This document shows, piece by piece, positions 1-64,000 of a stretch of DNA of 64,000 nucleotides. Made by a program: the position numbers and the translations under genes. A model generated the notes under the pieces. That model saw only the letters and a list, made by a program, of their open reading frames with translations. It was not told where the DNA came from and ran no database searches. The first letter of the stretch is position 1, and every line of letters starts with the position of its first letter. The stretch lies in assembly GCA_045648505.1 (NCBI GenBank), contig JAZROD010000044.1:80995-144994 (forward strand), in the 5' to 3' direction. This DNA comes from Clostridia bacterium (GTDB taxonomy: Bacteria; Bacillota; Clostridia; RGIG6154).

Positions 1-539
1 CTTGCTTGAAAATTTCAACGGTACTTATGGGAAAATCAGGTTTTGCTATAAGTACAGGGCATTTTTTCATAGGTTTCAGAGGTGTAAGAATTTCGCCTAT
101 ACCTTCACAAAGCACAGTTCCGCCCATAATACAGAATGGAACATCCGCGCCCACTTTTTCACCGATTTTTGCAAGAGTTTCCACCGGTGCTTTTACTCCA
201 CAAAGCTCATTTAAAGCTTTTATTACCGCCGCACCGTCTGTACTTCCCCCTGCCATACCTGCAGAAACAGGAATGTTCTTTTTAATATAGATTTCAGCAC
301 CACACTCAAGACCGAAGTGGTCAAAAAATGCTTTTGCCGCTTTATATGCAATATTACTTTTATCACTTGGCAGATAACTTAAACTGCTTCTGACCGATAT
401 ATCTTTTTCCGTTAGTTCAATATCAACCTCATCGGCAAGCTCAAGGCTTTGCATAATGGTTTTTAAAAGATGATACCCGTTTTCTTTCTTGCCTACTATA
501 TCCAATGTTAAATTGATTTTTGAATATGCTTTTACTTTC
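1..539 (-). CDS. ispE: 4-diphosphocytidyl-2-C-methyl-D-erythritol kinase (partial; C-terminus lies beyond the left window edge)
   Basis: Minus-strand translation from ATG at 537-539 gives MKVKAYSKINLTLDIVGKKENGYHLL...PVSAGMAGGSTDGAAV, the GHMP-kinase IspE signature. Not in the ORF track because there is no stop inside the window. Confidence 0.8.
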
Positions 540-541
540 AT

Positions 542-988
542 TTATTCATCCTCTGTTGGTTCTACAAAAATAAAAATCAACTGCCCTACCTTAATAAGAT
601 CACCTGTTTTAAGGGCACAGGGTTCTGCTCCTATTCTTTCACCATTTACAAATGTTCCGTTTGTACTGTTGTTATCTGCTATGGTAAACATATCCCCTTC
701 TTTTTTAAATACCGCATGCACAGTTGACATAAAGGGGTCGGAAATAATTATACTTGCTTTCGCTCCTCGCCCGATAACACTTCCGTCTTTTATGTTATAG
801 GTTTCTTCCACCATAAACGGCACAGTATGTCTTTTGTTCATAAGCTTTATATACACACTGTCGTCTATAACAGAACCAAGTCTGCTCTGCTTTATGTCAA
901 GGTAAATAAGCCTGATTATGCTGAACATAAAGAAATATATGATGGTTATAAACACATATTTAAGCAATGTTGATATAAGTTCAAACAT
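542..988 (-). CDS. FHA-domain protein with N-terminal transmembrane helix
   Basis: Track ORF 542..1096. The FHA core reads GRGAKASIIISDPFMSTVHAVFKKEGDMFTIADNNSTNGTFVNGERI. Probable true start is the internal MFELIS; the stop abuts the ispE start. Confidence 0.6.
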   Translation of the reverse strand: MFELISTLLKYVFITIIYFFMFSIIRLIYLDIKQSRLGSVIDDSVYIKLMNKRHTVPFMVEETYNIKDGSVIGRGAKASIIISDPFMSTVHAVFKKEGDMFTIADNNSTNGTFVNGERIGAEPCALKTGDLIKVGQLIFIFVEPTEDE

Positions 989-1127
989 AATCTCACCTCC
1001 AATTTTTAGTATAACATTTCTTGCAAAATAAATCAATAAAAAAAAGGAATTTAAGATTTTACATAGAATTATATATCTGTAATACTTTTGTAACAATTTA
1101 CATAAGCTATACTACGGAGGAAATCTT

Positions 1128-2594
1128 ATGCGAAAAAAGATAGCCGGCTCAAATGACGGCATAAACAAGCAGGAACAATCCGCAAGCACAAATACCCAAA
1201 ACAAAAAGAATATCTTTAGCCGTTTATTTGCGTGGTTTAAAGGTAAGACAAACAAATATATACTCAAATTCAAAGCCAACAAGAAAACAGCAATTGCTTA
1301 TATTTCTGGGCTTTGTACTTTTGGAATTTGCATTTTTATTCTTTCTAACATACAAATAGGATATGCGGTTGTTTTCAACAACGAAACCATTGGTTATGTT
1401 TCAGAAAAATATGCAACAGAGCTTGCGCTTGATACTATTTATTCTGATATAGAAACATACGCATCTGAAGAAGACAATATAAATATCACAACATCCTTAA
1501 AACCATCGGTTGCTCCTGATTTATTTTTTAAATCAGAAACAGAAATTGCAGACATAATCAAATCAAGCCTTGATTTTTATGTTGAGGCCTGTTGCATTTA
1601 TATTGACGGACAGCCTGCACTTTCCACAAAGGATAAAGCAGATGCACAAAAAGCAATTGAGGAATATAAAAATTCCTGCATTGGCGGTGACGGTGAGGTT
1701 TTAAACCTTACTGTGAAAGAAAATATTGAATACAAAAACACAAGAGTTGTTCTGGCAACAGTTTTATCTGTTGAAGATGCGGTTAAAACCCTTCACGGTA
1801 CTATGGCTAAAGAAGGTCTTTACACAGTTGTTGAAGGTGATACTCTATGGAGCATCGGTATTGAAAACAATATGCCTACAGACTATCTTATGGAGCTCAA
1901 CAACCTTGACAGCGAATTTCTCAGCATCGGTGATGTTCTTCGTGTAACTCATCCTGTTCCTCTTCTTACCGTAACGGTAGAAAAGCGAATCAATTATACC
2001 GAATATATCCCTTACGAAACAGAGCAGATTTATGACTCAAAGCTTACAAAGGGTACTAACAAAACCGTACAGAAAGGTCAGAATGGTGAAAACAAGATTA
2101 CTGCGGTTGTAACGATGGTAAACCTTCAGGAAACTGACCGTATTATTGAAAACACAGAGCATATTTGTGACCCTGTTAAAGAAATAATCAGAATCGGAAC
2201 AAAACCGAAGCCAAAAACAGCGGCAACCGGCAGATTCGGCAGACCTATCAACGGCGGATATGTTTCTTCTGCATACGGTAACAGAAGCAGAGGCTATCAC
2301 ACAGGTATAGACTATGCCCTTTCTTATGGTTCACCTATTTATGCATCCGACGGTGGTACTGTAACATATTCAGGATGGAGTGGTGGATACGGATATATGA
2401 TTAAAATCAACCACGGCAACGGTTATGAAACAGTTTACGCTCATTGCAGTAAGCTTGCGGTTTCATCAGGTAAAAAAGTTGCAAAGGGTCAGGTTATTGC
2501 TTATGTAGGAAGTACCGGTAACAGTACAGGTCCACATCTTCACTTTGAAATAAGAAAAAATGGGTCATATATGAACCCATCCAATTATTATTAA
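1128..2594 (+). CDS. LysM- and G5-domain M23 family metallopeptidase
   Basis: LysM (YTVVEGDTLWSIG...GDVLRV), a G5-like segment, and the M23 motifs HTGIDYA...GYGYMIKINHGNGYETVYAHCS...GSTGNSTGPHLHFEI. Confidence 0.8.
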   Translation: MRKKIAGSNDGINKQEQSASTNTQNKKNIFSRLFAWFKGKTNKYILKFKANKKTAIAYISGLCTFGICIFILSNIQIGYAVVFNNETIGYVSEKYATELALDTIYSDIETYASEEDNINITTSLKPSVAPDLFFKSETEIADIIKSSLDFYVEACCIYIDGQPALSTKDKADAQKAIEEYKNSCIGGDGEVLNLTVKENIEYKNTRVVLATVLSVEDAVKTLHGTMAKEGLYTVVEGDTLWSIGIENNMPTDYLMELNNLDSEFLSIGDVLRVTHPVPLLTVTVEKRINYTEYIPYETEQIYDSKLTKGTNKTVQKGQNGENKITAVVTMVNLQETDRIIENTEHICDPVKEIIRIGTKPKPKTAATGRFGRPINGGYVSSAYGNRSRGYHTGIDYALSYGSPIYASDGGTVTYSGWSGGYGYMIKINHGNGYETVYAHCSKLAVSSGKKVAKGQVIAYVGSTGNSTGPHLHFEIRKNGSYMNPSNYY

Positions 2595-2623
2595 AAAAAT
2601 AAGCCTTCGGGCTTATTTTTTTA
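2594..2623. terminator. bidirectional intrinsic terminator
   Basis: aaaaaaat-AAGCCTTCGGGCTT-attttttt hairpin between the convergent M23 and spoIID genes. Confidence 0.6.
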
Positions 2624-3530
2624 ATTCTGTTCCTGGGTAGTAGTGCTTTAATATTTCTTCGTAGCTATACCCTGCTTTTGCATAATGATTTGCCCCGTAC
2701 TGACTCATTCCCACTCCGTGTCCATAGCCATAGACGGTGAAGATGTATTCTCCGTCTTTTTCTTCTATATTAAAATTTGCCGAGCGCAAATCAAACAGTT
2801 CTCTTATTTTCGCACCTGTATATTCTTTTTCGCAAAGGGTTATTGTTTTTACCGTTCCCGCATCCGTTCTTGCTATCTCCCCTATTACTTTTTCAAAGTC
2901 CTTTGCTCCCAGTTTTTCTACAAGTTGATGATAACCTACCGAAACCTTTGTTTCATAACCTTTTACAGTCTTATCACCTTCGCTTTCAACGCTCACAAGG
3001 TAAGGCAGCTGTCCGCCCCATATATCTGCCGAGCTTTCTGTTTTTCCTGAAGAAATCGCGTGAAACACCGTTGATGCATATTCATCTTCATACATAAGAG
3101 CTTCGCCCTTTGTTTCCATTACTGCTTCCTGAAGCTTTTGCTGATATTTTTCTTCAAGTTCTTCATTACTATATGCCATACAATGATTACTGTCTGTGCA
3201 AACCGAAGCCTTTGGATGCTTTTCATTCTTCACTTTAAGTTTTTTCAATGTATATGTTCTTACTGCAACTGCCTGAGCTTTAAGTGCTTCTTTTTCAAAA
3301 GACGCAGGCATTTCTTTTGCCACCGCATTAAACACATATTCCTCCAAAGGAATATAAAAGACCTCTTCTTTTTCAAAGTCATACACGCTTATTTTTTCAC
3401 CTTCTGAAATTTTCTTTTCTTTTTTTGTAATAAGTGTGCTGACAGGTATAATATATATTAGTATTATAAACACCAGCCCCATACTAATCATCTTTTTCAC
3501 TCTTGTCCCCCCGTTTTCCATATATTTCAT
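2613..3530 (-). CDS. spoIID: stage II sporulation protein D (SpoIID/LytB domain lytic transglycosylase)
   Basis: VFHAISSGKTE...ADIWGG..PYL and YGYGHGVGMSQYGAN motifs plus an N-terminal membrane anchor. The start may be the internal MISMGL. Confidence 0.7.
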   Translation of the reverse strand: MKYMENGGTRVKKMISMGLVFIILIYIIPVSTLITKKEKKISEGEKISVYDFEKEEVFYIPLEEYVFNAVAKEMPASFEKEALKAQAVAVRTYTLKKLKVKNEKHPKASVCTDSNHCMAYSNEELEEKYQQKLQEAVMETKGEALMYEDEYASTVFHAISSGKTESSADIWGGQLPYLVSVESEGDKTVKGYETKVSVGYHQLVEKLGAKDFEKVIGEIARTDAGTVKTITLCEKEYTGAKIRELFDLRSANFNIEEKDGEYIFTVYGYGHGVGMSQYGANHYAKAGYSYEEILKHYYPGTELKK

Positions 3531-3623
3531 TATATGAGGTTGACAAAACTTTTAGAAACAGTTATAATATATAAATATAATCCATAAAAAAATGTTATAA
3601 TTCAACATTGGAAAGGAGACATA

Positions 3624-4997
3624 ATGCACGAAGCAATTTTAAACAAAAACAGAGAGTTTCTGGACAGCGTTGACAATCTTATTGAAATTGTCAGCAAAAT
3701 GGACAGAATCGACCCTGAACTTTATATGCAATACAATGTTAAGAGAGGTCTGAGAAACGCTGACGGCACAGGTGTGCTTGTAGGTCTTACAGCTATCGGT
3801 GAGGTTCACGGTTACTATATTGAAGACAATGATAAAATTCCAACAGAAGGAAAGCTTTTATACAGAGGTATAAGACTTAAAGATCTTATTGAAGGAAGCA
3901 GAGCAGAGGGAAGATTTGGTTTTGAGGAAATTTGTTTCCTTATTCTTTTCGGAAAGCTCCCCACAAAGGAAGAGCTTGACACCTTCACAAAGCTTCTCAT
4001 TTCTTTGAGAACGCTTCCACAAAATTTTGTTGAAGATATGATTAAAGCGCCAAGTCCTAACATTATGAACAAGCTTGCAAGAGCAATTCTTACTCTTTAT
4101 TCATACGACTCAAGCGCAGACGATTTATCTCTTCACAATGTACTTATGCAATCCATAAGCTTAATTGCTAAAATGCCTATTATGGTTGCAAATTCATATT
4201 CAATCAAAAAATATGCATACGATAACGAAAGTCTGGTTATTCACACACATAACCCGAATCTTTCAACTGCAGAAAACTTTCTTTATATGTTAAGACCTGA
4301 CAGACAATTCACAAAAGAAGAAGCAGAAATCATCGACCTTTGCCTGATTATTCACGCAGAACACGGTGGTGGTAACAACTCTGCATTTACAACACATGTG
4401 GTTTCTTCGTCAGGAACAGATACTTATGCCGCAATTTCTGCTGCAGTAAGTTCTCTCAAAGGACCTCTTCACGGTGGTGCTGCAACAACAGTGTCTAAAA
4501 TGTTTACCGAAATAAAGGAAAATGTCAAGGACTGGGAAAACGAAGAAGAAATAAGAGCTTATGTAACAAAAATATTAAAAAAGGAAGCCTTTGACAAATC
4601 AGGCCTTGTTTACGGAATGGGTCACGCTATATACACCCTTTCTGACCCAAGAGCCGTTCTTCTTAAAGAAAAAGCCAAAGAACTTGCTAAAATTAAAGGT
4701 GCAGAAAAAGAATTTAACCTTTACGATACAGTTGAAAGAGTTACTCCTGAAATTTTCTGTGCACTGAAAAACACAAAAAAACCTATCTGTGCAAATGTTG
4801 ATTTCTATTCAGGCTTTGTATATAACCTTTTAGGTATAAACGAAGAACTTTTCACACCTTTATTTGCAATGTCAAGAACAGTTGGATGGTGTGCACACAG
4901 AATTGAAGAAATTGTTTCAGGAGGCAGAATTATCCGTCCTGCATACAAAAGCATCACATCAAAACAGCACTACATTCCACTTAATGAAAGAGAATAA
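3624..4997 (+). CDS. citrate synthase
   Basis: Citrate synthase family motifs HAEHGGGNNSAFTTHVVSSSGTD and GMGHAIYTLSDPRA; 457 aa. Confidence 0.8.
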   Translation: MHEAILNKNREFLDSVDNLIEIVSKMDRIDPELYMQYNVKRGLRNADGTGVLVGLTAIGEVHGYYIEDNDKIPTEGKLLYRGIRLKDLIEGSRAEGRFGFEEICFLILFGKLPTKEELDTFTKLLISLRTLPQNFVEDMIKAPSPNIMNKLARAILTLYSYDSSADDLSLHNVLMQSISLIAKMPIMVANSYSIKKYAYDNESLVIHTHNPNLSTAENFLYMLRPDRQFTKEEAEIIDLCLIIHAEHGGGNNSAFTTHVVSSSGTDTYAAISAAVSSLKGPLHGGAATTVSKMFTEIKENVKDWENEEEIRAYVTKILKKEAFDKSGLVYGMGHAIYTLSDPRAVLLKEKAKELAKIKGAEKEFNLYDTVERVTPEIFCALKNTKKPICANVDFYSGFVYNLLGINEELFTPLFAMSRTVGWCAHRIEEIVSGGRIIRPAYKSITSKQHYIPLNERE

Positions 4998-5031
4998 AAA
5001 AATTCCGCAGTACAAACTGCGGAATTTTTTT
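4995..5031. terminator. bidirectional intrinsic terminator
   Basis: aaaaaa-ATTCCGCAGTacaaaCTGCGGAAT-ttttttt between the convergent citrate synthase and yabR genes. Confidence 0.6.
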
Positions 5032-5443
5032 ATCTGCTTCTTCTTGTGCCTCTTTTTGATTCAAAATTTCTTTTAAGCGCAAGCATTCTTTCATCACTGT
5101 CTTGCTTGAATCTGTTCATCTTATCTTCAAAAGAAAGATTTTCTTCCTTTGGTTTTTCAAATATCGCAATATCTGCAGGTCTTGAAGCTTTTTTCGCTCT
5201 TTCTTCTTCAATGACTTTTTTGGCAGAAAGACTTACTTTCCCTTTTTCACAGGAAATAACTTTAACCTTCAGCACATCTCCCACTTTAACAAAATCTTCA
5301 ATATTCTTAACAAAGTCAACTGCGATTTCAGAGATATGTATAAGTCCGGTCTTTCCTCCCTCAATCTGAGCAAACGCACCAAAATTAGTAATACCAGTAA
5401 TCTTGGCTTCCACAACACTTCCAACTTCAAGCTGCATAAACAA
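5030..5443 (-). CDS. yabR: S1 RNA-binding domain protein (YabR-like)
   Basis: S1 domain (VGSVVEAKITGITNFGAFAQIEGGKTGLIHISEI) with a basic C-terminal tail, in the conserved position downstream of divIC. Confidence 0.55.
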   Translation of the reverse strand: MFMQLEVGSVVEAKITGITNFGAFAQIEGGKTGLIHISEIAVDFVKNIEDFVKVGDVLKVKVISCEKGKVSLSAKKVIEEERAKKASRPADIAIFEKPKEENLSFEDKMNRFKQDSDERMLALKRNFESKRGTRRSR

Positions 5444-5460
5444 AAAATCCTCCCAATAGC

Positions 5461-5754
5461 TTACTTTTCAGCAGAGTCAACGAATAAAATTTCGTCATTT
5501 TTAAGGAAGCCGAGCTTGTCCCTTGCGATTTCTTCCACACGCTTGTTGTAGTTATCCTTTTTGAGCTGCTCTTTAATTTCGTTGTCCTTTTGAGTTGCCA
5601 TCAGGATTTCCGCTTCTACGGCTTTCTTATTATTTTTCAAATGAATAATTTTTATTTCCTGTGTAACAAACATTGTGCAGAAATAAACGGTAAGTGCTGC
5701 AACTAAAAATATTTTACCAAGTTTTGATACTTTTTTCTTATTATTTCTTTTCAA
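5461..5754 (-). CDS. divIC: septum formation initiator (DivIC/FtsB family)
   Basis: Small protein with a single TM helix followed by a coiled coil (KEQLKKDNYNKRVEEIARDKLGF), lying between yabQ and yabR. Confidence 0.6.
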   Translation of the reverse strand: MKRNNKKKVSKLGKIFLVAALTVYFCTMFVTQEIKIIHLKNNKKAVEAEILMATQKDNEIKEQLKKDNYNKRVEEIARDKLGFLKNDEILFVDSAEK

Positions 5755-5827
5755 TTGCTACACCTCCCCACTATTCACTAACTCTAGTCTATTTTATTAT
5801 ATTTATTTTAAAAAGTCAATATTTTTC

Positions 5828-5857
5828 ACAAAAAAAAGCAACATCACCGTTGCTTTT
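5828..5857 (-). terminator. intrinsic terminator after yabQ
   Basis: Minus strand reads AAGCAACggtgatGTTGCTT followed by a U-run. Confidence 0.45.
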
Positions 5858-6251
5858 TAATGATTCTTTTTATAAATTGCCTCCAACTGTTATTTTTACT
5901 GCCCAAGGCAAGCTTTTTAAAAGGAATTGTGATTACTTTAAAAAGAGCAAAAACTTTGTCCCATAAATATATAAACAAAGAGCTTAACAACCATCTGTAA
6001 ATGGAAAAACCGAAAAGGGTGAAGAAAAATTCGTACCATCTCAACACACCGTTATTGGCAAAAAAAAGAGCAGAATATATAATCACCGTTTCCCCAAGCC
6101 AGAACAAAACATCTTCAATGGCAACCATCAGATATGAATTAAAGCCGTTTTTTCTTAATGTCTTGAAAAAATCATACCATACACCGCTTATACAACCGCA
6201 CACTATACACCAGCCAACAACCAGAAGCTCCCCTGAAAGTGTATTCTTCAT
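5844..6251 (-). CDS. yabQ: spore cortex biosynthesis membrane protein YabQ
   Basis: Small polytopic membrane protein immediately downstream of yabP; the yabP-yabQ-divIC order is conserved. Confidence 0.55.
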   Translation of the reverse strand: MKNTLSGELLVVGWCIVCGCISGVWYDFFKTLRKNGFNSYLMVAIEDVLFWLGETVIIYSALFFANNGVLRWYEFFFTLFGFSIYRWLLSSLFIYLWDKVFALFKVITIPFKKLALGSKNNSWRQFIKRIIKKQR

Positions 6252-6547
6252 TTAAACAACCCTGACCAGAAACCGCCTCTGCCGTTTGTTTCCTCCCGGT
6301 AGGCTACCGAATCTATGTTTCCGTCTATTATCAATTCTCCGTCTGCTGTGTTAAACTTATTTATGTGCATATTGCTTCCCTTAACCACAAGCTCTCCCAT
6401 TACAGTTGAAAGCTCCACCAACTCTTCATTATACACACCAATGTCCTTCACTCCGCTTATTAAAAGTTTTTCTCTTTTTTCCAGTATTATGTTATGTAAT
6501 TTATTTTCTTCCATAAATTTGTCCCCCTTTTTAACATTATATTTCAA
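6248..6547 (-). CDS. yabP: sporulation protein YabP
   Basis: YabP-like beta-rich sequence (LLISGVKDIGVYNEELVELSTVMGELVVKGSNMHINKFNTADGELIIDGNIDSV); its stop overlaps the yabQ start. Confidence 0.65.
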   Translation of the reverse strand: MKYNVKKGDKFMEENKLHNIILEKREKLLISGVKDIGVYNEELVELSTVMGELVVKGSNMHINKFNTADGELIIDGNIDSVAYREETNGRGGFWSGLFK

Positions 6548-6563
6548 GGGGGACTAAAATATT

Positions 6564-6809
6564 CTAATCAAACTGTCTGTACATCAAAGGAGCATCGTCT
6601 TTTGTTATATGCTTATCGTCAACTTTCAGGATTTCAACTTTAATAATTTTTTCTCCGATGGTAATTTCCATTATATCTCCCACATTAACTTGTGCAGAGG
6701 CTTTTACAACTTTACCGTTTATGGCTATTCTTCCTTTATCACAGGCTTCATTTGCCACAGTTCTTCTTTTTATTATTCTTGAAACCTTCAGAAATTTATC
6801 AACTCTCAT
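6564..6809 (-). CDS. yabO: S4-domain RNA-binding protein (YabO/Hsp15-like)
   Basis: S4 domain MRVDKFLKVSRIIKRRTVANEACDKGRIAINGKVVKASAQVNVGD. Confidence 0.65.
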   Translation of the reverse strand: MRVDKFLKVSRIIKRRTVANEACDKGRIAINGKVVKASAQVNVGDIMEITIGEKIIKVEILKVDDKHITKDDAPLMYRQFD

Positions 6810-6825
6810 TTATATGCCTTTCCTG

Positions 6826-6858
6826 AAAAAAAGAAGCAACCTTGAAAAAGGTTGCTTT
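6826..6858. terminator. intrinsic terminator downstream of hup
   Basis: AAGCAACCTTgaaaaAGGTTGCTT hairpin flanked by A/T runs. Confidence 0.5.
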
Positions 6859-6877
6859 TTTTCTCAAAGTGTTATTA

Positions 6878-7150
6878 TTATTTAATAGCATCTTTGAATG
6901 CTTTACCAGCTTTGAATGCAGGTGCTTTTGAAGCTGGGATTTTCATAGCAGCGCCAGTAGCAGGGTTTCTGCCTTCTCTTGCAGCTCTTTCTTTAACTTC
7001 AAATGTACCGAATCCAACTAACTGAACTTTGTCGTTAGCTTTTAAAGCTCCTTCGATGCTTTCGATAACTGCGTTTAATGCTTTTTCAGCGTCCTTTTTT
7101 GACAATTCAGCTTTTGCAGCAATTGCAGCAACTAATTCTGTTTTATTCAT
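6878..7150 (-). CDS. hup: DNA-binding protein HU
   Basis: [11 protein letters not shown]...[23 protein letters not shown] is the canonical HU/IHF fold signature; 90 aa. Confidence 0.85.
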
Positions 7151-7221
7151 TATATATTCACCTCCTAAGTGATTTAAACTTTCTTTAGTACGGGCAAACC
7201 GCCCTTACAAGTTACAAATTC

Positions 7222-7250
7222 ATTATACATAATAATTTTGATTATTTCAA
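7222..7250 (-). promoter_or_regulatory. sigma-A-type promoter for hup
   Basis: Minus strand reads TTGAAA-17 nt-TATAAT. A GGGCGGTTTGCCCG stem-loop lies in the 5' UTR. Confidence 0.5.
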
Positions 7251-7307
7251 GTGTTTTTATTAAAATTTTTACAATTTTGATTAAAATTAGCGCTTTTTTA
7301 TGGGTTT

Positions 7308-8891
7308 TTAAAGAAATCTGCCTATGATTTTATTGATTTTTTCTGCTCCGGGCATTGAACTTACATCTTCTTTTGTTATTCCTTTAAAGAGAATAAGCCC
7401 TGCAAAATATAAAACAACCGCAAGACCAATGGCAACAACAAGGGCAATTTTATAATCTGTAACGCCCTTTGTAAGGTCATAAACAAAGTATGTTGCCACA
7501 CCCATAACCAGGGCAGAGCCACCTATCTTTAAAACATTTCCCATTCCTACAGATGTATCAAGATATTTTTTAAGAGCAAGAAGGTTTAATCCTGCAGTTA
7601 CCAGATAGCAAAGGTCTGTTCCGATTGGTGCACCGTGAATATTAATAGCCGGATTCCCCACTAAAATATAATTTACAATAACCTTTACTGCCGCACCTAT
7701 TGCCATATGAACAATTGGTACCCACACTTTACCTATTGACTGCAGAATTGAGTTTGTAACCATAACAAGGCTCAAAAAGATAATTCCGTATGCAAGAATA
7801 GATAAAAGCTTTGCTCCACCAAAATCACCCATAAGAAGATTAAGTATAGGCGCAGAAAGTATTGACATTCCCACCGCACAAGGAACTGCAAAAATAAGTG
7901 TAAGTCTTAAAGCAGTTGCGGCGGTAAGGCGTGCTTCTTTTTTATTGCCAAGTGCAATAGCACCTGCAATTGCAGGAACAACACTTACACTCATACCCGT
8001 TATTACAACATTGGGCATATTGAACATTGTAACCGCATCTCCTGCATAATATCCGTAAAGCTGAATTCTTGTTGCTTCATCAAAGCCTATTGCTTCAAGC
8101 TGACGCATAATCATTCCAAGATCAATAAATGTTGCCATAGTGAAAACTGTTGCACCAAGAGTAATAGGGACTGCCAGTTTCAAAAGCTTTACAAGAATTT
8201 CTTTTGAACTTCTCACCTGTTCTTCAACAGAAGTTCCCATAAGCTTTTTAATTTCTTTTTTATTTCTGGTGTTGTAGATAAACATATACACAGCACCTAT
8301 AAAGGTTCCTGTTGAAACACCAAGAATTGCTCCTGCTGCAGAAAACTGTTTTCCCATTGGAAGCATTACTGCCGCAAGTGCAAGTCCAAGTACAAGCTTA
8401 CCCAGTGCTTCAATTATTTCTGAAACCGCAGTGGGAAGCATATTACCAAGTCCCTGATTAAAGCCTCTGTATATACTCATAACGCAAACAAAAAACAAGC
8501 TTGGCGAAAGTGCCATTATGGCATAAGCCGCAGGTTCTGCACGGATAAATGAAGCAAATGTCTGTGCACCAAAAAACATTATTGAGCTTCCTACAAGACC
8601 TATAATGGTTAAAAGAACCTTTGCAACGCTATATATTTTGTTTGTTTCTCTGTAGTTTTTCGTTGCCACGCTTTCTGCAACCATTTTTGAAATGGCAACA
8701 GGAATACCTGCAGTTGCAACTATGAACAACACATTATATATGGTATATGCGGCGGTGTATATTCCGATACCGTCCGCCCCTAAAATAAACTTTCTTAACG
8801 GGATTTTATAAACTGCACCTATAATTTTAACAAGTATGCCTGCTATGGCAATTATAAGTGCTCCCTGAACAAAGCCTTGTTTTTTCTTCAA
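7308..8891 (-). CDS. MOP-superfamily polysaccharide/PG-precursor flippase (SpoVB/YabM-like)
   Basis: 527 aa, about 14 TM helices, N-terminal ALIIAIAGILVKIIGAVYKIPL typical of SpoVB/MurJ-like proteins. Its position next to the yab cluster matches yabM. Confidence 0.6.
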   Translation of the reverse strand: MKKKQGFVQGALIIAIAGILVKIIGAVYKIPLRKFILGADGIGIYTAAYTIYNVLFIVATAGIPVAISKMVAESVATKNYRETNKIYSVAKVLLTIIGLVGSSIMFFGAQTFASFIRAEPAAYAIMALSPSLFFVCVMSIYRGFNQGLGNMLPTAVSEIIEALGKLVLGLALAAVMLPMGKQFSAAGAILGVSTGTFIGAVYMFIYNTRNKKEIKKLMGTSVEEQVRSSKEILVKLLKLAVPITLGATVFTMATFIDLGMIMRQLEAIGFDEATRIQLYGYYAGDAVTMFNMPNVVITGMSVSVVPAIAGAIALGNKKEARLTAATALRLTLIFAVPCAVGMSILSAPILNLLMGDFGGAKLLSILAYGIIFLSLVMVTNSILQSIGKVWVPIVHMAIGAAVKVIVNYILVGNPAINIHGAPIGTDLCYLVTAGLNLLALKKYLDTSVGMGNVLKIGGSALVMGVATYFVYDLTKGVTDYKIALVVAIGLAVVLYFAGLILFKGITKEDVSSMPGAEKINKIIGRFL

Positions 8892-8967
8892 AACCTAACG
8901 CCTCCTGACTTTTTAATTATAGCAAAACTTTTTTCTTTTTTCAAGTACACATATATTTTATATATTG

Positions 8968-8996
8968 CAATAAAGCACAGTTTATGGTACAATATA
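8968..8996 (+). promoter_or_regulatory. sigma-A-type promoter (extended -10) for a small Cys-rich ORF
   Basis: TTGCAA-17 nt-TGgTACAAT. Confidence 0.4.
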
Positions 8997-9023
8997 CAAA
9001 AATGTGTCGAAAGGAGCTACATT

Positions 9024-9194
9024 ATGGAAACAGTACCTATGTGTGAAACCTGTATATTCGGAAATAAAATTATATGTACTGAAAATATTATATGTAAAAA
9101 GTATGGCGTTTTAGAAGCAGACGCTCCCTGCAAGCACTATAAATTTGACCTTACAAAAAAACAAGTCCGCAAAAAAAGAACAATTAAATTATAA
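9024..9194 (+). CDS. small cysteine-rich hypothetical protein (56 aa, zinc-ribbon-like)
   Basis: Encodes METVPMCETCIFGNKIICTENIICKKYGVLEADAPCKHYKF... with an AAAGGAG RBS, its own promoter and a downstream terminator. Confidence 0.4.
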   Translation: METVPMCETCIFGNKIICTENIICKKYGVLEADAPCKHYKFDLTKKQVRKKRTIKL

Positions 9195-9228
9195 AAAACA
9201 GAAGTTGCACTGCAACTTCTGTTTTTTG
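9193..9228 (+). terminator. intrinsic terminator
   Basis: CAGAAGTTGCActgCAACTTCTG followed by tttttt. Confidence 0.6.
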
Positions 9229-9249
9229 TTTATCATCAATAACTTTTAG

Positions 9250-10170
9250 TCATATCTCTGCATTGTCAGCCTTGTTTTTCTCAAAGCTGTCAAGTGCCTT
9301 TTCAACCTCGTTATACAAAGGAATTGACGGTGCTGCACCCATTCTTGAAACAGCTATTGCCGATGCTGTTGCCGCTATCTGCAACGACTTTTTAACACTG
9401 CTTCCTTTTGCTATTTCCGAAACAAAGTAGCCTGTGAATGTATCTCCTGCCGCAGTTGTATCTTTAACCTCAACTCTGTATGCTGACTGATATATTTTAT
9501 TTTCTCCGTCGAAATAAACACTTCCGTTTTTGCCCAATGTCAGAACTATTTTAAGGTGCGGATATTTGTTTTTCAAAACAACAAGTGCCTCTTCCGGCTC
9601 ACTGCATCCTGATATTCCTTTTGCTTCCACTTCATTAAGGATAACATAAGAAATCATATTATAGTCTATATTCATAAGCCTTTCATCAAAAGGAGACGGA
9701 TTTAAAACTATGCACATATTTTTCTCGTATGCTTTTTTTATAATATAATCTATGTTACTTATTTCATTCTGTAAAACTATGATATCTTTTTCTGTAAAAT
9801 CACAAAGGACTTCATCTATCATCTTTTTTGTTATTTTTTCATTTGAGCCCGGGAAAAGAAAAATTGAGTTTTCTCCCTTTGCGCTTACCTGAATTATGGC
9901 GTGACCATTTTTAATATCTGTTTTTTTAAGATAAGATACATCAACTCCGCTTTCCGCTAAAATATCAGAAAGCAACTGTCCGTCATTTCCTATACAGCCT
10001 GCGTGATATACCTTTGCTCCCGCCCTTGCAAGAGCTATAGACTGATTAAGTCCTTTTCCGCCCGGAAATATATCAAAGGCGTATGTTGTTTCTGTTTCTC
10101 CCGGACTTACTATGTGGTCAAGAGAATACACAAAATCAATATTACAAGATCCAAAATTCAATATTTTCAT
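9250..10170 (-). CDS. rbsK: ribokinase (PfkB family carbohydrate kinase)
   Basis: Ribokinase signatures GGKGLNQSIALARAGAKV and DTTAAGDTFTG. Confidence 0.65.
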   Translation of the reverse strand: MKILNFGSCNIDFVYSLDHIVSPGETETTYAFDIFPGGKGLNQSIALARAGAKVYHAGCIGNDGQLLSDILAESGVDVSYLKKTDIKNGHAIIQVSAKGENSIFLFPGSNEKITKKMIDEVLCDFTEKDIIVLQNEISNIDYIIKKAYEKNMCIVLNPSPFDERLMNIDYNMISYVILNEVEAKGISGCSEPEEALVVLKNKYPHLKIVLTLGKNGSVYFDGENKIYQSAYRVEVKDTTAAGDTFTGYFVSEIAKGSSVKKSLQIAATASAIAVSRMGAAPSIPLYNEVEKALDSFEKNKADNAEI

Positions 10171-10255
10171 TTATTTCACCCCAATACCATTATATTATTT
10201 TTTCTCATAATAATCAAGGTCTGTTTTATTAAAAAACAGACCTTTAACAATATAT

Positions 10256-11185
10256 TTACTTTTGTATAAGTTCACTGTCTCTTGTAAAAGGCTCGTTGAA
10301 AATAAGATGAATAAACACATCTTTTTTCTGCCCTTCTATAAGAAACTGTACTCTTTCTACTCCTTCTACTTCTGTAAGGGAGTTAACGATTGAATAAACC
10401 GTCATCATTTCACCGGCAGAACCGCCTGTGTGCCTGTTTTTAAATTCCTGAGAAAGATTTACAAAACATACGCCTTCTTTGGTTTCAACCGAAAGAATTT
10501 TAGTTTCGGCAGGTATTGTTTTCATAAGCTTTGGATTTACAGGACCTTTTATAAGTTCCTTAAGAACTCTCATTTCCATTGTTTCCTTTTCAGAAACAGT
10601 TATCTCTCTTGCTTCTGCAATAAGCTTTTCTGATTTTAAATCGGAGAAATAAAGTTTTATATATTTCTTTTCTTCTGTTTCAGGTTCTGTATCATATACC
10701 ACATCTTCCTTACCGAGAATGCCGATTTCTTCACCGTCGCTGTCCACCATTGGCTCGCCATCAACCAGAAGCTTCACGCCTGTTATTTCGTTCATCATTG
10801 TCATTGTTTTTACAAGAGAGGTTCTTATTAAAATATTTTCACTTTCTTCAGGCGTATATATTTCTTCTGAAAAATCCAGGGTTAATATGCCTTCTGAAAA
10901 TTTCACTGATAAAAGCTTTGTTTCTGCAGGAATTAATCTTACAAGGTTCTGGGAAGACGGACCTTTAAGCAGTTCATTTACTACAGTTTCATATATCTCG
11001 TCTATTGTTGTAACATAAACCTTTACTGTTTCTGACGCAAGCCCGGTTTTTCCTGCACCTGCAAAGAAGAGTTCAGTTTCGTATTCTATTAATCCCTTGT
11101 TTTCCTTTGAGCAGGCACAAATGCCCATCATCAATGCTATACTTAAAATTACGCAAATTATCTTTTTCACTTTTTTCAGCTCCAA
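10256..11185 (-). CDS. lipoprotein with tandem GerMN domains (GerM-like)
   Basis: Lipobox LMMGICACS, then two repeats of the LLKGP...TKILSV...G...L.LDFS..F GerMN pattern. Confidence 0.6.
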   Translation of the reverse strand: MELKKVKKIICVILSIALMMGICACSKENKGLIEYETELFFAGAGKTGLASETVKVYVTTIDEIYETVVNELLKGPSSQNLVRLIPAETKLLSVKFSEGILTLDFSEEIYTPEESENILIRTSLVKTMTMMNEITGVKLLVDGEPMVDSDGEEIGILGKEDVVYDTEPETEEKKYIKLYFSDLKSEKLIAEAREITVSEKETMEMRVLKELIKGPVNPKLMKTIPAETKILSVETKEGVCFVNLSQEFKNRHTGGSAGEMMTVYSIVNSLTEVEGVERVQFLIEGQKKDVFIHLIFNEPFTRDSELIQK

Positions 11186-12556
11186 TCATCCCAATCTTTT
11201 AGGAATGGTTATTTTCATTTTTGTTCCGCTATCCACAATACTTTCAACATCAATTTCTCCGCCGTGCATAAGCACAAGTTCTTTAACAATTGAAAGTCCA
11301 AGCCCTGTTCCACCACTTTCTCTGGACCTTGCTTTATCAACTCTGTAGAATCGGTCAAAGATTTTATTTATATCATTTTCAGGAATACCCACTCCGTTAT
11401 CTGCAACTTCTATTCTGCAGTTTTTGCCTTCATCATACACCCCTACTTCAACCTTGCCACCGCTTTGAGTATATTTTATGGCGTTATCGGTTATGTTATA
11501 AACCACCTGCCACAGTTTTTCTCTGTCCGCCATAGCAATTATTTCGCCTTCTGTTATATGAGTCATTTCAATACCTCTGCTTTCGGCAACAGGTGTTAAG
11601 CTTTTTACAATTCTCTGGCTCATTTCATTTATGTCCGTAACTTTAAGGCTTAAAGGCTCTGCTTCTGTATCTATTTTTGTCAAAGACAACAATCTTTCAA
11701 TAATTTTGTTAAGTCGATCAATTTCGCCTGTTATGTCCACCATAAATTCTCTTATGGTTTCGCCGTCTATTTCAGGCATAGAAAGTACAGATTCCGAAAG
11801 AAGCTTAATAGAGCTTAATGGTGTTTTAAGCTCGTGAGAAGCATTTGAAACAAAGGTTCTTCTTTTCTCCTCCATTTCACTCAATCTGCCCGAAAGCGTA
11901 TTAAATGCTTCCGCAAGGCTTTCAAGTTCTGCGCTTCCTTTGAATTTAACAAGTTCTCTTTCATTTTCAAATTCTGCCCGTGTAAGTCTTGATGTGAGTT
12001 TTTCAATAGGACTTACGATAATATCCGCCATAGCGGCACTTAAAATACCGATAAGAATACAAACCACAATGGAAATAACATATAAAAGCCATTTTATGTC
12101 TTTTATAAAATCATCTGTTGCACTTGCAACATTTGTTATATAAACAACACCCACAATTTCAGAATTTGAAATAACCGAAACCGCAGTCTGAACAACTGTT
12201 CCCACATCTTTTTCCTTATAGTTTGAAACAACGTCCTTACCTTTAACGGCGTTTATGATTTCATCCTTTACGAAGATTTTTCCTTCGATATTGTTATTTA
12301 TTCCGCTGTCAAAAATAACTCTCGCATGGATATCGGAAACTATAACACGCATTGAAGACGGAAGATTAAGGTCTTCCACCACATTTTCTATTTGCTTTGG
12401 TCTTGCTTTAATATCTTCAGCAATTAAGTTTGCCACAATGTTTGCATTTGCCATAAGCTCCACTTCTTCTCTGTTATAAAGATAGTTGCCTATGGATGCA
12501 GTTACATAAGTTGATATAAACAAAAGGGCTAAAACTATAATTCCAAGATATGTCAT
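11186..12556 (-). CDS. sensor histidine kinase (two TM helices, extracellular loop, HisKA and HATPase_c)
   Basis: H-box ASHELKTPLSSIK; N, G1 and G2 boxes (DNAIKYT, DNGVGIP, GGTGLGLSIV). Confidence 0.8.
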   Translation of the reverse strand: MTYLGIIVLALLFISTYVTASIGNYLYNREEVELMANANIVANLIAEDIKARPKQIENVVEDLNLPSSMRVIVSDIHARVIFDSGINNNIEGKIFVKDEIINAVKGKDVVSNYKEKDVGTVVQTAVSVISNSEIVGVVYITNVASATDDFIKDIKWLLYVISIVVCILIGILSAAMADIIVSPIEKLTSRLTRAEFENERELVKFKGSAELESLAEAFNTLSGRLSEMEEKRRTFVSNASHELKTPLSSIKLLSESVLSMPEIDGETIREFMVDITGEIDRLNKIIERLLSLTKIDTEAEPLSLKVTDINEMSQRIVKSLTPVAESRGIEMTHITEGEIIAMADREKLWQVVYNITDNAIKYTQSGGKVEVGVYDEGKNCRIEVADNGVGIPENDINKIFDRFYRVDKARSRESGGTGLGLSIVKELVLMHGGEIDVESIVDSGTKMKITIPKRLG

Positions 12557-12590
12557 TACAAGTCTTACCCTTGTTTTTCTGAACCAGTTT

Positions 12591-13268
12591 TTAATTTTCT
12601 TTGAAGTAATAACCTACACCCCATTTTGTAAGAATATATTTAGGCTGAGCAGGATTTTCCTCAACCTTTTCTCTTAATCTTCTCATATGAACATCAACTG
12701 TTCTTACATCGCCTGATTTATTTGCACCCCAGATCAAATCAAAAAGGTCATCTCTTGAATAAACTCTGCCGGGATTTGAAAGGAAAAGGTCAATAATATT
12801 ATATTCTTTAACCGTAAGCTCAACAACTCTTCCGTCAACAATCATCTGTCTTGTTCGGCGGTCAAGCTTAACACCTGATGTTTCCTGCGCCTCTTCTGCC
12901 TGTTGCGGTTTTGCTCTTCTTCTTAAAATCGCCTTCACTCTTGCTTTAAGCTCAAGAATGTTAAAAGGCTTGGTAAGATAATCATCCGCACCATATTCAA
13001 GGCCCATAATTTTATCCATATCATCACTTTTAGCTGTAAGCATAATGATTGGAACAGAGGAGGTTTCTCTGACTTTCTGGCACACCTCAAGACCATCCAT
13101 TTTAGGAAGCATAAGGTCAAGAATAATAAGGTCTATGTCCTTGGTTTTTGCAATTCTTACGGCTTCTTCACCGTCGCCTGCAGTTTCAACTTCATAGCCA
13201 TCCTGTTCAAAATTAAATTTAAGTCCCTTAACCAAAAGTCTTTCGTCATCTACAATTAAAAGTTTCAT
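12591..13268 (-). CDS. OmpR-family response regulator
   Basis: Receiver domain KLLIVDDE...DLMLPKMDG followed by a winged-helix C-terminus (VHMRRLREKVE). GGAGGA RBS sits before the MKLL start. Confidence 0.85.
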   Translation of the reverse strand: MKLLIVDDERLLVKGLKFNFEQDGYEVETAGDGEEAVRIAKTKDIDLIILDLMLPKMDGLEVCQKVRETSSVPIIMLTAKSDDMDKIMGLEYGADDYLTKPFNILELKARVKAILRRRAKPQQAEEAQETSGVKLDRRTRQMIVDGRVVELTVKEYNIIDLFLSNPGRVYSRDDLFDLIWGANKSGDVRTVDVHMRRLREKVEENPAQPKYILTKWGVGYYFKEN

Positions 13269-13404
13269 ATTATCCTCCACTACTTTACTACTTTAAATGA
13301 TACATCAAAATCAAAATAATTGCAATATTTTTTATGATTTTATTTGAATTTATATGGCTTTTATGTTAGAATATAATTACTATATAATATGCGGTGATAA
13401 TTGT

Positions 13405-14694
13405 ATGAAAAAAACTTTAAGTTTTATACTGATTTTTATTATAATATTCTCTTTCACAAGCCCTGTTTCAGCAAATATCGACAAGGTTGCGGCATCTACC
13501 TATTACCTAGTTGCCCCTGATACAGGAAGCGTTCTTGCGGAAAAGAACTGTTCCGGTAACCTTGACCCCGGAGATTTCTCAAAGATAATGACGGCAATCA
13601 TTGCCATTGAAAAACTAAACAAGGATTCATACCTTGCTTTCTCTGCCGAAAGTCTTTCTTTTAAAAACAATTTCGGCAACATTATGAGCGTAAAAGAAGG
13701 CTACAGCATCAAAGTTTATGAGCATCTTCAGAATATGCTTCTTCTCTTTTCGGATGCAAGTGCCAATCAGCTTGCCATTTCCATCAGTGAAAACAAAGAC
13801 AATTTCGTTAAAGAGATGAACAAAAAAGCTCTTGCCCTTGATATGAAGGATACCACCTTTACTTCTCCGTCAGGCTTTGATGGTGAAAGTGGTAAAACAA
13901 CGGTTTACGACCTTGTCAAGCTTGCACAGTATGCTATGGACCTTCCGCTTTTTGCAGAAATTTCTGCAACAGATGTTTTTTATGTTAACTTAAACGGTGA
14001 AGAAAAGAAATTTTCAAGCAGAAATCACCTTATAAGCAAATACACCTATTCCGATTACACCTACAAGGCTGCACTTGGAATAATGCCTTCTTATTTTACT
14101 GATAATGCAAATTTTATTGCATATAGCGAAAAAAATTCATCAAAACTTATTGCGGTTGTGGTAAACAGTCCCAGCGATTCAAACCTTACTGTTTACAGAG
14201 ATGTTATAAACCTTCTTTCTTACGGATACAATAATTTTCATTATTCTGTCATCTGCAGAGAAGGTGAAATAATTGACCAGATTCCCGTAATCGGCGGAAG
14301 AGCAGATGCCGTTACACTGCAATGCGACTCTTCGGTCCGTGCACCTTTACCCAACGGATATGACCACGAGCTTTTAGAGGTTAATGTCCGTAAAAACAAT
14401 GAAAAAGTGCGAGCACCAATAAGAAAGGGTACAATTCTTGGTTATGCCGATTATAAGTATGGCGAAAATCACATTGCAACCATTCCTTTAGTTGCAGATA
14501 AAGATATTGGCTTCAGCCTTTTATCCTTTATACATGACACCCTTTTCGGTTCAATCAACACAACATTTTTATTTATACTTATACTTTTGATTTTTATCTG
14601 GTGTATTCTTTCTTCAAAATCAAAAGCACAGAAGGCAAAGCGTGCCAGAAAAAGAAAAGAAATTATTGAGAAAATAGACAGAGAAAGGAAATAA
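13405..14694 (+). CDS. D-alanyl-D-alanine carboxypeptidase (S11/PBP5) homolog with non-canonical active-site motifs
   Basis: Signal peptide, overall PBP5/DacB-like sequence and a C-terminal TM anchor. The SxxK position reads DFSK (LDPGDFSKIMTAIIAIEKL versus canonical LAPASMTKIMT). Confidence 0.65.
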   Translation: MKKTLSFILIFIIIFSFTSPVSANIDKVAASTYYLVAPDTGSVLAEKNCSGNLDPGDFSKIMTAIIAIEKLNKDSYLAFSAESLSFKNNFGNIMSVKEGYSIKVYEHLQNMLLLFSDASANQLAISISENKDNFVKEMNKKALALDMKDTTFTSPSGFDGESGKTTVYDLVKLAQYAMDLPLFAEISATDVFYVNLNGEEKKFSSRNHLISKYTYSDYTYKAALGIMPSYFTDNANFIAYSEKNSSKLIAVVVNSPSDSNLTVYRDVINLLSYGYNNFHYSVICREGEIIDQIPVIGGRADAVTLQCDSSVRAPLPNGYDHELLEVNVRKNNEKVRAPIRKGTILGYADYKYGENHIATIPLVADKDIGFSLLSFIHDTLFGSINTTFLFILILLIFIWCILSSKSKAQKAKRARKRKEIIEKIDRERK

Positions 14695-14698
14695 ACAA

Positions 14699-15757
14699 AT
14701 GATTTTAAAACAGACAGAAGAAAATTTAAAAGAGCTTGACGCTTTTATGCAATCTTCCTTAAAAAGCAATTTTGCTCAGTCAAAAATGTGGGCAAATTTA
14801 AAAGATAACTGGAAAAACGAAATCGTTGTAAGCCGTGATGAAGACGGTAAAATCAACGGTGCTATGAGCATTCTCATCAGAAAAGTTCCTTTCTTTAAAA
14901 ACACTCTTATGTATGCTCCTAGAGGTCCTGTTTGTGACATTCACAACAAAAAAATTCTTTTTGAGCTTTTTGACTCAACAAAAGAACTTGCAAAAGAGCA
15001 TAAAGCCTATGTTTTAAAAATTGACCCTGATATTAAAATAGATGATGAAGAATTCAAAGCAATTGTAAAGGAATATGGTTTTAAAATCCAGAAGCCTACA
15101 AAGAACTTTGAAGGAATTCAGCCAAGATTTGTTTTCAGACTTGATGTTGAAAATAAAACAGAGGACGAGGTTTTTGCATCATTCCACAACAAGACAAGAT
15201 ATAATGTGCGTGTTGCACTTAAAAACAATGTTACTGTTACAATCGGCAACCGTGACGACCTTAAAAGATTCCACGAAATTATGGTTGAAACAGGTGCAAG
15301 AGATGAATTCGTTATAAGAAATCTTGCATACTTTGAAAAAATGTATGATATGATGGCACCAACAGATAATTTAAGACTTTACCTTGCCCACTATGAAGGA
15401 AACATTGTTGCAGGTACTATTGCAATCAAATATGGCGACAAGGTGTGGTATCTTTACGGTGCAAGCTCAAACGCTTCAAGAAATGTTATGCCAAACTATC
15501 TTCTTCAGTGGGAAATGATTAAATGGGCAATTAAAGAAAAATGCAGAGTTTATGACTTCAGAGGCGTTTCAGGTGATTTAAGCGAAGATAATCCTTTATA
15601 TGGTCTTTACCGTTTCAAAAAAGGCTTCAGCGGTGAATTTACTGAATTTATCGGCGATATTGACCTGGTTTACTCTCCACTTATGAAATTTGCAATTGAC
15701 AAAGGTGAAAGACTTTACAGAAACTTGAGAAGAAAGGTTATGCTCCGCAAGAAATGA
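14699..15757 (+). CDS. FemAB-family peptidoglycan interpeptide aminoacyltransferase
   Basis: FemABX family similarity (MWANLKDNWK...YAPRGPV...YLYGASS); 352 aa. Confidence 0.65.
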   Translation: MILKQTEENLKELDAFMQSSLKSNFAQSKMWANLKDNWKNEIVVSRDEDGKINGAMSILIRKVPFFKNTLMYAPRGPVCDIHNKKILFELFDSTKELAKEHKAYVLKIDPDIKIDDEEFKAIVKEYGFKIQKPTKNFEGIQPRFVFRLDVENKTEDEVFASFHNKTRYNVRVALKNNVTVTIGNRDDLKRFHEIMVETGARDEFVIRNLAYFEKMYDMMAPTDNLRLYLAHYEGNIVAGTIAIKYGDKVWYLYGASSNASRNVMPNYLLQWEMIKWAIKEKCRVYDFRGVSGDLSEDNPLYGLYRFKKGFSGEFTEFIGDIDLVYSPLMKFAIDKGERLYRNLRRKVMLRKK

Positions 15758-16830
15758 ATAAATTAGTTATTGAAAAAGAACTTTTAAAGCATAATGTTGA
15801 AACAATAAAAGCTCACGCAGGCAACACTCCCGTTATGGGCATTGTAAAATGCAACGGCTACGGTCTGGGACTTGTTGAATATTCAAAGCTTCTTCTTGAA
15901 TACGGCATTGACCTTCTTGGTGTTTCCTGTTTTGATGAGGCAATCGCCTTGAAAGACAATGGTATTAACTGCGAAATTGTGCTTTTAACACCCTATTCAG
16001 ACGAAGATGTTTTAAAAGAAATTGTTAAAAGAGATATTATTGCAACCGTTGGCTCTACAACTTCTGCAAAAGCACTTGAAAATGCAGGTGTTGTCCTTGG
16101 GAAAACACCAAGAGCAAATATAGAAATAGATACAGGTATGGGAAGATGCGGTTTTTCGGTGGAAAAGCTTGATGAAATCCTTTCCGTTAAAGACCTGCTT
16201 ATTGATTATTGCGGTACATTTTCTCATTTTTCTTTCAGCTTTGCAGACAAGGATGTTTATGTTTTAAATCAGCTTGAGAAATTTGAAAAAGCAATCACCT
16301 ACTTAAACAATAACGGCTTTAAAACAGGTGTTCTTCATATTGCGAACTCATCTGCTTTTATGAAATACAAAGAAACTCACCTTGATATGGTGAGAGTGGG
16401 TTCTGCACTCCTTGGAAGAGTTGAAGGGGCAGAAAGCTTCGGCCTTAAAAAAATCGGATATCTTGAAACAAGAGTTATTGAAACAAACCTTTTGAAAAAA
16501 GGTTCAAATGTTGGCTATGCGAACACCTTCAAAGTGAAAAAAGATACCGAAACAGCCATAATTCCAATAGGTTATGCAGATGGTTTCTTAACCGAGAAAA
16601 AGAGAGACACATTCCGTTTTTTCGACACTTTAAGATATATCAAAGAAGCAATTTTACCCGGGAAATATTTTGTTAAAATCAATAACACCCCTGCAAAAAT
16701 AATCGGCAGAGTTGGGATGTTCAATATCATCTGCGATGTTACTGGTATGAATGTTGTTCCCGGTGACAAGGTTACTGCAAATGTAAACCCTATACTGCTT
16801 GATAATTCTGTCACAAGAGAATATATTTAA
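15754..16830 (+). CDS. alanine racemase family PLP enzyme
   Basis: PLP-lysine motif PVMGIVKCNGYGLG and catalytic-Tyr motif PIGYADG. Start overlaps the femAB-like stop (ATGA). Confidence 0.65.
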   Translation: MNKLVIEKELLKHNVETIKAHAGNTPVMGIVKCNGYGLGLVEYSKLLLEYGIDLLGVSCFDEAIALKDNGINCEIVLLTPYSDEDVLKEIVKRDIIATVGSTTSAKALENAGVVLGKTPRANIEIDTGMGRCGFSVEKLDEILSVKDLLIDYCGTFSHFSFSFADKDVYVLNQLEKFEKAITYLNNNGFKTGVLHIANSSAFMKYKETHLDMVRVGSALLGRVEGAESFGLKKIGYLETRVIETNLLKKGSNVGYANTFKVKKDTETAIIPIGYADGFLTEKKRDTFRFFDTLRYIKEAILPGKYFVKINNTPAKIIGRVGMFNIICDVTGMNVVPGDKVTANVNPILLDNSVTREYI

Positions 16831-16860
16831 AAGAAGAGCCTTACAGGCTCTTCTTTAATT
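16829..16860. terminator. bidirectional intrinsic terminator
   Basis: AAGAAGAGCCttacagGCTCTTCTT. Confidence 0.55.
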
Positions 16861-18388
16861 TAGGTATAATAAGTCTTGTTCCTTTTTTGGCTTTATTGTC
16901 CGAAAGCTTATTCAACTCTTTTATAACCTCAACCGATGCACCGTATTTTTTTGCAATATTCCACACATCTTCCCCTTCGTCTGCAAAATAAATCGTCAAA
17001 GATGGCTTTTTTTCTGTTGCTTCAGACAAGGAAACATCTGTTACAGGACTGATTATCTTTTCATCATAAACTATTCCCTCTGCTCCGATATTTACACTTA
17101 CTTCCACACTGTTTTCATTAACCTGACTGCAGGAAACTTTAAGTGCCGATAAATCAATATCACACACAGACTCACTGTTTATATTTGAGCATTTGATTTT
17201 TTCATTTATTTTTACTTCCTTGTGAAGATTGTTTACAGGAAGTTCATTGTCCTGTGAAATATAAAGCACATAAATTTCTGCGGTTGCGCTTATGGTAATT
17301 CCTGATGAATCTGCAGATATTTCGTCTAAAAAAACATCACATTGAGTGTTGTATACCTTGCTTATGGAAGGTGCATCCCCTTCTGTATACAAAACTTCTT
17401 TCAGAGCTATCTGTTTTGAAACACTTTCTGCCACAGAACTGATTTTAACCTTTTCTTTAACAAGCTCCGCATTTTTATCTGTGGAATATCCGTCACTGAT
17501 AAGGCTTTGTTTTTCTTCTCTTATTCCTCTTATTTTTGCATTTATGTCCGCCTTTAAATTAACTGCATTGATGTTTCCTGCATCATCGCCCTTAATATCA
17601 TATTCCACAAACATTGGTGAAAGTGCAACAGAGCTTTTCATATTTTCTTCAAGACCTTCCGCTTCCACCACCTCTGTGAAGGGAATTTCACTTGAAAACA
17701 CATTAAGCTCATTTTCACCTGAAACTGCATAAACCACAGAAGCTGTAAGAGTTCCTTTTAAAACCACTTTGTTGTTTATAGGTTTTGCAGAGAAACTGTC
17801 AACGCTCACATTCACCTTTACCACATCTTCTGCCAAAGGCTCGGAAACAGGAATTGCAATAATATCTGAAACCGAAAATTTTCTGTTTACGGTTTTATCA
17901 AAACTTATGTAGCTTACCTCATCGCATTTAAGTTCAAGACTGTGGTTTTCCACATTGCACACAACTTCCTGTTCGTTAAAGCTGTATACCTTTATTTTAG
18001 TCAGTATTTCTGCTTTTACATTAACCTTTCTTCCGTTCACAACACGAAAGCTTACGCTTTCTGTTTCACATTCTGCAACAGAAATCATATTTTCATCCAC
18101 ACCGCTTATTTCTTTAACATCCGTAAAATCACAGGTGCAATGCATACTTTTTATACATCCGCTTCCTTTTTCAGGCATATAAAGTATGCAAAAATCAACT
18201 TTACCACTATTTATAACTCTGTCATTTTTAACTTCGCTTGACAAAATATGAGAACTTGCATCAACCTGAAGAATCTTGCCAATATCCGGTTTATTCTGGG
18301 GAACAACCGCATCATTTTCAACCAGTGTTCTCTGATTGCCTGAAAAATATCTGTTTTCAGTTTTAAGTGTATTTCTTATTAACTCCAT
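16841..18388 (-). CDS. sporulation-associated protein with C-terminal LysM domain (SipL-like)
   Basis: 515 aa; C-terminal LysM (TIYFADEGEDVWNIAKKYGASVEVIKELNKL). Size and architecture resemble clostridial SipL. Confidence 0.4.
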   Translation of the reverse strand: MELIRNTLKTENRYFSGNQRTLVENDAVVPQNKPDIGKILQVDASSHILSSEVKNDRVINSGKVDFCILYMPEKGSGCIKSMHCTCDFTDVKEISGVDENMISVAECETESVSFRVVNGRKVNVKAEILTKIKVYSFNEQEVVCNVENHSLELKCDEVSYISFDKTVNRKFSVSDIIAIPVSEPLAEDVVKVNVSVDSFSAKPINNKVVLKGTLTASVVYAVSGENELNVFSSEIPFTEVVEAEGLEENMKSSVALSPMFVEYDIKGDDAGNINAVNLKADINAKIRGIREEKQSLISDGYSTDKNAELVKEKVKISSVAESVSKQIALKEVLYTEGDAPSISKVYNTQCDVFLDEISADSSGITISATAEIYVLYISQDNELPVNNLHKEVKINEKIKCSNINSESVCDIDLSALKVSCSQVNENSVEVSVNIGAEGIVYDEKIISPVTDVSLSEATEKKPSLTIYFADEGEDVWNIAKKYGASVEVIKELNKLSDNKAKKGTRLIIPKLKKSL

Positions 18389-18421
18389 ATCTCATTCTCC
18401 TTATTCTTTTTATTAAATAAT

Positions 18422-20017
18422 ATGAATGATAAAACAAAATATGCAGATAATAGCAGTATGAAAAATTTATTGAAATTATTATTTACAGACACAGATAAAA
18501 ATTCTTTTGTTCTTGATGAACATCCTGCAGGAGAAGTTGCATATCCTCCCATACCTGAATATATTTTCCCATCATGGCGTCACAATTTAGATACTGTTAC
18601 TGCTGTTTTCAACAAGGATTTAAGCAGTGATATAAAAATCAGGGAATTCAGCTGCGGAGGTAAAAATGCATTTATTGTTTTTATTGAAAGTATGGTTGAT
18701 TCCAACCGAATAAACACCCATATTTTAGCACCTATGATGCTTATTCCAAGTAATGCCACAGAAGAAGACATAACAAATTCTCTTATTGTGGTAAATCAGC
18801 TTACAGTCACAGATAAGTTTGAAGATGCTTTTTACAGTCTTTCTCTCGGTGATTGTGTAATTTTTGTTGACGGCGTTGAAAAAGCCTTTATGTGTGATGT
18901 TAAAAGTTGGGAGCGAAGAGGGGTTGAACCACCTGTTTCGGAAGCAGTTATCTATGGTCCTCACGAAGGTTTTACCGAAAATTTCAAAACAAATGGTGCT
19001 CTTATAAGAAAAAATGTTCATTCTCCCGACCTCATAAGCGAAATGCTTACAGTTGGCAAGGTCAGTAAAACACCCATTTCTGTTCTTTATATGAAAAACA
19101 TTGCAAACGAAAGCCTTGTAAAAGAGGTTAAACGCAGAATTGAGAACTTAAACAGTGACTATATTTTTCAACTTGGTCAGCTTGAACAGTTTCTGGAAGA
19201 TAAGACCTTCACTCTCATTCCCCAGTTCCTCACAACAGAAAGACCTGACAGAGCGTGCGAGTGTCTTATTGAAGGTAAGGTTGTTATTTTAATGCACGGA
19301 AGTCCCTTTGCACTTATCTGCCCTGTCACATTAACTGAATTCTTCACCACAGTTGAAGATAAATATATCCGTTTTCCCTTTTCAAACTTTTTAAAGGTAA
19401 TAAGACTTATCGCAATTCTGTCTTCTTTTCTTTTACCCGGACTTTATATTGCACTTGTTACCTTTCATATAGAAATGATTCCCTCAAGCCTTTTGTTTGC
19501 CATTGAAGCATCAAGAGAAGCAGTCCCCTTTCCTGCTTTGATAGAGCTTCTGATAATGGAAACCGCCTTTGATATTATAAGAGAAGCAAGCCTTCGTGTG
19601 CCCTCATCAATCGGCTCAACACTTGGTATTATAGGCGGTCTTATTATAGGTCAGGCGGCAGTTGAAGCAAGCCTTGTAAGTCCTATCAGTATTATTATTG
19701 TGGCAATCACAGGTATCGGCTCTTTTGCAACGCCAAACTATGCACTCAATATGAGCTTCCGCCTTTTAAGATATTTCTATATTCTTGCAGGAGCTTTGGC
19801 AGGCTTTGGTGGAGTTGCCCTTTGTATGTTCATACACACTTGCATTTTATCAAATGCCAAGTCTGTAGGTGCACCTGTTTTTAACGGTTTTTCTTCATCT
19901 GTTTTTCGCAATCTTTTTGATTTTCCTGTATGGAAAAACGAAGAAAGACACACAACCGCAAACCCCAAGCAAACACAGCTTCAGGGGAAAATCAGCAGAA
20001 GGTGGGTGAAAAAATGA
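18422..20017 (+). CDS. spore germination protein, GerA family A subunit
   Basis: N-terminal soluble region plus a C-terminal membrane domain (LIGGLIIGQAAVEA...), typical of GerAA/GerKA. Confidence 0.75.
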   Translation: MNDKTKYADNSSMKNLLKLLFTDTDKNSFVLDEHPAGEVAYPPIPEYIFPSWRHNLDTVTAVFNKDLSSDIKIREFSCGGKNAFIVFIESMVDSNRINTHILAPMMLIPSNATEEDITNSLIVVNQLTVTDKFEDAFYSLSLGDCVIFVDGVEKAFMCDVKSWERRGVEPPVSEAVIYGPHEGFTENFKTNGALIRKNVHSPDLISEMLTVGKVSKTPISVLYMKNIANESLVKEVKRRIENLNSDYIFQLGQLEQFLEDKTFTLIPQFLTTERPDRACECLIEGKVVILMHGSPFALICPVTLTEFFTTVEDKYIRFPFSNFLKVIRLIAILSSFLLPGLYIALVTFHIEMIPSSLLFAIEASREAVPFPALIELLIMETAFDIIREASLRVPSSIGSTLGIIGGLIIGQAAVEASLVSPISIIIVAITGIGSFATPNYALNMSFRLLRYFYILAGALAGFGGVALCMFIHTCILSNAKSVGAPVFNGFSSSVFRNLFDFPVWKNEERHTTANPKQTQLQGKISRRWVKK

Positions 20018-20994
20018 ACAAGCTTTCTTCTAAAGAAGCAATCGCAGTTATTACCAATTTAATTTGTGCAAAAACCTTTTTAATGGTGCCCATTTATTTT
20101 AAAAGAATTACAGAAAGCGGAAGCATTGTAACTGTTTTATATATTTTTCTGCTTGCATTTATTTTTCTTTTACTCAAAAATTTTACACCGAAAGCAAAAA
20201 TCAAAGCTTTATACCCACCTATAGCTTTAATAATGCTTGTTGTTTGCAGTATAAATCTTTTTGAATACTCCATGACCATTTCTTCTCTTTTCTTTAAAAA
20301 CACGCCACTTTTATTGATTTTTCTTTTCTTTTGTGTTGCAATGGTTTTTGGTGCATACTCAAACATAGGCAAGCTTAACTTGTTTTTTACACCCATTATT
20401 TATTCAGTTGTATTTTTAATGCTTATTTTTACTTTTTCGGGCGGAAATTATTATTATCTGTTCCCCATTTTCGGCAAAGGTTTTGATTCAGTATTTAAAG
20501 ATGGTTTTTTTATGCTTTCATCTCTTTTTGAGCTTGTTGTTTTGATTTTTATTCCCGATTTGCTGAAAAATAAGAAAGATATGAAAAAAGTTTCTGCATT
20601 TTCTTTGATTTTTTCTTTAATAATTTTTCTGGTTATAACCTCTGCGTGCCTTGTGACGGTGCACACAGACCTGCCTGAAAACTGTTTTTCTCCATTGTTC
20701 TTAATTTTACGACAAATAAAAATAGGCACTTATTTTCAGCACCCCGATACTGCATTTCTTATAATCTATTTCATCTCTGCATTTTTGTATCTTTCAACTA
20801 TGCTTTACTTTTCGGCACATATCTTTGCACTTTCAGGTCGAAAATTGTCGAAAAAGATGTTTATTATTCCTTTTTCGCTTATTGTTTTGATTCTTGGAAT
20901 TAATGCGGGTGCATTTATAGAAGCTTCATCAATTTTAAATATGCTTTTATGGATTTTTCCCTTTGTTGTGCCTTTGTTTTTAAGGAGGTCTTAA
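20014..20994 (+). CDS. spore germination protein B subunit (spore permease family)
   Basis: About 10 TM helices; start MNKLSSKEAI overlaps the A-subunit stop by ATGA. Confidence 0.7.
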   Translation: MNKLSSKEAIAVITNLICAKTFLMVPIYFKRITESGSIVTVLYIFLLAFIFLLLKNFTPKAKIKALYPPIALIMLVVCSINLFEYSMTISSLFFKNTPLLLIFLFFCVAMVFGAYSNIGKLNLFFTPIIYSVVFLMLIFTFSGGNYYYLFPIFGKGFDSVFKDGFFMLSSLFELVVLIFIPDLLKNKKDMKKVSAFSLIFSLIIFLVITSACLVTVHTDLPENCFSPLFLILRQIKIGTYFQHPDTAFLIIYFISAFLYLSTMLYFSAHIFALSGRKLSKKMFIIPFSLIVLILGINAGAFIEASSILNMLLWIFPFVVPLFLRRS

Positions 20995-20995
20995 T

Positions 20996-21982
20996 ATGAA
21001 AAAATTTTTACTTGCCGTTTTAGTATTTTCAACATTTCTTTTAACTTCGTGTTTTGACGGTGCTGAAACAGAAAACCGCGCTTATGTGGTTGCTATCGGT
21101 ATTGACAAAACACAGACCAAAGAATTAAGCTACACATTTCAGTACGCCCTGCCCCTTAACATTGACAGTACAGAAGATGAATCACTTAAATGCGAAACGA
21201 TAAATGCAACAAACATATACAGTGCATCTGATATTTTCAACTCTCATATTTCCAGGGAAATAAATTTTTCTCATTTAAAGCTTATAGTTTTCAATGAAAA
21301 TGTGGCATCTGACGGACTTGAACGCTTCAAGCCCATGCTTTTAAGCAATACCGATATTCTCCCCTCTGCCTGTATTACCATTTCAAAAGAGCCTGCACAG
21401 GAATATCTTGAAAATGTATTTTCACCCCTTGAGCTCAACCCTGCCAAATACTACAACTTTGCATTTGATGAAAAAAATTCGCCTTTTTCCGAAGCCTTTT
21501 ATATAAAGAACTTCTTTGAAAAAACTGACTATGTTATCCCCTTCACCAAAGAAGGGGCAGTTGTTTTTAAAGACCATAAAGCCGTCTCAACTCTTGAAGA
21601 CAATGAAATTCCATACTATAAGCTTCTGGCAGGCACAATGAACAAATTTACCATAGACTTCACAGGTCAGGGTTTTTCCTGTGTTGCAGTTCAGGAAAAG
21701 AAGCCTTCCATCCGAATTGACAAAAACAACTTAAATGTTTTTATCACCCTTCACCTTAAACTTTCTTTTTACGGTAATCCGCCAAAAAACGCCAAAGCCT
21801 TAACAGAAACCAAAATAAAACAAAAGTGCCTTAATATTATAAATAAGGCACAAAACAAAAACACCGATATATTAAACATAGCCACCGCCTTCAGACCGCA
21901 CTTTTCAACACTCCATCAATACGAAGCCTTTAATTTTCAAGAAAAATATCAGGAAATTTATTTTGATATTATAATAAAATAA
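20996..21982 (+). CDS. spore germination protein C subunit (GerAC-family lipoprotein)
   Basis: Lipobox LLTSCF and a YVVAIGIDKT start typical of Ger(x)C; third gene of the operon. Confidence 0.7.
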   Translation: MKKFLLAVLVFSTFLLTSCFDGAETENRAYVVAIGIDKTQTKELSYTFQYALPLNIDSTEDESLKCETINATNIYSASDIFNSHISREINFSHLKLIVFNENVASDGLERFKPMLLSNTDILPSACITISKEPAQEYLENVFSPLELNPAKYYNFAFDEKNSPFSEAFYIKNFFEKTDYVIPFTKEGAVVFKDHKAVSTLEDNEIPYYKLLAGTMNKFTIDFTGQGFSCVAVQEKKPSIRIDKNNLNVFITLHLKLSFYGNPPKNAKALTETKIKQKCLNIINKAQNKNTDILNIATAFRPHFSTLHQYEAFNFQEKYQEIYFDIIIK

Positions 21983-22239
21983 TATTTGTCTAATTTTGTC
22001 GAACAATTTTTATAGACAAATTTGTCATTTTATGCTAATATAATAATTGCCAAGCATAAGTTAATATAATTTCAAAAAAGCTATGCGTTTTTGCTTCGTG
22101 TAAAAACGTATGGGCTCTTATTAATGTATAGCTTTTGGCGATTATATTAACATTCTTGTGCTTGGCGGTTCAAGTGAGTCTGTCGTTTTTCGTGCGTCAG
22201 CCTCGCTGACGCATTTTTTAATTAAAAGGAGAAATTATT

Positions 22240-22368
22240 ATGGAAAACTATAAAGAAATGTACCTAGCATTATTTAACGGCATAACAGATGAAATCAAAA
22301 GACTCAAAGAACTTCAGAAAAAAGTAGAAGAAATGTACATAAATTGTGAAGATAAATCTTCACAGTGA
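22240..22368 (+). CDS. hypothetical small protein (42 aa)
   Basis: AAAAGGAG RBS 8 nt before the ATG. Encodes MENYKEMYLALFNGITDEIKRLKELQKKVEEMYINCEDKSSQ and is preceded by a GCGTCAGCctcGCTGACGC-attttttaa hairpin. Confidence 0.2.
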   Translation: MENYKEMYLALFNGITDEIKRLKELQKKVEEMYINCEDKSSQ

Positions 22369-22564
22369 TATTGATTACTAATGTAATCAGTTATATTACC
22401 TGCGTAGTTATATTGCCCTGCAGTGATATTCGACTTCGTCGAGTGGTGGACAAATTGCTACGCAATTTTTTATTTAAAATACTATAGCAGAACCCCAAAA
22501 TCGGAGGTATATTTTGATAAAGCCAACCCGTAGTGTATGTGTTATACATGAGTGGTTGGCTTTA

Positions 22565-22603
22565 TTAAAAAACAAGACCTTAAGCTAACGCTTAAGGTCT
22601 TGT
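22565..22603 (-). terminator. intrinsic terminator of the rpsF-ssb-rpsR operon
   Basis: Minus strand reads CAAGACCTTAAGCgttaGCTTAAGGTCTTG-tttttt. Confidence 0.6.
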
Positions 22604-22629
22604 GGTAGAACCCGATTTTGGAGTTCTTA

Positions 22630-22884
22630 TCAATCATTAGAATATGGCAATAAAGCAATATGTCTTGCTCTTTTAATAGCCTCTGTAAGCTGTCTCTGGT
22701 GCTTTGCGCAAGTACCTGTGATTCTTCTAGGAAGGATCTTTGATCTTTCTGATACGAATCTCTTAAGCTTAGCTGTATCTTTATAGTCGATATGTTCAAC
22801 TTTATCAAGACAGAACTGACAAACCTTTTTCTTAGGTCTTCTCATTCTCATCTTGTCTTTGAAATTTTCTTTCATTTCTGACAT
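22630..22884 (-). CDS. rpsR: 30S ribosomal protein S18
   Basis: CQFC...[29 protein letters not shown]. Confidence 0.9.
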
Positions 22885-22905
22885 TTTCGTTACACCTCCA
22901 ATTGG

Positions 22906-23352
22906 TTAAAATGGTAAATCATCTTCATCAGGCACAACCTGGAATCCGTCTGATACGGGTGGCTGTGTCTGCTGCGGAGCTGACTGTGCAGGCGCAGTTG
23001 TGTAGGTAGCAGGCTGCTGTGAGCCGCCATCTCTTTTGCTTTCGGTGAATGAAACCTCGTCTGCAACAACTTCTGTTACATAAACGCGTTTTCCATCCTT
23101 ATCGTCGTAGTTTCTTGTCTGAATTCTACCAACTACTGCAATCATCTGTCCCTTAACAAAATATTTAGAAACAAACTCTGCAGTTGATCTCCATGCAACG
23201 ATGCTGATAAAGTCTGCCTGTCTTTCTTCTCCCTGACGGACATAACCTCTGTCAACTGCGATGCTGAATGTGCATACATTTGCACCTGTTGGTGTTGTTC
23301 TGAGTTCTGGGTCACGAACGAGTCTGCCCATTAAAATAACTTTGTTCAACAT
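22906..23352 (-). CDS. ssb: single-stranded DNA-binding protein
   Basis: OB-fold MLNKVILMGRLVRDPELR...IVAWR and an acidic C-terminal DDLPF tail. Confidence 0.9.
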   Translation of the reverse strand: MLNKVILMGRLVRDPELRTTPTGANVCTFSIAVDRGYVRQGEERQADFISIVAWRSTAEFVSKYFVKGQMIAVVGRIQTRNYDDKDGKRVYVTEVVADEVSFTESKRDGGSQQPATYTTAPAQSAPQQTQPPVSDGFQVVPDEDDLPF

Positions 23353-23373
23353 TCTTTTTTACCAACCTTTCAA

Positions 23374-23667
23374 TTATTTTGCCTGATTGATAACGATGTA
23401 TCTTAAGATACCATCTGTGATTTTGAACTGTCTGCATAATTCTGCAGGGAACTCAGGTGCTGCAGTGAATTCAACTAAAACATAATATCCTTCGGTTAAA
23501 TCGTCGATTTCGTAAGCAAGTCTTCTTTTGCCCCAATCGTCAACCTTTGAGATTTCACCGTTAGCGGAAATTAATGATTTGAACTTTTCAACCAAAGCTG
23601 TAACCTGTTCTTCACCTCTTGAAGAATCAACAATAAAAATTGTTTCGTAGTTATGAGTTTTAACCAT
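23374..23667 (-). CDS. rpsF: 30S ribosomal protein S6
   Basis: DWGKRRLAYEIDDLTEGYYVL. Its 5' UTR contains a CTTACGCACAGAGCGTAAG stem. Confidence 0.9.
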   Translation of the reverse strand: MVKTHNYETIFIVDSSRGEEQVTALVEKFKSLISANGEISKVDDWGKRRLAYEIDDLTEGYYVLVEFTAAPEFPAELCRQFKITDGILRYIVINQAK

Positions 23668-23784
23668 CTCTTTACACCTCCTTCTGGACTCTGACTTACG
23701 CTCTGTGCGTAAGTAAGGATAAAAATATATATGAACTTTTATTCATACCAAACTATTATAACAAGACTTTTCTATAATGTCAAG

Positions 23785-24825
23785 TTAATTTTTTGCAAAC
23801 TGTGCTCTTGCAAGTGAGCCAAGGTCATCAATATGCTCTAATGCCTTACCTGTACCGATTGCAACACAAGAAATTGAGTCTGCCGCAACTTCAACCTTGA
23901 TACCTGTTTCTCTCTGGAGAAGTTTATCAAGACCGTAAATAAGGCTTCCGCCACCTGTTAAGATAATACCTCTTGTTGAGATATCACCGATAAGTTCAGG
24001 CGGAGTTTTTTCCATTACATTATGGATAGCTTCGCAAATCTGTGAAACCGGTTCTTCTAAAGCTTCAAATGTTTCTTCTGAAGAAATTGTAATTGTCTGT
24101 GGAAGACCTGTAATCAAGCTTCTTCCCTTAACCTGACATGTAACAACTTCATCTCTTAAATAAACACTACCAACCTGAATTTTAACTTCTTCTGCAGTTC
24201 TTTCACCGATTGCAACATTATATTTCTTTCTGATATATTTAACGATAGCTTCGTCAAACTTATCACCGCCAACCTTGATTGATTCAGATGTAACAATACC
24301 GCCAAGAGAAATAACAGCGATATCTGTTGTACCACCACCGATATCAACAACCATTGAACCATAAGGCTTGTCTATTTCAATACCTGAACCAATAGCTGCT
24401 GCAATAGGTTCTTCGATAATGAATACAGATCTTGCACCTGCGTGAACTGTTGCATCAATAACGGCTCTCTGTTCAACTTCAGTAACACCGCTTGGTACAC
24501 AAACAATAACACGTGGCTTGAAAAGCTTTGAAGGATTTACTTTAGAGATAAAATATTTAAGCATTTTTTCTGTTGTTTCGTAGTCAGAAATTACGCCCTC
24601 CTTCATTGGTCTGATAGCTCTGATATTGCCTGGTGTTCTTCCAAGCATTTCCTGTGCTTCAATACCAACTTTAACAACCTGCTTTGTTGCACTGTCAATT
24701 GCAACTACAGAAGGTTCTCTGATAACAATACCCTTATCCTTCACATAAACAAGAACAGATGCAGTACCAAGGTCGATACCGATATCAGTTCCGAATCCAA
24801 ATAATCTTTTGAAAAAATCGAACAA
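23785..24825 (-). CDS. mreB: rod shape-determining protein MreB/Mbl
   Basis: Actin-fold motifs IGIDLGTASVLVYV and DIGGGTTDIAVISLGGIV; 346 aa. Confidence 0.85.
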   Translation of the reverse strand: MFDFFKRLFGFGTDIGIDLGTASVLVYVKDKGIVIREPSVVAIDSATKQVVKVGIEAQEMLGRTPGNIRAIRPMKEGVISDYETTEKMLKYFISKVNPSKLFKPRVIVCVPSGVTEVEQRAVIDATVHAGARSVFIIEEPIAAAIGSGIEIDKPYGSMVVDIGGGTTDIAVISLGGIVTSESIKVGGDKFDEAIVKYIRKKYNVAIGERTAEEVKIQVGSVYLRDEVVTCQVKGRSLITGLPQTITISSEETFEALEEPVSQICEAIHNVMEKTPPELIGDISTRGIILTGGGSLIYGLDKLLQRETGIKVEVAADSISCVAIGTGKALEHIDDLGSLARAQFAKN

Positions 24826-24862
24826 TTTTTACAACTCCTTACTATTATATCCTAATTATTTT

Positions 24863-24900
24863 ACCTTATTTTCGTCAAAAAAGCAAGCCACTATATATTG
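24863..24900 (-). terminator. intrinsic terminator of the surface-protein gene
   Basis: AAGCAAGCCActatatatTGGCTTGCTT with a U-run on the minus strand. Confidence 0.5.
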
Positions 24901-24938
24901 GCTTGCTTTTCCATTTATGCACAAAATATTCCCTTTGC

Positions 24939-27900
24939 TTATAAATTTCCGTTTATAGGCGAATAAACAGGTTTAATATTTGCGAGTCCGCTAAAGAACA
25001 ACAGTTTATATCCTGTTGCTCCCTCACACTGAAGGGTAACTGTATCGCTGTATGCAGATGTAACAGGAATTGCTTTTGATGCAAGCTGAACCCCTCTCTT
25101 GTTGTATGCTTTTACAATCATAAGGGCACTGTCTTTAACAACCTGTTCGTTAAGATTGATTTCAAGACTTACACCGCTATCTGTCTTTGTTGCCGAAACA
25201 ACCTCTGTTGATGCTAAAGAATATACAGAGAACTTTTTAGCACAGATTATAATACTGTCGCTGTTTACTATGAAATATTCACCATCTGCATTAGGTGTTG
25301 TTGTAAGAGCATCAACACTTCCTTCGTGCATTCTAAAAACTATATAAGAAGCTCTTCCTTTGCTTTCAGCGGGAAGTGCAACCTCAAATTCAAGAAGTCC
25401 TTCTGTTTCGGTTACCTCTTTAGCATTCAGACCTTGCTGCTTTTCGATTTTTATGTCTATATTCTGCACGACCTCATAATCTGTATAGTTTTTCGCCACT
25501 TCATTAGTTATTTCTTCCGGTTGTTCTGCACTTCTTACCAATACATTAACCGTTACCGAATTTACAGTTGTATCTATATAATTTTTATCTTCCTGATCAA
25601 AAGCATTTTCAAGTCCTGCAACTGAAGAAATCAAATTAGTTGAGTCTGCAACTGTGGTTTCCATACGGGTAAAATCAACCGTGCCCAAATCAAAGGTTCT
25701 TCCTGTTAAATCAAGATATACCGATTTTGATAAATAATTGCTGACAAGGGTAGTCATTTGTTTAATACCGCTTCTATAGGTAAACCAAAAGTTTCCGTCT
25801 GCGTCTGTGGTGTATGTACTACCAAGTACATAAACTTCTTTATTTGCGGCAACCTCTCCGTTATATGTAATTTTACCTGTAACTGTAGTGTATGGTGTAA
25901 ATTTAGCATATACTGTAACATCTTCGTCAGGCATAACAGCAGGCGGTAATGGTTCCCAGCCGTTAAACCAATGACCCTCAATAGATGGAGTTTGAGTAAG
26001 GTATCCTATTTTTTCCCCACAACCCACCATCATACTTGCAAACTCTTTTCCGTCTACCATATAGGTTAACTTATGCATATTGATGAAATCAATGCTGTCG
26101 GATACTGTTTGTGTTCTTGTTTCATCATCATTTGCAAAAGTAACATTAACCGACTGATATCCGTGGTTTACAGACGGCAGTACATATGAAACTTTTGGTG
26201 TTATTGGGAAATATGCTCCGTCTTCTATTTTATATTTTGTATAGCCGTTTGCATTAAGAGTTAATGTAACATTTCTGTTTGTTGTCTCAGCATCGCTGTT
26301 GTTAATTACAACACTTGCACTGTAATTTAAAAGTCCGCAAAGTGCCTTGCCGTCCTTTACATAGTATGTTGCATCTTTGCCGTTTAATGCAAGAATATCA
26401 TAATCCCAGTTTTCAAGTTCAAGTTCTGTTACTTCAATACCTTTAAGGTTGTCTATATCTTTAAGTGTTCCACTATCTATGGTAAGAGTATTTTCGTCGG
26501 CATATCCAATGCCTGTAATCTTACTGTAGCCGTTTTTGAATAAAAGTGTTTTGTCTGTTTTTTTATATACAGGTCCGTTCACAGTCCACTCTGTCTGTTC
26601 ATAAAGCTTTACTTCAACTGTATTTGCAGTAAGCAGTGCCATCTGTTCTCTTGTGACGGTACTGTCGTAATCCATAACTATACCCTTCAAAATGCCTGCA
26701 CCGCTTGCTGCTGCCATATATGCTGTAGGGTAATAACCACCATAGTTTTGTGCAACAATTTCATATCCCGTTATTGAAACCAAAACCTTTGCAATCTGTG
26801 CATAGGTCATTTCTGTTTCAACGCCGAATACGCCTGCGCCGTCACCATTTATAACACCTTTGTTGCAAAGATACATAACATATCCGTTAAGGTCTGTTCC
26901 TGTTTGCACATCGCTGAAGTGAGAAGTTGTACTGTTCAATGATTTCGCATATTCTTCTCCACCCGTCATTTTTACAACGATTTCGCAAAGTTCGCCTTTT
27001 GTTATATTGGCTTTAGGGTTATCATAGACATTTGTCATTAAGCCTAAATCGTATGCAATTTTGGCAGACTCCACATATCTTGCATCTGTTATACTGCTTC
27101 TTTCTACCTTTGTAAGCTCTTTTTTGCCCATTAACATACAAAAGTCAGACTTACTCATTTCCTTATTGTTTCTGTTTGAAGGAACTGAATAAACTGCAGC
27201 AACCATCTTTGCTTTTTCTTTATCGTACTTGTTGCTGTTCGAATTGTGCCAGCTTTCTATTGTTGAATTGAAATAATCAATATCAGACTGGTCAACATAT
27301 ATTTTATCGCCTGTGCTGTATTCAACAAGAAGCTGATGATATTCTTTTTCATCATAAGTCAAATAGTATGCAACTGCATAAGATGCAACATTTGAGTCAG
27401 TATTTGTCCATCTTAAAATGTTATCTCCATATGAAAGGTTTGTTGCCTTTGCAACTGTTGGTTTCTTATTGTAATAATATGGACTGCTGTATTGGATATC
27501 ATTGTTAAAATCAAGGTTATCGTCAACAGAGCAAACAGAGAAACGATATTCACCGCTTCCGTGATCTACCATTGAATAAATGAAGTTGTTGTATTCAACG
27601 CCCTGCACATTTTCATAAGGCTCTGTAAAATACCATGTACCGTCAATTTCAACATCATCTTTATAAAGCTTTATGTAATATCCGTCTTCATCGCTTGCAG
27701 GCATAAACTTTATTACACCAATTTCATCGCCCCACTGAAGGTCGCCAAACTCTGTTGGCTCTTCCTCTTCAGGTGTTTCAATAACCGAACCATCCAAAGT
27801 TACATAATCTGAATAAGATGGATTTTTTTCATTAATGTCATAAGTCATTGCGTTAACGGAAATACCTATAATTGCATCTTCAGGATCTAATCCCTCATTC

Positions 27901-28499
27901 TCGGCTTCCCACTCAATATCTTCATAAAGCCACTCAAATTCCGAAGGACCGTCTTCAAAGAAATCAAAATAATTGTCATTTCCCACATCATATGTGCAAT
28001 ATGGATTCATACCCTCGTTTATATCAAAAGTATATCCAAGTACAACTTCGTAAAAATCCGCTCCCTGAACTGCATTCCATGTAACAAGATATTTTTTTGC
28101 ATCAAATTTGATATTAGTTGCTTTTGCAAGTGAAACATTAGGTTTTTTATAAACAAAGTTCTCTGATGACTTAAATGTATACTCGCCATTTCCATTACTT
28201 GAGCCTACTTCAACCCTATATGTACCGCTTCCATTATCAAGAATTTCCTCAAGAAGATAAAGATACAGCTCATCTTCATGATAATTGTCCGTATGATGTG
28301 TCCATTCATCTATAATGCGATTGTCTTTATACACATTAATTCTGTATTCATCAACACCATTTACCAATGTGAACATAAATTCACCTGGATATTCTCCTGT
28401 CCAGCAAACTGTTGCCGGTGCTGTTGCCGCAGATACTGTGAATGTAAGCATCTGCATAAGCATCATTACTGCAATTATAAAACTTAATGCTTTTTTCAT
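24939..28499 (-). CDS. large secreted cell-surface protein with internal duplicated domains and central SLH-like domains
   Basis: Signal peptide MKKALSFIIAVMMLMQMLTFTVSA. Two homologous blocks of about 230 aa (YRINVYKDNRIIDEW... and YYIKLYKDDVEIDGTW...). SLH-like motif HFSDVQTGTDLNGYVMYLCNKGVINGDGAGVFGVETEMTYAQIAKVLV. Confidence 0.6.
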   Translation of the reverse strand: MKKALSFIIAVMMLMQMLTFTVSAATAPATVCWTGEYPGEFMFTLVNGVDEYRINVYKDNRIIDEWTHHTDNYHEDELYLYLLEEILDNGSGTYRVEVGSSNGNGEYTFKSSENFVYKKPNVSLAKATNIKFDAKKYLVTWNAVQGADFYEVVLGYTFDINEGMNPYCTYDVGNDNYFDFFEDGPSEFEWLYEDIEWEAENEGLDPEDAIIGISVNAMTYDINEKNPSYSDYVTLDGSVIETPEEEEPTEFGDLQWGDEIGVIKFMPASDEDGYYIKLYKDDVEIDGTWYFTEPYENVQGVEYNNFIYSMVDHGSGEYRFSVCSVDDNLDFNNDIQYSSPYYYNKKPTVAKATNLSYGDNILRWTNTDSNVASYAVAYYLTYDEKEYHQLLVEYSTGDKIYVDQSDIDYFNSTIESWHNSNSNKYDKEKAKMVAAVYSVPSNRNNKEMSKSDFCMLMGKKELTKVERSSITDARYVESAKIAYDLGLMTNVYDNPKANITKGELCEIVVKMTGGEEYAKSLNSTTSHFSDVQTGTDLNGYVMYLCNKGVINGDGAGVFGVETEMTYAQIAKVLVSITGYEIVAQNYGGYYPTAYMAAASGAGILKGIVMDYDSTVTREQMALLTANTVEVKLYEQTEWTVNGPVYKKTDKTLLFKNGYSKITGIGYADENTLTIDSGTLKDIDNLKGIEVTELELENWDYDILALNGKDATYYVKDGKALCGLLNYSASVVINNSDAETTNRNVTLTLNANGYTKYKIEDGAYFPITPKVSYVLPSVNHGYQSVNVTFANDDETRTQTVSDSIDFINMHKLTYMVDGKEFASMMVGCGEKIGYLTQTPSIEGHWFNGWEPLPPAVMPDEDVTVYAKFTPYTTVTGKITYNGEVAANKEVYVLGSTYTTDADGNFWFTYRSGIKQMTTLVSNYLSKSVYLDLTGRTFDLGTVDFTRMETTVADSTNLISSVAGLENAFDQEDKNYIDTTVNSVTVNVLVRSAEQPEEITNEVAKNYTDYEVVQNIDIKIEKQQGLNAKEVTETEGLLEFEVALPAESKGRASYIVFRMHEGSVDALTTTPNADGEYFIVNSDSIIICAKKFSVYSLASTEVVSATKTDSGVSLEINLNEQVVKDSALMIVKAYNKRGVQLASKAIPVTSAYSDTVTLQCEGATGYKLLFFSGLANIKPVYSPINGNL

Positions 28500-28530
28500 A
28501 AAATCACTCCAAATAAGTTATTTGCTTTAT

Positions 28531-28559
28531 TATACTACAGAAAATGTTTATTTTCAAGC
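28531..28559 (-). promoter_or_regulatory. consensus sigma-A promoter for the surface-protein gene
   Basis: Minus strand reads TTGAAA-17 nt-TATAAT, back-to-back with the plus-strand promoter of hairpin-array copy 1. Confidence 0.5.
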
Positions 28560-28561
28560 TT

Positions 28562-28852
28562 TTTATATTTCTTGCATTTTCTATACCTTTGTGATAAAAT
28601 GATATATTGTTCAGGAGTCGGAATTTATCTAAGTAAATTGCCCTTAGGGCATGAATTGAAATCAGTGATTTCATAAATTGGCGTCACCATGAATTGAGGT
28701 CTGCGACCTCATGAATGAATAAAAATCGCAAAGCGATTTTATCCTTAATGCAAACTTGTTTGCAATTCATGTTGCGAATAGCATCAATTTATTGAGCGAA
28801 AGCGAAAATTCATAACAACGAAGTTGTTAATTATTTTTAAGAAGCATATAAA
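28562..28852 (+). repeat. hairpin-array element family 1, copy 1 (promoter plus about 260-bp repeat, followed by terminator)
   Basis: TTGCAT-17-TGaTAAAAT at 28562-28590. The body has short palindromes (GCCCttaGGGC, GAAATCAgTGATTTC, GAGGTCtgcGACCTC, AAAATCGCaaaGCGATTTT, CAAACttGTTTG) joined by ATGAATT linkers. About 96% identical to the copy at 31216-31497. Confidence 0.7.
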
Positions 28853-28888
28853 TAAAGCAGACAGAAATACTGTCTGCTTTATTTATTA
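28850..28888. terminator. bidirectional intrinsic terminator
   Basis: AAAGCAGACAGaaatacTGTCTGCTTT flanked by A/T runs; closes both copy 1 (+) and membrane gene A (-). Confidence 0.6.
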
Positions 28889-29938
28889 TTTAGTCATAAC
28901 CCATAAATCTACTGGTTCCAAAATAATTTCGCAATCTTTAGCAAAGTTTCCTTTTGTACAAACGGCACACAAATTTGTTTTATTTGAAATTCCTTCAACT
29001 GGCAAAACAAAATATGCACTGCCAACCAATGTTTTATTTTGGTAAATCTTTGCTCTTATTGCACCATCCAAAGACGCATTCTTATATTCTTTCAATAATT
29101 TTTCGACTTCAAAATCAGCACTAACTATCATCGCACTATCGGTATATTCAATCGCAGTTATATTCCCTATTTCTACCTTTTCAAATAATTTTTCAGTGTC
29201 TTCGTCCAAAATTTTCACATTCTGATGTAAATTAGTTTTCATCACATCATATTTTTTCAGTTTGCTTTTTTCTTCATTTATTGAAGCATATATGTTATTG
29301 TTTAAAAAGTTTACAATTGGACCATAAACTGCGTTGTGTTCTCTTACTTTTACATTCTCAGCCTCTGTTTCCAATGCCGTCATTATTCCTGCTACAGGAC
29401 CTGCAAGACCGTTAGCTATTCCTCCCCATGTTGCCCAATTATGTTCTTTTTTTAGAAAAGTATTTCTGTTTCGAGCAACATCCAAGTTTAGTTCAGACAT
29501 ATTTATCTTTGTATATTTTATCTTTCTTTCAAGCATTATTTTGCTTTTTTCTAAACCTCGGTATCCATAACCACACATAGTTTCTTCCAATAGGAAGAAT
29601 TGTTTTTGTCTTTCATCGCTGTTTTCGGCATTTCCTTTTATAAACCCTTCATACAAACAATCTTCAGGCCATTTTTTGTCTACATCAAATATCCCAAAAC
29701 CAATTTTACTTATCAAATATTTATTATAGGCATCCACCGTCACACTTATCATAAATATTAGGGGAGCAAAGAAAAGAATAAGCATAACTATTAAAAATCC
29801 ACCCATATCCAAAAACGACTCTATACCATCTTCAACAAGCACCCCAATCATACTTATAATCCAAAGGATTGAAAACCACCATCCACCTATGAAAGCACCT
29901 TTTTTAGTTCTACTGAAAAAGCAATCTATCCTTTTCAT
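28886..29938 (-). CDS. hypothetical membrane-anchored protein (two N-terminal TM helices plus about 270-aa soluble domain)
   Basis: Track ORF 28886..29977; AAAGGAG RBS before the internal MKRIDCFF start. No recognisable family. Contains WATWGGIANGLAGPVAGIMTALE. Confidence 0.5.
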   Translation of the reverse strand: MKRIDCFFSRTKKGAFIGGWWFSILWIISMIGVLVEDGIESFLDMGGFLIVMLILFFAPLIFMISVTVDAYNKYLISKIGFGIFDVDKKWPEDCLYEGFIKGNAENSDERQKQFFLLEETMCGYGYRGLEKSKIMLERKIKYTKINMSELNLDVARNRNTFLKKEHNWATWGGIANGLAGPVAGIMTALETEAENVKVREHNAVYGPIVNFLNNNIYASINEEKSKLKKYDVMKTNLHQNVKILDEDTEKLFEKVEIGNITAIEYTDSAMIVSADFEVEKLLKEYKNASLDGAIRAKIYQNKTLVGSAYFVLPVEGISNKTNLCAVCTKGNFAKDCEIILEPVDLWVMTK

Positions 29939-29983
29939 GTGCAACTCCTTTACTACTAAAATATCATTATGCATCAATATAAC

Positions 29984-30880
29984 TTAATCATTATCCCCAT
30001 AATATTGTTTATAATGTTCTTTTGTAGCTATAGCATTTATTTTGTGTTGTATTATAATTGCAGGTATAAAAATCCCTAAAAAGATCGAAAGTATAAGTAC
30101 CAGTGCTTTAATATCAGACTGTACTTTCTTTTGGAATGCCAATGTTTCTGTTAATTCCGCTGTTTTATACATCCAATATATGCTATAAAAAGGTACAAAC
30201 CAACACAATAACATTTTTTTAATAGGTGTTCTGTACTCTTTTCCAGTTATATTTAAAAAATATGTAGTTTTGTAAATCCACACACTATAATATATAAAAC
30301 CGAATAACAACCAAAGAATAACAAAGCTAACAAGACTTCTTGAACCACTTTTTATATTCTCCGGTCTGTCAGTGCGTTTAAAATCATTAACCAATGCTAA
30401 AACTGCAGAAATTATTCCGTTTACAATAGTAACAATTGCATCAATTATCACTGGTATAGAAAACACAAATGCAACTATGGCCAATACACAAGATAAAACC
30501 AATGCAACTATTGACAAATTGCTAATCTGATATACGGGCACTAACATATACTGAACTACCGCAATCACACCGCACACAAGACCTAACAAAGGAACCGCGT
30601 TATTATTTCTTTTCCATATTCCAAACACAATTGCTACAATCCCCACAAAGAAAAACAAAACCGGTGTTAAAATTATTTCATTTATATCTGTCATATTTAC
30701 AGTTCTGAAAATGCTCATAACTTGTGAATTTTTTGCCGGAAACCATACATACTGTGCTATAGAAACAGTTTTTCCATTTGCCATTTGCCAAAAAGGCAAA
30801 AACTGAAGAATTATAAGCGCTAAAACCAACCCTGCACAACTTACACTTCCTACCCACATACATTTTTTTAATTTGTTCAT
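29984..30880 (-). CDS. hypothetical polytopic membrane protein with C-terminal DUF4234-like YW repeats
   Basis: GGAGGG RBS before MNKLKK; about 7 TM helices. C-terminal duplicated motif FGFIYYSVWIYKTTYF / FVPFYSIYWMYKTAEL. Confidence 0.5.
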   Translation of the reverse strand: MNKLKKCMWVGSVSCAGLVLALIILQFLPFWQMANGKTVSIAQYVWFPAKNSQVMSIFRTVNMTDINEIILTPVLFFFVGIVAIVFGIWKRNNNAVPLLGLVCGVIAVVQYMLVPVYQISNLSIVALVLSCVLAIVAFVFSIPVIIDAIVTIVNGIISAVLALVNDFKRTDRPENIKSGSRSLVSFVILWLLFGFIYYSVWIYKTTYFLNITGKEYRTPIKKMLLCWFVPFYSIYWMYKTAELTETLAFQKKVQSDIKALVLILSIFLGIFIPAIIIQHKINAIATKEHYKQYYGDND

Positions 30881-30993
30881 AATTACCCTCCGTCTGCGTA
30901 TTACTTTTGTATTACATTCACACATCTTATTGTATCATATAAAACCATTTTATGTCAAGATATAATTTATTACATAATGGAAGGTGTGATAAT

Positions 30994-31176
30994 ATGTTAA
31001 ATGAACCATTAAAAATTAAAAAACGCGGAGAAGATGGAACTAAAATCATTTCTTTAAGAATACGAGAAGACACTCTTGCAGAACTAGATAGACTTTCTAA
31101 CGAATGTAATTATTCACGAAATGAACTTATAAATCTCATAATTAACCACGGAATTAAAAACATTATTATAGAATAA
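30994..31176 (+). CDS. ribbon-helix-helix (CopG/Arc/MetJ-like) DNA-binding protein
   Basis: GGAAGGTG RBS. Encodes MLNEPLKIKKRGEDGTKIISLRIREDTLAELDRLSNECNYSRNELINLIINHG (beta-strand, helix, helix pattern). Divergent from the two membrane genes. Confidence 0.55.
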   Translation: MLNEPLKIKKRGEDGTKIISLRIREDTLAELDRLSNECNYSRNELINLIINHGIKNIIIE

Positions 31177-31215
31177 TTACACAAAGGGCAGTGTTTAAGG
31201 CTGTCCTTTTTTTAC

Positions 31216-31497
31216 TTGCATTTCATATTTATATATGATAAAATATTGTATTATTCAGGAGACGGAATTTATCTAAGTGAACTGCCCTTAGGGCATGAAT
31301 TGAAATCAGTGATTTCATGAATTGGTTTCACCATGAATTGAGGTCTGCGACCTCATGAATGAATAAAAATCGCAAAGCGATTTTATCCTTAATGCAAACT
31401 TGTTTGCAATTCATGTTGCGAATAGCATCAATTTATTGAGCAAAAGCGAAAATTCATAACAACGGAGTTGTTAATTCATTTTATGAAAGGAGTACAT
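31216..31497 (+). repeat. hairpin-array element family 1, copy 2 (promoter plus repeat, directly abutting the yggS RBS)
   Basis: TTGCAT-17-TGaTAAAAT at 31216-31244. Body about 96% identical to copy 1 (about 8 mismatches in about 225 nt). Ends ...AATTCATAACAACGGAGTTGTTAATTCATTTTATGAAAGGAG, then TTG of yggS. Confidence 0.7.
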
Positions 31498-31500
31498 AGT

Positions 31501-32142
31501 TTGAGTATAAAAAGTAATCTTGAAAAGATAAAAAGCACTTTAAACAACGATACTACACTTGTTTGCGTAAGTAAGTATCACACCGAAGAGGAAATTATGG
31601 AGGCTTACAATGAGGGCGTTCGTGATTTTGGTGAAAACAAGGTGCAGGATATGGTTAAAAAGGCGGAAAATCTGCCAAAGGATATAAGATGGCATCTTAT
31701 CGGACACTTGCAGACAAACAAGGTTAAATATATTGTGGGCAAAACCCATCTTGTGCAGTCGGTTGACAGAATTGAACTTGCAGAAGAGCTTAACAAAAGA
31801 TTTGAAAAAGAAAATCTGGTTTGCGACTGTTTAATACAGATAAATTCAACGGGCATTGATTCAAGATTCGGTTGCACACCTGAAACTGCAACAGAATTTG
31901 CAGAAAAATTAAGAGAATTCAAAAGCCTTAATGTTAAGGGAATTATGGGTATGGCTCCAATCTGCGATGACCCTACCGAAAACTTTAAGCTTTTAAAAGA
32001 TATTTATGAAAATTTAAAAGAAAAAGGTATGCTAAACGGTAACATACTCTCTATGGGTATGAGTGATGACTACGAATTTGCACTTAAGTGCGGAAGTAAT
32101 ATGGTAAGAATAGGAAGTAAAATATTCAAGGATGCTGAATAA
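31501..32142 (+). CDS. yggS: YggS-family pyridoxal-phosphate-binding protein (PLP homeostasis; YlmE-like)
   Basis: LSIKSNLEKIK...VCVSKYHTEEEI...GENKVQ...HLIGHLQTNK is the COG0325 signature. TTG start with AAAGGAG RBS preferred; ATG at 31483 is possible. Confidence 0.75.
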   Translation: MSIKSNLEKIKSTLNNDTTLVCVSKYHTEEEIMEAYNEGVRDFGENKVQDMVKKAENLPKDIRWHLIGHLQTNKVKYIVGKTHLVQSVDRIELAEELNKRFEKENLVCDCLIQINSTGIDSRFGCTPETATEFAEKLREFKSLNVKGIMGMAPICDDPTENFKLLKDIYENLKEKGMLNGNILSMGMSDDYEFALKCGSNMVRIGSKIFKDAE

Positions 32143-32250
32143 AATTATTCAGATTGTGCTGATTTGCGACTGTCGTGTACTTTGTGTACATAAAGGAGCA
32201 AAACAGTGCAAGGTGGGCAATTTTATACCAGCATATAAGGAGGAAGAATA

Positions 32251-33456
32251 ATGAAATATATAGTATTTTTAGGGGACGGTATGGCAGACTATAAAGTAGA
32301 CGAGCTTGGCGGTAAAACTCCCCTTGATGTGGCAAATAAACCAAACATTGATGAAATCGCATCAAAATCAGTTGCAGGTATTGTTACAACAGTTCCCGAA
32401 GGTTTAAAACCGGGAAGCGATGTTGCAAACCTTTCTGCAATGGGTTATGACCCGAACAAATATTACACAGGCAGATCACCACTTGAAGCAGTTTCTGTTG
32501 GTGTGCCTTTAAATGACGATGATATTACATTCAGAGTTAATCTTGTAACTCTTTCAGATGAAGAAAATTATGAAGATAAAACAATGATTGATTACAGCTC
32601 TGATGAAATCACAACACCTGAAGCACACCAGCTTATCAAAGCTATTGCAGAAAACCTTGACAATGAAGAATATCAGTTCTTCCCCGGTTTTTCATACAGA
32701 CACGTTTTAGTAAGAAGAAAGGGCAAGCTTACATATCAGCTTACTCCACCTCACAGTATTTCAGGCAGAAAGGTTACAGACTACCTTCCAAAGGGCGAAA
32801 ATTCAGACATTATTTTAGACTTTATGAAAAAGAGTGTTGAAATTTTAAAAGACCATCCTGTTAACCTTGACAGAATTAAAAGAGGCTTAAGACCTGCCAC
32901 ATCTATCTGGGTATGGGGCGAAGGCTCAAAAGCAGTTCTTCCAACCTTTGAAAGTATGAGAGGTATTAAAGGCGGTGTTGTTTCTGCAGTTGACCTTATT
33001 AAAGGCATTGCCATAAGCGCAAAGCTTGAAAGCGTTGATGTTGAAGGTGCAACCGGCAACATTCACACAAACTTTGAAGGCAAAGCTCAGGCATCAATTG
33101 ACCTTTTAAAGAGAAATGATTTTGTTTACATTCACGTTGAAGCTGCAGACGAATGCGGACACAGAGGCGAAATTGAAAACAAGGTTAAATCAATTGAACT
33201 TATCGATGAAAAAATCGTAAAACCTGTTATGGATTACATAAAGAGCACAGGCGAAGACTACAAGGTTTTAATTATGCCTGACCATCCTACACCTCTTGCA
33301 CTTAAAGACCACGTTATGGACCCTGTTCCTTTTGTTATGTTTGACAGCAGAAAAGAAGAAAAGGGCGTTGAAAAGTACAACGAGGACAACTGCAAGGCTA
33401 CAGGTCTTCACATAACAGAGGGATATAAATTAATGGAAAAATTTATCGAGGAGTAA
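32251..33456 (+). CDS. apgM: cofactor-independent phosphoglycerate mutase, archaeal type (ApgM family)
   Basis: MKYIVFLGDGMADY...VANLSAMGYDP...RHVLV...IHVEAADECGHRG...LIMPDHPTP. Confidence 0.75.
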   Translation: MKYIVFLGDGMADYKVDELGGKTPLDVANKPNIDEIASKSVAGIVTTVPEGLKPGSDVANLSAMGYDPNKYYTGRSPLEAVSVGVPLNDDDITFRVNLVTLSDEENYEDKTMIDYSSDEITTPEAHQLIKAIAENLDNEEYQFFPGFSYRHVLVRRKGKLTYQLTPPHSISGRKVTDYLPKGENSDIILDFMKKSVEILKDHPVNLDRIKRGLRPATSIWVWGEGSKAVLPTFESMRGIKGGVVSAVDLIKGIAISAKLESVDVEGATGNIHTNFEGKAQASIDLLKRNDFVYIHVEAADECGHRGEIENKVKSIELIDEKIVKPVMDYIKSTGEDYKVLIMPDHPTPLALKDHVMDPVPFVMFDSRKEEKGVEKYNEDNCKATGLHITEGYKLMEKFIEE

Positions 33457-33460
33457 TATT

Positions 33461-34555
33461 ATGACAAAAATTGATATTTTTTCAGGCTTTTTAGGTGCAG
33501 GAAAAACTACACTTATCAAAAAACTTATTAACGATTCATTCAAAGGCGAAAAGCTTGTTTTGATTGAAAACGAATTTGGCGAAATCGGTATTGACGGTGG
33601 ATTTTTAAAAGAAGCAGGTATTGAAATAACTGAAATGAATTCAGGTTGTATCTGTTGCTCACTTGTGGGTGATTTCAGTAAAGCTCTTGCTGAAGTTCTT
33701 GAAAAATTCACACCTGACAGAATTTTAATCGAACCATCAGGGGTTGGAAAATTAAGTGATGTTAAAAAGGCAGTTGAAGGTATTGAAGGTGCAAAAATCA
33801 ACAGTGCAACTGCAGTTGTTGACGCCACAAAGTGCAAAATGTATATGAAAAACTTCGGCGAATTTTTCAATGACCAGATTGAAAATGCATCAACCATTAT
33901 TTTAAGCCACGCAGACAAAGCATCAGAAGAAAAAATTAAAGAATGTATTCATCTTATAAAAGAACATAATGAAAAAGCCGTTCTTGTTACAACTCCTTTT
34001 ATGGAGCTTGACGGCAAGGTGCTTAAAGATGCTATTGAAAACACATCAACTCTTGAAAAAGAAATGGAAGAACTTGAGCATCATCACCACCATCACGGTC
34101 ACGATTGCCATTGTCACGAGCATGAACACGAGCATCATCACCACCATGATGAAGAATGTACTTGTGGTTGCCATGAACACGAACATCACCACCACGATGA
34201 ATGCGATTGTGGTTGTCATGAACATCATCACGAACACGGTGAAGAATGCTCCTGCGGATGTGGCGGACATCATCACCACCACGCTGATGAAGTTTTCACA
34301 AGCGTTGGTATTGAAACTGCAAAGAAATTCACTAAAGAAGAAATGGAAAGTATTCTCGAAAAACTTTCAAAAGAATCTGAATACGGACTTGTGCTTCGTG
34401 CAAAGGGTATTGTTGCCGGTGAAGAAGATTGGATTCACTTTGACTATGTTCCCGGCGAAGCAGATGTTCGATTCGGCTCAAAAGATGTAATCGGCAGAAT
34501 TTGTGTTATCGGTTCTGAAATTAACAAAGAAAAAATTCAAAAATTATTTGACTGA
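33461..34555 (+). CDS. COG0523 (CobW/ZigA-type) G3E GTPase metallochaperone with long His/Cys-rich insertion
   Basis: Walker A GFLGAGKTTLI, CxCC motif GCICCS, and a 75-aa insert HHHHHHGHDCHCHEHEHEHHHHHDEECTCGCHEHEHHHHDECDCGCHEHHHEHGEECSCGCGGHHHHH. Confidence 0.8.
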   Translation: MTKIDIFSGFLGAGKTTLIKKLINDSFKGEKLVLIENEFGEIGIDGGFLKEAGIEITEMNSGCICCSLVGDFSKALAEVLEKFTPDRILIEPSGVGKLSDVKKAVEGIEGAKINSATAVVDATKCKMYMKNFGEFFNDQIENASTIILSHADKASEEKIKECIHLIKEHNEKAVLVTTPFMELDGKVLKDAIENTSTLEKEMEELEHHHHHHGHDCHCHEHEHEHHHHHDEECTCGCHEHEHHHHDECDCGCHEHHHEHGEECSCGCGGHHHHHADEVFTSVGIETAKKFTKEEMESILEKLSKESEYGLVLRAKGIVAGEEDWIHFDYVPGEADVRFGSKDVIGRICVIGSEINKEKIQKLFD

Positions 34556-34566
34556 GGATTGATTAT

Positions 34567-35520
34567 ATGTTTAAACCAAAAGAAATTCCCGTTTACCTTT
34601 TCACAGGCTTTTTAGAATCAGGTAAAACTTCAGGTATTCAGGGAACTCTTCAGGACGAAAGATTTTACGAGGGCAACGAAAAAACTCTTCTCCTTGTTTG
34701 TGAAGAGGGTGAAAAAGAATTTGACCTTAAAAAAATCCCAAGTGCCTATATGAGTATTGAATATATTGAAAACAAAGAAGACTTAACTGCAAAATATCTT
34801 ACGGGTCTTGAAAAGAAATATAAAATAGACAGAGTTGTTATTGAATACAACGGTATGTGGAATATTGATGATTTATACAACAACCTTCCAAACAACTGGT
34901 TTGTTTATCAGGAAATGATGTTTGCAGACTGCACAACCTTCCTTGTTTACAATCAGAATATGAGAAGTCTTATGTATGACAAAATCAAAGGCTGTCAGAT
35001 GCTTGTTTTCAACAGACCTGAAAATGCAGATAAAGAGCAGTTCCACAAGATTGTCCGAGGTATTTCAAGAAACTGTATTATTGCTTATGAATATGCAGAT
35101 GAGCATCTTGAATATGACGAAATTGAAGACCCATTGCCATTTGACATTAATGCAGATGTGATTGAAATTGCAGACAGAGATTATGCACTCTGGTACCGAG
35201 ATTTTTCAGAGGATATGTCTAAATATTCAGGCAAGAAAATCAAATTCAAAGGAATAACAGGACTAAACAGAAAATTCCCTGAAAATACAATTTTAATCGG
35301 CAGACACGTTATGACCTGCTGTGTTGATGATATTGAATTTAAAGGACTTTTATGTGTTCTTCCTGAAGAACACGACGAAATCAAAAATCGTGACTGGGCA
35401 ACGGTTACGGGATGTATAAACATTCAGTATCACCCACTCTACACTCAGGAAGGTCCAATTCTTTTTGCAGAAGAAATAGAAAAATCCCTTCCACCTGAAG
35501 AAGAGATTGCAACATTTTAA
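34567..35520 (+). CDS. divergent COG0523-like paralog lacking the CxCC motif
   Basis: N-terminus parallels the upstream gene (IPVYLFTGFLESGKTSGI, LLLVCEEGEKEF) but has no GCxCC; C-terminus has MTCCVDD. Confidence 0.45.
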   Translation: MFKPKEIPVYLFTGFLESGKTSGIQGTLQDERFYEGNEKTLLLVCEEGEKEFDLKKIPSAYMSIEYIENKEDLTAKYLTGLEKKYKIDRVVIEYNGMWNIDDLYNNLPNNWFVYQEMMFADCTTFLVYNQNMRSLMYDKIKGCQMLVFNRPENADKEQFHKIVRGISRNCIIAYEYADEHLEYDEIEDPLPFDINADVIEIADRDYALWYRDFSEDMSKYSGKKIKFKGITGLNRKFPENTILIGRHVMTCCVDDIEFKGLLCVLPEEHDEIKNRDWATVTGCINIQYHPLYTQEGPILFAEEIEKSLPPEEEIATF

Positions 35521-35556
35521 AAGAAACGGTTGAGAATTTTCTCAACCGTTTTTTGT
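35521..35556. terminator. bidirectional intrinsic terminator
   Basis: AACGGTTGAGAattttCTCAACCGTT-ttttt. Confidence 0.6.
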
Positions 35557-36933
35557 TATATTGGAAATCCACACTTCTTTTTTGACAAGTATTGCTCCAA
35601 CAATACATTTTACAATTTCCATTGAGTGACATATAAAATAAACCGTAAAAATATTAAGCTCTGTAAATCTTGACAAACAGTATGCAACCGGTACTGCAAC
35701 ACCCCATGTATAACCCGAATCAAACAAAAATGTTATACCTGTTTTACCGCCTGAACGGATGGTAAAATATGTTGAGTGACACATTCCATACAAAGGCATA
35801 CATATTGCCGACATCAGAATAAACACTCTTGCAAGATTTTTCACTTCTTCTGTTGTGTTATAAGCTCTCGGGAAAACCGATGAAAGCAGTGCCATTATAA
35901 TGCCTATTGCCACGCAAAGAGCTGTGGAAAATGCAATAAGCTTTGGTGCACTTTCTTTTGCTTCTTCAAATTTTTCTGCCCCAAGCATCTGCCCAAGCAG
36001 AACTGCAATTCCCGAACCAAGTGCTATAAAGGTAACATTAAAAAGATTTACTACTGTTGTTGAAATGTTAAGTCCTGCCACAACATCAATTCCTCTTAAT
36101 GAATAACATTGTGTAAGCATAGCCATACCTGCTGCCCATAATGTTTCATTTAAAACAAGAGGAACAGTCCCTTTTAAAAGCATTCTTTTTGCAAGGGCAG
36201 ACGGTATCTTCATACTGCGGTAAAGTCCTTTGGGGAATATAAGTTTATTTCTGTTTATATGTGTCCATCCGATTACAATAAAAATCTGTATGTATCTTGA
36301 AATAACGGTTGCAATCGCCGCACCCACAACACCCATTTCAGGGAATAATCCCACACCGAAAATAAGCATCCAGTTTAAAAATGTGTTTGTTATAACCGCA
36401 ACAATACCCGCAATCATAGGCAGAGTTGTGTTTCCGCTTTCTCTCAATGTGCTTGAATACGCCTGCTCAAAAGCAAATGCAAGATTACCTATAAGCATTA
36501 CCCCCATATAGCTTTTGGCACTTTCAAAGGTTTTCGCAAGGTCTATCCCTTTTTCCGCATCGTGAAGGTATGAACTTATGAGTCCGTCTCCCAAAGTGAG
36601 AAACAAAACCGTACCTGCAATTGTTATTGTTATTGCGGAAATTATCTTAAAACGGAAAGAGTTTCTTACTCCTTCATTATCACCCCTGCCAAAAAACTGT
36701 GCACAAAATATTCCTGCACCTGAAACTGCACCAAATACAGCTAAATTAAACACTAAGAATATCTGATTTATTATGGCAACGCCGGACATCTGCTCTGTCC
36801 CTACCTGCCCCACCATAATATTATCTATCATAGCAACAAAGTTTGTTATTAAGTTTTGTATCAGTACAGGTATGGCAATCATCAATATTTTCTTATACAG
36901 TGATTTTGTACCTATCAAGCTTTTCACATTCAT
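35542..36933 (-). CDS. MATE-family efflux transporter
   Basis: 12-TM protein with N-terminal ILMIAIPVLIQNLITNFVAMIDNIMVGQVG. Start taken at MNVKSL. Confidence 0.8.
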   Translation of the reverse strand: MNVKSLIGTKSLYKKILMIAIPVLIQNLITNFVAMIDNIMVGQVGTEQMSGVAIINQIFLVFNLAVFGAVSGAGIFCAQFFGRGDNEGVRNSFRFKIISAITITIAGTVLFLTLGDGLISSYLHDAEKGIDLAKTFESAKSYMGVMLIGNLAFAFEQAYSSTLRESGNTTLPMIAGIVAVITNTFLNWMLIFGVGLFPEMGVVGAAIATVISRYIQIFIVIGWTHINRNKLIFPKGLYRSMKIPSALAKRMLLKGTVPLVLNETLWAAGMAMLTQCYSLRGIDVVAGLNISTTVVNLFNVTFIALGSGIAVLLGQMLGAEKFEEAKESAPKLIAFSTALCVAIGIIMALLSSVFPRAYNTTEEVKNLARVFILMSAICMPLYGMCHSTYFTIRSGGKTGITFLFDSGYTWGVAVPVAYCLSRFTELNIFTVYFICHSMEIVKCIVGAILVKKEVWISNITKNG

Positions 36934-36980
36934 ATTAACACCCTTAAAAAAGTTGTGCAACAAAAGTTGCACAACTTCAA

Positions 36981-37172
36981 TCAGTCTATTTTTTCAATTT
37001 TAATTCTTCCGTTATTATAATCAAATTCATTAACTGTTTTAAGGTATGCAGGGCCTTTATAAGTTAAGAAATATTTGCCAACATATTCAATTACGCCTTC
37101 TTCAACAGAGGCTCCGTTGCCTTTTACGATAACCTTATCGCCTTTTTGTAATTTAATATTAAATTCTGCCAT
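36981..37172 (-). CDS. small hypothetical protein (63 aa)
   Basis: AAAGGAG RBS before MAEFNIKLQKGDKVIVKGNGASVEEG...; terminator GTTGTGCAACttttGTTGCACAAC downstream. Confidence 0.35.
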   Translation of the reverse strand: MAEFNIKLQKGDKVIVKGNGASVEEGVIEYVGKYFLTYKGPAYLKTVNEFDYNNGRIKIEKID

Positions 37173-37237
37173 ATTGCATTTCTCCTTTTGTCTGAATTTA
37201 TTTGACAATAATATTTTAGCATAGTGTTTTTTTGTAG

Positions 37238-37744
37238 TCAAGACTCTAATGCATATAAAATTTCACTTATATACATTCTGTGAAGATTTCCGCCTTCATA
37301 TATTTTTTCGCCAAAGGGCATATCTGTGAAATTCTCCATTTCAATATCGTCTTTATAAAGTTTTCTGCAAACAAGCACATACTTTGCTTCATCAAAATAT
37401 GAAATGTCACCGTCATTTACCACAGTTAAACCCATTTTACCGATTTTATCTTCATCTCTTCCTGAAACCTTGCCAAGGTATGCAAGCTTTTCTCTGTATT
37501 CTTCATCAAAGAATGAAAGAGTGAAAAGGTCATTGTTTTCCACAAACTCATAAGTATATCTTGTTGGTCTTATAAAAGTAAATGTAACATTTTTGTTCCA
37601 GAGTTCACCAACTCCGCCCCAGCTTGCAGTCATTGTATTTACTTTATGGTCTTTACTTGCAGTTATAAGCATCCATTTTTTGCCTATAAGTTCAATAAAA
37701 TTTTCATTTATTTCTGTTGCATTGATTTTTGCGAATTCTTTCAT
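37238..37744 (-). CDS. flavin reductase-like (FMN-binding split-barrel) family protein
   Basis: 168 aa; MLITASKDHKVNTMTASWGG...FTFIRPTRYTYEF resembles the flavin reductase-like domain. Confidence 0.45.
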   Translation of the reverse strand: MKEFAKINATEINENFIELIGKKWMLITASKDHKVNTMTASWGGVGELWNKNVTFTFIRPTRYTYEFVENNDLFTLSFFDEEYREKLAYLGKVSGRDEDKIGKMGLTVVNDGDISYFDEAKYVLVCRKLYKDDIEMENFTDMPFGEKIYEGGNLHRMYISEILYALES

Positions 37745-37772
37745 TTAAACAACTCCTTTTCTTTAATATATG

Positions 37773-39359
37773 TCAGCAAATATGGCTTAATACATTAGGT
37801 GTTACCACTCTTCCCCATGATGTATGCCATACTGGTTCATCCAGAACAGGCTCGTCAAGTTCAGGGATTTCTACTATTTCACCACTTATAAGCATTTCAA
37901 GTCGCTTCATACAGCTTTCTGTTCTCTGAAGAAGTGCTCCCATTCTTATGTCCTGAATATCAAAACCGTGAGGCTTATAGTCTTTAAACCATCTTGCCTG
38001 ATGTGTATTGTGGAAATTCTTTATTCTTTTTATAAGTTCCTTGCAGTCTGCAACAATTTCTTTAAGCTTGTCCATATCACGGTTTTGGTATGCCTCTCTT
38101 GTGCGGATACCGATGGTACTCTTTATTTCAAGCACTTCTGCCAAAGCCTGACAAACATCAAAAATATATTTATATTCTCCTTTGCCTTCCGCATTTTTAA
38201 TTTCTTCCGCAAGAGCTTTATAATAATCTGCATCTTCAGGTGAACACATATAATCTCTCATACCCATAAACATATCGTTATAAAGAATATATCTGTCTGC
38301 TGTACCCCGATGCTTACCGCCCGGAGTTGCAACCTTGTCAAGCATTAAAAAGCTATCAAAATCACAACCTGTAATTTCTCTGAACTTTTCTTTTATGCTT
38401 TCCATATCTTTGTTGCCTTTTGCACATTCTGATGCATACATAAGCGAAGGAAGGATAGCAAAAGGAGAACACTCGTTTCCGTCATCACCCCATACAGTAA
38501 TCAATATTCCGTCAATACCTTCATTTAAGCAGGCATCAACTGCAGCCTTTGTTGCATCTATAGAGAACTGATTTCTTGGGGCAAATCCGCTCCATGTCCA
38601 CGCACCGCCTGCAAAATAAACCTTTCTGCCGAAAAGCTTATTTGTTTTTAACATTCTTGTATAGTGGTCATAATCTGTTGAATAATAATCCCAGTAAACA
38701 AGTGAAATATTTTCAGGCAGACTTGCTTTTTCTTTTATGGCAGATGTATCCACATCTGCGTACTGATTTTCTGTATCCATTGCAAGCTTACAGAACATAT
38801 CACTCCATATCATAGGCTCAAAACCGTATTTATCACCTATTTCACAAACCTTGTGAAGATGTTTGTTGATTATATCAAATCTGTCTGCAGGTCCGTGAAG
38901 CTGGAAATATTTTCCAAGACCTACACGATATGCCTCATCCATACCTATATGGATTTTTCTTGTTGAAAAACATTCTGAAAGAGATGCAAACATATCCTCA
39001 ATAAGGGCATAGGTTTTTTCTTCTTCACAAAGAAGAATATCATCACAATCTTTAACCTCGCCGTACTGAGCCTCCCATTTAAACATACAGTTAAGGTGTG
39101 CCAGTGTCTGAATGCAAGGCACAAGCTCAATTCCTATTTCGTTGCAATATTTATCAAGCTCTTTCATTTCAGCCTTACTGTATCTTCCTCTTAAATGACC
39201 GAAATACGGATTGTTGTTTATTTCGTATGTATCTTCTGTGTATAACATAAGGGTATTATAACCCATCTTTTTAATTATCTGTGCATATCTTTTTACGGCA
39301 TCAACTGTAAGCACACCATTTCGTGAACAGTCAACCATAACACCCATCATTTTTTCCAT
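37773..39359 (-). CDS. glycoside hydrolase family 20 beta-N-acetylhexosaminidase
   Basis: GH20 catalytic region IHIGMDEAYRVGLGKYFQ (H-x-G-x-D-E) and TIM-barrel layout. Confidence 0.7.
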   Translation of the reverse strand: MEKMMGVMVDCSRNGVLTVDAVKRYAQIIKKMGYNTLMLYTEDTYEINNNPYFGHLRGRYSKAEMKELDKYCNEIGIELVPCIQTLAHLNCMFKWEAQYGEVKDCDDILLCEEEKTYALIEDMFASLSECFSTRKIHIGMDEAYRVGLGKYFQLHGPADRFDIINKHLHKVCEIGDKYGFEPMIWSDMFCKLAMDTENQYADVDTSAIKEKASLPENISLVYWDYYSTDYDHYTRMLKTNKLFGRKVYFAGGAWTWSGFAPRNQFSIDATKAAVDACLNEGIDGILITVWGDDGNECSPFAILPSLMYASECAKGNKDMESIKEKFREITGCDFDSFLMLDKVATPGGKHRGTADRYILYNDMFMGMRDYMCSPEDADYYKALAEEIKNAEGKGEYKYIFDVCQALAEVLEIKSTIGIRTREAYQNRDMDKLKEIVADCKELIKRIKNFHNTHQARWFKDYKPHGFDIQDIRMGALLQRTESCMKRLEMLISGEIVEIPELDEPVLDEPVWHTSWGRVVTPNVLSHIC

Positions 39360-39583
39360 AATATACTCCTTTTTCTTTTTTCTTTAATTATAGCACAACA
39401 TATCTAAATTACAATATAAATTGAAAATAAAATCAGGTGCCATACCAAACTTTCTGATATATTAAGCATTTCCCTTTATTCGCTGATGTATGTTCCACGG
39501 ACTTTATCTGCTGTAAATATTATGTAAACCTGACATTTTTTCACCCTTGATTTTCCCCATAAAATCGCGACTCTTTTTGACAC

Positions 39584-39682
39584 TTTTCCACAGTTTTCAA
39601 CCATAAATTCCAAAAATGACTTGTGGATAATGTGGATAACTTTGTTGAAAAGTCCGTTTTAACAACTTTTTCCTGTGGAAAA
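39584..39682. promoter_or_regulatory. cluster of four DnaA-box-like 9-mers
   Basis: TGTGGATAA at 39622-39630 and 39631-39639 (perfect reverse complement of TTATCCACA); TTTTCCACA at 39584-39592; TGTGGAAAA at 39674-39682. Lies in the AT-rich spacer between the divergent GH20 and tcdA genes. Confidence 0.5.
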
Positions 39683-39843
39683 CTTTTTCCGGTAGTTTTT
39701 ATACATATTTTATTATGTAAACTAGATTTTTTGTTACAATTTCACTCAGAATATAACACATTTTCACACTTTTCCTCTTCTTTCTGTTCACAATTCTCTT
39801 GCTATTTTTGTTCCTTTATTGTAAAATAGATACGGGTGAAATT

Positions 39844-40545
39844 ATGGAAAGAATTTTTATCAGAAGTGAAATGCTTTACGGCGAAAACTCCACCGCCATT
39901 CTTAACAATTCCAAAGTTGCAATCTTCGGCATTGGCGGAGTTGGTTCTTATGTGTGCGAAGCTCTGGCAAGATGTGGTGTTGGTTCTTTAACACTTATAG
40001 ACAACGACACCGTAAGCTATTCAAATATAAACAGACAGCTTGTTGCTCTGCACAGCACAGTGGGTAAATACAAAACAGAGGTTATGGCAGAAAGAATAAA
40101 AGACATTAACCCTTCCTGCAATGTTACAACGCTTAATATGTTTTACACTGCCGAAAGTGATTTTGATATAAGCTATTTTGATTATATCGTTGATGCCATA
40201 GATACTGTTTCTTCAAAAATACATCTTGCAGTTTTGTGTCAGGAGAAAAACATTCCCCTTATAAGCTGTATGGGTGCAGGAAATAAGCTTGACCCTACTG
40301 CATTTAAAGTGGCAGATATTTTTGAAACATCAGGTTGCCCCTTAGCAAGAGTTATGAGAAAAGAACTTAAAGCAAAAGGTGTTAAAAAGCTTAAAGTTGT
40401 TTATTCAACAGAAGCACCTTTAACCCCTCTCCCTCTTGAAACAACCGAAGGAAGACGGCAGACTCCCGGCAGTTGCGCCTTTGTTCCGTCAGTTGCAGGA
40501 CTTGTTGCAGCAGGTGAAGTGGTTAAGGATATTGTCGGAATATGA
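39844..40545 (+). CDS. tcdA: tRNA threonylcarbamoyladenosine dehydratase (ThiF/MoeB/HesA family, TcdA/CsdL-like)
   Basis: Rossmann motif VAIFGIGGVGSYVCEALARCGVGSLTLIDNDTVSYSNINRQ. Confidence 0.7.
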   Translation: MERIFIRSEMLYGENSTAILNNSKVAIFGIGGVGSYVCEALARCGVGSLTLIDNDTVSYSNINRQLVALHSTVGKYKTEVMAERIKDINPSCNVTTLNMFYTAESDFDISYFDYIVDAIDTVSSKIHLAVLCQEKNIPLISCMGAGNKLDPTAFKVADIFETSGCPLARVMRKELKAKGVKKLKVVYSTEAPLTPLPLETTEGRRQTPGSCAFVPSVAGLVAAGEVVKDIVGI

Positions 40546-40706
40546 CTTAATATTTTTGTTGCAAACAATACTTAACTGTGTTATACTTATAGCAGTTGAG
40601 TATGTTCGGTTTTGAGATGCACAACAGTGCATCTCTTTTTTATGAGAGCCTTTTTTATTGTTCGGACTTTTGGCTCTTATTTTACATATTTAAAAGGAGG
40701 TATATT

Positions 40707-42446
40707 TTGGATAAGAAAACAAACACAAAAAAATATTATGTACGAAAAAAACCGCTTAAACCAAGGGTTCAGAAGAAGCCTTCTCAGCCACTTGGAAATC
40801 TTAAAATTATTCCACTTGGCGGTTTCGAGGAAATAGGTAAAAACTTAACGGTTTTTGAATATGAGGACGATATTGTTATTTTAGACTGTGGCGTTGCATT
40901 CCCTGATGAGGAAATGCTTGGAGTTGACCTTGTTATCCCCGATATGACTTATCTTTACAAAAACAGGGATAAAATCAGAGGTCTTATTATAACTCACGGT
41001 CACGAGGACCATATCGGCGCAATTCCTTATCTTTTAAAAGATATAAATGTTCCTATTTATGCAACAAAGCTTACACTTGGAATTTTAACTCACAAGCTTG
41101 ATGAACACGGACTTTTAAAAACTGCAAAATTAAATGTTACCAAGCCGGGACAGATTGTTAAGCTTGGAAACATCAAAGCAGAATTTATCAGAACAAACCA
41201 CAGTATTGCAGATGCAGTTGCAATTGCTTTCCACACTCCTGTGGGAGTTGTTCTTCACACCGGTGACTTTAAAATTGACTCAACTCCAATAGATGGCGAA
41301 ATGCTGGACTTCGCCAGAATCGGTGAGCTTGGCAAAAAAGGAATTTTAGCACTTCTTTCAGACAGTACAAATGTTGAACGACCGGGCTACTCAATGTCTG
41401 AAAGAAAAGTTGGCGATACTTTAGAAGAAATCTTCTCAAAAACCAATTCAAGAATAATTGTTGCAACCTTTGCTTCAAACATTCACAGAGTTCAGCAGAT
41501 TATAAATATTGCGGCAAAATATAAAAGAAAAGTTGCAGTTTCAGGCAGAAGTATGGAAAGTGTTGTTACTTCCGCCCGTGAGCTTGGTTATCTTAAAGTG
41601 CCCAAAGGTACTTTGATTGATATTTCCGAAATTGACAAATATAAGCCAAGAAACCTTGTTATTGTAACAACAGGCAGTCAGGGTGAACCTATGGCGGCTC
41701 TTGCAAGAATGGCAAGCAACGGACACAAAATGGTTGAAATCACAAAGGATGACCTTGTTATTCTCTCATCAAGTCCTATTCCCGGCAACGAAAAGCTTAT
41801 TGCAAGGGTTATTGATGAACTTTGCAAAAAAGGTGCAGAGGTTATTTATAAATCTCTTGCGGATGTTCATGTTTCAGGTCACGCCTGTCAGGAAGAGCTT
41901 AAAATTATGCTTTCAATAGCAAAGCCTAAATTCTTCATTCCTGCCCACGGCGAATACCGTCATCTTATGATGCACGCTAAACTTGCCCAGAAAATAGGTA
42001 TGAAAGAAGAAGATACTTTCATTATGAAAATCGGTCAGGTACTTGAGCTTAACAGACAAACCGCAAAAATCAACGGAAATGTTCAGTCAGGCAGAGTTTT
42101 TGTTGACGGCAGTGGCGTAGGCGATGTTGGTAATATTGTTATAAGAGACAGAAAAGTTCTTTCAGAAGAAGGTCTTATTGTTGTTGTGGTTGGGATTTCA
42201 AGCCACACCAAGGAAATCGTATCAGGTCCTGATGTTATTTCAAGAGGCTTTGTTTATGTAAGAGAGTCTGAAGAACTGATGGAAAACATCAAAGCACACG
42301 CAAAAGAAGCTTTAATAATCGCAGGAAGCAAAAAGCACAGTGACTGGAACTCTATGAAAACTGCAGTTAAAAACAGCTTAAGTCAGTATATTTTCAGTGA
42401 AACAAAGAGAAGTCCTGTAATACTTCCCGTAATTCTTGAAATATAA
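40707..42446 (+). CDS. rnj: ribonuclease J (metallo-beta-lactamase/beta-CASP)
   Basis: LKIIPLGGFEEIGKN, HxHxDH motif ITHGHEDHIGAIPYL, beta-CASP and C-terminal domains. TTG start 6 nt after an AAGGAGG RBS. Confidence 0.85.
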   Translation: MDKKTNTKKYYVRKKPLKPRVQKKPSQPLGNLKIIPLGGFEEIGKNLTVFEYEDDIVILDCGVAFPDEEMLGVDLVIPDMTYLYKNRDKIRGLIITHGHEDHIGAIPYLLKDINVPIYATKLTLGILTHKLDEHGLLKTAKLNVTKPGQIVKLGNIKAEFIRTNHSIADAVAIAFHTPVGVVLHTGDFKIDSTPIDGEMLDFARIGELGKKGILALLSDSTNVERPGYSMSERKVGDTLEEIFSKTNSRIIVATFASNIHRVQQIINIAAKYKRKVAVSGRSMESVVTSARELGYLKVPKGTLIDISEIDKYKPRNLVIVTTGSQGEPMAALARMASNGHKMVEITKDDLVILSSSPIPGNEKLIARVIDELCKKGAEVIYKSLADVHVSGHACQEELKIMLSIAKPKFFIPAHGEYRHLMMHAKLAQKIGMKEEDTFIMKIGQVLELNRQTAKINGNVQSGRVFVDGSGVGDVGNIVIRDRKVLSEEGLIVVVVGISSHTKEIVSGPDVISRGFVYVRESEELMENIKAHAKEALIIAGSKKHSDWNSMKTAVKNSLSQYIFSETKRSPVILPVILEI

Positions 42447-42537
42447 CCTTTAATCAACTCCCGTAGGGAATATCTCTGTGCGTAGCACAATATCTCTGCA
42501 AAGTAATATCTCTGATTTCATCAGAAATCAATATCGT

Positions 42538-42582
42538 TGGCCGAGTTTTATAAAAAACTCGGCCTTCGGTGTCTTTTTTTAT
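42538..42582 (+). terminator. intrinsic terminator after rnj
   Basis: GGCCGAGTTttataaaaAACTCGGCC followed by a T-run. Confidence 0.6.
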
Positions 42583-42656
42583 ATTTTCTTTGTCTATTTA
42601 TATATTTACAATATTAAAAGATAGTGCTATACTATCTTTAGTTTGGAGGTGTATGT

Positions 42657-43646
42657 ATGTATAATATAGTTCTTATTGGATGCGGACATATGGGAATGGT
42701 CCATCTTGATGACATATATACTATGGATAATGTTAATATAAGCGCAGTTGTTGATACTGACATTGAAAGAGCGAAAAATTTCGCTAAAAAATATAACGCA
42801 GATAATTTCGGTACAGACTATCATAAGTTTGTTGCTGACGAAAAAACAGACATTGTTATCTGTACTACATATCCACACTCCCATCTTGAAATTTTAAAAG
42901 AATGTGTAAAATACGGCAAGCATCTTCTGTGCGAAAAGCCCATAACTCCCGACCTTGAATCTGCAAAAGAATTTATAGACATTGTGGAAAATTCAAATAT
43001 CAAAGTGCAGACAGGTTATATTTTAAGATTTAACGAAACCTACAGAAAAGTTGCCGAGCTTATACAGAGCGGTATCATCGGAAGTCCGCTTGTTATAAGA
43101 ATGTCCCACAATCAGCATATAATGAACTGGGAAAAATATGGTGCTTTAATGAAAGACACATCCCCTCTTGTTGATTGCGGTGTTCATTATTTTGACCTTA
43201 TAAGATGGTACACAGGTGAAGAAATTGTTGATGTTTCAGGTATTTCTGCAACTCTTGACGAAAAAACACCTGAAAATTCATACAACTACGGCATAGCCAC
43301 AATGAAGCTTTCAGGCGGAAGCGTGGCATTTTATGAAGCAGGCTGGGGAAACACTATGGCATCTGCTCATATAAATGAATTTATCGGTCCTAAAGGCAGA
43401 ATTTCTATTACAGAAAGAGAATACAGAATCGGATGTCAGGAGGAAGGAGATTTAATTTCTCATTTTGACTACGAAACAAATACATATAATACCATAAATG
43501 TTAACTGCAAAAGAAGACCAATGGGAAAACAGCTTGAAAGACTTATAGAAATGATAGAAAAAGATGTTAAGTCTTTCCCTGATAACGATGATGTTTTAAA
43601 AAGCTTTGAAACTGCTATCAGGGCACATAAAGCAATACAAAATTAA
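42657..43646 (+). CDS. Gfo/Idh/MocA family NAD(P)-dependent oxidoreductase
   Basis: IVLIGCGHMGMVH...CEKP Rossmann and EKP motifs. Confidence 0.8.
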   Translation: MYNIVLIGCGHMGMVHLDDIYTMDNVNISAVVDTDIERAKNFAKKYNADNFGTDYHKFVADEKTDIVICTTYPHSHLEILKECVKYGKHLLCEKPITPDLESAKEFIDIVENSNIKVQTGYILRFNETYRKVAELIQSGIIGSPLVIRMSHNQHIMNWEKYGALMKDTSPLVDCGVHYFDLIRWYTGEEIVDVSGISATLDEKTPENSYNYGIATMKLSGGSVAFYEAGWGNTMASAHINEFIGPKGRISITEREYRIGCQEEGDLISHFDYETNTYNTINVNCKRRPMGKQLERLIEMIEKDVKSFPDNDDVLKSFETAIRAHKAIQN

Positions 43647-43670
43647 AAAACGGGCTTATGCCCGTTTTTA
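43643..43670. terminator. bidirectional intrinsic terminator
   Basis: AAAAAACGGGCttatGCCCGTTTTT. Confidence 0.6.
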
Positions 43671-44135
43671 GTTTGGATAAGAAAATCTTCTATTCTCTTC
43701 TAATTCTTTTTTGTACTTTTTAATATAAAATTTTGCCATATTAAGATTCTGTTCAGAGTAGTTTCCGCACTGCTCTGGTGCTGCACCTGGAATTTCGCCC
43801 TCATAATTTATGATAAAGTCGCACATTTTTATAACAAAATCATAAATATCTTCAGGATTTAAGTCACCGAACATCAGAAGATAACAACCTGTTCTGCAAC
43901 CCATAGGTCCGAAATACACAATTTCATCTTTTCTTTCTGTGTTTCTTAAATATGTTGCACCTAAATGCTCAATTGTATGAAGAGCAGGAACATCAATAAC
44001 AGGCTCGTGGTTTGGCGCAGTTATTCTCATATCAAAGGTTGTTATAACAACCCCTTCTCTTTCGTCCCTTCTTGAAACATAAAGTCCGGGATAAAGCTCT
44101 AAATGGTCTATTGTAAAACTAGCAATTCTTTCCAT
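43668..44135 (-). CDS. luxS: S-ribosylhomocysteine lyase
   Basis: HTIEHLGATYLRN...GPMGCRTGCY motifs. GGAGG RBS before the internal MERIASF start; the track ORF is N-terminally over-extended. Confidence 0.8.
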   Translation of the reverse strand: MERIASFTIDHLELYPGLYVSRRDEREGVVITTFDMRITAPNHEPVIDVPALHTIEHLGATYLRNTERKDEIVYFGPMGCRTGCYLLMFGDLNPEDIYDFVIKMCDFIINYEGEIPGAAPEQCGNYSEQNLNMAKFYIKKYKKELEENRRFSYPN

Positions 44136-44188
44136 ATTCTCAACCTCCGTTTTGTCTATTATAATATTGTTCTTAACATCTGTCAACC

Positions 44189-44217
44189 TTGACAAAAACG
44201 CTTTATTATGATAAAAT
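44189..44217 (+). promoter_or_regulatory. consensus sigma-A promoter for the OPT transporter, overlapped by a palindrome
   Basis: TTGACA-17-TGaTAAAAT; the -35 element sits inside the TGTCAAccTTGACA inverted repeat. Confidence 0.5.
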
Positions 44218-44265
44218 TTTAAGGTCTGTATAAAATAGATATAAATAAATGAATGGAGAAAGACA

Positions 44266-46173
44266 ATGGACAACAAAAACAACTTTCAGCCATATATTCC
44301 GGCAAGCAAAGTAATTCCTGAAATTACTGTTACATCTATTATTATGGGTGTTCTTCTTGCTGTTATATTCGGTGCGGCTAACGCATATCTCGGTCTTCGT
44401 GTTGGTATGACTGTTTCTGCTTCTATTCCTGCAGCAGTTATAGCAATGGGCGTTATCAGAGTTATTATGCGTAAAAACTCAATACTTGAAAGCAATATCG
44501 TGCAGACTATAGGTTCTGCAGGTGAATCTTTAGCTGCGGGTGCAATCTTCACAATGCCTGCTCTCTTCCTTTGGGCAGCAGAAGGCGTTATGGACAAGCC
44601 TGGTATTATTGAAATCACTTTAATCGCTTTAATCGGCGGTCTTCTCGGTGTTTTCTTTATGGTGCCACTGAGAAATGCACTTATCGTTAAAGAACACAAT
44701 ACACTTCCATATCCTGAAGGAACTGCTTGTGCAGAAGTTCTCCTTGCAGGCGAAGAAGGCGGCGCAAATGCATCAACAGTATTTGCAGGTATGGGCTTTG
44801 CGGCACTCTTTAAGTTTATTATTGACGGACTTAAAGCAGTTCCGGGCGAAATCTCATTAAGATTCAAAGGCTTTGCAGGTGAAATCGGTACACAGATTTA
44901 TCCTGCAGTTATGAGCGTTGGTTATATTTGCGGACCAAGAATTTCTTCTTATATGTTCGCAGGTGGTGTGTTAAGCTGGATGGTTCTTATTCCTTTAATC
45001 GTGCTTTTCGGTGAAAATATAATTTTAGCACCGGGCACAGCACCAATCGGTCAGCTCTTTGCTGAAGGTGGTGCATCAGCTATCTGGGGAACATACATCA
45101 GATACATCGGCGCAGGTGCTTTGGCAGCAGGCGGTATCATAAGCCTTATCAAATCACTTCCACTTATCGTTACAACATTCAGAGATGCTATCAAAAGTAT
45201 GTCTGCTGGTTCTGAAATTTCAACAGAGCGTACAGGCAAAGACTTGAATATGGTAACTGTTATTGTTGCAATTGTTATTTTAACACTTCTTGTATGGCTT
45301 GTTCCTGCAATTCCTGTTAACCCAATTGGTGCAATCATTGTTGTTGTGTTCGGCTTCTTCTTTGCAACTGTTTCATCAAGAATGGTTGGTTTAGTTGGAA
45401 GCAGTAACAACCCTGTTTCAGGTATGGCTATCGCAACACTTCTTATTGCAACAATTATTCTTAAATCAACAGGCAGTGAAGGTGCAGGCGGTATGCAGGC
45501 TGCTATTGCAATCGGTTCTATCATCTGTATTGTTGCCGCTATTGCAGGCGATACATCACAGGACCTTAAAACAGGCTTCCTTTTAGGCTCAACACCTAAA
45601 AAACAGCAGATTGGTGAAATCATTGGTGTTGTTGCTTCTGCTTTTGCTATCGGCGGAACACTTTATCTTTTAGATTCTGCCTGGGGTTTTGGTTCAGAAG
45701 AACTTGCTGCTCCACAGGCAACACTTATGAAAATGATTATTGAAGGCGTTATGAATGCACAGCTTCCTTGGACACTTGTTATCACAGGTGCTTGCATTGC
45801 AGTTGTTGTTGAAGTTTTAGGTATTCCTGTACTTCCATTTGCAATCGGCGTTTACCTTCCTGTTCAGCTTAATGCTTGTATTATGATTGGTGGTATTGTT
45901 CGTCTTATTCTTGACAAAAAGAAAATGGCTGACGAAAAGAAAAAGACTGCAATTGTTAACGATGGTATTTTATTCTGTTCAGGTATGATTGCCGGCGAAG
46001 GTCTTGTTGGTATTGCTCTTGCAGTTCTTGCAATCTTCGGCCTTGACAAGGTTATTGACCTTTCCGGAATGCTTAATCTTTCACCTGTTCTTTCAGACAT
46101 CGGTGGACTTGTAGTATTCGGACTTGTTATTCTTTCACTTCTTAAATTCTCTGTATGGAAGAAGAGAGCATAA
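44266..46173 (+). CDS. OPT-family oligopeptide transporter
   Basis: 635 aa, about 16 TM helices; the N-terminus IPEITVTSIIMGVLLAVIFGAANAYLGLRVGMTVSASIPAAVI is typical of the bacterial OPT clade. Confidence 0.75.
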   Translation: MDNKNNFQPYIPASKVIPEITVTSIIMGVLLAVIFGAANAYLGLRVGMTVSASIPAAVIAMGVIRVIMRKNSILESNIVQTIGSAGESLAAGAIFTMPALFLWAAEGVMDKPGIIEITLIALIGGLLGVFFMVPLRNALIVKEHNTLPYPEGTACAEVLLAGEEGGANASTVFAGMGFAALFKFIIDGLKAVPGEISLRFKGFAGEIGTQIYPAVMSVGYICGPRISSYMFAGGVLSWMVLIPLIVLFGENIILAPGTAPIGQLFAEGGASAIWGTYIRYIGAGALAAGGIISLIKSLPLIVTTFRDAIKSMSAGSEISTERTGKDLNMVTVIVAIVILTLLVWLVPAIPVNPIGAIIVVVFGFFFATVSSRMVGLVGSSNNPVSGMAIATLLIATIILKSTGSEGAGGMQAAIAIGSIICIVAAIAGDTSQDLKTGFLLGSTPKKQQIGEIIGVVASAFAIGGTLYLLDSAWGFGSEELAAPQATLMKMIIEGVMNAQLPWTLVITGACIAVVVEVLGIPVLPFAIGVYLPVQLNACIMIGGIVRLILDKKKMADEKKKTAIVNDGILFCSGMIAGEGLVGIALAVLAIFGLDKVIDLSGMLNLSPVLSDIGGLVVFGLVILSLLKFSVWKKRA

Positions 46174-46175
46174 TG

Positions 46176-46511
46176 AAAAACAAGCAGAAAGAAAATTACC
46201 TTGAAAAAATCCCTGCCCGTCCCGATTTTAAGTGGACATTAGATGAAGAAGGCATTGTGACCTTTGAAATTGAAAACACAGGATTTTTCAATACCATAGC
46301 ACAAAAATTCTTTAAGCGACCAAGAATAAGTTATATTCACCTTGATGAATACGGAAGCTTTATATGGCAAATCATCGACGGTGAGAAAAACATAATTGAG
46401 CTTGGGGAAGAAGTGAAAAATCACTTTGGCGACAAAGCCGACCCTTTATACGAAAGACTTGCAAAATTCTTTCAGATTCTTGATAGCTATGGCTATATAA
46501 TATGGAAATAA
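46176..46511 (+). CDS. PqqD-family (RiPP recognition element-like) small protein
   Basis: IHLDEYGSFIWQIIDGEKNIIELGEEVKNHF...LAKFFQILDSYGYI matches the PqqD/RRE pattern (LN..G..IW.LLDG..T..EI...L...F..L...G.I). Confidence 0.5.
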   Translation, partial: KNKQKENYLEKIPARPDFKWTLDEEGIVTFEIENTGFFNTIAQKFFKRPRISYIHLDEYGSFIWQIIDGEKNIIELGEEVKNHFGDKADPLYERLAKFFQILDSYGYIIWK

Positions 46512-46513
46512 AA

Positions 46514-46550
46514 ATAAGAAGCTGTTTTAAAACAGCTTCTTATTTTTTGT
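46514..46550. terminator. bidirectional intrinsic terminator
   Basis: AAGAAGCTGTTTTAAAACAGCTTCTT-atttttt. Confidence 0.6.
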
Positions 46551-46575
46551 GTTCTGGAGCATTTTAACATTCCGT

Positions 46576-46998
46576 TCACTTTTCTTCTTTTTCGTATTTC
46601 TTATATTGTTTGAAATAGTACTGCACTATGTCTTTTCTTGTTATAATTCCAATGAACTTGTTTTCGTAATCCACAACAGGCACGAAGTTCTGATTTATTG
46701 CTTTTATGAATAAATCATCCATTTTAGATGTTATGCTTACAGGTTCATTTCTTGACTTTCTTTTAACATCTCTTATATAAGTTGTTTCTGCAAGCCTCAT
46801 ATCAAAGTTCATTTCGTTTTTTATATGCCACAAAATGTCGCCTTCTCTTATGGTTGAGATGTATTCACCTTGCTTATTTATTACAGGTATTGCGGCATAA
46901 CGATGATGCTCCATTTTTTCAAGTGTCTGCCTTACCGTGTAGTCATCATAAACATAAGCTAGTTCATTTTTTGGCTTTATGAAATATAATATATTCAT
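46576..46998 (-). CDS. CBS-domain pair protein
   Basis: Two CBS motifs (RYAAIPVINKQGEYISTI and NFVPVVDYENKFIGIITRKDI). Confidence 0.7.
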   Translation of the reverse strand: MNILYFIKPKNELAYVYDDYTVRQTLEKMEHHRYAAIPVINKQGEYISTIREGDILWHIKNEMNFDMRLAETTYIRDVKRKSRNEPVSITSKMDDLFIKAINQNFVPVVDYENKFIGIITRKDIVQYYFKQYKKYEKEEK

Positions 46999-47000
46999 TA

Positions 47001-47894
47001 TTATCCTCTTAACTTAATTATTATTTCTTCAAATTCTTCAGGAAGTTTGCTTTCAAACTCCATATATTCGTTGGTCACAGGATGAACAAAACCTAAAACA
47101 CCTGCATGAAGCATCTGATGTGAAATGCCCATTTTGTTTCTGTCACCATATATTGAGTCACCCAGAAGGGGATGTCCGGTAAAGGACATATGTACTCTTA
47201 TCTGGTGTGTTCTGCCTGTTTCAAGCTTACATTTTACAAGGCTGTAGCCTTCAAATTCTTCAATAACCTGAAAATGAGTGACTGCCCTTTTTGAATTCTT
47301 GGCAGTTACCGCCATTTTCTTTCGGTCACCGCCGTGTCTGCCTATTGGTGCATCCACCATACCCTGACCGTTTTTGAAATGTCCGTTAACAATTGCAGTA
47401 TAAACCCTTGTTATGCTATGTACTGCAAACTGCTCTGCAAGTCCCTGATGTGCTTCATCGCTTTTTGCAACCACCAGAAGTCCCGATGTGTCTTTATCTA
47501 TTCTATGCACAATACCAGGTCTTATTACCGAATTTATTGTTGAAAGTCTGCCACTACAATGGCTCATAACCGCATTAACAAGAGTGTTATCAGGGTTTCC
47601 CGGCGCAGGGTGCACCACCATTCCCACAGGCTTATTGATAACAAGAAGATGGTCATCTTCATAAACAATATCAAGTGGTATGTCCTGTGGCTCTGCATTA
47701 AGCTCCTTTATTTCAGGAAGCTCGTAGCTTATTTCATCGCCGTTTTTCACCTTGTAGCTTGCTTTGGGACTTTTACCGTTAACAGTGAGTTGACCTTCGT
47801 CAAATATTTTTTTAACAAAGGCTCTGGATGCATCAAGTTTTTCTGCAAGGTAAGCATCAAGTCTTACACCGTCTTTGTCACATATCAGTATCAT
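47001..47894 (-). CDS. rluD: 23S rRNA pseudouridine synthase, RluA family (RluD-like, with S4 domain)
   Basis: HRIDKDTSGLLVVAKSD catalytic-Asp motif plus an N-terminal S4 domain. Confidence 0.8.
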   Translation of the reverse strand: MILICDKDGVRLDAYLAEKLDASRAFVKKIFDEGQLTVNGKSPKASYKVKNGDEISYELPEIKELNAEPQDIPLDIVYEDDHLLVINKPVGMVVHPAPGNPDNTLVNAVMSHCSGRLSTINSVIRPGIVHRIDKDTSGLLVVAKSDEAHQGLAEQFAVHSITRVYTAIVNGHFKNGQGMVDAPIGRHGGDRKKMAVTAKNSKRAVTHFQVIEEFEGYSLVKCKLETGRTHQIRVHMSFTGHPLLGDSIYGDRNKMGISHQMLHAGVLGFVHPVTNEYMEFESKLPEEFEEIIIKLRG

Positions 47895-48360
47895 CTGCTT
47901 TTCCTTCCGCTTCTTTCTTTTTGTCAGAGAAAAATAAAATATAAATTATAAGTAACGCCGCTCCTGAACAAACGCTGATATCTGCCACATTGAAAACAGG
48001 GAAATCCATAAACTCAAAGTTTATAAAATCCACAACGAATCCACGGCTTATTTTGTCCATAACATTTCCGATTGCACCTGTTATGATAAGAAGCATTGCA
48101 TAGTCAAAGCATTTGCTCTGCCCTCTGTTTTTCAGGTAAATAAAAATACAGATACCAATAACCGCAATGGTTATGGGCAACATAACATAAAGCTTATCGG
48201 AAAGCATACCAAAAGCCACGCCTGTATTTTCCACATAAATAAGATTAACAAAGCCTTTGATAAAATCCACAAAGCCTTTTCCGTTAAGTACATTAACCGC
48301 CCATACTTTTGTGACTCTGTCAATCAGGAGCACTAAAGCGCATAAAATATATTTTATCAT
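47878..48360 (-). CDS. lspA: lipoprotein signal peptidase II
   Basis: NTGVAFGM, GAIGNVMDKISRG and FNVADISV motifs. Confidence 0.85.
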   Translation of the reverse strand: MIKYILCALVLLIDRVTKVWAVNVLNGKGFVDFIKGFVNLIYVENTGVAFGMLSDKLYVMLPITIAVIGICIFIYLKNRGQSKCFDYAMLLIITGAIGNVMDKISRGFVVDFINFEFMDFPVFNVADISVCSGAALLIIYILFFSDKKKEAEGKADDTDM

Positions 48361-48797
48361 TCTATTCCCTCAAGAATCTTCTTCTGTGCTTCCATAATGC
48401 CTTCAAGCTGTGCTTTATAGTTTGCAATCTGGCTTTTGATTTCGTTTAACTTTCTTTCTGCTTCGAAAACTTTACTGTCTGCTTCTATTACCATTTTTTC
48501 TGCCTGTGCTTTTGCTTCAGCTATGGTTATTTCTGCTTTTTCTTTTGCATTTTTCTTAACATCTTCTGCAGTATTTTGTGCAAACATAAGAGTATTTTTC
48601 AACGCATCTTCCATACCCTTGTAGTTTTTAATTGCTTCGTTCATAATATTGATTTTATCTTTATATTCAATATTTTCTTTGTAAAGCTTTTCGTATTCTG
48701 CAGCAACAGTTTCAACAAACTCTTCTACCTCTCCTTTGTTGTAACCAAAAGTTGCCTTTGAAAACTCCATATTAGAAATATCAATAGGTGTAAGCAT
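48357..48797 (-). CDS. divIVA: DivIVA-domain cell-division protein
   Basis: MLTPIDISNMEFSKATFGYNKGEVEEFVETV followed by a coiled coil. Confidence 0.75.
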   Translation of the reverse strand: MLTPIDISNMEFSKATFGYNKGEVEEFVETVAAEYEKLYKENIEYKDKINIMNEAIKNYKGMEDALKNTLMFAQNTAEDVKKNAKEKAEITIAEAKAQAEKMVIEADSKVFEAERKLNEIKSQIANYKAQLEGIMEAQKKILEGIE

Positions 48798-48812
48798 ATA
48801 AATTCATCCTTT

Positions 48813-49100
48813 CTAAATAAAAATATAATTTACAAATGTTATAAGTGCGGGAACTATAAAAGAATCCACCAGAATCCAGGCAATTAAAAGAGAAAAATCA
48901 AACATCATATTTCCCTTTGAAAGCCTCATTATAATATTTCTTACAGGTGCAATAAAAGGTTCTGTAAGGGAAGAAATGAAGTAATACATCCCATTATTTC
49001 TTCCCGGTTGCACAAACCACGACATTATTGCTCTCACTAAAAACAAATTACTTATAATCTCTCCAAGAACTCTGATTGAAATGCTTAATATCTCTGCCAC
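48813..49100 (-). CDS. yggT: YggT-family membrane protein
   Basis: FLVRAIMSWF motif. The track ORF overlaps sepF, so a GTG start just after the sepF stop is more likely. Confidence 0.5.
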   Translation of the reverse strand: MAEILSISIRVLGEIISNLFLVRAIMSWFVQPGRNNGMYYFISSLTEPFIAPVRNIIMRLSKGNMMFDFSLLIAWILVDSFIVPALITFVNYIFI

Positions 49101-49101
49101 T

Positions 49102-49569
49102 TTAAATTCCCTTTCCAAAACCAAACGGGTCAAAACCACCGTTTAAAAGTTCAGTTTTAATATCTCCCATAACCTTAACGCTGTTAGGTGTTGCAAGAAG
49201 TATGCCCTTTGAAATTTTCTGTATGCTTCCGTCAAGTGCATAAGTAACACCGCCTAAAAAATCCACAACACGCTGACATTCTTCTTCACTGATTTTTTCA
49301 ATATTTACAACAACAGGTTTTTTTGCTTTTAAATGGTCTGAAATAAAAGAAACATCTTCAAATCTTTCCACAACTGTAACCATAACCTGAAACTGTGTTG
49401 TTGTATTTATGTCCACAATTTTGCTTCTTTTGTTGTTGGTTGGGTGGTGAGTTACATTTGAAACATTGCGGGATCTTACTTTTGTTTCAACAACCTCTTC
49501 CACTTCTTCCTCTTCGTCCTCATAGTCAAAGCCTATAGAGTTAAATATTTTTCCCATTATGTCTTTCAT
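49102..49569 (-). CDS. sepF: cell division protein SepF
   Basis: Acidic N-terminal linker and a DUF552 core (PVVVNIEKISEEECQRVVDFLGGVTYALDGSIQKIS). Confidence 0.75.
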   Translation of the reverse strand: MKDIMGKIFNSIGFDYEDEEEEVEEVVETKVRSRNVSNVTHHPTNNKRSKIVDINTTTQFQVMVTVVERFEDVSFISDHLKAKKPVVVNIEKISEEECQRVVDFLGGVTYALDGSIQKISKGILLATPNSVKVMGDIKTELLNGGFDPFGFGKGI

Positions 49570-49586
49570 CTATTCATTCTCCTTTC

Positions 49587-50774
49587 TTATTCTCCCGAAT
49601 AACCGTGCACTATAACTTCATCATAAAGTGCAAGGTGCGGTTTATCGGTTGAAAGTTCTCTTTCTATAACCACATACTCGTCATTTGATGTAAGAATCTT
49701 TACCTCTCTGAAAGCATAGGTGCCTTTTTTGATAATATAAACGCCCTTAACACCGTCAACAACCTTAACTGCATCTTTGGAAACTTTAAGACCTCTGCTG
49801 CTGTCTAAAATTATTTCCGCCTTATGCTTATTTTTTAGGAACAACTGTTTTTCATAGCTTGTTCCCATTAAAACCATTGTGCATTTTCCCTTTTCTTCAG
49901 GTGATATGCTGACGATTTCAACCTCGATATTTGTATCGCTTCCCTCATCAAGTCTTAAATAAACCTTGTTGCCGGGTTTTTCTGCCGTGATTTTTTTACT
50001 GTCCACATTTGCGGCAAAATACCATCCGAAATTATCTGCAATTTTAACTGCACTGCCTGAGCTTTGTTTTGCAACAACGCCATCCGCTTCTTTAAGCTTT
50101 GAAGGTGTTAATTCTTTTACTTTTGTATAGTCAAAGATACCTTCGTAGCCGTCAAAGGTTGTCATAAAAACACCTGCTTTGGTTGAGTACACATTTTTCT
50201 TTTCCCCTGCAGTACTCTGCTCTATTGCATTTTTTTCTTCCTTGAGCTGTGCTATTGCACTGTTTATGTCCTCACTTTTTGAAGCAAGCTTTGCAGAAAA
50301 CGCATCTTCAAGCTGAACAGTTGCTTCATAAAGCCCTGCGCTTGTGCTTTTATGGGTTTTAACAATAAGATTTCCCACATAAGTTTTGATTTTTGCTTCA
50401 AACTTACCTGCACTGTCACTTGTGTTGCTTTCCTGACGGAGTTCTTCCAGTTTTTCTATCTGCTGATTAAGTGCAGAAAGCTTTGCTCTTGTTTCATAGT
50501 CTACTTCTGCTTCGTAAACTGTTGCCACAAGCTCGCCCACAGAAACTCTTTCTCCGTTTGTTTTAACAGAGCTTATAACCTGACCGTTATCAGGAACAAG
50601 CACAGCTTCATCACGGATAACATATCCTGTAACAGAAATCTTGTTTTCTATTTCACCCATAATCGCAAGTTGAGTTTTATCTTTGGTATCAAAATGCATA
50701 TATATGTTGTAAACGAACAACAAAATCAGAGCAGTACCCATAATCCAGGCAACTACTTTGTTGAGATTTTTCAT
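49587..50774 (-). CDS. membrane-anchored HlyD/membrane-fusion-like protein
   Basis: N-terminal TM helix, a long coiled coil, and C-terminal beta-barrel-like segments (VYLRLDEGSD...GVYIIKKGTYAFREVKIL). Confidence 0.4.
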   Translation of the reverse strand: MKNLNKVVAWIMGTALILLFVYNIYMHFDTKDKTQLAIMGEIENKISVTGYVIRDEAVLVPDNGQVISSVKTNGERVSVGELVATVYEAEVDYETRAKLSALNQQIEKLEELRQESNTSDSAGKFEAKIKTYVGNLIVKTHKSTSAGLYEATVQLEDAFSAKLASKSEDINSAIAQLKEEKNAIEQSTAGEKKNVYSTKAGVFMTTFDGYEGIFDYTKVKELTPSKLKEADGVVAKQSSGSAVKIADNFGWYFAANVDSKKITAEKPGNKVYLRLDEGSDTNIEVEIVSISPEEKGKCTMVLMGTSYEKQLFLKNKHKAEIILDSSRGLKVSKDAVKVVDGVKGVYIIKKGTYAFREVKILTSNDEYVVIERELSTDKPHLALYDEVIVHGYSGE

Positions 50775-51017
50775 TTATTCCTCTCCGTCATTTAAAATCT
50801 TATCAATTCTGACATTTTTACCCGGAACAACAGTTGAAACTGCATGCTTGTAAATCATCTGCTGTCTTCCGTCACAATCCAAAATAATCACAAAGTTATC
50901 AAAGCCGATAACATTGCCTTTAAAATGGAGGCCTGATGTAAGATAAATAGAAACAAAAGCTTTTTCCTTTCTCACATAGTTTAAAACTGCATCCTGTAAA
51001 TTCATATTTTTGCTCAT
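50775..51017 (-). CDS. hfq: RNA chaperone Hfq
   Basis: Sm motifs [25 protein letters not shown] and [10 protein letters not shown]. Confidence 0.85.
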
Positions 51018-51034
51018 AATAACGCTCCTTTTTA

Positions 51035-51946
51035 TTATATCTTTTTTATCAGTATTTCATCTATCCTTTTAAAATCTGCGGGAACAAAGCTTGTGTTTTC
51101 TTCTCTTTTAAACCAGGTTATCTGTCTTTTTGCATATCTTCTTGTTCCCTGCTTTATAATATCCTTTGTTTCTTCAAGGGAAATGTGGCCGTCAAGATAC
51201 GGAAAAACTTCTTTGTATCCAATGCCCTGCATAGAAGTATGCTTTGATTTTACTCCCATATCCCTTATTTTTTGTACTTCCTCTTCAAGCCCCATATCAA
51301 ACATAATGTCAACTCGTTTGTTTATTCTTTCATAAAGGACTTCTCTGTCCCAGGAAAGACATATTTTTGTTAAATCATAGGGTGAATTTTTAACTGTGTT
51401 TTTTATATGGTCGCTTTGCTTTACGCCTGTTGTTTTATAAAACTCAATTGCTCTTATAACTCTTTTTACATTGTTTTTGTGTATGGTTTCGCAGGAAGCA
51501 GGGTCAACCTCTCTTAACATTTCAAAAAGCTTGTCTTCTCCCTGATTCTTCGCAATTTCATAAAGCTCATTTCTCAAGGCTTCGTCCTTATCGCCATCGC
51601 TTAATGCAATATCTGAAATAAGAGTATCTATATAAAGACCTGTTCCCCCTGCAAGTACAGGAAGCTTTCCCCGCATATAGATTTCTTCAATAACCTTTTT
51701 TGCAGTGGTCACATAGTCCGCAAGGCTATATTCCTCTGTTGGCTCTACAAGGTCTATCATATGATGCTTTATGCCCTGCATTTCTTCAATGGTTGGCTTT
51801 GCAGTTCCTATATCCATATACTTATAAACCTGCATAGAATCGGCAGTTACAACTTCACCGCCATACTTTTTACAGATTTCAACCGCCATAGAGGTTTTCC
51901 CCGATGCAGTAGGTCCCATAAGAACAATAAGTGGTATTTTACTCAT
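51035..51946 (-). CDS. miaA: tRNA dimethylallyltransferase
   Basis: [19 protein letters not shown]...[21 protein letters not shown]. Confidence 0.85.
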
Positions 51947-53749
51947 TTAAACAATCCTTTTAAATTCTTTTTCAATGTATTTCTTGCTGAATGAAATAAT
52001 AACAGGTCTGCCGTGTGGACAGGTTCTTACACTATCATAATACAAAACCTTTTCCACAAGTGCTTTTATTTCTATGTCACTTAATTTGTGATTAGCTTTT
52101 ATTGCGCTTTTGCAGGCTATTGAAAACACTGCAGAGCTGTAAATATCTTCAGGGTCTTTTTTCTCTTTTATAAGAGATACAATTTCTGTCACAGAGCTTT
52201 CTATGTCCTCCGCTTTCATATCTGCAGGTGCCTGTCTTACAATATAATCTCCGCCACCGAACTGTTCAATTAAAAAGCCCAGTTTTTCAAAGGTTTCAAT
52301 ATTTTGCTCCAGTGTATCTGCTTCAAGTGCAGAAAGCTTTAAAGTTTCAGGGAACAAAAGGGTCTGACTTAAAACTCTTTTATCTTCCATTATTTTTTCA
52401 TAGTTAATTCGCTCGTGTGCGGCGTGCTGGTCTATAAGAAGGAGCTTTTCGTCCTTTTCAATAAGAATATAGGTATCAAAAAGCTGACCGATTACCTTGA
52501 ATTCTTCCGCTTTTATTTCAGCAGGTTTATGCTCCACATCATATATAAACTCGTCAGGCTCGGGAGTTTTGAAAACTGCAACCTTTTCATAAACCTTTTC
52601 ATCAGGCTTTCTGAAAATATCAAGCATTTCTTTTGTGAAGAAATCTTCTTTTTCAGGTTTAAGCTGATAGTTGCTTTCAAAGGTCTTTGCAGGCTTTGGT
52701 TTTACTTCAGGTGTGTATGTGCTTTTGATTTCTGCTTTAACTTCAACCTCTTTTTCTTTCTGTGAAGAAAAGAGAGCATTCTGCACACCCCAGTATACTG
52801 CACTGTGAACAATATTTTCATCCGAGAACTTTATTTCAAGCTTCTGAGGATGAACATTAACATCTGTCATATTTGAAAGCATTTCTATGTTAAGAAGAAG
52901 CACAGGGAATTTTCCTGTCATAAGCATTGTCTTATAGGCACTTTCTGCACCGTGAATTATGGTTTTTGACTTAACCCATCTTTTGTTAACATAGAAATTC
53001 TGCATATTTCTGTTGGGTCTTGAAGAGTATGGTGTTCCCGCAAGTCCGAAAACTCTCACACCTTCTTTTGTATAATCAACATCAAGCATAGATGCTGCAA
53101 GTTCGTTTCCGTAAACCGCAGAGAACGCATCTCTTAAACTGCCGTTGCCTGAAGAAAAGAGCGCTTCTCTTCCGCTGTTTATAAACTTAAAGGAAATTGA
53201 AGGATAACCAAGTATCATTCTTTCCACAACTTCTTTAATGTGTGCCCCTTCGGTTACATCTTTTTTAAGAAAATTCATTCTTGCAGGAGTGTTGAAGAAC
53301 AAATCCTTAACAACAATAGTTGTTCCGTCAGGTGCACCTGCCTCTGATTTTGAAATTATTTTTCCGCCTGAAAGACTCATTGCCGTTCCCAGAGTTTCTT
53401 CTTTTGATTTAGTTATAAGCTCCACATTTGAAACTGCCGAAATACTGGCAAGAGCTTCTCCTCTGAAACCCATTGTGTATAGGGTGGTCAAATCATCAAT
53501 CGACATAATTTTGCTTGTACTGTGCGGAAGGAATGCTTTTTCAACATCATCAGATGCAATTCCGCATCCATTGTCTGTTATTCTTATATATGTATTTCCG
53601 CCGTTTTTGATTTCAACAACAATCTTGTCCGCACCTGCATCTATAGAGTTTTCAATAAGCTCTTTAACTGCAGCGGCAGGGCGTTCTACTACCTCGCCTG
53701 CGGCTATTTTATTGACTGTATCAATATCAAGTACATTTATGCGTCCCAT
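51947..53749 (-). CDS. mutL: DNA mismatch repair protein MutL
   Basis: GHKL ATPase N-terminus (AAGEVVERPAAAVKELIENSIDAGA...DNGCGI) and a C-terminal dimerisation domain. Confidence 0.9.
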   Translation of the reverse strand: MGRINVLDIDTVNKIAAGEVVERPAAAVKELIENSIDAGADKIVVEIKNGGNTYIRITDNGCGIASDDVEKAFLPHSTSKIMSIDDLTTLYTMGFRGEALASISAVSNVELITKSKEETLGTAMSLSGGKIISKSEAGAPDGTTIVVKDLFFNTPARMNFLKKDVTEGAHIKEVVERMILGYPSISFKFINSGREALFSSGNGSLRDAFSAVYGNELAASMLDVDYTKEGVRVFGLAGTPYSSRPNRNMQNFYVNKRWVKSKTIIHGAESAYKTMLMTGKFPVLLLNIEMLSNMTDVNVHPQKLEIKFSDENIVHSAVYWGVQNALFSSQKEKEVEVKAEIKSTYTPEVKPKPAKTFESNYQLKPEKEDFFTKEMLDIFRKPDEKVYEKVAVFKTPEPDEFIYDVEHKPAEIKAEEFKVIGQLFDTYILIEKDEKLLLIDQHAAHERINYEKIMEDKRVLSQTLLFPETLKLSALEADTLEQNIETFEKLGFLIEQFGGGDYIVRQAPADMKAEDIESSVTEIVSLIKEKKDPEDIYSSAVFSIACKSAIKANHKLSDIEIKALVEKVLYYDSVRTCPHGRPVIISFSKKYIEKEFKRIV

Positions 53750-53768
53750 TTTTACTCCTTAATTATTC

Positions 53769-56384
53769 TCAATTAAGCTTTTCAGCTTTGTTTTTAAGCT
53801 CAAATAATTTGTTCATTGCTTCGATTGGTGTTAAAACCTCAAGTGAAATATTTTTAAGCTCGTCTATAATTTCGTTTTTAGGTCCGTCAAACATATTGAA
53901 CTGCATTGGCATTTCAACCGCTTCTTCAACAGGCTTTGCGGTTAAAACTTCTTTGTTTTTCTGCTTTTGTCCGCCCATTTCAAGCTGACCTAAAATCTTT
54001 TTGGCTTTCTTCACAACACTGTCTGAAATTCCTGCAAGCTTTGCTACTTCAATACCGTAGCTTTCGTCTGCTCCGCCTCTTATGATTTTTCTTAAGAAAA
54101 CAATATCATCTTCTCTCTTTTTGGCGGTTATGCAGTAGTTTTTAACCTCTTTGATTTTATCTTCAAGAACGGTAAGTTCGTGATAATGTGTTGCAAAAAG
54201 TGTTCTTGCTCCGATTTTCTTTTTGTCGGTAATATGTTCAACTATCGCCCACGCTATTGCAAGACCGTCAAAGGTTGATGTGCCTCTGCCGATTTCGTCA
54301 ATAATTAAGAGTGATTTTGCAGTTGCGTTGTTTATGATGTTTGCCATTTCATTCATTTCCACCATAAAGGTACTCTGTCCTGATGCCAGATCGTCTGATG
54401 CACCTATTCTTGTGAAAATTTTATCAACAACGCCAATTCTTGCAGATTTTGCAGGAACAAAGCATCCCATCTGCGCCAGAACAACGATTATTGCAATCTG
54501 TCGCATATATGTGGATTTACCTGCCATATTAGGGCCTGTGATAATTGAAAACATATTTTCATCACAGTCTAAAAGCGTATCGTTTGGAACAAAGAGAGAA
54601 TCTCTCATAAAATGCTCAACAACTGCGTGTCTGCCATCTTTAATATCAATAATATCACTTGCATCAATTTCAGGCATAACATAAGCATTTTTAACAGAAA
54701 CTTCCGCAAGGCTTGCCAGAACATCCATTGTTGCAATAACTCTTGCGGTTTTCTGAATTTTCTGACTCTGTGCCTTTATCTGTTCTCTTATTTCGCAGAA
54801 AAGCTTATACTCTCTGTCCACAATCTTTTCATCCGACCTTAAAACAAGGTCTTCAATCTCTTTAAGTTCAGGAGTTATATATCTTTCTGCATTTGTAAGA
54901 GTCTGTTTTCTGATGTAATAATCAGGCACAAGCTCCTGATAAGACCTTGTTACTTCAAGGAAGTATCCGAAAACCTTGTTAAAGCCAATCTTAAGATTTT
55001 TAATGCCCGTTTTTTCTTTTTCTTCTGCTTCTAACGCCTTTAATCTGTCTTTACCGTGATCTCTGCCGTAAATCCATTCATCAAGCTGTGTATCATAGCC
55101 TCTTTTGATAATTCCGCCCTCTCTTACAGAAAAAGGTGCTTCATCATCAATAGCATCATCTATAAGACCGTAAATATCGCCAAGCAGGTCAAAATCTGTG
55201 TAAAGCTCAAGCAACAGACTGCTTTTGAACTTTGTTGCAAGACTTGCAATAAGAGGAAGCTTTCTGATTGTGTTTTTAAGGGCAATTAAGTCCTTACCGT
55301 TAACTGTCTGATACTCTATTTTTGAAACAAGTCTTTCAATATCATTTATATCTTTAAGAGCAGTTCTTAAATTATCTCTTAACGCAGTTTCGTTATAGAG
55401 TTCTTCAACTGCTTTGTTTCTTCTTTTGATGTTTGTAACAGAAACAAGAGGCTGTTGCACCCAGTTTGAAATCATTCTTCCGCCCATAGGTGTGCAGGTT
55501 CTGTCAATTACACTTAAAAGAGAACCTCTCTTATTGCCGTCACGCATGGTTTTAACAAGCTCAAGATTTGCTCTTGCAGTTGCATCAAGTGAAAGGAACT
55601 GAACACTGTCATACACCTGAACAGGTTTCATATGTGAAAGGTCTGTCATCTGTGTCTGTTCAAGATAATCAAAAAGCATTGCAGTTGCACAAAGAGCAAG
55701 CTCTTTTGCAAATATTTCTTTATTATCGCCATAATGTTTGTTAAGCATTTGCTGTGCGTTTTCTTTTTCAGAGCATACAGACTCTATGCTCTGCACATAG
55801 GCATTGTATTTTTCTTTTAAAACTCTTTTTAAGAACTTATCCCCTTCAACCTCTTTGTTGAATATAATTTCTGACGGTGAAAACTTTGCTATTTCGCTTA
55901 AAATATCAGATTTTGCACCTGCCTGATTAAACTCTGTTGCATACACTTCGCCTGTTGAAGCATCTGTTACTGAAAAACCATATTTTCCGCCTTTTGCGAA
56001 AAGACACACAAGAAAGTTGTTTTTAGTTTCTTCAACCGCGTCTGAAAGAGTTATTGTTCCGGGTGTTACAACTCTTACGATTTCTCTTTTAACTATGCCT
56101 TTTGCTTCTTTAGGGTCTTCAACCTGTTCGCAGATACCAACTTTATATCCCGCCGCAACAAGCTTTGTTATGTATGGGTCACAACTGTGAAAAGGTACAC
56201 CGCACATAGGTGCTCTCTCTTCCATACCACAATCTCTGCCTGTTAAAGTAAGACCAAGTATCTGTGATGCAGTTTTTGCATCTTCAAAGAACATCTCATA
56301 AAAGTCACCAAGACGGTAAAATATAATCGTGTCCTGGTTTTTTTCTTTTATTTCCATGTATTGTTGCATCATGGGGGTAAGCAT
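53769..56384 (-). CDS. mutS: DNA mismatch repair protein MutS
   Basis: TPMMQQYMEIKEKN...FYRLGDFYEMF N-terminus; Walker A GPNMAGKSTYMRQ. Confidence 0.9.
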   Translation of the reverse strand: MLTPMMQQYMEIKEKNQDTIIFYRLGDFYEMFFEDAKTASQILGLTLTGRDCGMEERAPMCGVPFHSCDPYITKLVAAGYKVGICEQVEDPKEAKGIVKREIVRVVTPGTITLSDAVEETKNNFLVCLFAKGGKYGFSVTDASTGEVYATEFNQAGAKSDILSEIAKFSPSEIIFNKEVEGDKFLKRVLKEKYNAYVQSIESVCSEKENAQQMLNKHYGDNKEIFAKELALCATAMLFDYLEQTQMTDLSHMKPVQVYDSVQFLSLDATARANLELVKTMRDGNKRGSLLSVIDRTCTPMGGRMISNWVQQPLVSVTNIKRRNKAVEELYNETALRDNLRTALKDINDIERLVSKIEYQTVNGKDLIALKNTIRKLPLIASLATKFKSSLLLELYTDFDLLGDIYGLIDDAIDDEAPFSVREGGIIKRGYDTQLDEWIYGRDHGKDRLKALEAEEKEKTGIKNLKIGFNKVFGYFLEVTRSYQELVPDYYIRKQTLTNAERYITPELKEIEDLVLRSDEKIVDREYKLFCEIREQIKAQSQKIQKTARVIATMDVLASLAEVSVKNAYVMPEIDASDIIDIKDGRHAVVEHFMRDSLFVPNDTLLDCDENMFSIITGPNMAGKSTYMRQIAIIVVLAQMGCFVPAKSARIGVVDKIFTRIGASDDLASGQSTFMVEMNEMANIINNATAKSLLIIDEIGRGTSTFDGLAIAWAIVEHITDKKKIGARTLFATHYHELTVLEDKIKEVKNYCITAKKREDDIVFLRKIIRGGADESYGIEVAKLAGISDSVVKKAKKILGQLEMGGQKQKNKEVLTAKPVEEAVEMPMQFNMFDGPKNEIIDELKNISLEVLTPIEAMNKLFELKNKAEKLN

Positions 56385-57565
56385 TATAAGTTTTCTCCTG
56401 TTATCTTAATTTCATTATTTTTCTTTATTATTACTTTCTTTATGTTTATATCTTCATCAAAGAACACAAGGTCTGCATCATAGCCTTCTTTAATCTGTCC
56501 CTTGTTTTCAATACCGTGGGCAACTGCAGGTGTTTTGGTCATCATTTTAACCGCTTCAGGAAGAGATATGCCCACCTGCTTTGTCATAACTCTCACAAGT
56601 CTGTCACAGGTTGCAACAGAGCCTGCAAAACAAGATTTATCAGGCATTTTTGCAATTCCGTCTTCTATAAAGCACTCAAAATTATTTTTAAGGCTTCCCA
56701 GAACAGAAGGACCTTCAGGCATATCTGCCCCGCGCATTGCATCTGTTATAAGACAAATTCTGTCCGCACCCTTGATTTTGTAAATAATCTTCAGAAGTTC
56801 AGGCGGAAGATGGCATCCGTCTGCAATTACTTCTGTATACATATCATCAAAATAGTAGGCAGATTCAATTGCTCCAAGAATTCTGTATCCGTCTTTTCTG
56901 GTTATGGTGGACATTGCAGAGAAAAGATGTGTGAACATATTAAGACCTTCTTCTCTGCAGATTCTTATATGGTCAATGGTTGCCTCTGTATGTCCTGCAG
57001 AAGCAATTACATTTTTTTCTTTCAGATATGTGCAAAGCTCTTTTGCACCCTTAAGTTCAGGGGCAAAGGTAATCTTTTTTATGAAACCGTCATATTTTGA
57101 AATAAGAGCTTCATACTCTGCTTTATCAGGATTTTTTATGTATTTCGGGTTAATTGCACCCTTCTGACTCATTGCAATATAAGGGCCTTCAAGATGAACA
57201 CCGAAAATATTTGCACCCTCTGTATTTTTTTCGGCAACATTTTTAATAAAACCTATGCATTCATCAATTGCCTCAAAGCTGTCAGCAACAGTGGTTGGAA
57301 TAATGGTTGTTGTACCGTGCTTCAAGTGTGCTTTTATTGCAGTTTCAACGCATTTTTCATCACCGTCTGTAAAATCTGCACCGCCTCCTCCGTGAACGTG
57401 GGTATCTATAAAACCTGCAGAAATATATAAGCCTTCTGCGTCTATAATTTCATCACAAGGAATCGGCTCATCTGTAACGGCATAAATGAGTCCGTCTTTG
57501 ATATAAATATCTTTATTTTCAATTTTATCAGCAACAATTTTTGCATTTGTTATTTTAAGCAACAT
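56384..57565 (-). CDS. nagA: N-acetylglucosamine-6-phosphate deacetylase
   Basis: GFIDTHVHGGGGADF metal-binding motif. Start taken at the internal MLLKITNAKIV; the track ORF is 5'-extended. Confidence 0.8.
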   Translation of the reverse strand: MLLKITNAKIVADKIENKDIYIKDGLIYAVTDEPIPCDEIIDAEGLYISAGFIDTHVHGGGGADFTDGDEKCVETAIKAHLKHGTTTIIPTTVADSFEAIDECIGFIKNVAEKNTEGANIFGVHLEGPYIAMSQKGAINPKYIKNPDKAEYEALISKYDGFIKKITFAPELKGAKELCTYLKEKNVIASAGHTEATIDHIRICREEGLNMFTHLFSAMSTITRKDGYRILGAIESAYYFDDMYTEVIADGCHLPPELLKIIYKIKGADRICLITDAMRGADMPEGPSVLGSLKNNFECFIEDGIAKMPDKSCFAGSVATCDRLVRVMTKQVGISLPEAVKMMTKTPAVAHGIENKGQIKEGYDADLVFFDEDINIKKVIIKKNNEIKITGENL

Positions 57566-57646
57566 AATCGCCCCACTCATTATAATATTCCTGATTATAT
57601 TATACTCCAAACACCGTTTTTTTTCAATATCTTTTATAAAAATACT

Positions 57647-57675
57647 TGCATTTAAAGGCAAATTTATATATAATA
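57647..57675 (+). promoter_or_regulatory. consensus sigma-A promoter for the ispD-ispF-proS operon
   Basis: TTGCAT-17-TATAAT. Confidence 0.5.
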
Positions 57676-57699
57676 GACTAGATAGAATGTGAGGTAACA

Positions 57700-58443
57700 A
57701 TGGCTAAAATAATTAAAGGGATTTTTCCCACCTTTGAGCAAAAAGAAAATATGGTAACCGCCATAATAGCTGCAGGCGGAAGCGGCACAAGAATGGGCAT
57801 TGATTTTAACAAGCTTTTCTTAAGCATTGAAGAAAAACCAATCATTGCATACACCCTTGATGCTTTCGAAAACTGCCGTAGTGTTGATAACATTGTTATC
57901 GTTGCTTCTGAAAAGGACTTTAAGTTTATCAAGGAAATCGTTGAAGCATTTGAATACGAAAAGGTTTCAGATATTGTAATCGGCGGTGCAACAAGACAGG
58001 AAAGCGTGAGAAAAGGTCTTATGGCACTTTCCGATGACTGTGACATTGTTTTAATCCACGATGGTGCAAGACCGCTTGTTACAGAACAATCCATTTTAAA
58101 CTGTATTGAAGAAACAATTAAAAACGGTGCAGCCGCACTTGGAACTCCTGTTAAGGACACAATTAAATCTTCAGATAATGACGGTTATATTAAAGACACC
58201 GTTCCAAGAGACGGACTTTATCTTATACAAACACCTCAGGGCTTTGACAGAAACTTAATTATTGATGCACACAACTATGCCATCGAAAACAACCTTGATG
58301 CAACAGACGATTGCAAGCTTGTGGAAACAATGGGCAAAAAGGTTGCAATTGTGCCATCAGAAAGCTCAAACATTAAATTAACAACCCCCGATGATTATTT
58401 TATGATTTCAGCACTTTTAGCATACAGAGGTGATTTTGAATGA
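57700..58443 (+). CDS. ispD: 2-C-methyl-D-erythritol 4-phosphate cytidylyltransferase
   Basis: [15 protein letters not shown] and [11 protein letters not shown]. Confidence 0.85.
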
Positions 58444-58901
58444 GAATAGGACACGGAATTGATTTTCACAGACTTGTGGAAGGAAGAGACCTTTACCTTG
58501 GCGGTGTAAAGATTTCCTATGAAAAAGGTCTTTTAGGTCACTCGGATGCAGATGTTCTTCTTCACGCAATCTGCGATGCACTCCTTGGTGCGGCGGCAAA
58601 AAGGGATATTGGTTATCACTTCCCTGACAGTGATGCAAAGTTTAAAGGTATTTCAAGCCTTAAGCTTTTAGAACTTACAAAAGAAATCATCTTGCCTTTA
58701 AAGGTTGTAAATATTGATGCAACAGTGATTGCACAGGCACCAAAGCTTATGCCACACATTGAAAAAATGAGAGAAAATGTTGCAAAAGCACTTGATACAG
58801 ATATAAATAATATTAACATAAAAGCTACGACATCAGAGCATATGGGCTACTGCGGAAGCGGTGAAGGAATGGAAGCCCACGCTGTTTGTATTGTAGATTA
58901 G
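58440..58901 (+). CDS. ispF: 2-C-methyl-D-erythritol 2,4-cyclodiphosphate synthase
   Basis: [12 protein letters not shown]...[19 protein letters not shown]. Confidence 0.85.
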
Positions 58902-58912
58902 GAGGAAACACA

Positions 58913-60352
58913 ATGGCTAAAGATTCAAAAAAATTCGTTGAAGATATTACATCTATGGATGTAGACTTCGCAAAATGGTACACAGATATTGTTAAAAAAG
59001 CAGAACTTGTTGATTATTCAAGAGTTCGCGGTTGTATGATTATCAAGCCTTATGGCTATGCTATCTGGGAAAACATCCAGAAAACACTTGATAAAATGTT
59101 CAAGGATTTAGGACACGAAAATGTTTATATGCCTATGTTCATCCCTGAAAGCTTACTCCAGAAGGAAAAAGACCATGTTGAAGGCTTTGCTCCTGAAGTT
59201 GCCTGGGTAACACACGGTGGTCTTGAACCATTAACAGAAAGACTTTGCGTTCGTCCTACATCAGAAACACTTTTCTGCGACCACTATAAAGATATTATTC
59301 ATTCATACAGAGACCTTCCAAAGCTCTACAATCAGTGGTGTAGCGTTGTAAGATGGGAAAAAACAACAAGACCTTTCTTAAGAAGCCTTGAATTCTTATG
59401 GCAGGAAGGCCACACAGCCCACGCAACTGCAGAAGAAGCTCAGGAAGAAACAATCAGAATGTTAAATGTTTACGCAGATTTCTGTGAAAACGTTTTAGCT
59501 ATGCCTGTTGTTAAAGGTCAGAAAACAGACAAAGAAAAATTCGCAGGTGCAGAACAGACATATACAATCGAAGCTTTAATGCACAGTGGTATTGCTCTTC
59601 AGTCAGGTACATCACACAACTTTGGTGACGGCTTTGCAAAAGCATTTGAAATTCAGTTTGCAGATAAAGACAATCAGCTTAAATATGTTCATCAGACATC
59701 ATGGGGTGTTACAACAAGACTTATTGGTGCAATCATTATGGTTCACGGTGATGATAACGGACTTGTTCTCCCACCAAGAATTGCACCAACTCAGGTTATG
59801 ATTATTCCAATCGCACAGCATAAAGAAGGCGTTTTAGATAAAGCAGACGAGCTTTATAACACTCTTAAAGACACAGTAAGAGTTAAAGTTGATGCATCTG
59901 ACAAGAGCCCTGGATTTAAGTTCAGCGAACAGGAAATGAGAGGTATTCCACTCAGAATTGAAATCGGACCTAAAGACATTGAAAACAATCAGGCAGTTAT
60001 TGCAAGAAGAGATAACGGTGAAAAGGTTGTTGTATCTCTTGACAACATAAAAGAAGAAGTTGAAAAACTTTTAGATGTGGTTCAGAATGCAATGCTTGAA
60101 AAAGCAAGAGCACACAGAGAAGAAAGAACCTACAAAATGACCGACATAGACGAAATGAAGAAACAGCTTGACGAAAACCCGGGCTTCATCAAAGCTATGT
60201 GGTGCGGTGAGCAGGAATGCGAACTTAAAATTAAAGAACTTACAGGCGCAACCTCAAGATGTATCCCATTTGAGCAGGAAGAAATTTCAGATAAATGTAT
60301 CTGCTGCGGAAAGAAAGCAACAAAGATGGTTTACTGGGGAAAAGCATATTAA
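58913..60352 (+). CDS. proS: proline--tRNA ligase (class II, archaeal/eukaryotic type with C-terminal zinc ribbon)
   Basis: AGGAGG RBS before MAKDSKK. Class II motifs and C-terminal [18 protein letters not shown]. Confidence 0.85.
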
Positions 60353-60380
60353 AAAATGCCCTTCGGGGCATTTTTTAATA
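60353..60380 (+). terminator. intrinsic terminator after proS
   Basis: AAAATGCCCTTCGGGGCATTTT followed by tt. Confidence 0.6.
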
Positions 60381-60385
60381 AATGA

Positions 60386-60562
60386 AGCATTCTTTCAGAA
60401 TATGAAGTCGCTTCGCTTATGAAGTGCCTTCGCCATGATGCGTTGCTTCGCAACATTCTTTTGAATGCTTCGCATCATAAACGAGCAAAGCAAGTTTGCT
60501 TCATGCAGGCTTTGCCTGTACTTCATATCGGCAACGCCGATGCTTCATAACAACATTAAGAG
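60386..60562 (+). repeat. hairpin-array element family 2, copy 1 (upstream of the four-helix-bundle gene)
   Basis: Left half has TTATGAAG linkers; right half has GCTTCAT linkers joining GTTGCttcGCAAC, ATGCttcGCAT, CAGGCtttGCCTG and ATCGGCaaCGCCGAT. Ends GCTTCATAACAAC, then RBS and start codon. Confidence 0.6.
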
Positions 60563-60571
60563 GTGATAAAA

Positions 60572-60931
60572 ATGAAAAACGACAAACTTTCAAATCTATC
60601 TATGGATTTTTCTATTAAGATAATTAATTTAGTAAAACATCTTAAAAGCAACAAAGAAACACTTATTTCAAACCAAATAGGCAGAAGCGGAACTTCAATA
60701 GGAGCAAATATTCGTGAAGCTCAATACGCACAAAGCAGAAATGATTTTATTTCTAAACTTCAAATCTCACTTAAAGAAGCAAACGAAACCGACTATTGGC
60801 TTGAATTGTTATACAAAACAAACTACATAACTGAAAATGTATACAAGGACTACACATCTCTCTGCACAGAAATAAGAGTTACTCTTATTGCATCAATAAA
60901 AACAGCCAAACAAAACGCAGAAAGTAAGTGA
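60572..60931 (+). CDS. four-helix-bundle protein (23S rRNA intervening-sequence protein / DGR Avd-like family)
   Basis: QIGRSGTSIGANIREAQYAQSRNDFISKLQISLKEANETDYWLELL matches the TIGR02436-type four-helix-bundle signature. ATG at 60572 after an AAGAGG RBS; track coordinate 60563 is a GTG. Confidence 0.6.
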   Translation: MKNDKLSNLSMDFSIKIINLVKHLKSNKETLISNQIGRSGTSIGANIREAQYAQSRNDFISKLQISLKEANETDYWLELLYKTNYITENVYKDYTSLCTEIRVTLIASIKTAKQNAESK

Positions 60932-60954
60932 AGTTTTTCTGCGGAATATAAATT

Positions 60955-61079
60955 CAATCAAACGCAAGGCGTTTGTACCTTAATAGAACCCACAAGGTTC
61001 GCTTCATAGACGAGCATAGCGAGTCTGCTTCATACAGGCTTTGCCTGTGCTTCATATTTCGCAAAGCGAAATTCTTCAT
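60955..61079 (+). repeat. hairpin-array element family 2, copy 2 (downstream of the four-helix-bundle gene)
   Basis: AAACGCaagGCGTTT, AACCcacaaGGTT, then CGCTTCAT, GCTTCAT-CAGGCtttGCCTG-GCTTCAT-ATTTCGCaaaGCGAAAT-TCTTCAT. The 32-nt core matches copy 1 at 30 of 32 positions. Confidence 0.6.
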
Positions 61080-61112
61080 AAAAAAGACTTGCAATTTGCA
61101 AGTCTTTTTCTT
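61079..61112. terminator. bidirectional intrinsic terminator
   Basis: aaaaaAGACTTGCAAtttGCAAGTCTttttt. Confidence 0.6.
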
Positions 61113-61449
61113 ATTGTTTAGTTTTTCCACAAGCACAGGTACCTGTGTAGCTATTGTTTACTCTTCCGCATTCATCGCAAACCCATCCGTCTTTAACATT
61201 TTTAGGGTCGTTTTTGCTGTATTTATGGTCGGTTTCTATAAGCTTGCATTTTATGTACTGTATATCATCCGCCATATCAAGAAACGCAAAAATAAAACCT
61301 GCATAAAACAAAGTAACTGCAATACCAACAATCAAATAGAGTATTCCTGCTATAACACTCTCACCAAACATGGCAAAACTTCCAAGTACCACAAGCAAAA
61401 TCGCAAGAACAAGCACAACAATACTTGCTTTTCTTAACATTTCAATCAT
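61111..61449 (-). CDS. small membrane protein with C-terminal zinc-ribbon (CxxC...CxC)
   Basis: Two TM helices, then WVCDECGRVNNSYTGTCACGK. Confidence 0.45.
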   Translation of the reverse strand: MIEMLRKASIVVLVLAILLVVLGSFAMFGESVIAGILYLIVGIAVTLFYAGFIFAFLDMADDIQYIKCKLIETDHKYSKNDPKNVKDGWVCDECGRVNNSYTGTCACGKTKQ

Positions 61450-61921
61450 TTAAAACACTCCTTTTTCTTATTAGTTTTATTATTGCTATTATTATCAGTA
61501 TTCCAACAAGCGCCCCTGCGGTGTCTATTAAAACATCGTACCACCTGCAGGCTCGCCCTTTTACAAAAAGCTGATGTATTTCATCAGTAATTGCGTAAAT
61601 AAAGCAAAGAGTTGTTGCAGAAAATGCAATCTTTTTCTTTTTGTGCAACAAAAATGCAATATATGTGAGTATTCCAAGAATTGCATATTCTGTTAAATGT
61701 GCAATCTTTCTTATTGCGGTTTGATATGGTTCAACCTTTTTCTTCTGTTTTTCTGGCGGAAGCTTTTTAAAGTCCTTTGAAATAGTTGATGCGATTTTTA
61801 CAAGGGTTTTGCCGCTTGTTTTTTTGGATGCAGTTGCTTCCTGTTCGGAAAATGCAAATATAACGCACATCCACAAAACGACCAAAGTCCACGCTATTAT
61901 TTTTTTGAGCATTTTCCTCAC
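61442..61921 (-). CDS. VanZ-family membrane protein
   Basis: VanZ-like motifs (KIAHLTEYAILGILTY...ITDEIHQLFVKGRACRWYDVLIDTAGA). Confidence 0.6.
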   Translation of the reverse strand: MRKMLKKIIAWTLVVLWMCVIFAFSEQEATASKKTSGKTLVKIASTISKDFKKLPPEKQKKKVEPYQTAIRKIAHLTEYAILGILTYIAFLLHKKKKIAFSATTLCFIYAITDEIHQLFVKGRACRWYDVLIDTAGALVGILIIIAIIKLIRKRSVLND

Positions 61922-61927
61922 CGCCTT

Positions 61928-62380
61928 TTAGCAAATTGTTTTCTCTGATATTTCCACAAAATTTTTAAGCACCGCTTTAACCTGATAAGACTCAGAAATA
62001 CCTGTTTTGCACCATATTGCAAAATGTTCGCAATTGTTAAGTGCCAGATTATATTTGGTTTCTCCAAGTCTGCTTTTTGCTCTTTCCACCGTTTCTTCGG
62101 GACTATACAAAAAATACTCTGTACTTTGTGTTTCGTATCTTTTTTCTTTCAGGGGTTTTAAGTGAACATTCTGAAAGGCAAGCTCAAAAAACTCTTTTTT
62201 ACCGCCTAAAAAATCCTTCATTGTTCCGTATCGGACTCTTTTTGTCCCCTTAAAATCTCCCTTATCTCCCGCATAGTGGATTACCGTATTTTCTCCCACA
62301 TAAACTGCATAATGAGAGTATAAAAATCGTTTAACTCCTATAATATCTCCATACTCCAGATGTTTGTACATAAATACCAC
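61928..62380 (-). CDS. LRAT/NlpC-P60 superfamily (NC-domain) protein
   Basis: His-box GDIIGVKRFLYSHYAVYVG and catalytic Cys motif YNLALNNCEHFAIWC. Confidence 0.6.
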   Translation of the reverse strand: MVFMYKHLEYGDIIGVKRFLYSHYAVYVGENTVIHYAGDKGDFKGTKRVRYGTMKDFLGGKKEFFELAFQNVHLKPLKEKRYETQSTEYFLYSPEETVERAKSRLGETKYNLALNNCEHFAIWCKTGISESYQVKAVLKNFVEISEKTIC

Positions 62381-62441
62381 CTCATTATATGATATTATGT
62401 ATATAAAGAACTTAATATTCGATAGCGATACTTATACTTCT

Positions 62442-63554
62442 TTATTTTGATACTATTTTTTTGAATTTTTCCATATAGTCTTTTATTTTGATGCCCTGCG
62501 GACAGTTTCCTTCACACTTTCCGCACAAAACACATTTTTCAATTTTATCTTTAAATTCCAAAAGTCTTTCTTTGTTTTCATCCCTTGAAATTTCTGCTCC
62601 AAGGAACTTGTTGAAAACAACAAAAATATCAGAAATCTTAATATCACTTGGGCAAACATCTTTGCAATAGTTACATTTTGTGCAAGGAATGAGCTTTTGT
62701 TCTCTTATTATCGCTCTTAATTTGTCAAAAACCTGTAATTCTTCTTCTGTGACAGGCTCAAAATCTGTAAATGTTTTTATATTGTCATTTATCATATCCA
62801 TATTGCCCATTCCTGAAAGTACCATAAACACTTCAGGAAAGCTTCCTGCATAACGAAGTGCATAAGATGCCTGACTGTTGTTTCCAAGCTTTTTCAGCTC
62901 ATTTTCTGCCTCTTTGGGAAGATTAACAAGTGCACCGCCCTTAACAGGCTCCATAACAATAACTTTTTTACCGTGCTTAACTGCAACATCATAACAAGCC
63001 TTGCTCTGCACGGTAGGGTCGTCATAATCAAGATAGTTAATCTGCAGTTGAACAAATTCAAGATATGGTTGCTCCGTTAAAACCTTATCAAGAAACTCTG
63101 CACTGTCGTGGAAAGACATTCCAAGATGCTTGATTTTTCCTTCTTCTTTAAGCTTTTTTATAATATCAAAGGTGTTATATTTTACGTGTTTTTCGTAGCC
63201 TTCCTTGTTAATACAATGAAACAGATAAAAATCAAAATATTCAACACCACAAATCTGAAGTTGTTTTTCAAAAAGAGGCAAAACATCCTTATCCGTTTCA
63301 AAAGTCCAGTAAGAAAGCTTATCTGCAAGAACATAGTCTTCTCTGTTATATCTTGATGTAAGGCACTCCTTAATGGCCTTTTCGCTTTTACCTTCAATAT
63401 ATCCGTGAGCAGTATCAAAATAATTGAATCCTGCTTTGATGTAGGTGTCAATCATATTTTTAAACTGGTTTTTGTCAACTTCGTTGTCAACCATAGGAAG
63501 TCTCATACATCCAAAGCCAAGCTTACCTTTAATTTTTTCGTTAAACATTTTCAT
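62442..63554 (-). CDS. aldo/keto reductase fused to a C-terminal 2x[4Fe-4S] ferredoxin domain
   Basis: AKR N-terminus (GFGCMRLP...GFNYFDTAHGY). C-terminal CTKCNYCKDVCP and CVLCGKCEGNCP. Confidence 0.7.
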   Translation of the reverse strand: MKMFNEKIKGKLGFGCMRLPMVDNEVDKNQFKNMIDTYIKAGFNYFDTAHGYIEGKSEKAIKECLTSRYNREDYVLADKLSYWTFETDKDVLPLFEKQLQICGVEYFDFYLFHCINKEGYEKHVKYNTFDIIKKLKEEGKIKHLGMSFHDSAEFLDKVLTEQPYLEFVQLQINYLDYDDPTVQSKACYDVAVKHGKKVIVMEPVKGGALVNLPKEAENELKKLGNNSQASYALRYAGSFPEVFMVLSGMGNMDMINDNIKTFTDFEPVTEEELQVFDKLRAIIREQKLIPCTKCNYCKDVCPSDIKISDIFVVFNKFLGAEISRDENKERLLEFKDKIEKCVLCGKCEGNCPQGIKIKDYMEKFKKIVSK

Positions 63555-64000
63555 CCCTCAATTCAAATTTAAAAACTGTCATTTCTCTGTTCTTTACTTT
63601 TTCAATAAATTCTGTTATATCTTCTATAGGTGTTTCTGAACACATTCCCGCCAGACGACCTTTCTTCGCTGCACTATGCTTATCAGACCCTGCAAATTCA
63701 ATCAAATCATAATATTTTGCATAAGTTTTCGCCAACTCATTCTCTTCATCTTTTCTTCCTGCATTAATTATCTCAACACCGTGCACATTTCTTGGAAACA
63801 ATCTTATATGGTCAATATATGACGCCTCCCTGAATGGATGTGCCTGAATCACAAGAGCTCCGTTATCCATAAAGAACTTAAGCTGTTCACTTTTTTTCAT
63901 ATCCATAATCTGTGGATTTGAAAGAAACCACTCTTTATCAAGTCCGTAAATTAAAAAATCCGTACCACCATAAGTGCTTTCAATTCCTAAGAATACTTTT
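63541..64000 (-). CDS. PHP-domain phosphoesterase (partial; N-terminus beyond the right window edge)
   Basis: C-terminal PHP motifs (VIQAHPFRE...HGVEIINAG...GSDKHS). The frame stays open upstream of the annotated Met to the window edge. Confidence 0.5.
   Translation of the reverse strand, partial: KVFLGIESTYGGTDFLIYGLDKEWFLSNPQIMDMKKSEQLKFFMDNGALVIQAHPFREASYIDHIRLFPRNVHGVEIINAGRKDEENELAKTYAKYYDLIEFAGSDKHSAAKKGRLAGMCSETPIEDITEFIEKVKNREMTVFKFELRDENV

Follow-up and report, generated by a model that had tools for sequence, protein, structure and literature searches.

A conserved DnaA-box cluster in the 5′ control region of a tcdA-like gene in an uncultured Clostridia lineage

The tcdA locus and its DnaA boxes

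The window, that is, the whole 64-kb stretch of DNA that was analysed, carries the ordinary chromosomal gene set of a spore-forming member of Clostridia according to Pfam, including spoIID, SipL, the gerA operon, mreB, luxS, sepF, miaA, mutL, mutS, ispDF and proS. Neither Rfam nor ARAGORN gave a match anywhere in the window. The intergenic region of interest (39360-39843, 484 bp, about 30% GC) separates a GH20-family gene from a divergently oriented tcdA-like gene, in keeping with the AT-rich spacer of ~480 bp between divergent GH20 and tcdA genes given in the preliminary description. The best NCBIfam match of the TcdA-like protein was TcdA, with a score below the equivalog cutoff, and its homologues carry the NCBI name tRNA threonylcarbamoyladenosine dehydratase. 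The co-oriented gene downstream encodes RNase J1 (rnj) and is probably the operon partner of tcdA.

Several further observations were made on the gene content. The longest RNase J open reading frame starts with TTG and is ~38 residues longer at the N-terminus than the 578-aa genes called in relatives, and the RNase J family model starts at its residue 69. The true start probably lies near 40710, which would give a tcdA-rnj gap of ~165 bp, and a one-mismatch box TTATCCAAA is located on this putative start (40706-40714). The minus strand at 24939-28499 encodes a 1186-aa protein with one SLH repeat as its sole recognised domain. After it come two ORFs, of 363 and 313 aa, for which Pfam gives little or no annotation, and this is the lowest-GC part of the window (~32%). 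The minus strand also carries a yabM/spoVB-like, hbs, yabO, yabP, yabQ, divIC, yabR group at 5030-8891 and an rpsF-ssb-rpsR operon at 22630-23667. The yabM-to-yabR group and rpsF-ssb-rpsR are origin-proximal in B. subtilis, which by analogy hints that the window belongs to the origin-proximal part of the chromosome.

The 64-kb window contains exactly two perfect TTATCCACA boxes, and these abut each other on the minus strand of the tcdA spacer. They are accompanied by two TTTTCCACA boxes, each of which has one mismatch to TTATCCACA, so that the two head-to-tail perfect boxes and two one-mismatch boxes reported earlier were recovered with the same sequences and coordinates. When the relaxed consensus TTWTNCACA, as applied in a study of the C. 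difficile oriC (PMC7561715), was used, all four main boxes were perfect, and 4 of the 21 matches in the window fell inside these 99 bp. Together with three boxes having one mismatch to this consensus, the cluster comprises seven boxes in 132 bp, arranged as convergent groups that point rightward (39551, 39574 and 39584) and leftward (39622, 39631, 39643 and 39674). Within the leftward group, TTTTCAACA (39651-39643), AAG and TTATCCACA (39639-39631) follow one another in the same orientation and form the geometry of a double DnaA box, which is invariant in relatives. Among 300 sequences of 64 kb simulated with a first-order Markov model, none contained four or more boxes (one mismatch or fewer) per 100 bp, and none contained two perfect boxes per 100 bp. 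In ~1.2 Mb of unrelated Clostridia loci, at least three boxes per 150 bp were found at three places only. The box density at this locus is thus far beyond chance.

Table 1. Features of the tcdA spacer and its neighbouring genes
Feature	Position	Strand	Remarks
GH20-family gene	37773-39359	-	Pfam Glyco_H_20C_C (9e-50) and Glyco_hydro_20
Flanking repeat copy 1, TATTATGTAAAC	39518-39529	+	left edge of conserved block; invariant in 9 loci
Candidate distal promoter P2	39538-39565	+	-35 TTTTCA, 16 nt, -10 TAAAAT; promoter scan and alignment
Weak DnaA box TTTTCCCCA (7/9)	39551-39559	+	within P2 spacer; TTTTTCCCA/TTTTCCCCA in relatives
Weak DnaA box TTTTTGACA	39574-39582	+	ATTTCGACA in relatives; sole variable inner base is the N of TTATNCACA
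DnaA box TTTTCCACA	39584-39592	+	perfect to TTWTNCACA; kept in 8/9 loci, TTTTCCATA in L083
Invariant 11-mer AAATTCCAAAA	39605-39615		midway between convergent box groups; matches no nameable site
Two abutting perfect DnaA boxes TTATCCACA TTATCCACA	39622-39630 and 39631-39639	-	invariant across loci except one base in L095
Weak DnaA box TTTTCAACA (7/9)	39643-39651	-	3 bp from perfect box; invariant
DnaA box TTTTCCACA	39674-39682	-	perfect to TTWTNCACA; invariant in alignment
Flanking repeat copy 2, TATTATGTAAAC	39711-39722	+	193 bp from copy 1, same orientation; invariant in 9 loci
Invariant TGTTAC	39733-39738		just right of TATTATGTAAAC copy 2
Probable proximal tcdA promoter P1	39799-39827	+	-35 TTGCTA (TTGATA in relatives), 17 nt, -10 TAAAAT
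tcdA-like ThiF-family gene	39844-40545	+	homologue of tRNA t6A to ct6A dehydratase; Pfam ThiF (4e-43)
RNase J1 gene (rnj)	40596-42446	+	Pfam, NCBIfam; 3′ of tcdA, co-oriented

Conservation of the cluster and its promoter context

Close homologues of TcdA formed twelve clusters at 84-93% identity, the next matches having at most 65%. Nine loci from relatives with TcdA 84-91% identical, all of them from metagenome assemblies and representing eight distinct sequences, were compared. The results showed that a block of ~330 bp equivalent to 39516-39843 lies directly before tcdA in all nine loci, that nothing aligns among the relatives to the left of 39516, and that the left neighbour of the block takes five forms (GH20, a flavin reductase, a 1096-aa deacetylase-like protein, the thiamine transporter YuaJ, and LRAT/VanZ). 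Mean pairwise identity was 87% in the box core (39578-39685), 74% in the whole block, 81% in the tcdA coding sequence, 56% at the four-fold degenerate sites of tcdA, and 40% in the left flank, the box cluster being the best-conserved part of the block. The spacing of the boxes was retained apart from a single 1-nt deletion in one locus, and the variation inside the boxes falls on positions tolerated by the consensus, namely N5 of TTATNCACA and W3. The C/T of the sequence (A/T)TTT[C/T]GACA, for instance, is the N of TTATNCACA. The preliminary description had named a lack of conservation in relatives among the observations that would speak against it; what was found is that eight distinct relatives keep both the boxes and their spacing despite the changed upstream gene. 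The tcdA(-rnj) unit has a conserved 5′ control region, which contains the cluster.

Three other candidate motifs were considered and rejected. A Spo0A box (TTCGACA) beside 39584 is present in only 5/9 loci and its variable base coincides with the N in the DnaA consensus, for which reasons it reads better as a weak DnaA box. A parS-like TGTTCCACG at 39491 is only half of parS and is situated in the unconserved flank. Three matches to TTATGTAAAC in L046, two of them ~192 bp apart, all lie within a glycosidase coding sequence and were attributed to chance.

A hotspot of rearrangement adjoins the block on its left, as seen by comparing 39360 with L081, L083, L084 and L093-L096. Events there among genomes with TcdA 84-91% identical include single-gene insertions (GH20 and the 1096-aa deacetylase-like gene) and larger rearrangements. 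LRAT/VanZ, located at 61.4-62.4 kb of the window, is directly next to the block in one relative.

The distribution of the cluster is narrow. Wherever the contig of a close relative continues beyond tcdA, rnj is the adjoining gene (L095 is unclear, and L096 ends at tcdA). Among the matches listed, 71 distant loci cover enough sequence downstream of tcdA, and in none of them does rnj follow. The 80 more distantly related genomes among the matches listed (tcdA at 50-64% identity) lack a cluster upstream of tcdA, with a box density there of 0.25/kb versus 0.35/kb overall. A general tcdA-associated element was therefore rejected, and any tie of the cluster to the function of tcdA is not a general one. 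As judged from this absence in the distant tcdA loci compared, both the cluster and the pairing of tcdA with rnj arose in one genus-level lineage.

Analysis of promoters in the block pointed to two sites. P1 is the only sigma-A-type pair at the same alignment column in 9/9 loci, and is located ~7 nt upstream of the Shine-Dalgarno sequence GGGTGA (39834-39839), suggesting that it is the probable promoter of tcdA. P2 is a candidate by its match to the consensus: its -10 element occurs in relatives only as TAAAAT, TAATAT, TAAATT or TAATTT, with T1, A2 and T6 kept, and its -35 element is weak, poorly conserved and recognisable in only five loci. Transcription from P2 would start at ~39572. The boxes are situated ~115-250 bp upstream of P1, overlap P2, and fill positions +2 to +110 relative to the candidate P2 start, which implies the geometry of a repressor or roadblock at P2 if P2 fires. 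The promoter scan detected no minus-strand promoter for the left-hand gene that is common to the relatives.

Part of the cluster recurs elsewhere. Seven metagenome contigs without tcdA, from a different lineage (L086-L092), carry an identical copy of the 31-mer TGTGGATAATGTGGATAACTTTGTTGAAAAG. This 31-mer contains the two boxes, CTT and TGTTGAAAA, the last being a 7/9 box within the 13 bases after the boxes and 3 bp from the perfect box. In L086-L092, it is part of a larger cluster of three abutting perfect boxes and at least four others in ~180 bp (for example, L087 6470-6650), flanked on one side by the 3′ end of a Mur ligase gene and on the other by the start of an operon with DnaD-domain and DnaI-like helicase-loader genes. 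Control by DnaA is expected in such a replication-gene context, and the operon is a candidate DnaA-regulated helicase-loader operon. We read the shared 31-mer as a double box plus one abutting box, which would serve as a high-affinity nucleation unit at no fewer than two Clostridia loci.

Two other box clusters were observed in Butyrivibrio proteoclasticus (L022, 76-231 and 1985-2062), one with five one-mismatch boxes and the other with two perfect boxes plus one. They are near a ZIP transporter and an FMN reductase, ~8 kb from the tcdA of B. proteoclasticus, and are possible DnaA-box clusters of that organism in their own right.

Alternative readings of the locus

The conserved block contains more than DnaA boxes. 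The window contains exactly two copies of the flanking 12-mer TATTATGTAAAC and, apart from these, none with one mismatch, and synteny with the relatives breaks exactly at the left copy. Comparison with dif reference sequences (PMC3025954, PMC11040001) revealed that all 12 bases of TATTATGTAAAC agree with positions 16-27 of dif in both B. subtilis (ACTTCCTAGAATATATATTATGTAAACT) and S. aureus, corresponding to the dif central region and XerD arm (XerD arm 10/11 plus 2 central bases). The XerC arm is absent at both copies: its position matches at 3/11 in copy 1, and is conserved at neither copy. Since a dif site spans 28 bp with a XerC arm, a 6-bp centre, a XerD arm and a partial palindrome, and here the XerC arm is missing and no palindrome is conserved, a true dif site was rejected.

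These repeats raise the alternative that the block is a composite element of chromosome organisation, in which the TATTATGTAAAC copies are real XerD-type sites like the XDS of B. subtilis and the DnaA boxes have been co-opted, so that the element would serve SMC unloading and chromosome architecture or act as a recombination hotspot rather than regulate tcdA. XDS are reported to be dif-like sites at which B. subtilis XerD unloads SMC, and XerD binds them without their being recombination sites or being used for dimer resolution (PMC11840125). The identity of the 12-mers to the central-plus-XerD half of the Firmicute dif, their restriction within 64 kb to two direct, invariant copies 193 bp apart, and the break in synteny at copy 1 with five different left neighbours are consistent with such an element. 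However, the likeness is one of sequence only: there are two direct copies, each with half a site, and no skew switch or other signature of the terminus was seen. The XDS are terminus-proximal in B. subtilis, whereas the window carries genes that are origin-proximal in that species. Furthermore, an AT-rich 12-mer with TATTAT could function as a -10-like element or be recognised by an unrelated regulator, and a second site bounding the variable left-hand genes at their far end was not found. We consider this alternative unlikely. A bolder form of it, quite improbable in our judgement, would make the locus a module of ~200 bp in which convergent DnaA boxes bracketed by XDS-like sites couple the initiator to Xer/SMC-type organisation or to site-specific rearrangement, and bring tcdA and RNase J under the control of replication status. 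The suggestion of site-specific rearrangement comes from the break in synteny exactly at the left repeat. If true, such a module would be a convergent echo of the B. subtilis clusters beside tsaC, tsaD and trmE.

It is very unlikely that the region acts as RNA, either as a structured 5′ leader of some length or as a small RNA, with the boxes conserved for reasons of RNA structure. A transcript from the candidate P2 would begin at ~39572, and the inverted boxes can pair on paper. However, no Rfam match at gathering score or at E<=1 was obtained, RNAalifold on eight sequences gave a compensatory change in 0/35 predicted pairs with a covariation term of +0.58, the single-sequence folding z-score was -1.2, and an intrinsic terminator was not found. 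The conserved words are, moreover, exact DnaA-box consensus in both orientations, which constraint on an RNA would not yield.

The possibility of a replication origin displaced from dnaA, be it the chromosomal one, a second one or a relic, was weighed against the organisation of the window. A dense cluster with tandem perfect boxes between divergent genes, directly followed by a tract of 15-20% GC (39680-39740), resembles the oriC basal unwinding system in having tandem same-orientation boxes of the high-affinity type beside AT-rich DNA. In other respects the locus differs from that system. The genes dnaA, dnaN and rpmH are absent from the 64 kb, as noted in the preliminary description, and a Pfam scan of the non-overlapping ORFs of at least 150 aa in the window detected no DnaA or DnaN domain. 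The unwinding module of an origin consists of one or more DnaA boxes, a spacer of at most 16 bp and at least three DnaA-trios of the 3′-GAT-5′ type (PMC8287927), which in the example of C. difficile form a conspicuous CTA/TTA repeat (PMC7561715). No run of at least three trios (3′-[G/A]A[T/A]-5′) was found within 16 bp of any box on either side, nor in the flanks CTTTGTTGAAAAGTCC and, on the bottom strand, AGTCATTTTTGGAATTT of the tandem boxes. Tracts comparable to 39680-39740 occur elsewhere in the same spacer, and the AT content is what intergenic DNA usually has when the genome is 36% GC. In addition, genes at 47-57.7 kb point toward the site.

The skew of the window was consistent with these results. 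The replication component of GC skew was obtained by averaging plus-strand GC skew over plus- and minus-strand genes, which separates out the effects of gene orientation. It was -0.09 to the left and -0.05 to the right of 39.6 kb at all positions, and -0.19 and -0.12, respectively, at codon position 3. A skew that places oriC at this site had been named as evidence against a secondary cluster; within the window, no change of sign was found there. As the component is negative on both sides, the whole window would belong to a single replichore whose origin lies somewhere past the right end of the window. The reading as an origin is already largely refuted, and we regard it as extremely unlikely even in its relic form. 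The earlier preference for a secondary cluster of the B. subtilis type over oriC is supported by the conservation of the boxes, the skew and the absence of trios.

A hidden small protein gene, such as an sda-like checkpoint peptide under the control of DnaA, is extremely unlikely: one cluster in B. subtilis does drive the small gene sda (PMC3245932) and a GTG-initiated ORF of 68 aa (39623-39829) overlaps the boxes, but this ORF has no ribosome-binding site, differs in length and C-terminal sequence in every relative and is missing in some, and no other ORF is common to the relatives.

Relation to known DnaA-binding loci and proposed role

Most of what has been learned about secondary DnaA-binding loci comes from B. 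subtilis and E. coli. B. subtilis has six DnaA-box clusters (DBCs), at which DnaA activates sda and represses ywlC, yydA and dnaA (PMC3245932, PMC4447404). Deletion of all six led to early initiation, and in related Bacillus species the clusters are found beside different genes (PMC3245932). In vitro, the B. subtilis DBCs have 4-12 sites and were bound by DnaA at 0.13-0.33 uM (PMC4447404). Like them, the cluster described here consists of intergenic TTATNCACA-type boxes away from dnaA and beside ordinary genes, and its box number (seven), span (~130 bp) and mixed orientation match theirs. The cluster fits the DBC class on every feature visible in the sequence. A location near oriC is usual for DBCs, though not required, and the gene groups of the window that are origin-proximal in B. 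subtilis hint at such a location here. The cluster differs in belonging to uncultured Clostridia with another neighbouring gene, in not being conserved beyond one genus-level lineage, and in carrying dif-half-like brackets and other invariant motifs that are undescribed for DBCs.

The neighbouring genes offer a further parallel. Two B. subtilis DBCs adjoin genes of the t6A pathway, ywlC (TsaC2) and gcp/ydiE (TsaD), and one adjoins trmE, while the cluster here adjoins tcdA. YwlC and YdiE make t6A, which TcdA converts to ct6A (PMC4615747). By this analogy, DnaA-box clusters beside t6A-pathway genes may have arisen twice, with a single case here and no wider association with tcdA, so that the parallel could be a coincidence.

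Comparison with E. coli bears on the arrangement of the boxes. ChIP-seq in E. coli showed that DnaA binds in vivo almost only at pairs of boxes 2-3 bp apart, as a rule a weak box with a consensus box, such as the 7/9 box and perfect box at purH, and that an increase of the spacing by 1 bp abolishes binding (PMC11317965). The minus-strand TTTTCAACA-AAG-TTATCCACA has the same geometry of a weak and a consensus box, and differs in that an extra perfect box abuts at 0-bp spacing. The datA and DARS loci are likewise non-origin DnaA loci of E. coli that control the availability of the initiator. They work through hydrolysis of DnaA-ATP or nucleotide exchange, an activity not inferable for the cluster here.

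Taken together, we favour, with good though not full confidence, a lineage-specific, non-oriC DnaA-box cluster of the B. subtilis DBC kind, which would bind DnaA and control the transcription of tcdA(-rnj), titrate DnaA, or both. All that goes beyond the conservation of the boxes we infer. The layout of the boxes, an abutting perfect pair combined with a double box of weak box, 3 bp and perfect box, would permit cooperative recruitment of DnaA and formation of a stable oligomer. Since the boxes overlap P2 and sit just downstream of it, bound DnaA would act as a transcription factor by occluding or roadblocking this candidate promoter, and it may modulate P1 as well. The nearest box is more than 115 bp from P1, which is far for classical repression or activation and counts against a regulatory reading. 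Under control by bound DnaA, the expression of tcdA, which encodes a tRNA-modification enzyme, and of RNase J would track the level of DnaA and the status of replication. DnaA bound at the cluster would necessarily be removed from the free pool, which amounts to titration, and we cannot say from the sequence whether regulation or titration is the selected effect. The invariant motifs outside the boxes, namely AAATTCCAAAA, the two TATTATGTAAAC repeats and TGTTAC, suggest that proteins other than DnaA are probably also involved, and DnaA may not be the only or the main ligand.

In the literature that could be searched, no description of a secondary DnaA-binding locus in Clostridia was found. The locus described here is a short, phylogenetically footprinted candidate for distinguishing the action of DnaA as a transcription factor from titration in anaerobic spore-formers. 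It bears on whether the E. coli rule of weak box, 3 bp and strong box holds in Firmicutes, and it offers pipelines for origin prediction an actual case in which a strong box cluster is no origin. Moreover, it bears on whether replication status feeds into the t6A/ct6A modification of tRNA and the expression of RNase J in these bacteria.

Follow-up and report, generated by a model that had tools for sequence, protein, structure and literature searches.

Mirror-image hairpin arrays beside genes for four-helix-bundle proteins in gut bacteria, possible ends of a selfish cassette related to rRNA intervening sequences

The Gut-1 motif (RF01706) is an Rfam orphan that received a single sentence in 2010, was described as occurring in "human gut only", and was reported with no mention of a mirror domain, a gene for a four-helix-bundle (4HB) protein or linkage to tRNA genes (Weinberg et al, 2010; PMC2864571). 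We found no later study of Gut-1 in the literature that we searched. Its three short covarying hairpins, its invariant purine-rich heptamer (RUGAAAU or RUGAUAU) and its position after a terminator, often that of a tRNA gene, all resemble the element described here.

The S23p-encoding intervening sequences (IVSs) of 23S rRNA in Leptospira and Coxiella contain a PF05635 open reading frame (ORF) and terminal inverted repeats that are able to pair (PMC4990558). IVSs and the present element both combine a PF05635 ORF with pairing repeats, and both may be regarded as selfish, horizontally spread and located at or in stable-RNA genes; an IVS, however, has a single 28-bp stem, whereas the present element consists of arrays of short units with interleaved hairpins. 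To our knowledge the 4HB protein family of 23S rRNA IVSs, which is very large and represented by crystal structures (BT_0352, PDB 2RLD, is one member), has no known function. Its closest functionally studied fold relative, Avd, is part of a ribonucleoprotein (PDB 8UB7). In contrast to the Avd/DGR system (PDB 4DWL, 8UB7), the locus analyzed here has no reverse transcriptase among its neighboring genes and no coding target repeat, both copies of its direct repeat being intergenic, and we rejected a diversity-generating retroelement on these grounds.

The REP, BIME and REPIN repeats of proteobacteria resemble the present element in being extragenic and multi-copy, in combining palindromes and short conserved linkers of either orientation into mosaics, and in usually lying after operon ends. 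A biology at the level of single-stranded DNA (ssDNA) and structural roles at operon 3' ends have been proposed for REPs. REPs are conserved 20-40-nt imperfect palindromes with a conserved 5' tetranucleotide, BIMEs alternate in orientation, and the partner gene encodes a RAYT transposase and typically has repeats on its flanks. Here, by contrast, 194 distinct spacers average 16 nt, the units are shorter (5-7-bp stems) and variable in sequence, the linker is the invariant part, the orientation switches once at the center of the element, and the partner gene encodes a 4HB protein. Modular units in variable number, or ends built of inverted tandem short repeats, also characterize pneumococcal BOX elements and eukaryotic foldback transposons; these are not known to have any sequence relationship to the present element.

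Anatomy of the elements in the window

In a 64-kb stretch of a Clostridia genome with 36% G+C (the window), two copies of a bipartite hairpin array bracket a gene for a 4HB (Avd-like) protein: element A at 60382-60554, which is complete, and element B at 60928-61080, whose left half has decayed (Table 1). An element spans ~170 nt, and each half comprises three to four short hairpins of variable sequence plus an invariant linker, ATGAAG in the left half and the complementary CTTCAT in the right. The initial annotation had reported direct-repeat arrays of short palindromes joined by linkers on both flanks of this gene, with inverse linkers in the left part of the first copy and forward linkers in its right part; the palindromes it listed are present and fold, and the linker coordinates bear out both orientations.

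The left linkers of element A lie at 60382, 60402 and 60419 (ATGAAG) and at 60435-60441 (ATGATGC), and the left domain also contains a hairpin at 60442-60454. Right linkers at 60472 (GCATCAT), 60498 (GCTTCAT), 60520 (ACTTCAT) and 60542 (GCTTCAT) alternate with hairpins at 60479-60497, 60505-60519 and 60527-60541, and the terminal AACAAC is unpaired. The innermost linker pair, ATGATGC/GCATCAT, is complementary like the other pairs. A long-range stem of 9 bp, P1, pairs linker 1 and the 5' arm of hairpin 1 (GAAGCATTC, 60384-60392) with the element center (GAATGCTTC, 60463-60471), and closes the minimum-energy fold of the window element on either strand.

Table 1 Features of the two element families and their surroundings in the window.
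Feature	Coordinates	Strand	Description and basis
Family 1, copy 1	28571-28843	+	~270 nt; core roughly 95% identical to copy 2
Family 1, copy 2	31215-31487	+	Same element; continues into the yggS RBS and TTG start codon
Bidirectional intrinsic terminator hairpin	60347-60380		15-bp arms, A-tract and T-tract; inverted repeat, terminator scan
Element A, left domain	60382-60471	+	Sequence, fold, covariance-model match (minus strand), weak Gut-1 match
Element A, right domain	60472-60554	+	Sequence, linker pattern, fold, covariance-model match
4HB protein gene	60572-60931	+	119 aa; PF05635/TIGR02436, 23S-rRNA-IVS-protein/Avd-like family
Element B, degenerate left domain	60928-61000	+	Sequence; comparison with L001
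Element B, right domain	61001-61080	+	Sequence, linker pattern, fold, covariance-model match
Bidirectional terminator	61081-61109		Inverted repeat, terminator scan; common to the convergent gene 61111-61449

Element B has right linkers at 61001, 61027 and 61049 (GCTTCAT) and 61073 (TCTTCAT), and right hairpins at 61008-61026, 61034-61048 and 61056-61072. Its degenerate left half, absent from the initial annotation, begins inside the stop codon of the 4HB gene: GTGAAG at 60928-60933 includes the TGA and is followed by ATAAAT and by hairpins at 60959-60975 and 60986-61000, while P1 is degenerate. The first of these linkers is an intact ATGAAG in the closest relative of the window locus (L001; 93% identical 4HB protein, same locus). 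The two copies share a direct repeat (60469-60528 and 60998-61057) that is 88% identical over 60 nt. A core conserved at 30 of 32 positions had been proposed, and the count is correct, with the upstream copy lying at 60497-60528, one base to the left of its earlier placement. The 60-nt repeats differ at seven positions, at five of which the upstream copy has A, a bias that we take as chance because both copies are non-coding.

The element sits between proS and the convergent gene 61111-61449, in a neighborhood that encodes IspD, IspF, ProS, an unassigned membrane protein, VanZ, an LRAT-like protein and an aldo-keto reductase. The upstream terminator includes part of the proS stop codon, and 2 nt beyond it the array begins; the corresponding distance from the terminator T-tract is 2-6 nt in relatives. 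The 4HB gene has a ribosome binding site (RBS; aagagg, 60558-60563), and a promoter scan of 60250-61250 found no sigma-70-like promoter. Unlike an IVS, which sits in helix 25 or 45 of a 23S rRNA gene and is excised by RNase III, the window element lies outside rRNA genes (Rfam finds no rRNA in the window) and has both domains upstream of the ORF; downstream of the ORF are only one or two decayed inverse linkers (60928-60955).

The pattern CTTCAT-N9-24-CTTCAT occurs seven times in the window, all within 60382-61079, against an expectation of 0.32, and the count was reached in none of 100 shuffles. A de novo scan of the window for any 6-mer occurring three times with two different palindromic spacers returned only these arrays, and RNA fold z-scores were -5.7 (window element) and -4.5. 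We also built a covariance model of right domains from 26 foreign loci only. The RNAalifold-derived structure for the first model gave only 3 pairs, so we instead used a hand-derived structure. The model matched 61001-61080 (45.2 bits, E = 2.4e-7), 60472-60549 (42.6 bits, E = 8e-7) and, on the minus strand, 60381-60441 (23.7 bits, E = 0.005), with no further window match below E = 1. The ATGAAG-type left domains were too heterogeneous to be aligned into a covariance model.

A second family of elements (family 1; elements A and B represent family 2) is present in two copies elsewhere in the window. Family 1 copy 1 comprises, in order, an extended -10 promoter-like TGaTAAAAT, the left-boundary motif CTAAGTA, hairpins with ATGAAT(T) linkers and hairpins with (A)ATTCAT linkers, and is followed by a terminator (28848-28886). 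Copy 2 carries CTAAGTG at its left boundary, adjoins yggS (31468-32142; PF01168, YggS-like) and has an RNA fold z-score of -2.9. In a window search copy 1 gave no match to the family-2 covariance model, and an E-value search found no Gut-1 match in the region of copy 2. The two families had been proposed to share one architecture, and this view stands: the linkers are mirrored in both (ATGAAT/ATTCAT in family 1), and the CTAAGTG motif occurs also in GTGAAG-type elements elsewhere. Families 1 and 2 are most likely of one origin.

The initial annotation had further suggested that both families deliver genes at a common TTCATAACAAC junction. This sequence occurs exactly three times in the window (28809, 31453 and 60544), and its occurrences are not equivalent: in family 1, AACAAC serves as 5' arm in an additional hairpin (aacaac-gga-gttgtt), after which comes one more linker, while in family 2 it has no pairing partner. 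Nor is the junction conserved even in the nearest relative, which has TTCATAGCAAAATTAAGAGG at this position. Across loci the sequence past the last linker varies, and can be a sigma-70 promoter, an RBS or a terminator, contrary to delivery at one fixed junction.

Recurrence and covariation of the arrays

Recurrence of the pattern outside the window, on which the earlier proposal depended, was found on a massive scale and in several copies per genome, with at least two to three array copies per metagenome-assembled genome among the matches listed. Among 81 related 4HB loci in metagenomes of gut and rumen, 74 have an array within 320 nt upstream, with GTGAAG linkers in 38, ATGAAG in 31 and ATGATG in 5. 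Left and right linkers switch together (ATGAAG/CTTCAT, GTGAAG/CTTCAC, ATGATG/CATCAT); they are invariant within one element, and the pair changes between lineages. Linker type tracks the 4HB protein tree: it changes 5 times, whereas 1000 permutations gave a mean of 21.8 changes and a minimum of 15. In some lineages, namely ATGATG-type Clostridia and Bacteroidaceae, the gene lies between the left and right domains, which is the ORF-between-repeats layout of IVSs. Bacteroidaceae 4HB genes are bracketed by co-varying plain mirror arrays of an 8-mer, four copies per side, as in the (AATTGACA)4 array of Bacteroides. The presence of arrays at more than 90% of sampled 4HB loci, together with co-varying mirror arrays in both Clostridia and Bacteroidaceae, amounts to strong coupling.

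When arrays were collected by pattern only, the 4HB gene was the most frequent recurrent neighbor (6 of 33 arrays), followed by a prepilin-like gene (3 of 33, all in Lentisphaeria/Victivallaceae). Arrays are also present with no 4HB gene nearby, in other phyla. More than 100 loci, as well as organisms rich in G+C, have this architecture with hairpins of unrelated sequence. The family is found in Clostridia of rumen and hindgut, in Lentisphaeria/Victivallaceae and in Kiritimatiellia, unlike the "human gut only" range given for Gut-1. About half of the genome-scan matches were tandem repeats lacking hairpin spacers, mostly coding, and were discarded as coding or peptide repeats. Nine loci on viral contigs passed a weak palindrome filter and proved to be tandem, mostly coding repeats, none with mirror architecture. 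PADLOC and PHROGs gave no match for the 4HB locus, and with no support from these or from viral contigs we rejected a defense or phage origin.

Among the 194 distinct spacers, 46% contain a perfect stem of at least 5 bp, compared with 1% when shuffled, supporting selection on the hairpins for pairing. Stems are mostly 4-7 bp and triloops predominate; only the linker is conserved. Our data show that hairpin and closing-stem sequences drift by compensatory change. RNAalifold identified 14 pairs with compensatory changes, and P1, which takes many sequence variants across the ATGAAG-type loci and the window, is 97% paired across loci, with three pairs changed on both sides and a covariation score reached by none of 500 shuffles. 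The CTTCAY strand carries loops of the form G..A and the RTGAAG strand carries T..C loops (Fisher p = 6e-20), such that right-domain hairpin loops are the complements of left-domain loops. The stems are near-purely Watson-Crick, with 7 G:T and 6 A:C among ~780 pairs, and P1 read on the top strand has 5 G:T versus 1 A:C. We considered the asymmetry between G:U and A:C as a discriminator of RNA from DNA and dropped it because non-Watson-Crick pairs are too few. We did not adopt a linker ladder, with pairing between each left linker i and its right counterpart i': the innermost ATGATGC/GCATCAT pair of the window fits it, but three mixed-linker elements (L301, L319 and L296) and both family 1 copies lack position-matched compensation.

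Relation to Gut-1 and placement behind stable-RNA genes

The left half of the element appears to be a divergent relative of Gut-1. In a 900-nt search the Gut-1 model matched 60347-60413 with 29.1 bits (E = 0.0019), below the gathering score of 50 bits, and the window as a whole contains no match at gathering score for any Rfam family. Scores of 29-33 bits were obtained for the left domains of the window element and of three relatives (L001, L267 and L249), and a sister element (L272, 2510-2586) passes the gathering threshold with 61.9 bits. The rows of the Gut-1 seed alignment have the order tRNA, terminator, left domain, right domain, closing stem included, and the window agrees with this placement from its terminator onward. 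The window left domain has four linkers with intervening hairpins, and its AUGAAG(C) shares only RUGAA with the Gut-1 consensus heptamer RUGAnAU. The published motif is one half only, whereas the element here comprises both.

Most copies lie directly behind the terminator of a tRNA or tmRNA gene. These upstream genes include at least 13 different tRNA types in addition to tmRNA and are always transcribed toward the array, a constancy of orientation not expected if a DNA element inserted at random. Many loci, L267, L002 and L062 among them, have the array downstream of a strong terminator and upstream of the 4HB gene's own promoter.

Comparison of relatives shows that units are gained and lost through recombination between linkers: units have been lost in L001 and L257, and one array has expanded to 10 units (L289). 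The proposal of a mobile or recombination-prone promoter module stands as to recombination at the linkers and, for family 2, is unsupported as to a promoter, none having been found in 60250-61250. Relatives with 84-86% identical ProS lack the cassette and have other genes downstream, and in relatives with 98% identical ProS a different terminator occupies the same position and the contigs stop 15-20 nt past it. The comparison of ProS relatives yielded no empty site, target-site duplication or transposition event.

Candidate explanations

Our preferred reading, which we hold tentatively and would place somewhat short of probable, is that element and PF05635 4HB gene together form an IVS-like selfish cassette of gut bacteria with cis-acting ends that work as folded strands. 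The mirror arrays would be these ends, active as folded single strands, and would display about four short repeats between looped-out hairpins to a trans factor, for which the adjacent Avd-like protein is the best predicted candidate. The cassette would duplicate and lodge preferentially behind the terminators of tRNA and tmRNA genes. We favor single-stranded or extruded DNA over one RNA because the combination of CTTCAY and a hairpin with a G-N-A-type loop is shown on opposite strands in the two halves.

It is possible, though on balance doubtful, that the element instead acts as a structured RNA, that is, a divergent ncRNA or leader of the Gut-1 class with two multibranched domains, made by read-through out of the upstream gene or tRNA or, as for family 1, from its own promoter. 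Its AUGAAG/CUUCAU junction strands might then pair or bind the 4HB protein, as a ribonucleoprotein like that of Avd and the DGR RNA, or form an RNase III-type processing site like that of the 23S rRNA IVS. The Gut-1 scores given above, the shared layout of the Gut-1 seed rows and the curation of the left half by Rfam as a candidate RNA all point this way, as does Avd's membership in a ribonucleoprotein. Covarying hairpins and P1 in a multibranched fold with invariant junction strands are a classic signature of functional RNA, and the z-score of the window element and the top-strand G:T bias of P1 can be added, the latter counting against DNA. Transcription of some arrays is also indicated: there is no promoter between the window array and the RBS, and the array must be in the 4HB transcript here and in several relatives because there is no room for one. 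Family 1 is flanked by a promoter-like element and a terminator, and the Bacteroidaceae arrays lie inside operons (araD-4HB-araA in Bacteroides), are certainly transcribed, and would pair perfectly over ~30 bp on either side of the ORF. Against an RNA, the left loops on the sense strand (UUC, UGC and UUGC) match no known RNA stability motif. Their complements are GNA or GNRA, so half of the element looks "antisense" in any single transcript. G:U pairs account for ~1% of the pairs in stems, a share unusually small for an RNA family, and in many loci the array follows a strong terminator and precedes the gene's promoter. Finally, the mixed-linker loci L301 and L319 lack position-matched compensation between left and right linkers.

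A REP, BIME or REPIN-type repeat mobilized in trans by an HUH/Y1 enzyme (RAYT or IS200/IS605-like), with the 4HB gene as passenger, would also account for extragenic, multi-copy arrays beside terminators. Palindromes that are flanked by short conserved motifs of either orientation do resemble ssDNA biology, and Lentisphaeria arrays adjoin pre-existing palindromes inside prepilin-like genes. We nevertheless consider this explanation improbable. Neither the 3-kb surroundings of 33 arrays nor 80 4HB loci contain a recurrent transposase-like family, and these neighborhoods give no support to the hairpin-binding recombinase put forward in the initial annotation, with HUH/Y1 systems as its comparison. 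Moreover, it is the linker and not the hairpin that is conserved, the 5-7-bp stems differ from unit to unit, and a passenger would not be expected to show so tight a coupling of 4HB gene and array, congruent with the protein tree.

Very improbable, in our judgment, is that the linkers are double-stranded operator or iteron sites for a regulator, possibly the 4HB protein, and that the palindromes are incidental. In three loci (L002, L062 and L083) the array ends directly at the -35 box of the promoter for the 4HB gene, the linkers are invariant, and their copy number is about four plus four. The linker spacing, however, ranges over 15-31 bp with modes at 18, 20, 22 and 24-25, too broad for helical phasing; the palindromic spacers are under selection and accompanied by a covarying long-range stem, neither of which duplex binding needs; and arrays also lie far from any 4HB gene. 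Chance or simple local duplication in AT-rich intergenic sequence, to which the presence of only two local copies in the 64-kb window and the genome's low G+C might have pointed, is refuted by the pattern count, the fold scores, the more than 100 loci with unrelated hairpins, G+C-rich organisms included, and the foreign-model matches at E ~1e-7.

Two long-standing orphans, the Gut-1 motif and the 4HB family, are on this evidence parts of one object and open to joint study, and their coupling offers a framework for the rise and spread of small ORF-bearing intervening sequences. A broader version, which we think unlikely but worth stating, is that PF05635/TIGR02436 proteins as a family may be the dedicated partners of mirror arrays of about four short repeats, the two together making a new class of tiny autonomous selfish cassettes. 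In such a model a 4HB oligomer would bind the repeated linkers as single strands, leaving the hairpins looped out, and the cassette would thereby be copied or inserted beside or within stable-RNA genes and operons. If true, this would explain the orphan Gut-1 motif, the multi-copy scatter of the 4HB family and how rRNA intervening sequences with an ORF originated. On the practical side, metagenome assemblies break at the arrays, beside tRNA genes, and arrays can be mistaken for regulatory leaders.

Avd has been described as a pentamer, and a close homologue of the 4HB protein has five chains in each of its crystal entries. A ring of five subunits is at odds with four repeats in each half, a mismatch that counts against a protein-recognition model.

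Hairpin arrays on both sides of a four-helix-bundle gene

The four-helix-bundle (4HB) gene at 60572-60931 (+) has proS (58886-60352) on one side and a convergent gene (61111-61449) on the other, and both of its flanks carry linker arrays, with a short palindrome between every two neighbouring linkers of the upstream array. Segments 60469-60528 and 60998-61057 are 88% identical. The pattern CTTCAT-N9-24-CTTCAT occurs seven times in the window versus 0.32 expected, always at these arrays, and a de novo scan of the 64 kb for any hexamer present three times with two different palindromic spacers found nothing besides them. The arrays are therefore real, as the initial annotation held, and a chance origin is excluded. 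The feature is also more general than first proposed. A decayed left half of the downstream copy (60928-61000) had been overlooked, and the 4HB stop codon lies inside its first linker, GTGAAG. In the closest relative (L001; same locus, 93% identical protein), the corresponding linker is an intact ATGAAG that likewise contains the stop. Loci designated L were retrieved from databases.

Coordinates of array elements in the window and in Bacteroidaceae relatives
Locus	Feature	Positions	Remark
Window	proS terminator	60347-60380	upstream array starts directly after
Window	upstream ATGAAG	60382, 60402, 60419	
Window	upstream ATGATGC	60435	
Window	upstream GCATCAT	60472	
Window	upstream GCTTCAT	60498, 60542	
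Window	upstream ACTTCAT	60520	
Window	downstream GCTTCAT	61001, 61027, 61049	
Window	downstream TCTTCAT	61073	
Window	bidirectional terminator	61081-61109	after last downstream linker
Window	family 1 copies	28571-28843 and 31215-31487	roughly 95% identical in core
L329	Bacteroidaceae arrays	1440-1500 and 1880-1925	
L333	Bacteroidaceae arrays	1470-1503 and 1910-1945	

The 4HB protein matches PF05635 (E 8e-28) and TIGR02436 (E 5e-31) and is 56% identical to PDB 2RLD (BT_0352; the entry holds five chains); the label "Avd-like" is correct as to fold. The protein has no match in PADLOC or PHROGs. With a cut-off of E < 1e-10 there are about 8000 homologues, and many of their contigs measure just 0.5-1.5 kb. 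The upstream 60469-60528 copy has adenine at five of its seven differences from 60998-61057, a superficial DGR resemblance that is probably due to chance, since both copies are non-coding and the genes near the 4HB gene include no reverse transcriptase. Dense ATGAA/CATCA words at 34060-34300 are unrelated to the arrays and belong to histidine-rich coding sequence (HHHHxxHEH repeats, ORF 33461-34555).

The family 1 arrays elsewhere in the window share one architecture with those at the 4HB gene (family 2), as had been claimed: their linkers, ATGAAT and ATTCAT, mirror each other, and they carry the boundary motif CTAAGTG known from GTGAAG-type elements. Neither the family-2 covariance model nor the Gut-1 model (both described below) matches the family 1 copies, which are too diverged for either to detect. 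The "same TTCATAACAAC junction" proposed for both families does not hold up: beyond the shared linker it is a six-base coincidence, not conserved in L001 and structurally non-equivalent between families. A 2.4-kb segment lies between the two family 1 copies, which are direct repeats. It carries two membrane-protein genes on the minus strand, of which one has DUF4234, and a 74-aa ORF (30952-31176) resembling ribbon-helix-helix proteins. A terminator closes copy 1; copy 2 continues into yggS.

Fold, mirror symmetry and unit turnover

A perfect stem of at least 5 bp is present in 46% of 194 distinct inter-linker spacers, versus 1% when shuffled, and 14 pairs show compensatory double changes in aligned GTGAAG-type elements. 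In addition, linker 1 and the 5' arm of the first hairpin pair with the element centre. This long-range stem is 97% paired in 18 aligned elements, with three pairs changed on both sides, and its covariation score was reached by none of 500 shuffles. ATGAAG-type loci carry many variants of it (GAAGTCGCCCC, GAAGCCGCCC, GAAGCGTGC and others), and an analogous covarying stem encloses the Lentisphaeria arrays. In the window, GAAGCATTC (60384-60392) pairs with GAATGCTTC (60463-60471) and closes the minimum-energy fold. Each domain thus consists of a closing stem and three to four hairpins, with the invariant linkers as junction strands. Both pairing and linker identity are under selection.

The CTTCAY strand has GNA, AAA or GNRA loops, and the RTGAAG strand has the complementary loops TTC, TGC and TTGC (Fisher p = 6e-20); left and right domains truly mirror each other. 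Nearly all stem pairs are Watson-Crick, with 7 G:T and 6 A:C among about 780, and linkers are spaced 15-31 nt apart with no helical phasing.

Unit turnover occurs at linkers. L001 has lost its upstream right domain, L257 has two left units fewer than near-identical relatives, and the right domain of L289 (1180-1490) comprises ten CTTCAC units with near-identical hairpins (tgcgccgaaaggcgtaa), which looks like recent tandem amplification of one unit. The arrays change through recombination at these sites.

Distribution and genomic setting of the cassette

Among 81 loci retrieved via the 4HB protein, 74 have an array within 320 nt upstream. Linker pairs are ATGAAG/CTTCAT in 31 of these 74, GTGAAG/CTTCAC in 38, and ATGATG/CATCAT in five loci with a central ORF, the left array upstream and the right array downstream. 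Left and right linkers co-vary across all three types, showing concerted switches, and linker type tracks the 4HB protein tree (5 Fitch changes; 1000 permutations gave 21.8 on average and never fewer than 15). The G+C-rich locus L002 (74% identical protein) has the layout of the window with completely different hairpins: tRNA, terminator, four ATGAAG and then four GCTTCAT linkers with hairpins, a canonical promoter (TTGAAA-17-TATACT), and the 4HB gene. Mirror arrays and the 4HB gene form a conserved cassette. In 17 of about 69 distinct 4HB loci (L245, L256, L269 and L305, for example), the 4HB stop overlaps in AAATGA with the ATG start of an unrelated downstream ORF of at least 50 aa, encoding lipoproteins, membrane proteins or an endonuclease-like protein. 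In L302, the TGA stop of the upstream gene lies inside the first ATGATG linker.

A pattern scan independent of the protein (one genome per species) returned at least 120 loci, roughly half of them coding repeats. Among the matches listed, we judged 33 of the remaining loci to be true hairpin arrays, all from gut or rumen MAGs of Clostridia, Lentisphaeria/Victivallaceae and Kiritimatiellia, with two or three loci each in several MAGs. Two gene families recur beside these 33 arrays, 4HB (six arrays) and prepilin-like (three Lentisphaeria/Victivallaceae arrays); no transposase-like family does. In viral contigs the scan found just tandem, mostly coding repeats, and no mirror architecture. Built without the window, from the right domains of 26 foreign loci alone, a covariance model recovers both of the window's right domains (at 45.2 and 42.6 bits, with E about 1e-7) and matches the window left domain on the opposite strand (23.7 bits), with no further window match below E = 1. 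The pattern scan and the protein-derived loci show the same architecture in many genomes; the spread is multi-copy and cross-phylum.

In four Lentisphaeria/Victivallaceae loci (L049, L076, L080, L113), CTTCAT hairpin arrays lie within the 5' region of prepilin-type (FTLIELLV...) genes. The arrays adjoin a palindrome formed by the prepilin coding sequence, and the FTLIELL-coding stretch is present twice in L113, which suggests insertion at hairpins already there. In a Victivallaceae MAG, L117 1-135 holds the N-terminal half of a 4HB gene, ending …NQIGRAGTCIGA, and is cut off precisely at the 3' half of the terminator normally found in front of an array; this cassette has been rearranged or disrupted.

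Sufficient flanking sequence was available for 46 distinct 4HB loci, and in at least 28 of them a tRNA or tmRNA gene ends within 120 nt upstream on the same strand; at least 13 tRNA types are represented. Among the matches listed, at least nine of the 33 arrays from the pattern scan have such a gene ending 31-45 nt away, and its transcription invariably runs toward the array. In GTGAAG-type loci (L062, L256, L267, L269, L273, L285), the terminators that separate arrays from different tRNA genes have a conserved apex, TTTGTCTACCGACAAA, and variable lower stems, which is unusual for intrinsic terminators. Two different elements of L272, 1.2 kb apart, are preceded by identical terminators. The terminator hairpin therefore seems to belong to the element and travel with it.

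In the window, the gene before the element is proS, not a tRNA gene. In a relative whose ProS is 98% identical, the terminator at that position is a different one and the contigs end 15-20 nt later in two independent assemblies (L325 4479-4531; L326 1653-1700), which suggests that a repeat, possibly an array, starts there. Relatives with 84-86% identical ProS lack the cassette; neither group yielded a clean empty site.

Gut-1 (RF01706), a motif of three hairpins joined by RUGAAAU, has been reported just to occur in human-gut sequences (PMC2864571); we found no later work on it in the literature searched. Its model scores 61.9 bits on a second L272 element (2470-2690; linkers ATGATAT/ATATCAT), 40.6 bits on the mirror domain of that element on the other strand, and 29-33 bits on the left domains of the window, L001, L267 and L249. 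Gut-1 seed rows are laid out like the 4HB-linked element (tRNA, terminator, left domain, closing stem, right domain). From these scores and the shared layout, we infer that the left half of the window element is a divergent relative of this orphan motif. The mirror half, closing stem, linker variants, tRNA linkage and 4HB coupling appear undescribed in the literature searched. The second L272 element is complete, is a genuine Gut-1 match and lies 650 nt downstream of the 4HB gene, 1.2 kb downstream of the GTGAAG-type element. In BAAZ01000130.1 (Gut-1 seed alignment, PMC2864571), four Gut-1 matches stand exactly 240 nt apart, so whole elements can stand in tandem.

Bacteroidaceae relatives of BT_0352 lie within operons (araD-4HB-araA; aminotransferase-4HB-DAHP synthase; L329, L333, L339, L344), with a plain mirror array on either side: four copies of (A)ATTGACA upstream and four of TGTCAAT downstream. 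In the L339 lineage, the repeats of the two sides have changed in concert, to AATTGAGAATTGATAAT and its complement. In the operon mRNA, the two arrays could pair perfectly over about 30 bp, with the ORF between them. The 23S rRNA IVS that encodes S23p has this architecture, an ORF with inverted repeats that pair on its two sides; it is regarded as a selfish element excised by RNase III (PMC4990558). The window element sits in an IVS-like cassette alongside a member of the 4HB gene family.

Possible modes of action

We propose that the arrays are cis-acting ends of the cassette, which would act as folded single strands displaying about four short repeats. We hypothesize that a 4HB oligomer reads the linkers, based on gene-array coupling and Avd's RNP role. 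Our tentative preference is for DNA single strands, because the two halves carry the same unit, with the same loop type, on opposite strands, there are almost no G:U pairs and triloops dominate, and many arrays are located between a terminator and a promoter. Structured RNA ranks close behind as a possible reading: invariant junctions within a covarying, multibranched fold are typical of RNA, family 1 comes with a terminator and an extended -10 promoter of its own, the window array must belong to the 4HB gene's transcript, and the Bacteroidaceae arrays, with their potential duplex, are certainly transcribed. Handling of the arrays by a trans-acting HUH/RAYT enzyme is unlikely, and it is less likely still that the linkers serve as duplex operator sites.

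The "promoter/leader module" first suggested applies at best to family 1; in the family-2 region of the window (60250-61250), no promoter-like site was found. Sequence after the last linker differs by locus. In L002, L062 and L083 a sigma-70 promoter abuts the linker; in the window, the L272 group and L091 an RBS follows so closely that a promoter has no space; in other loci the promoter of another gene comes next.
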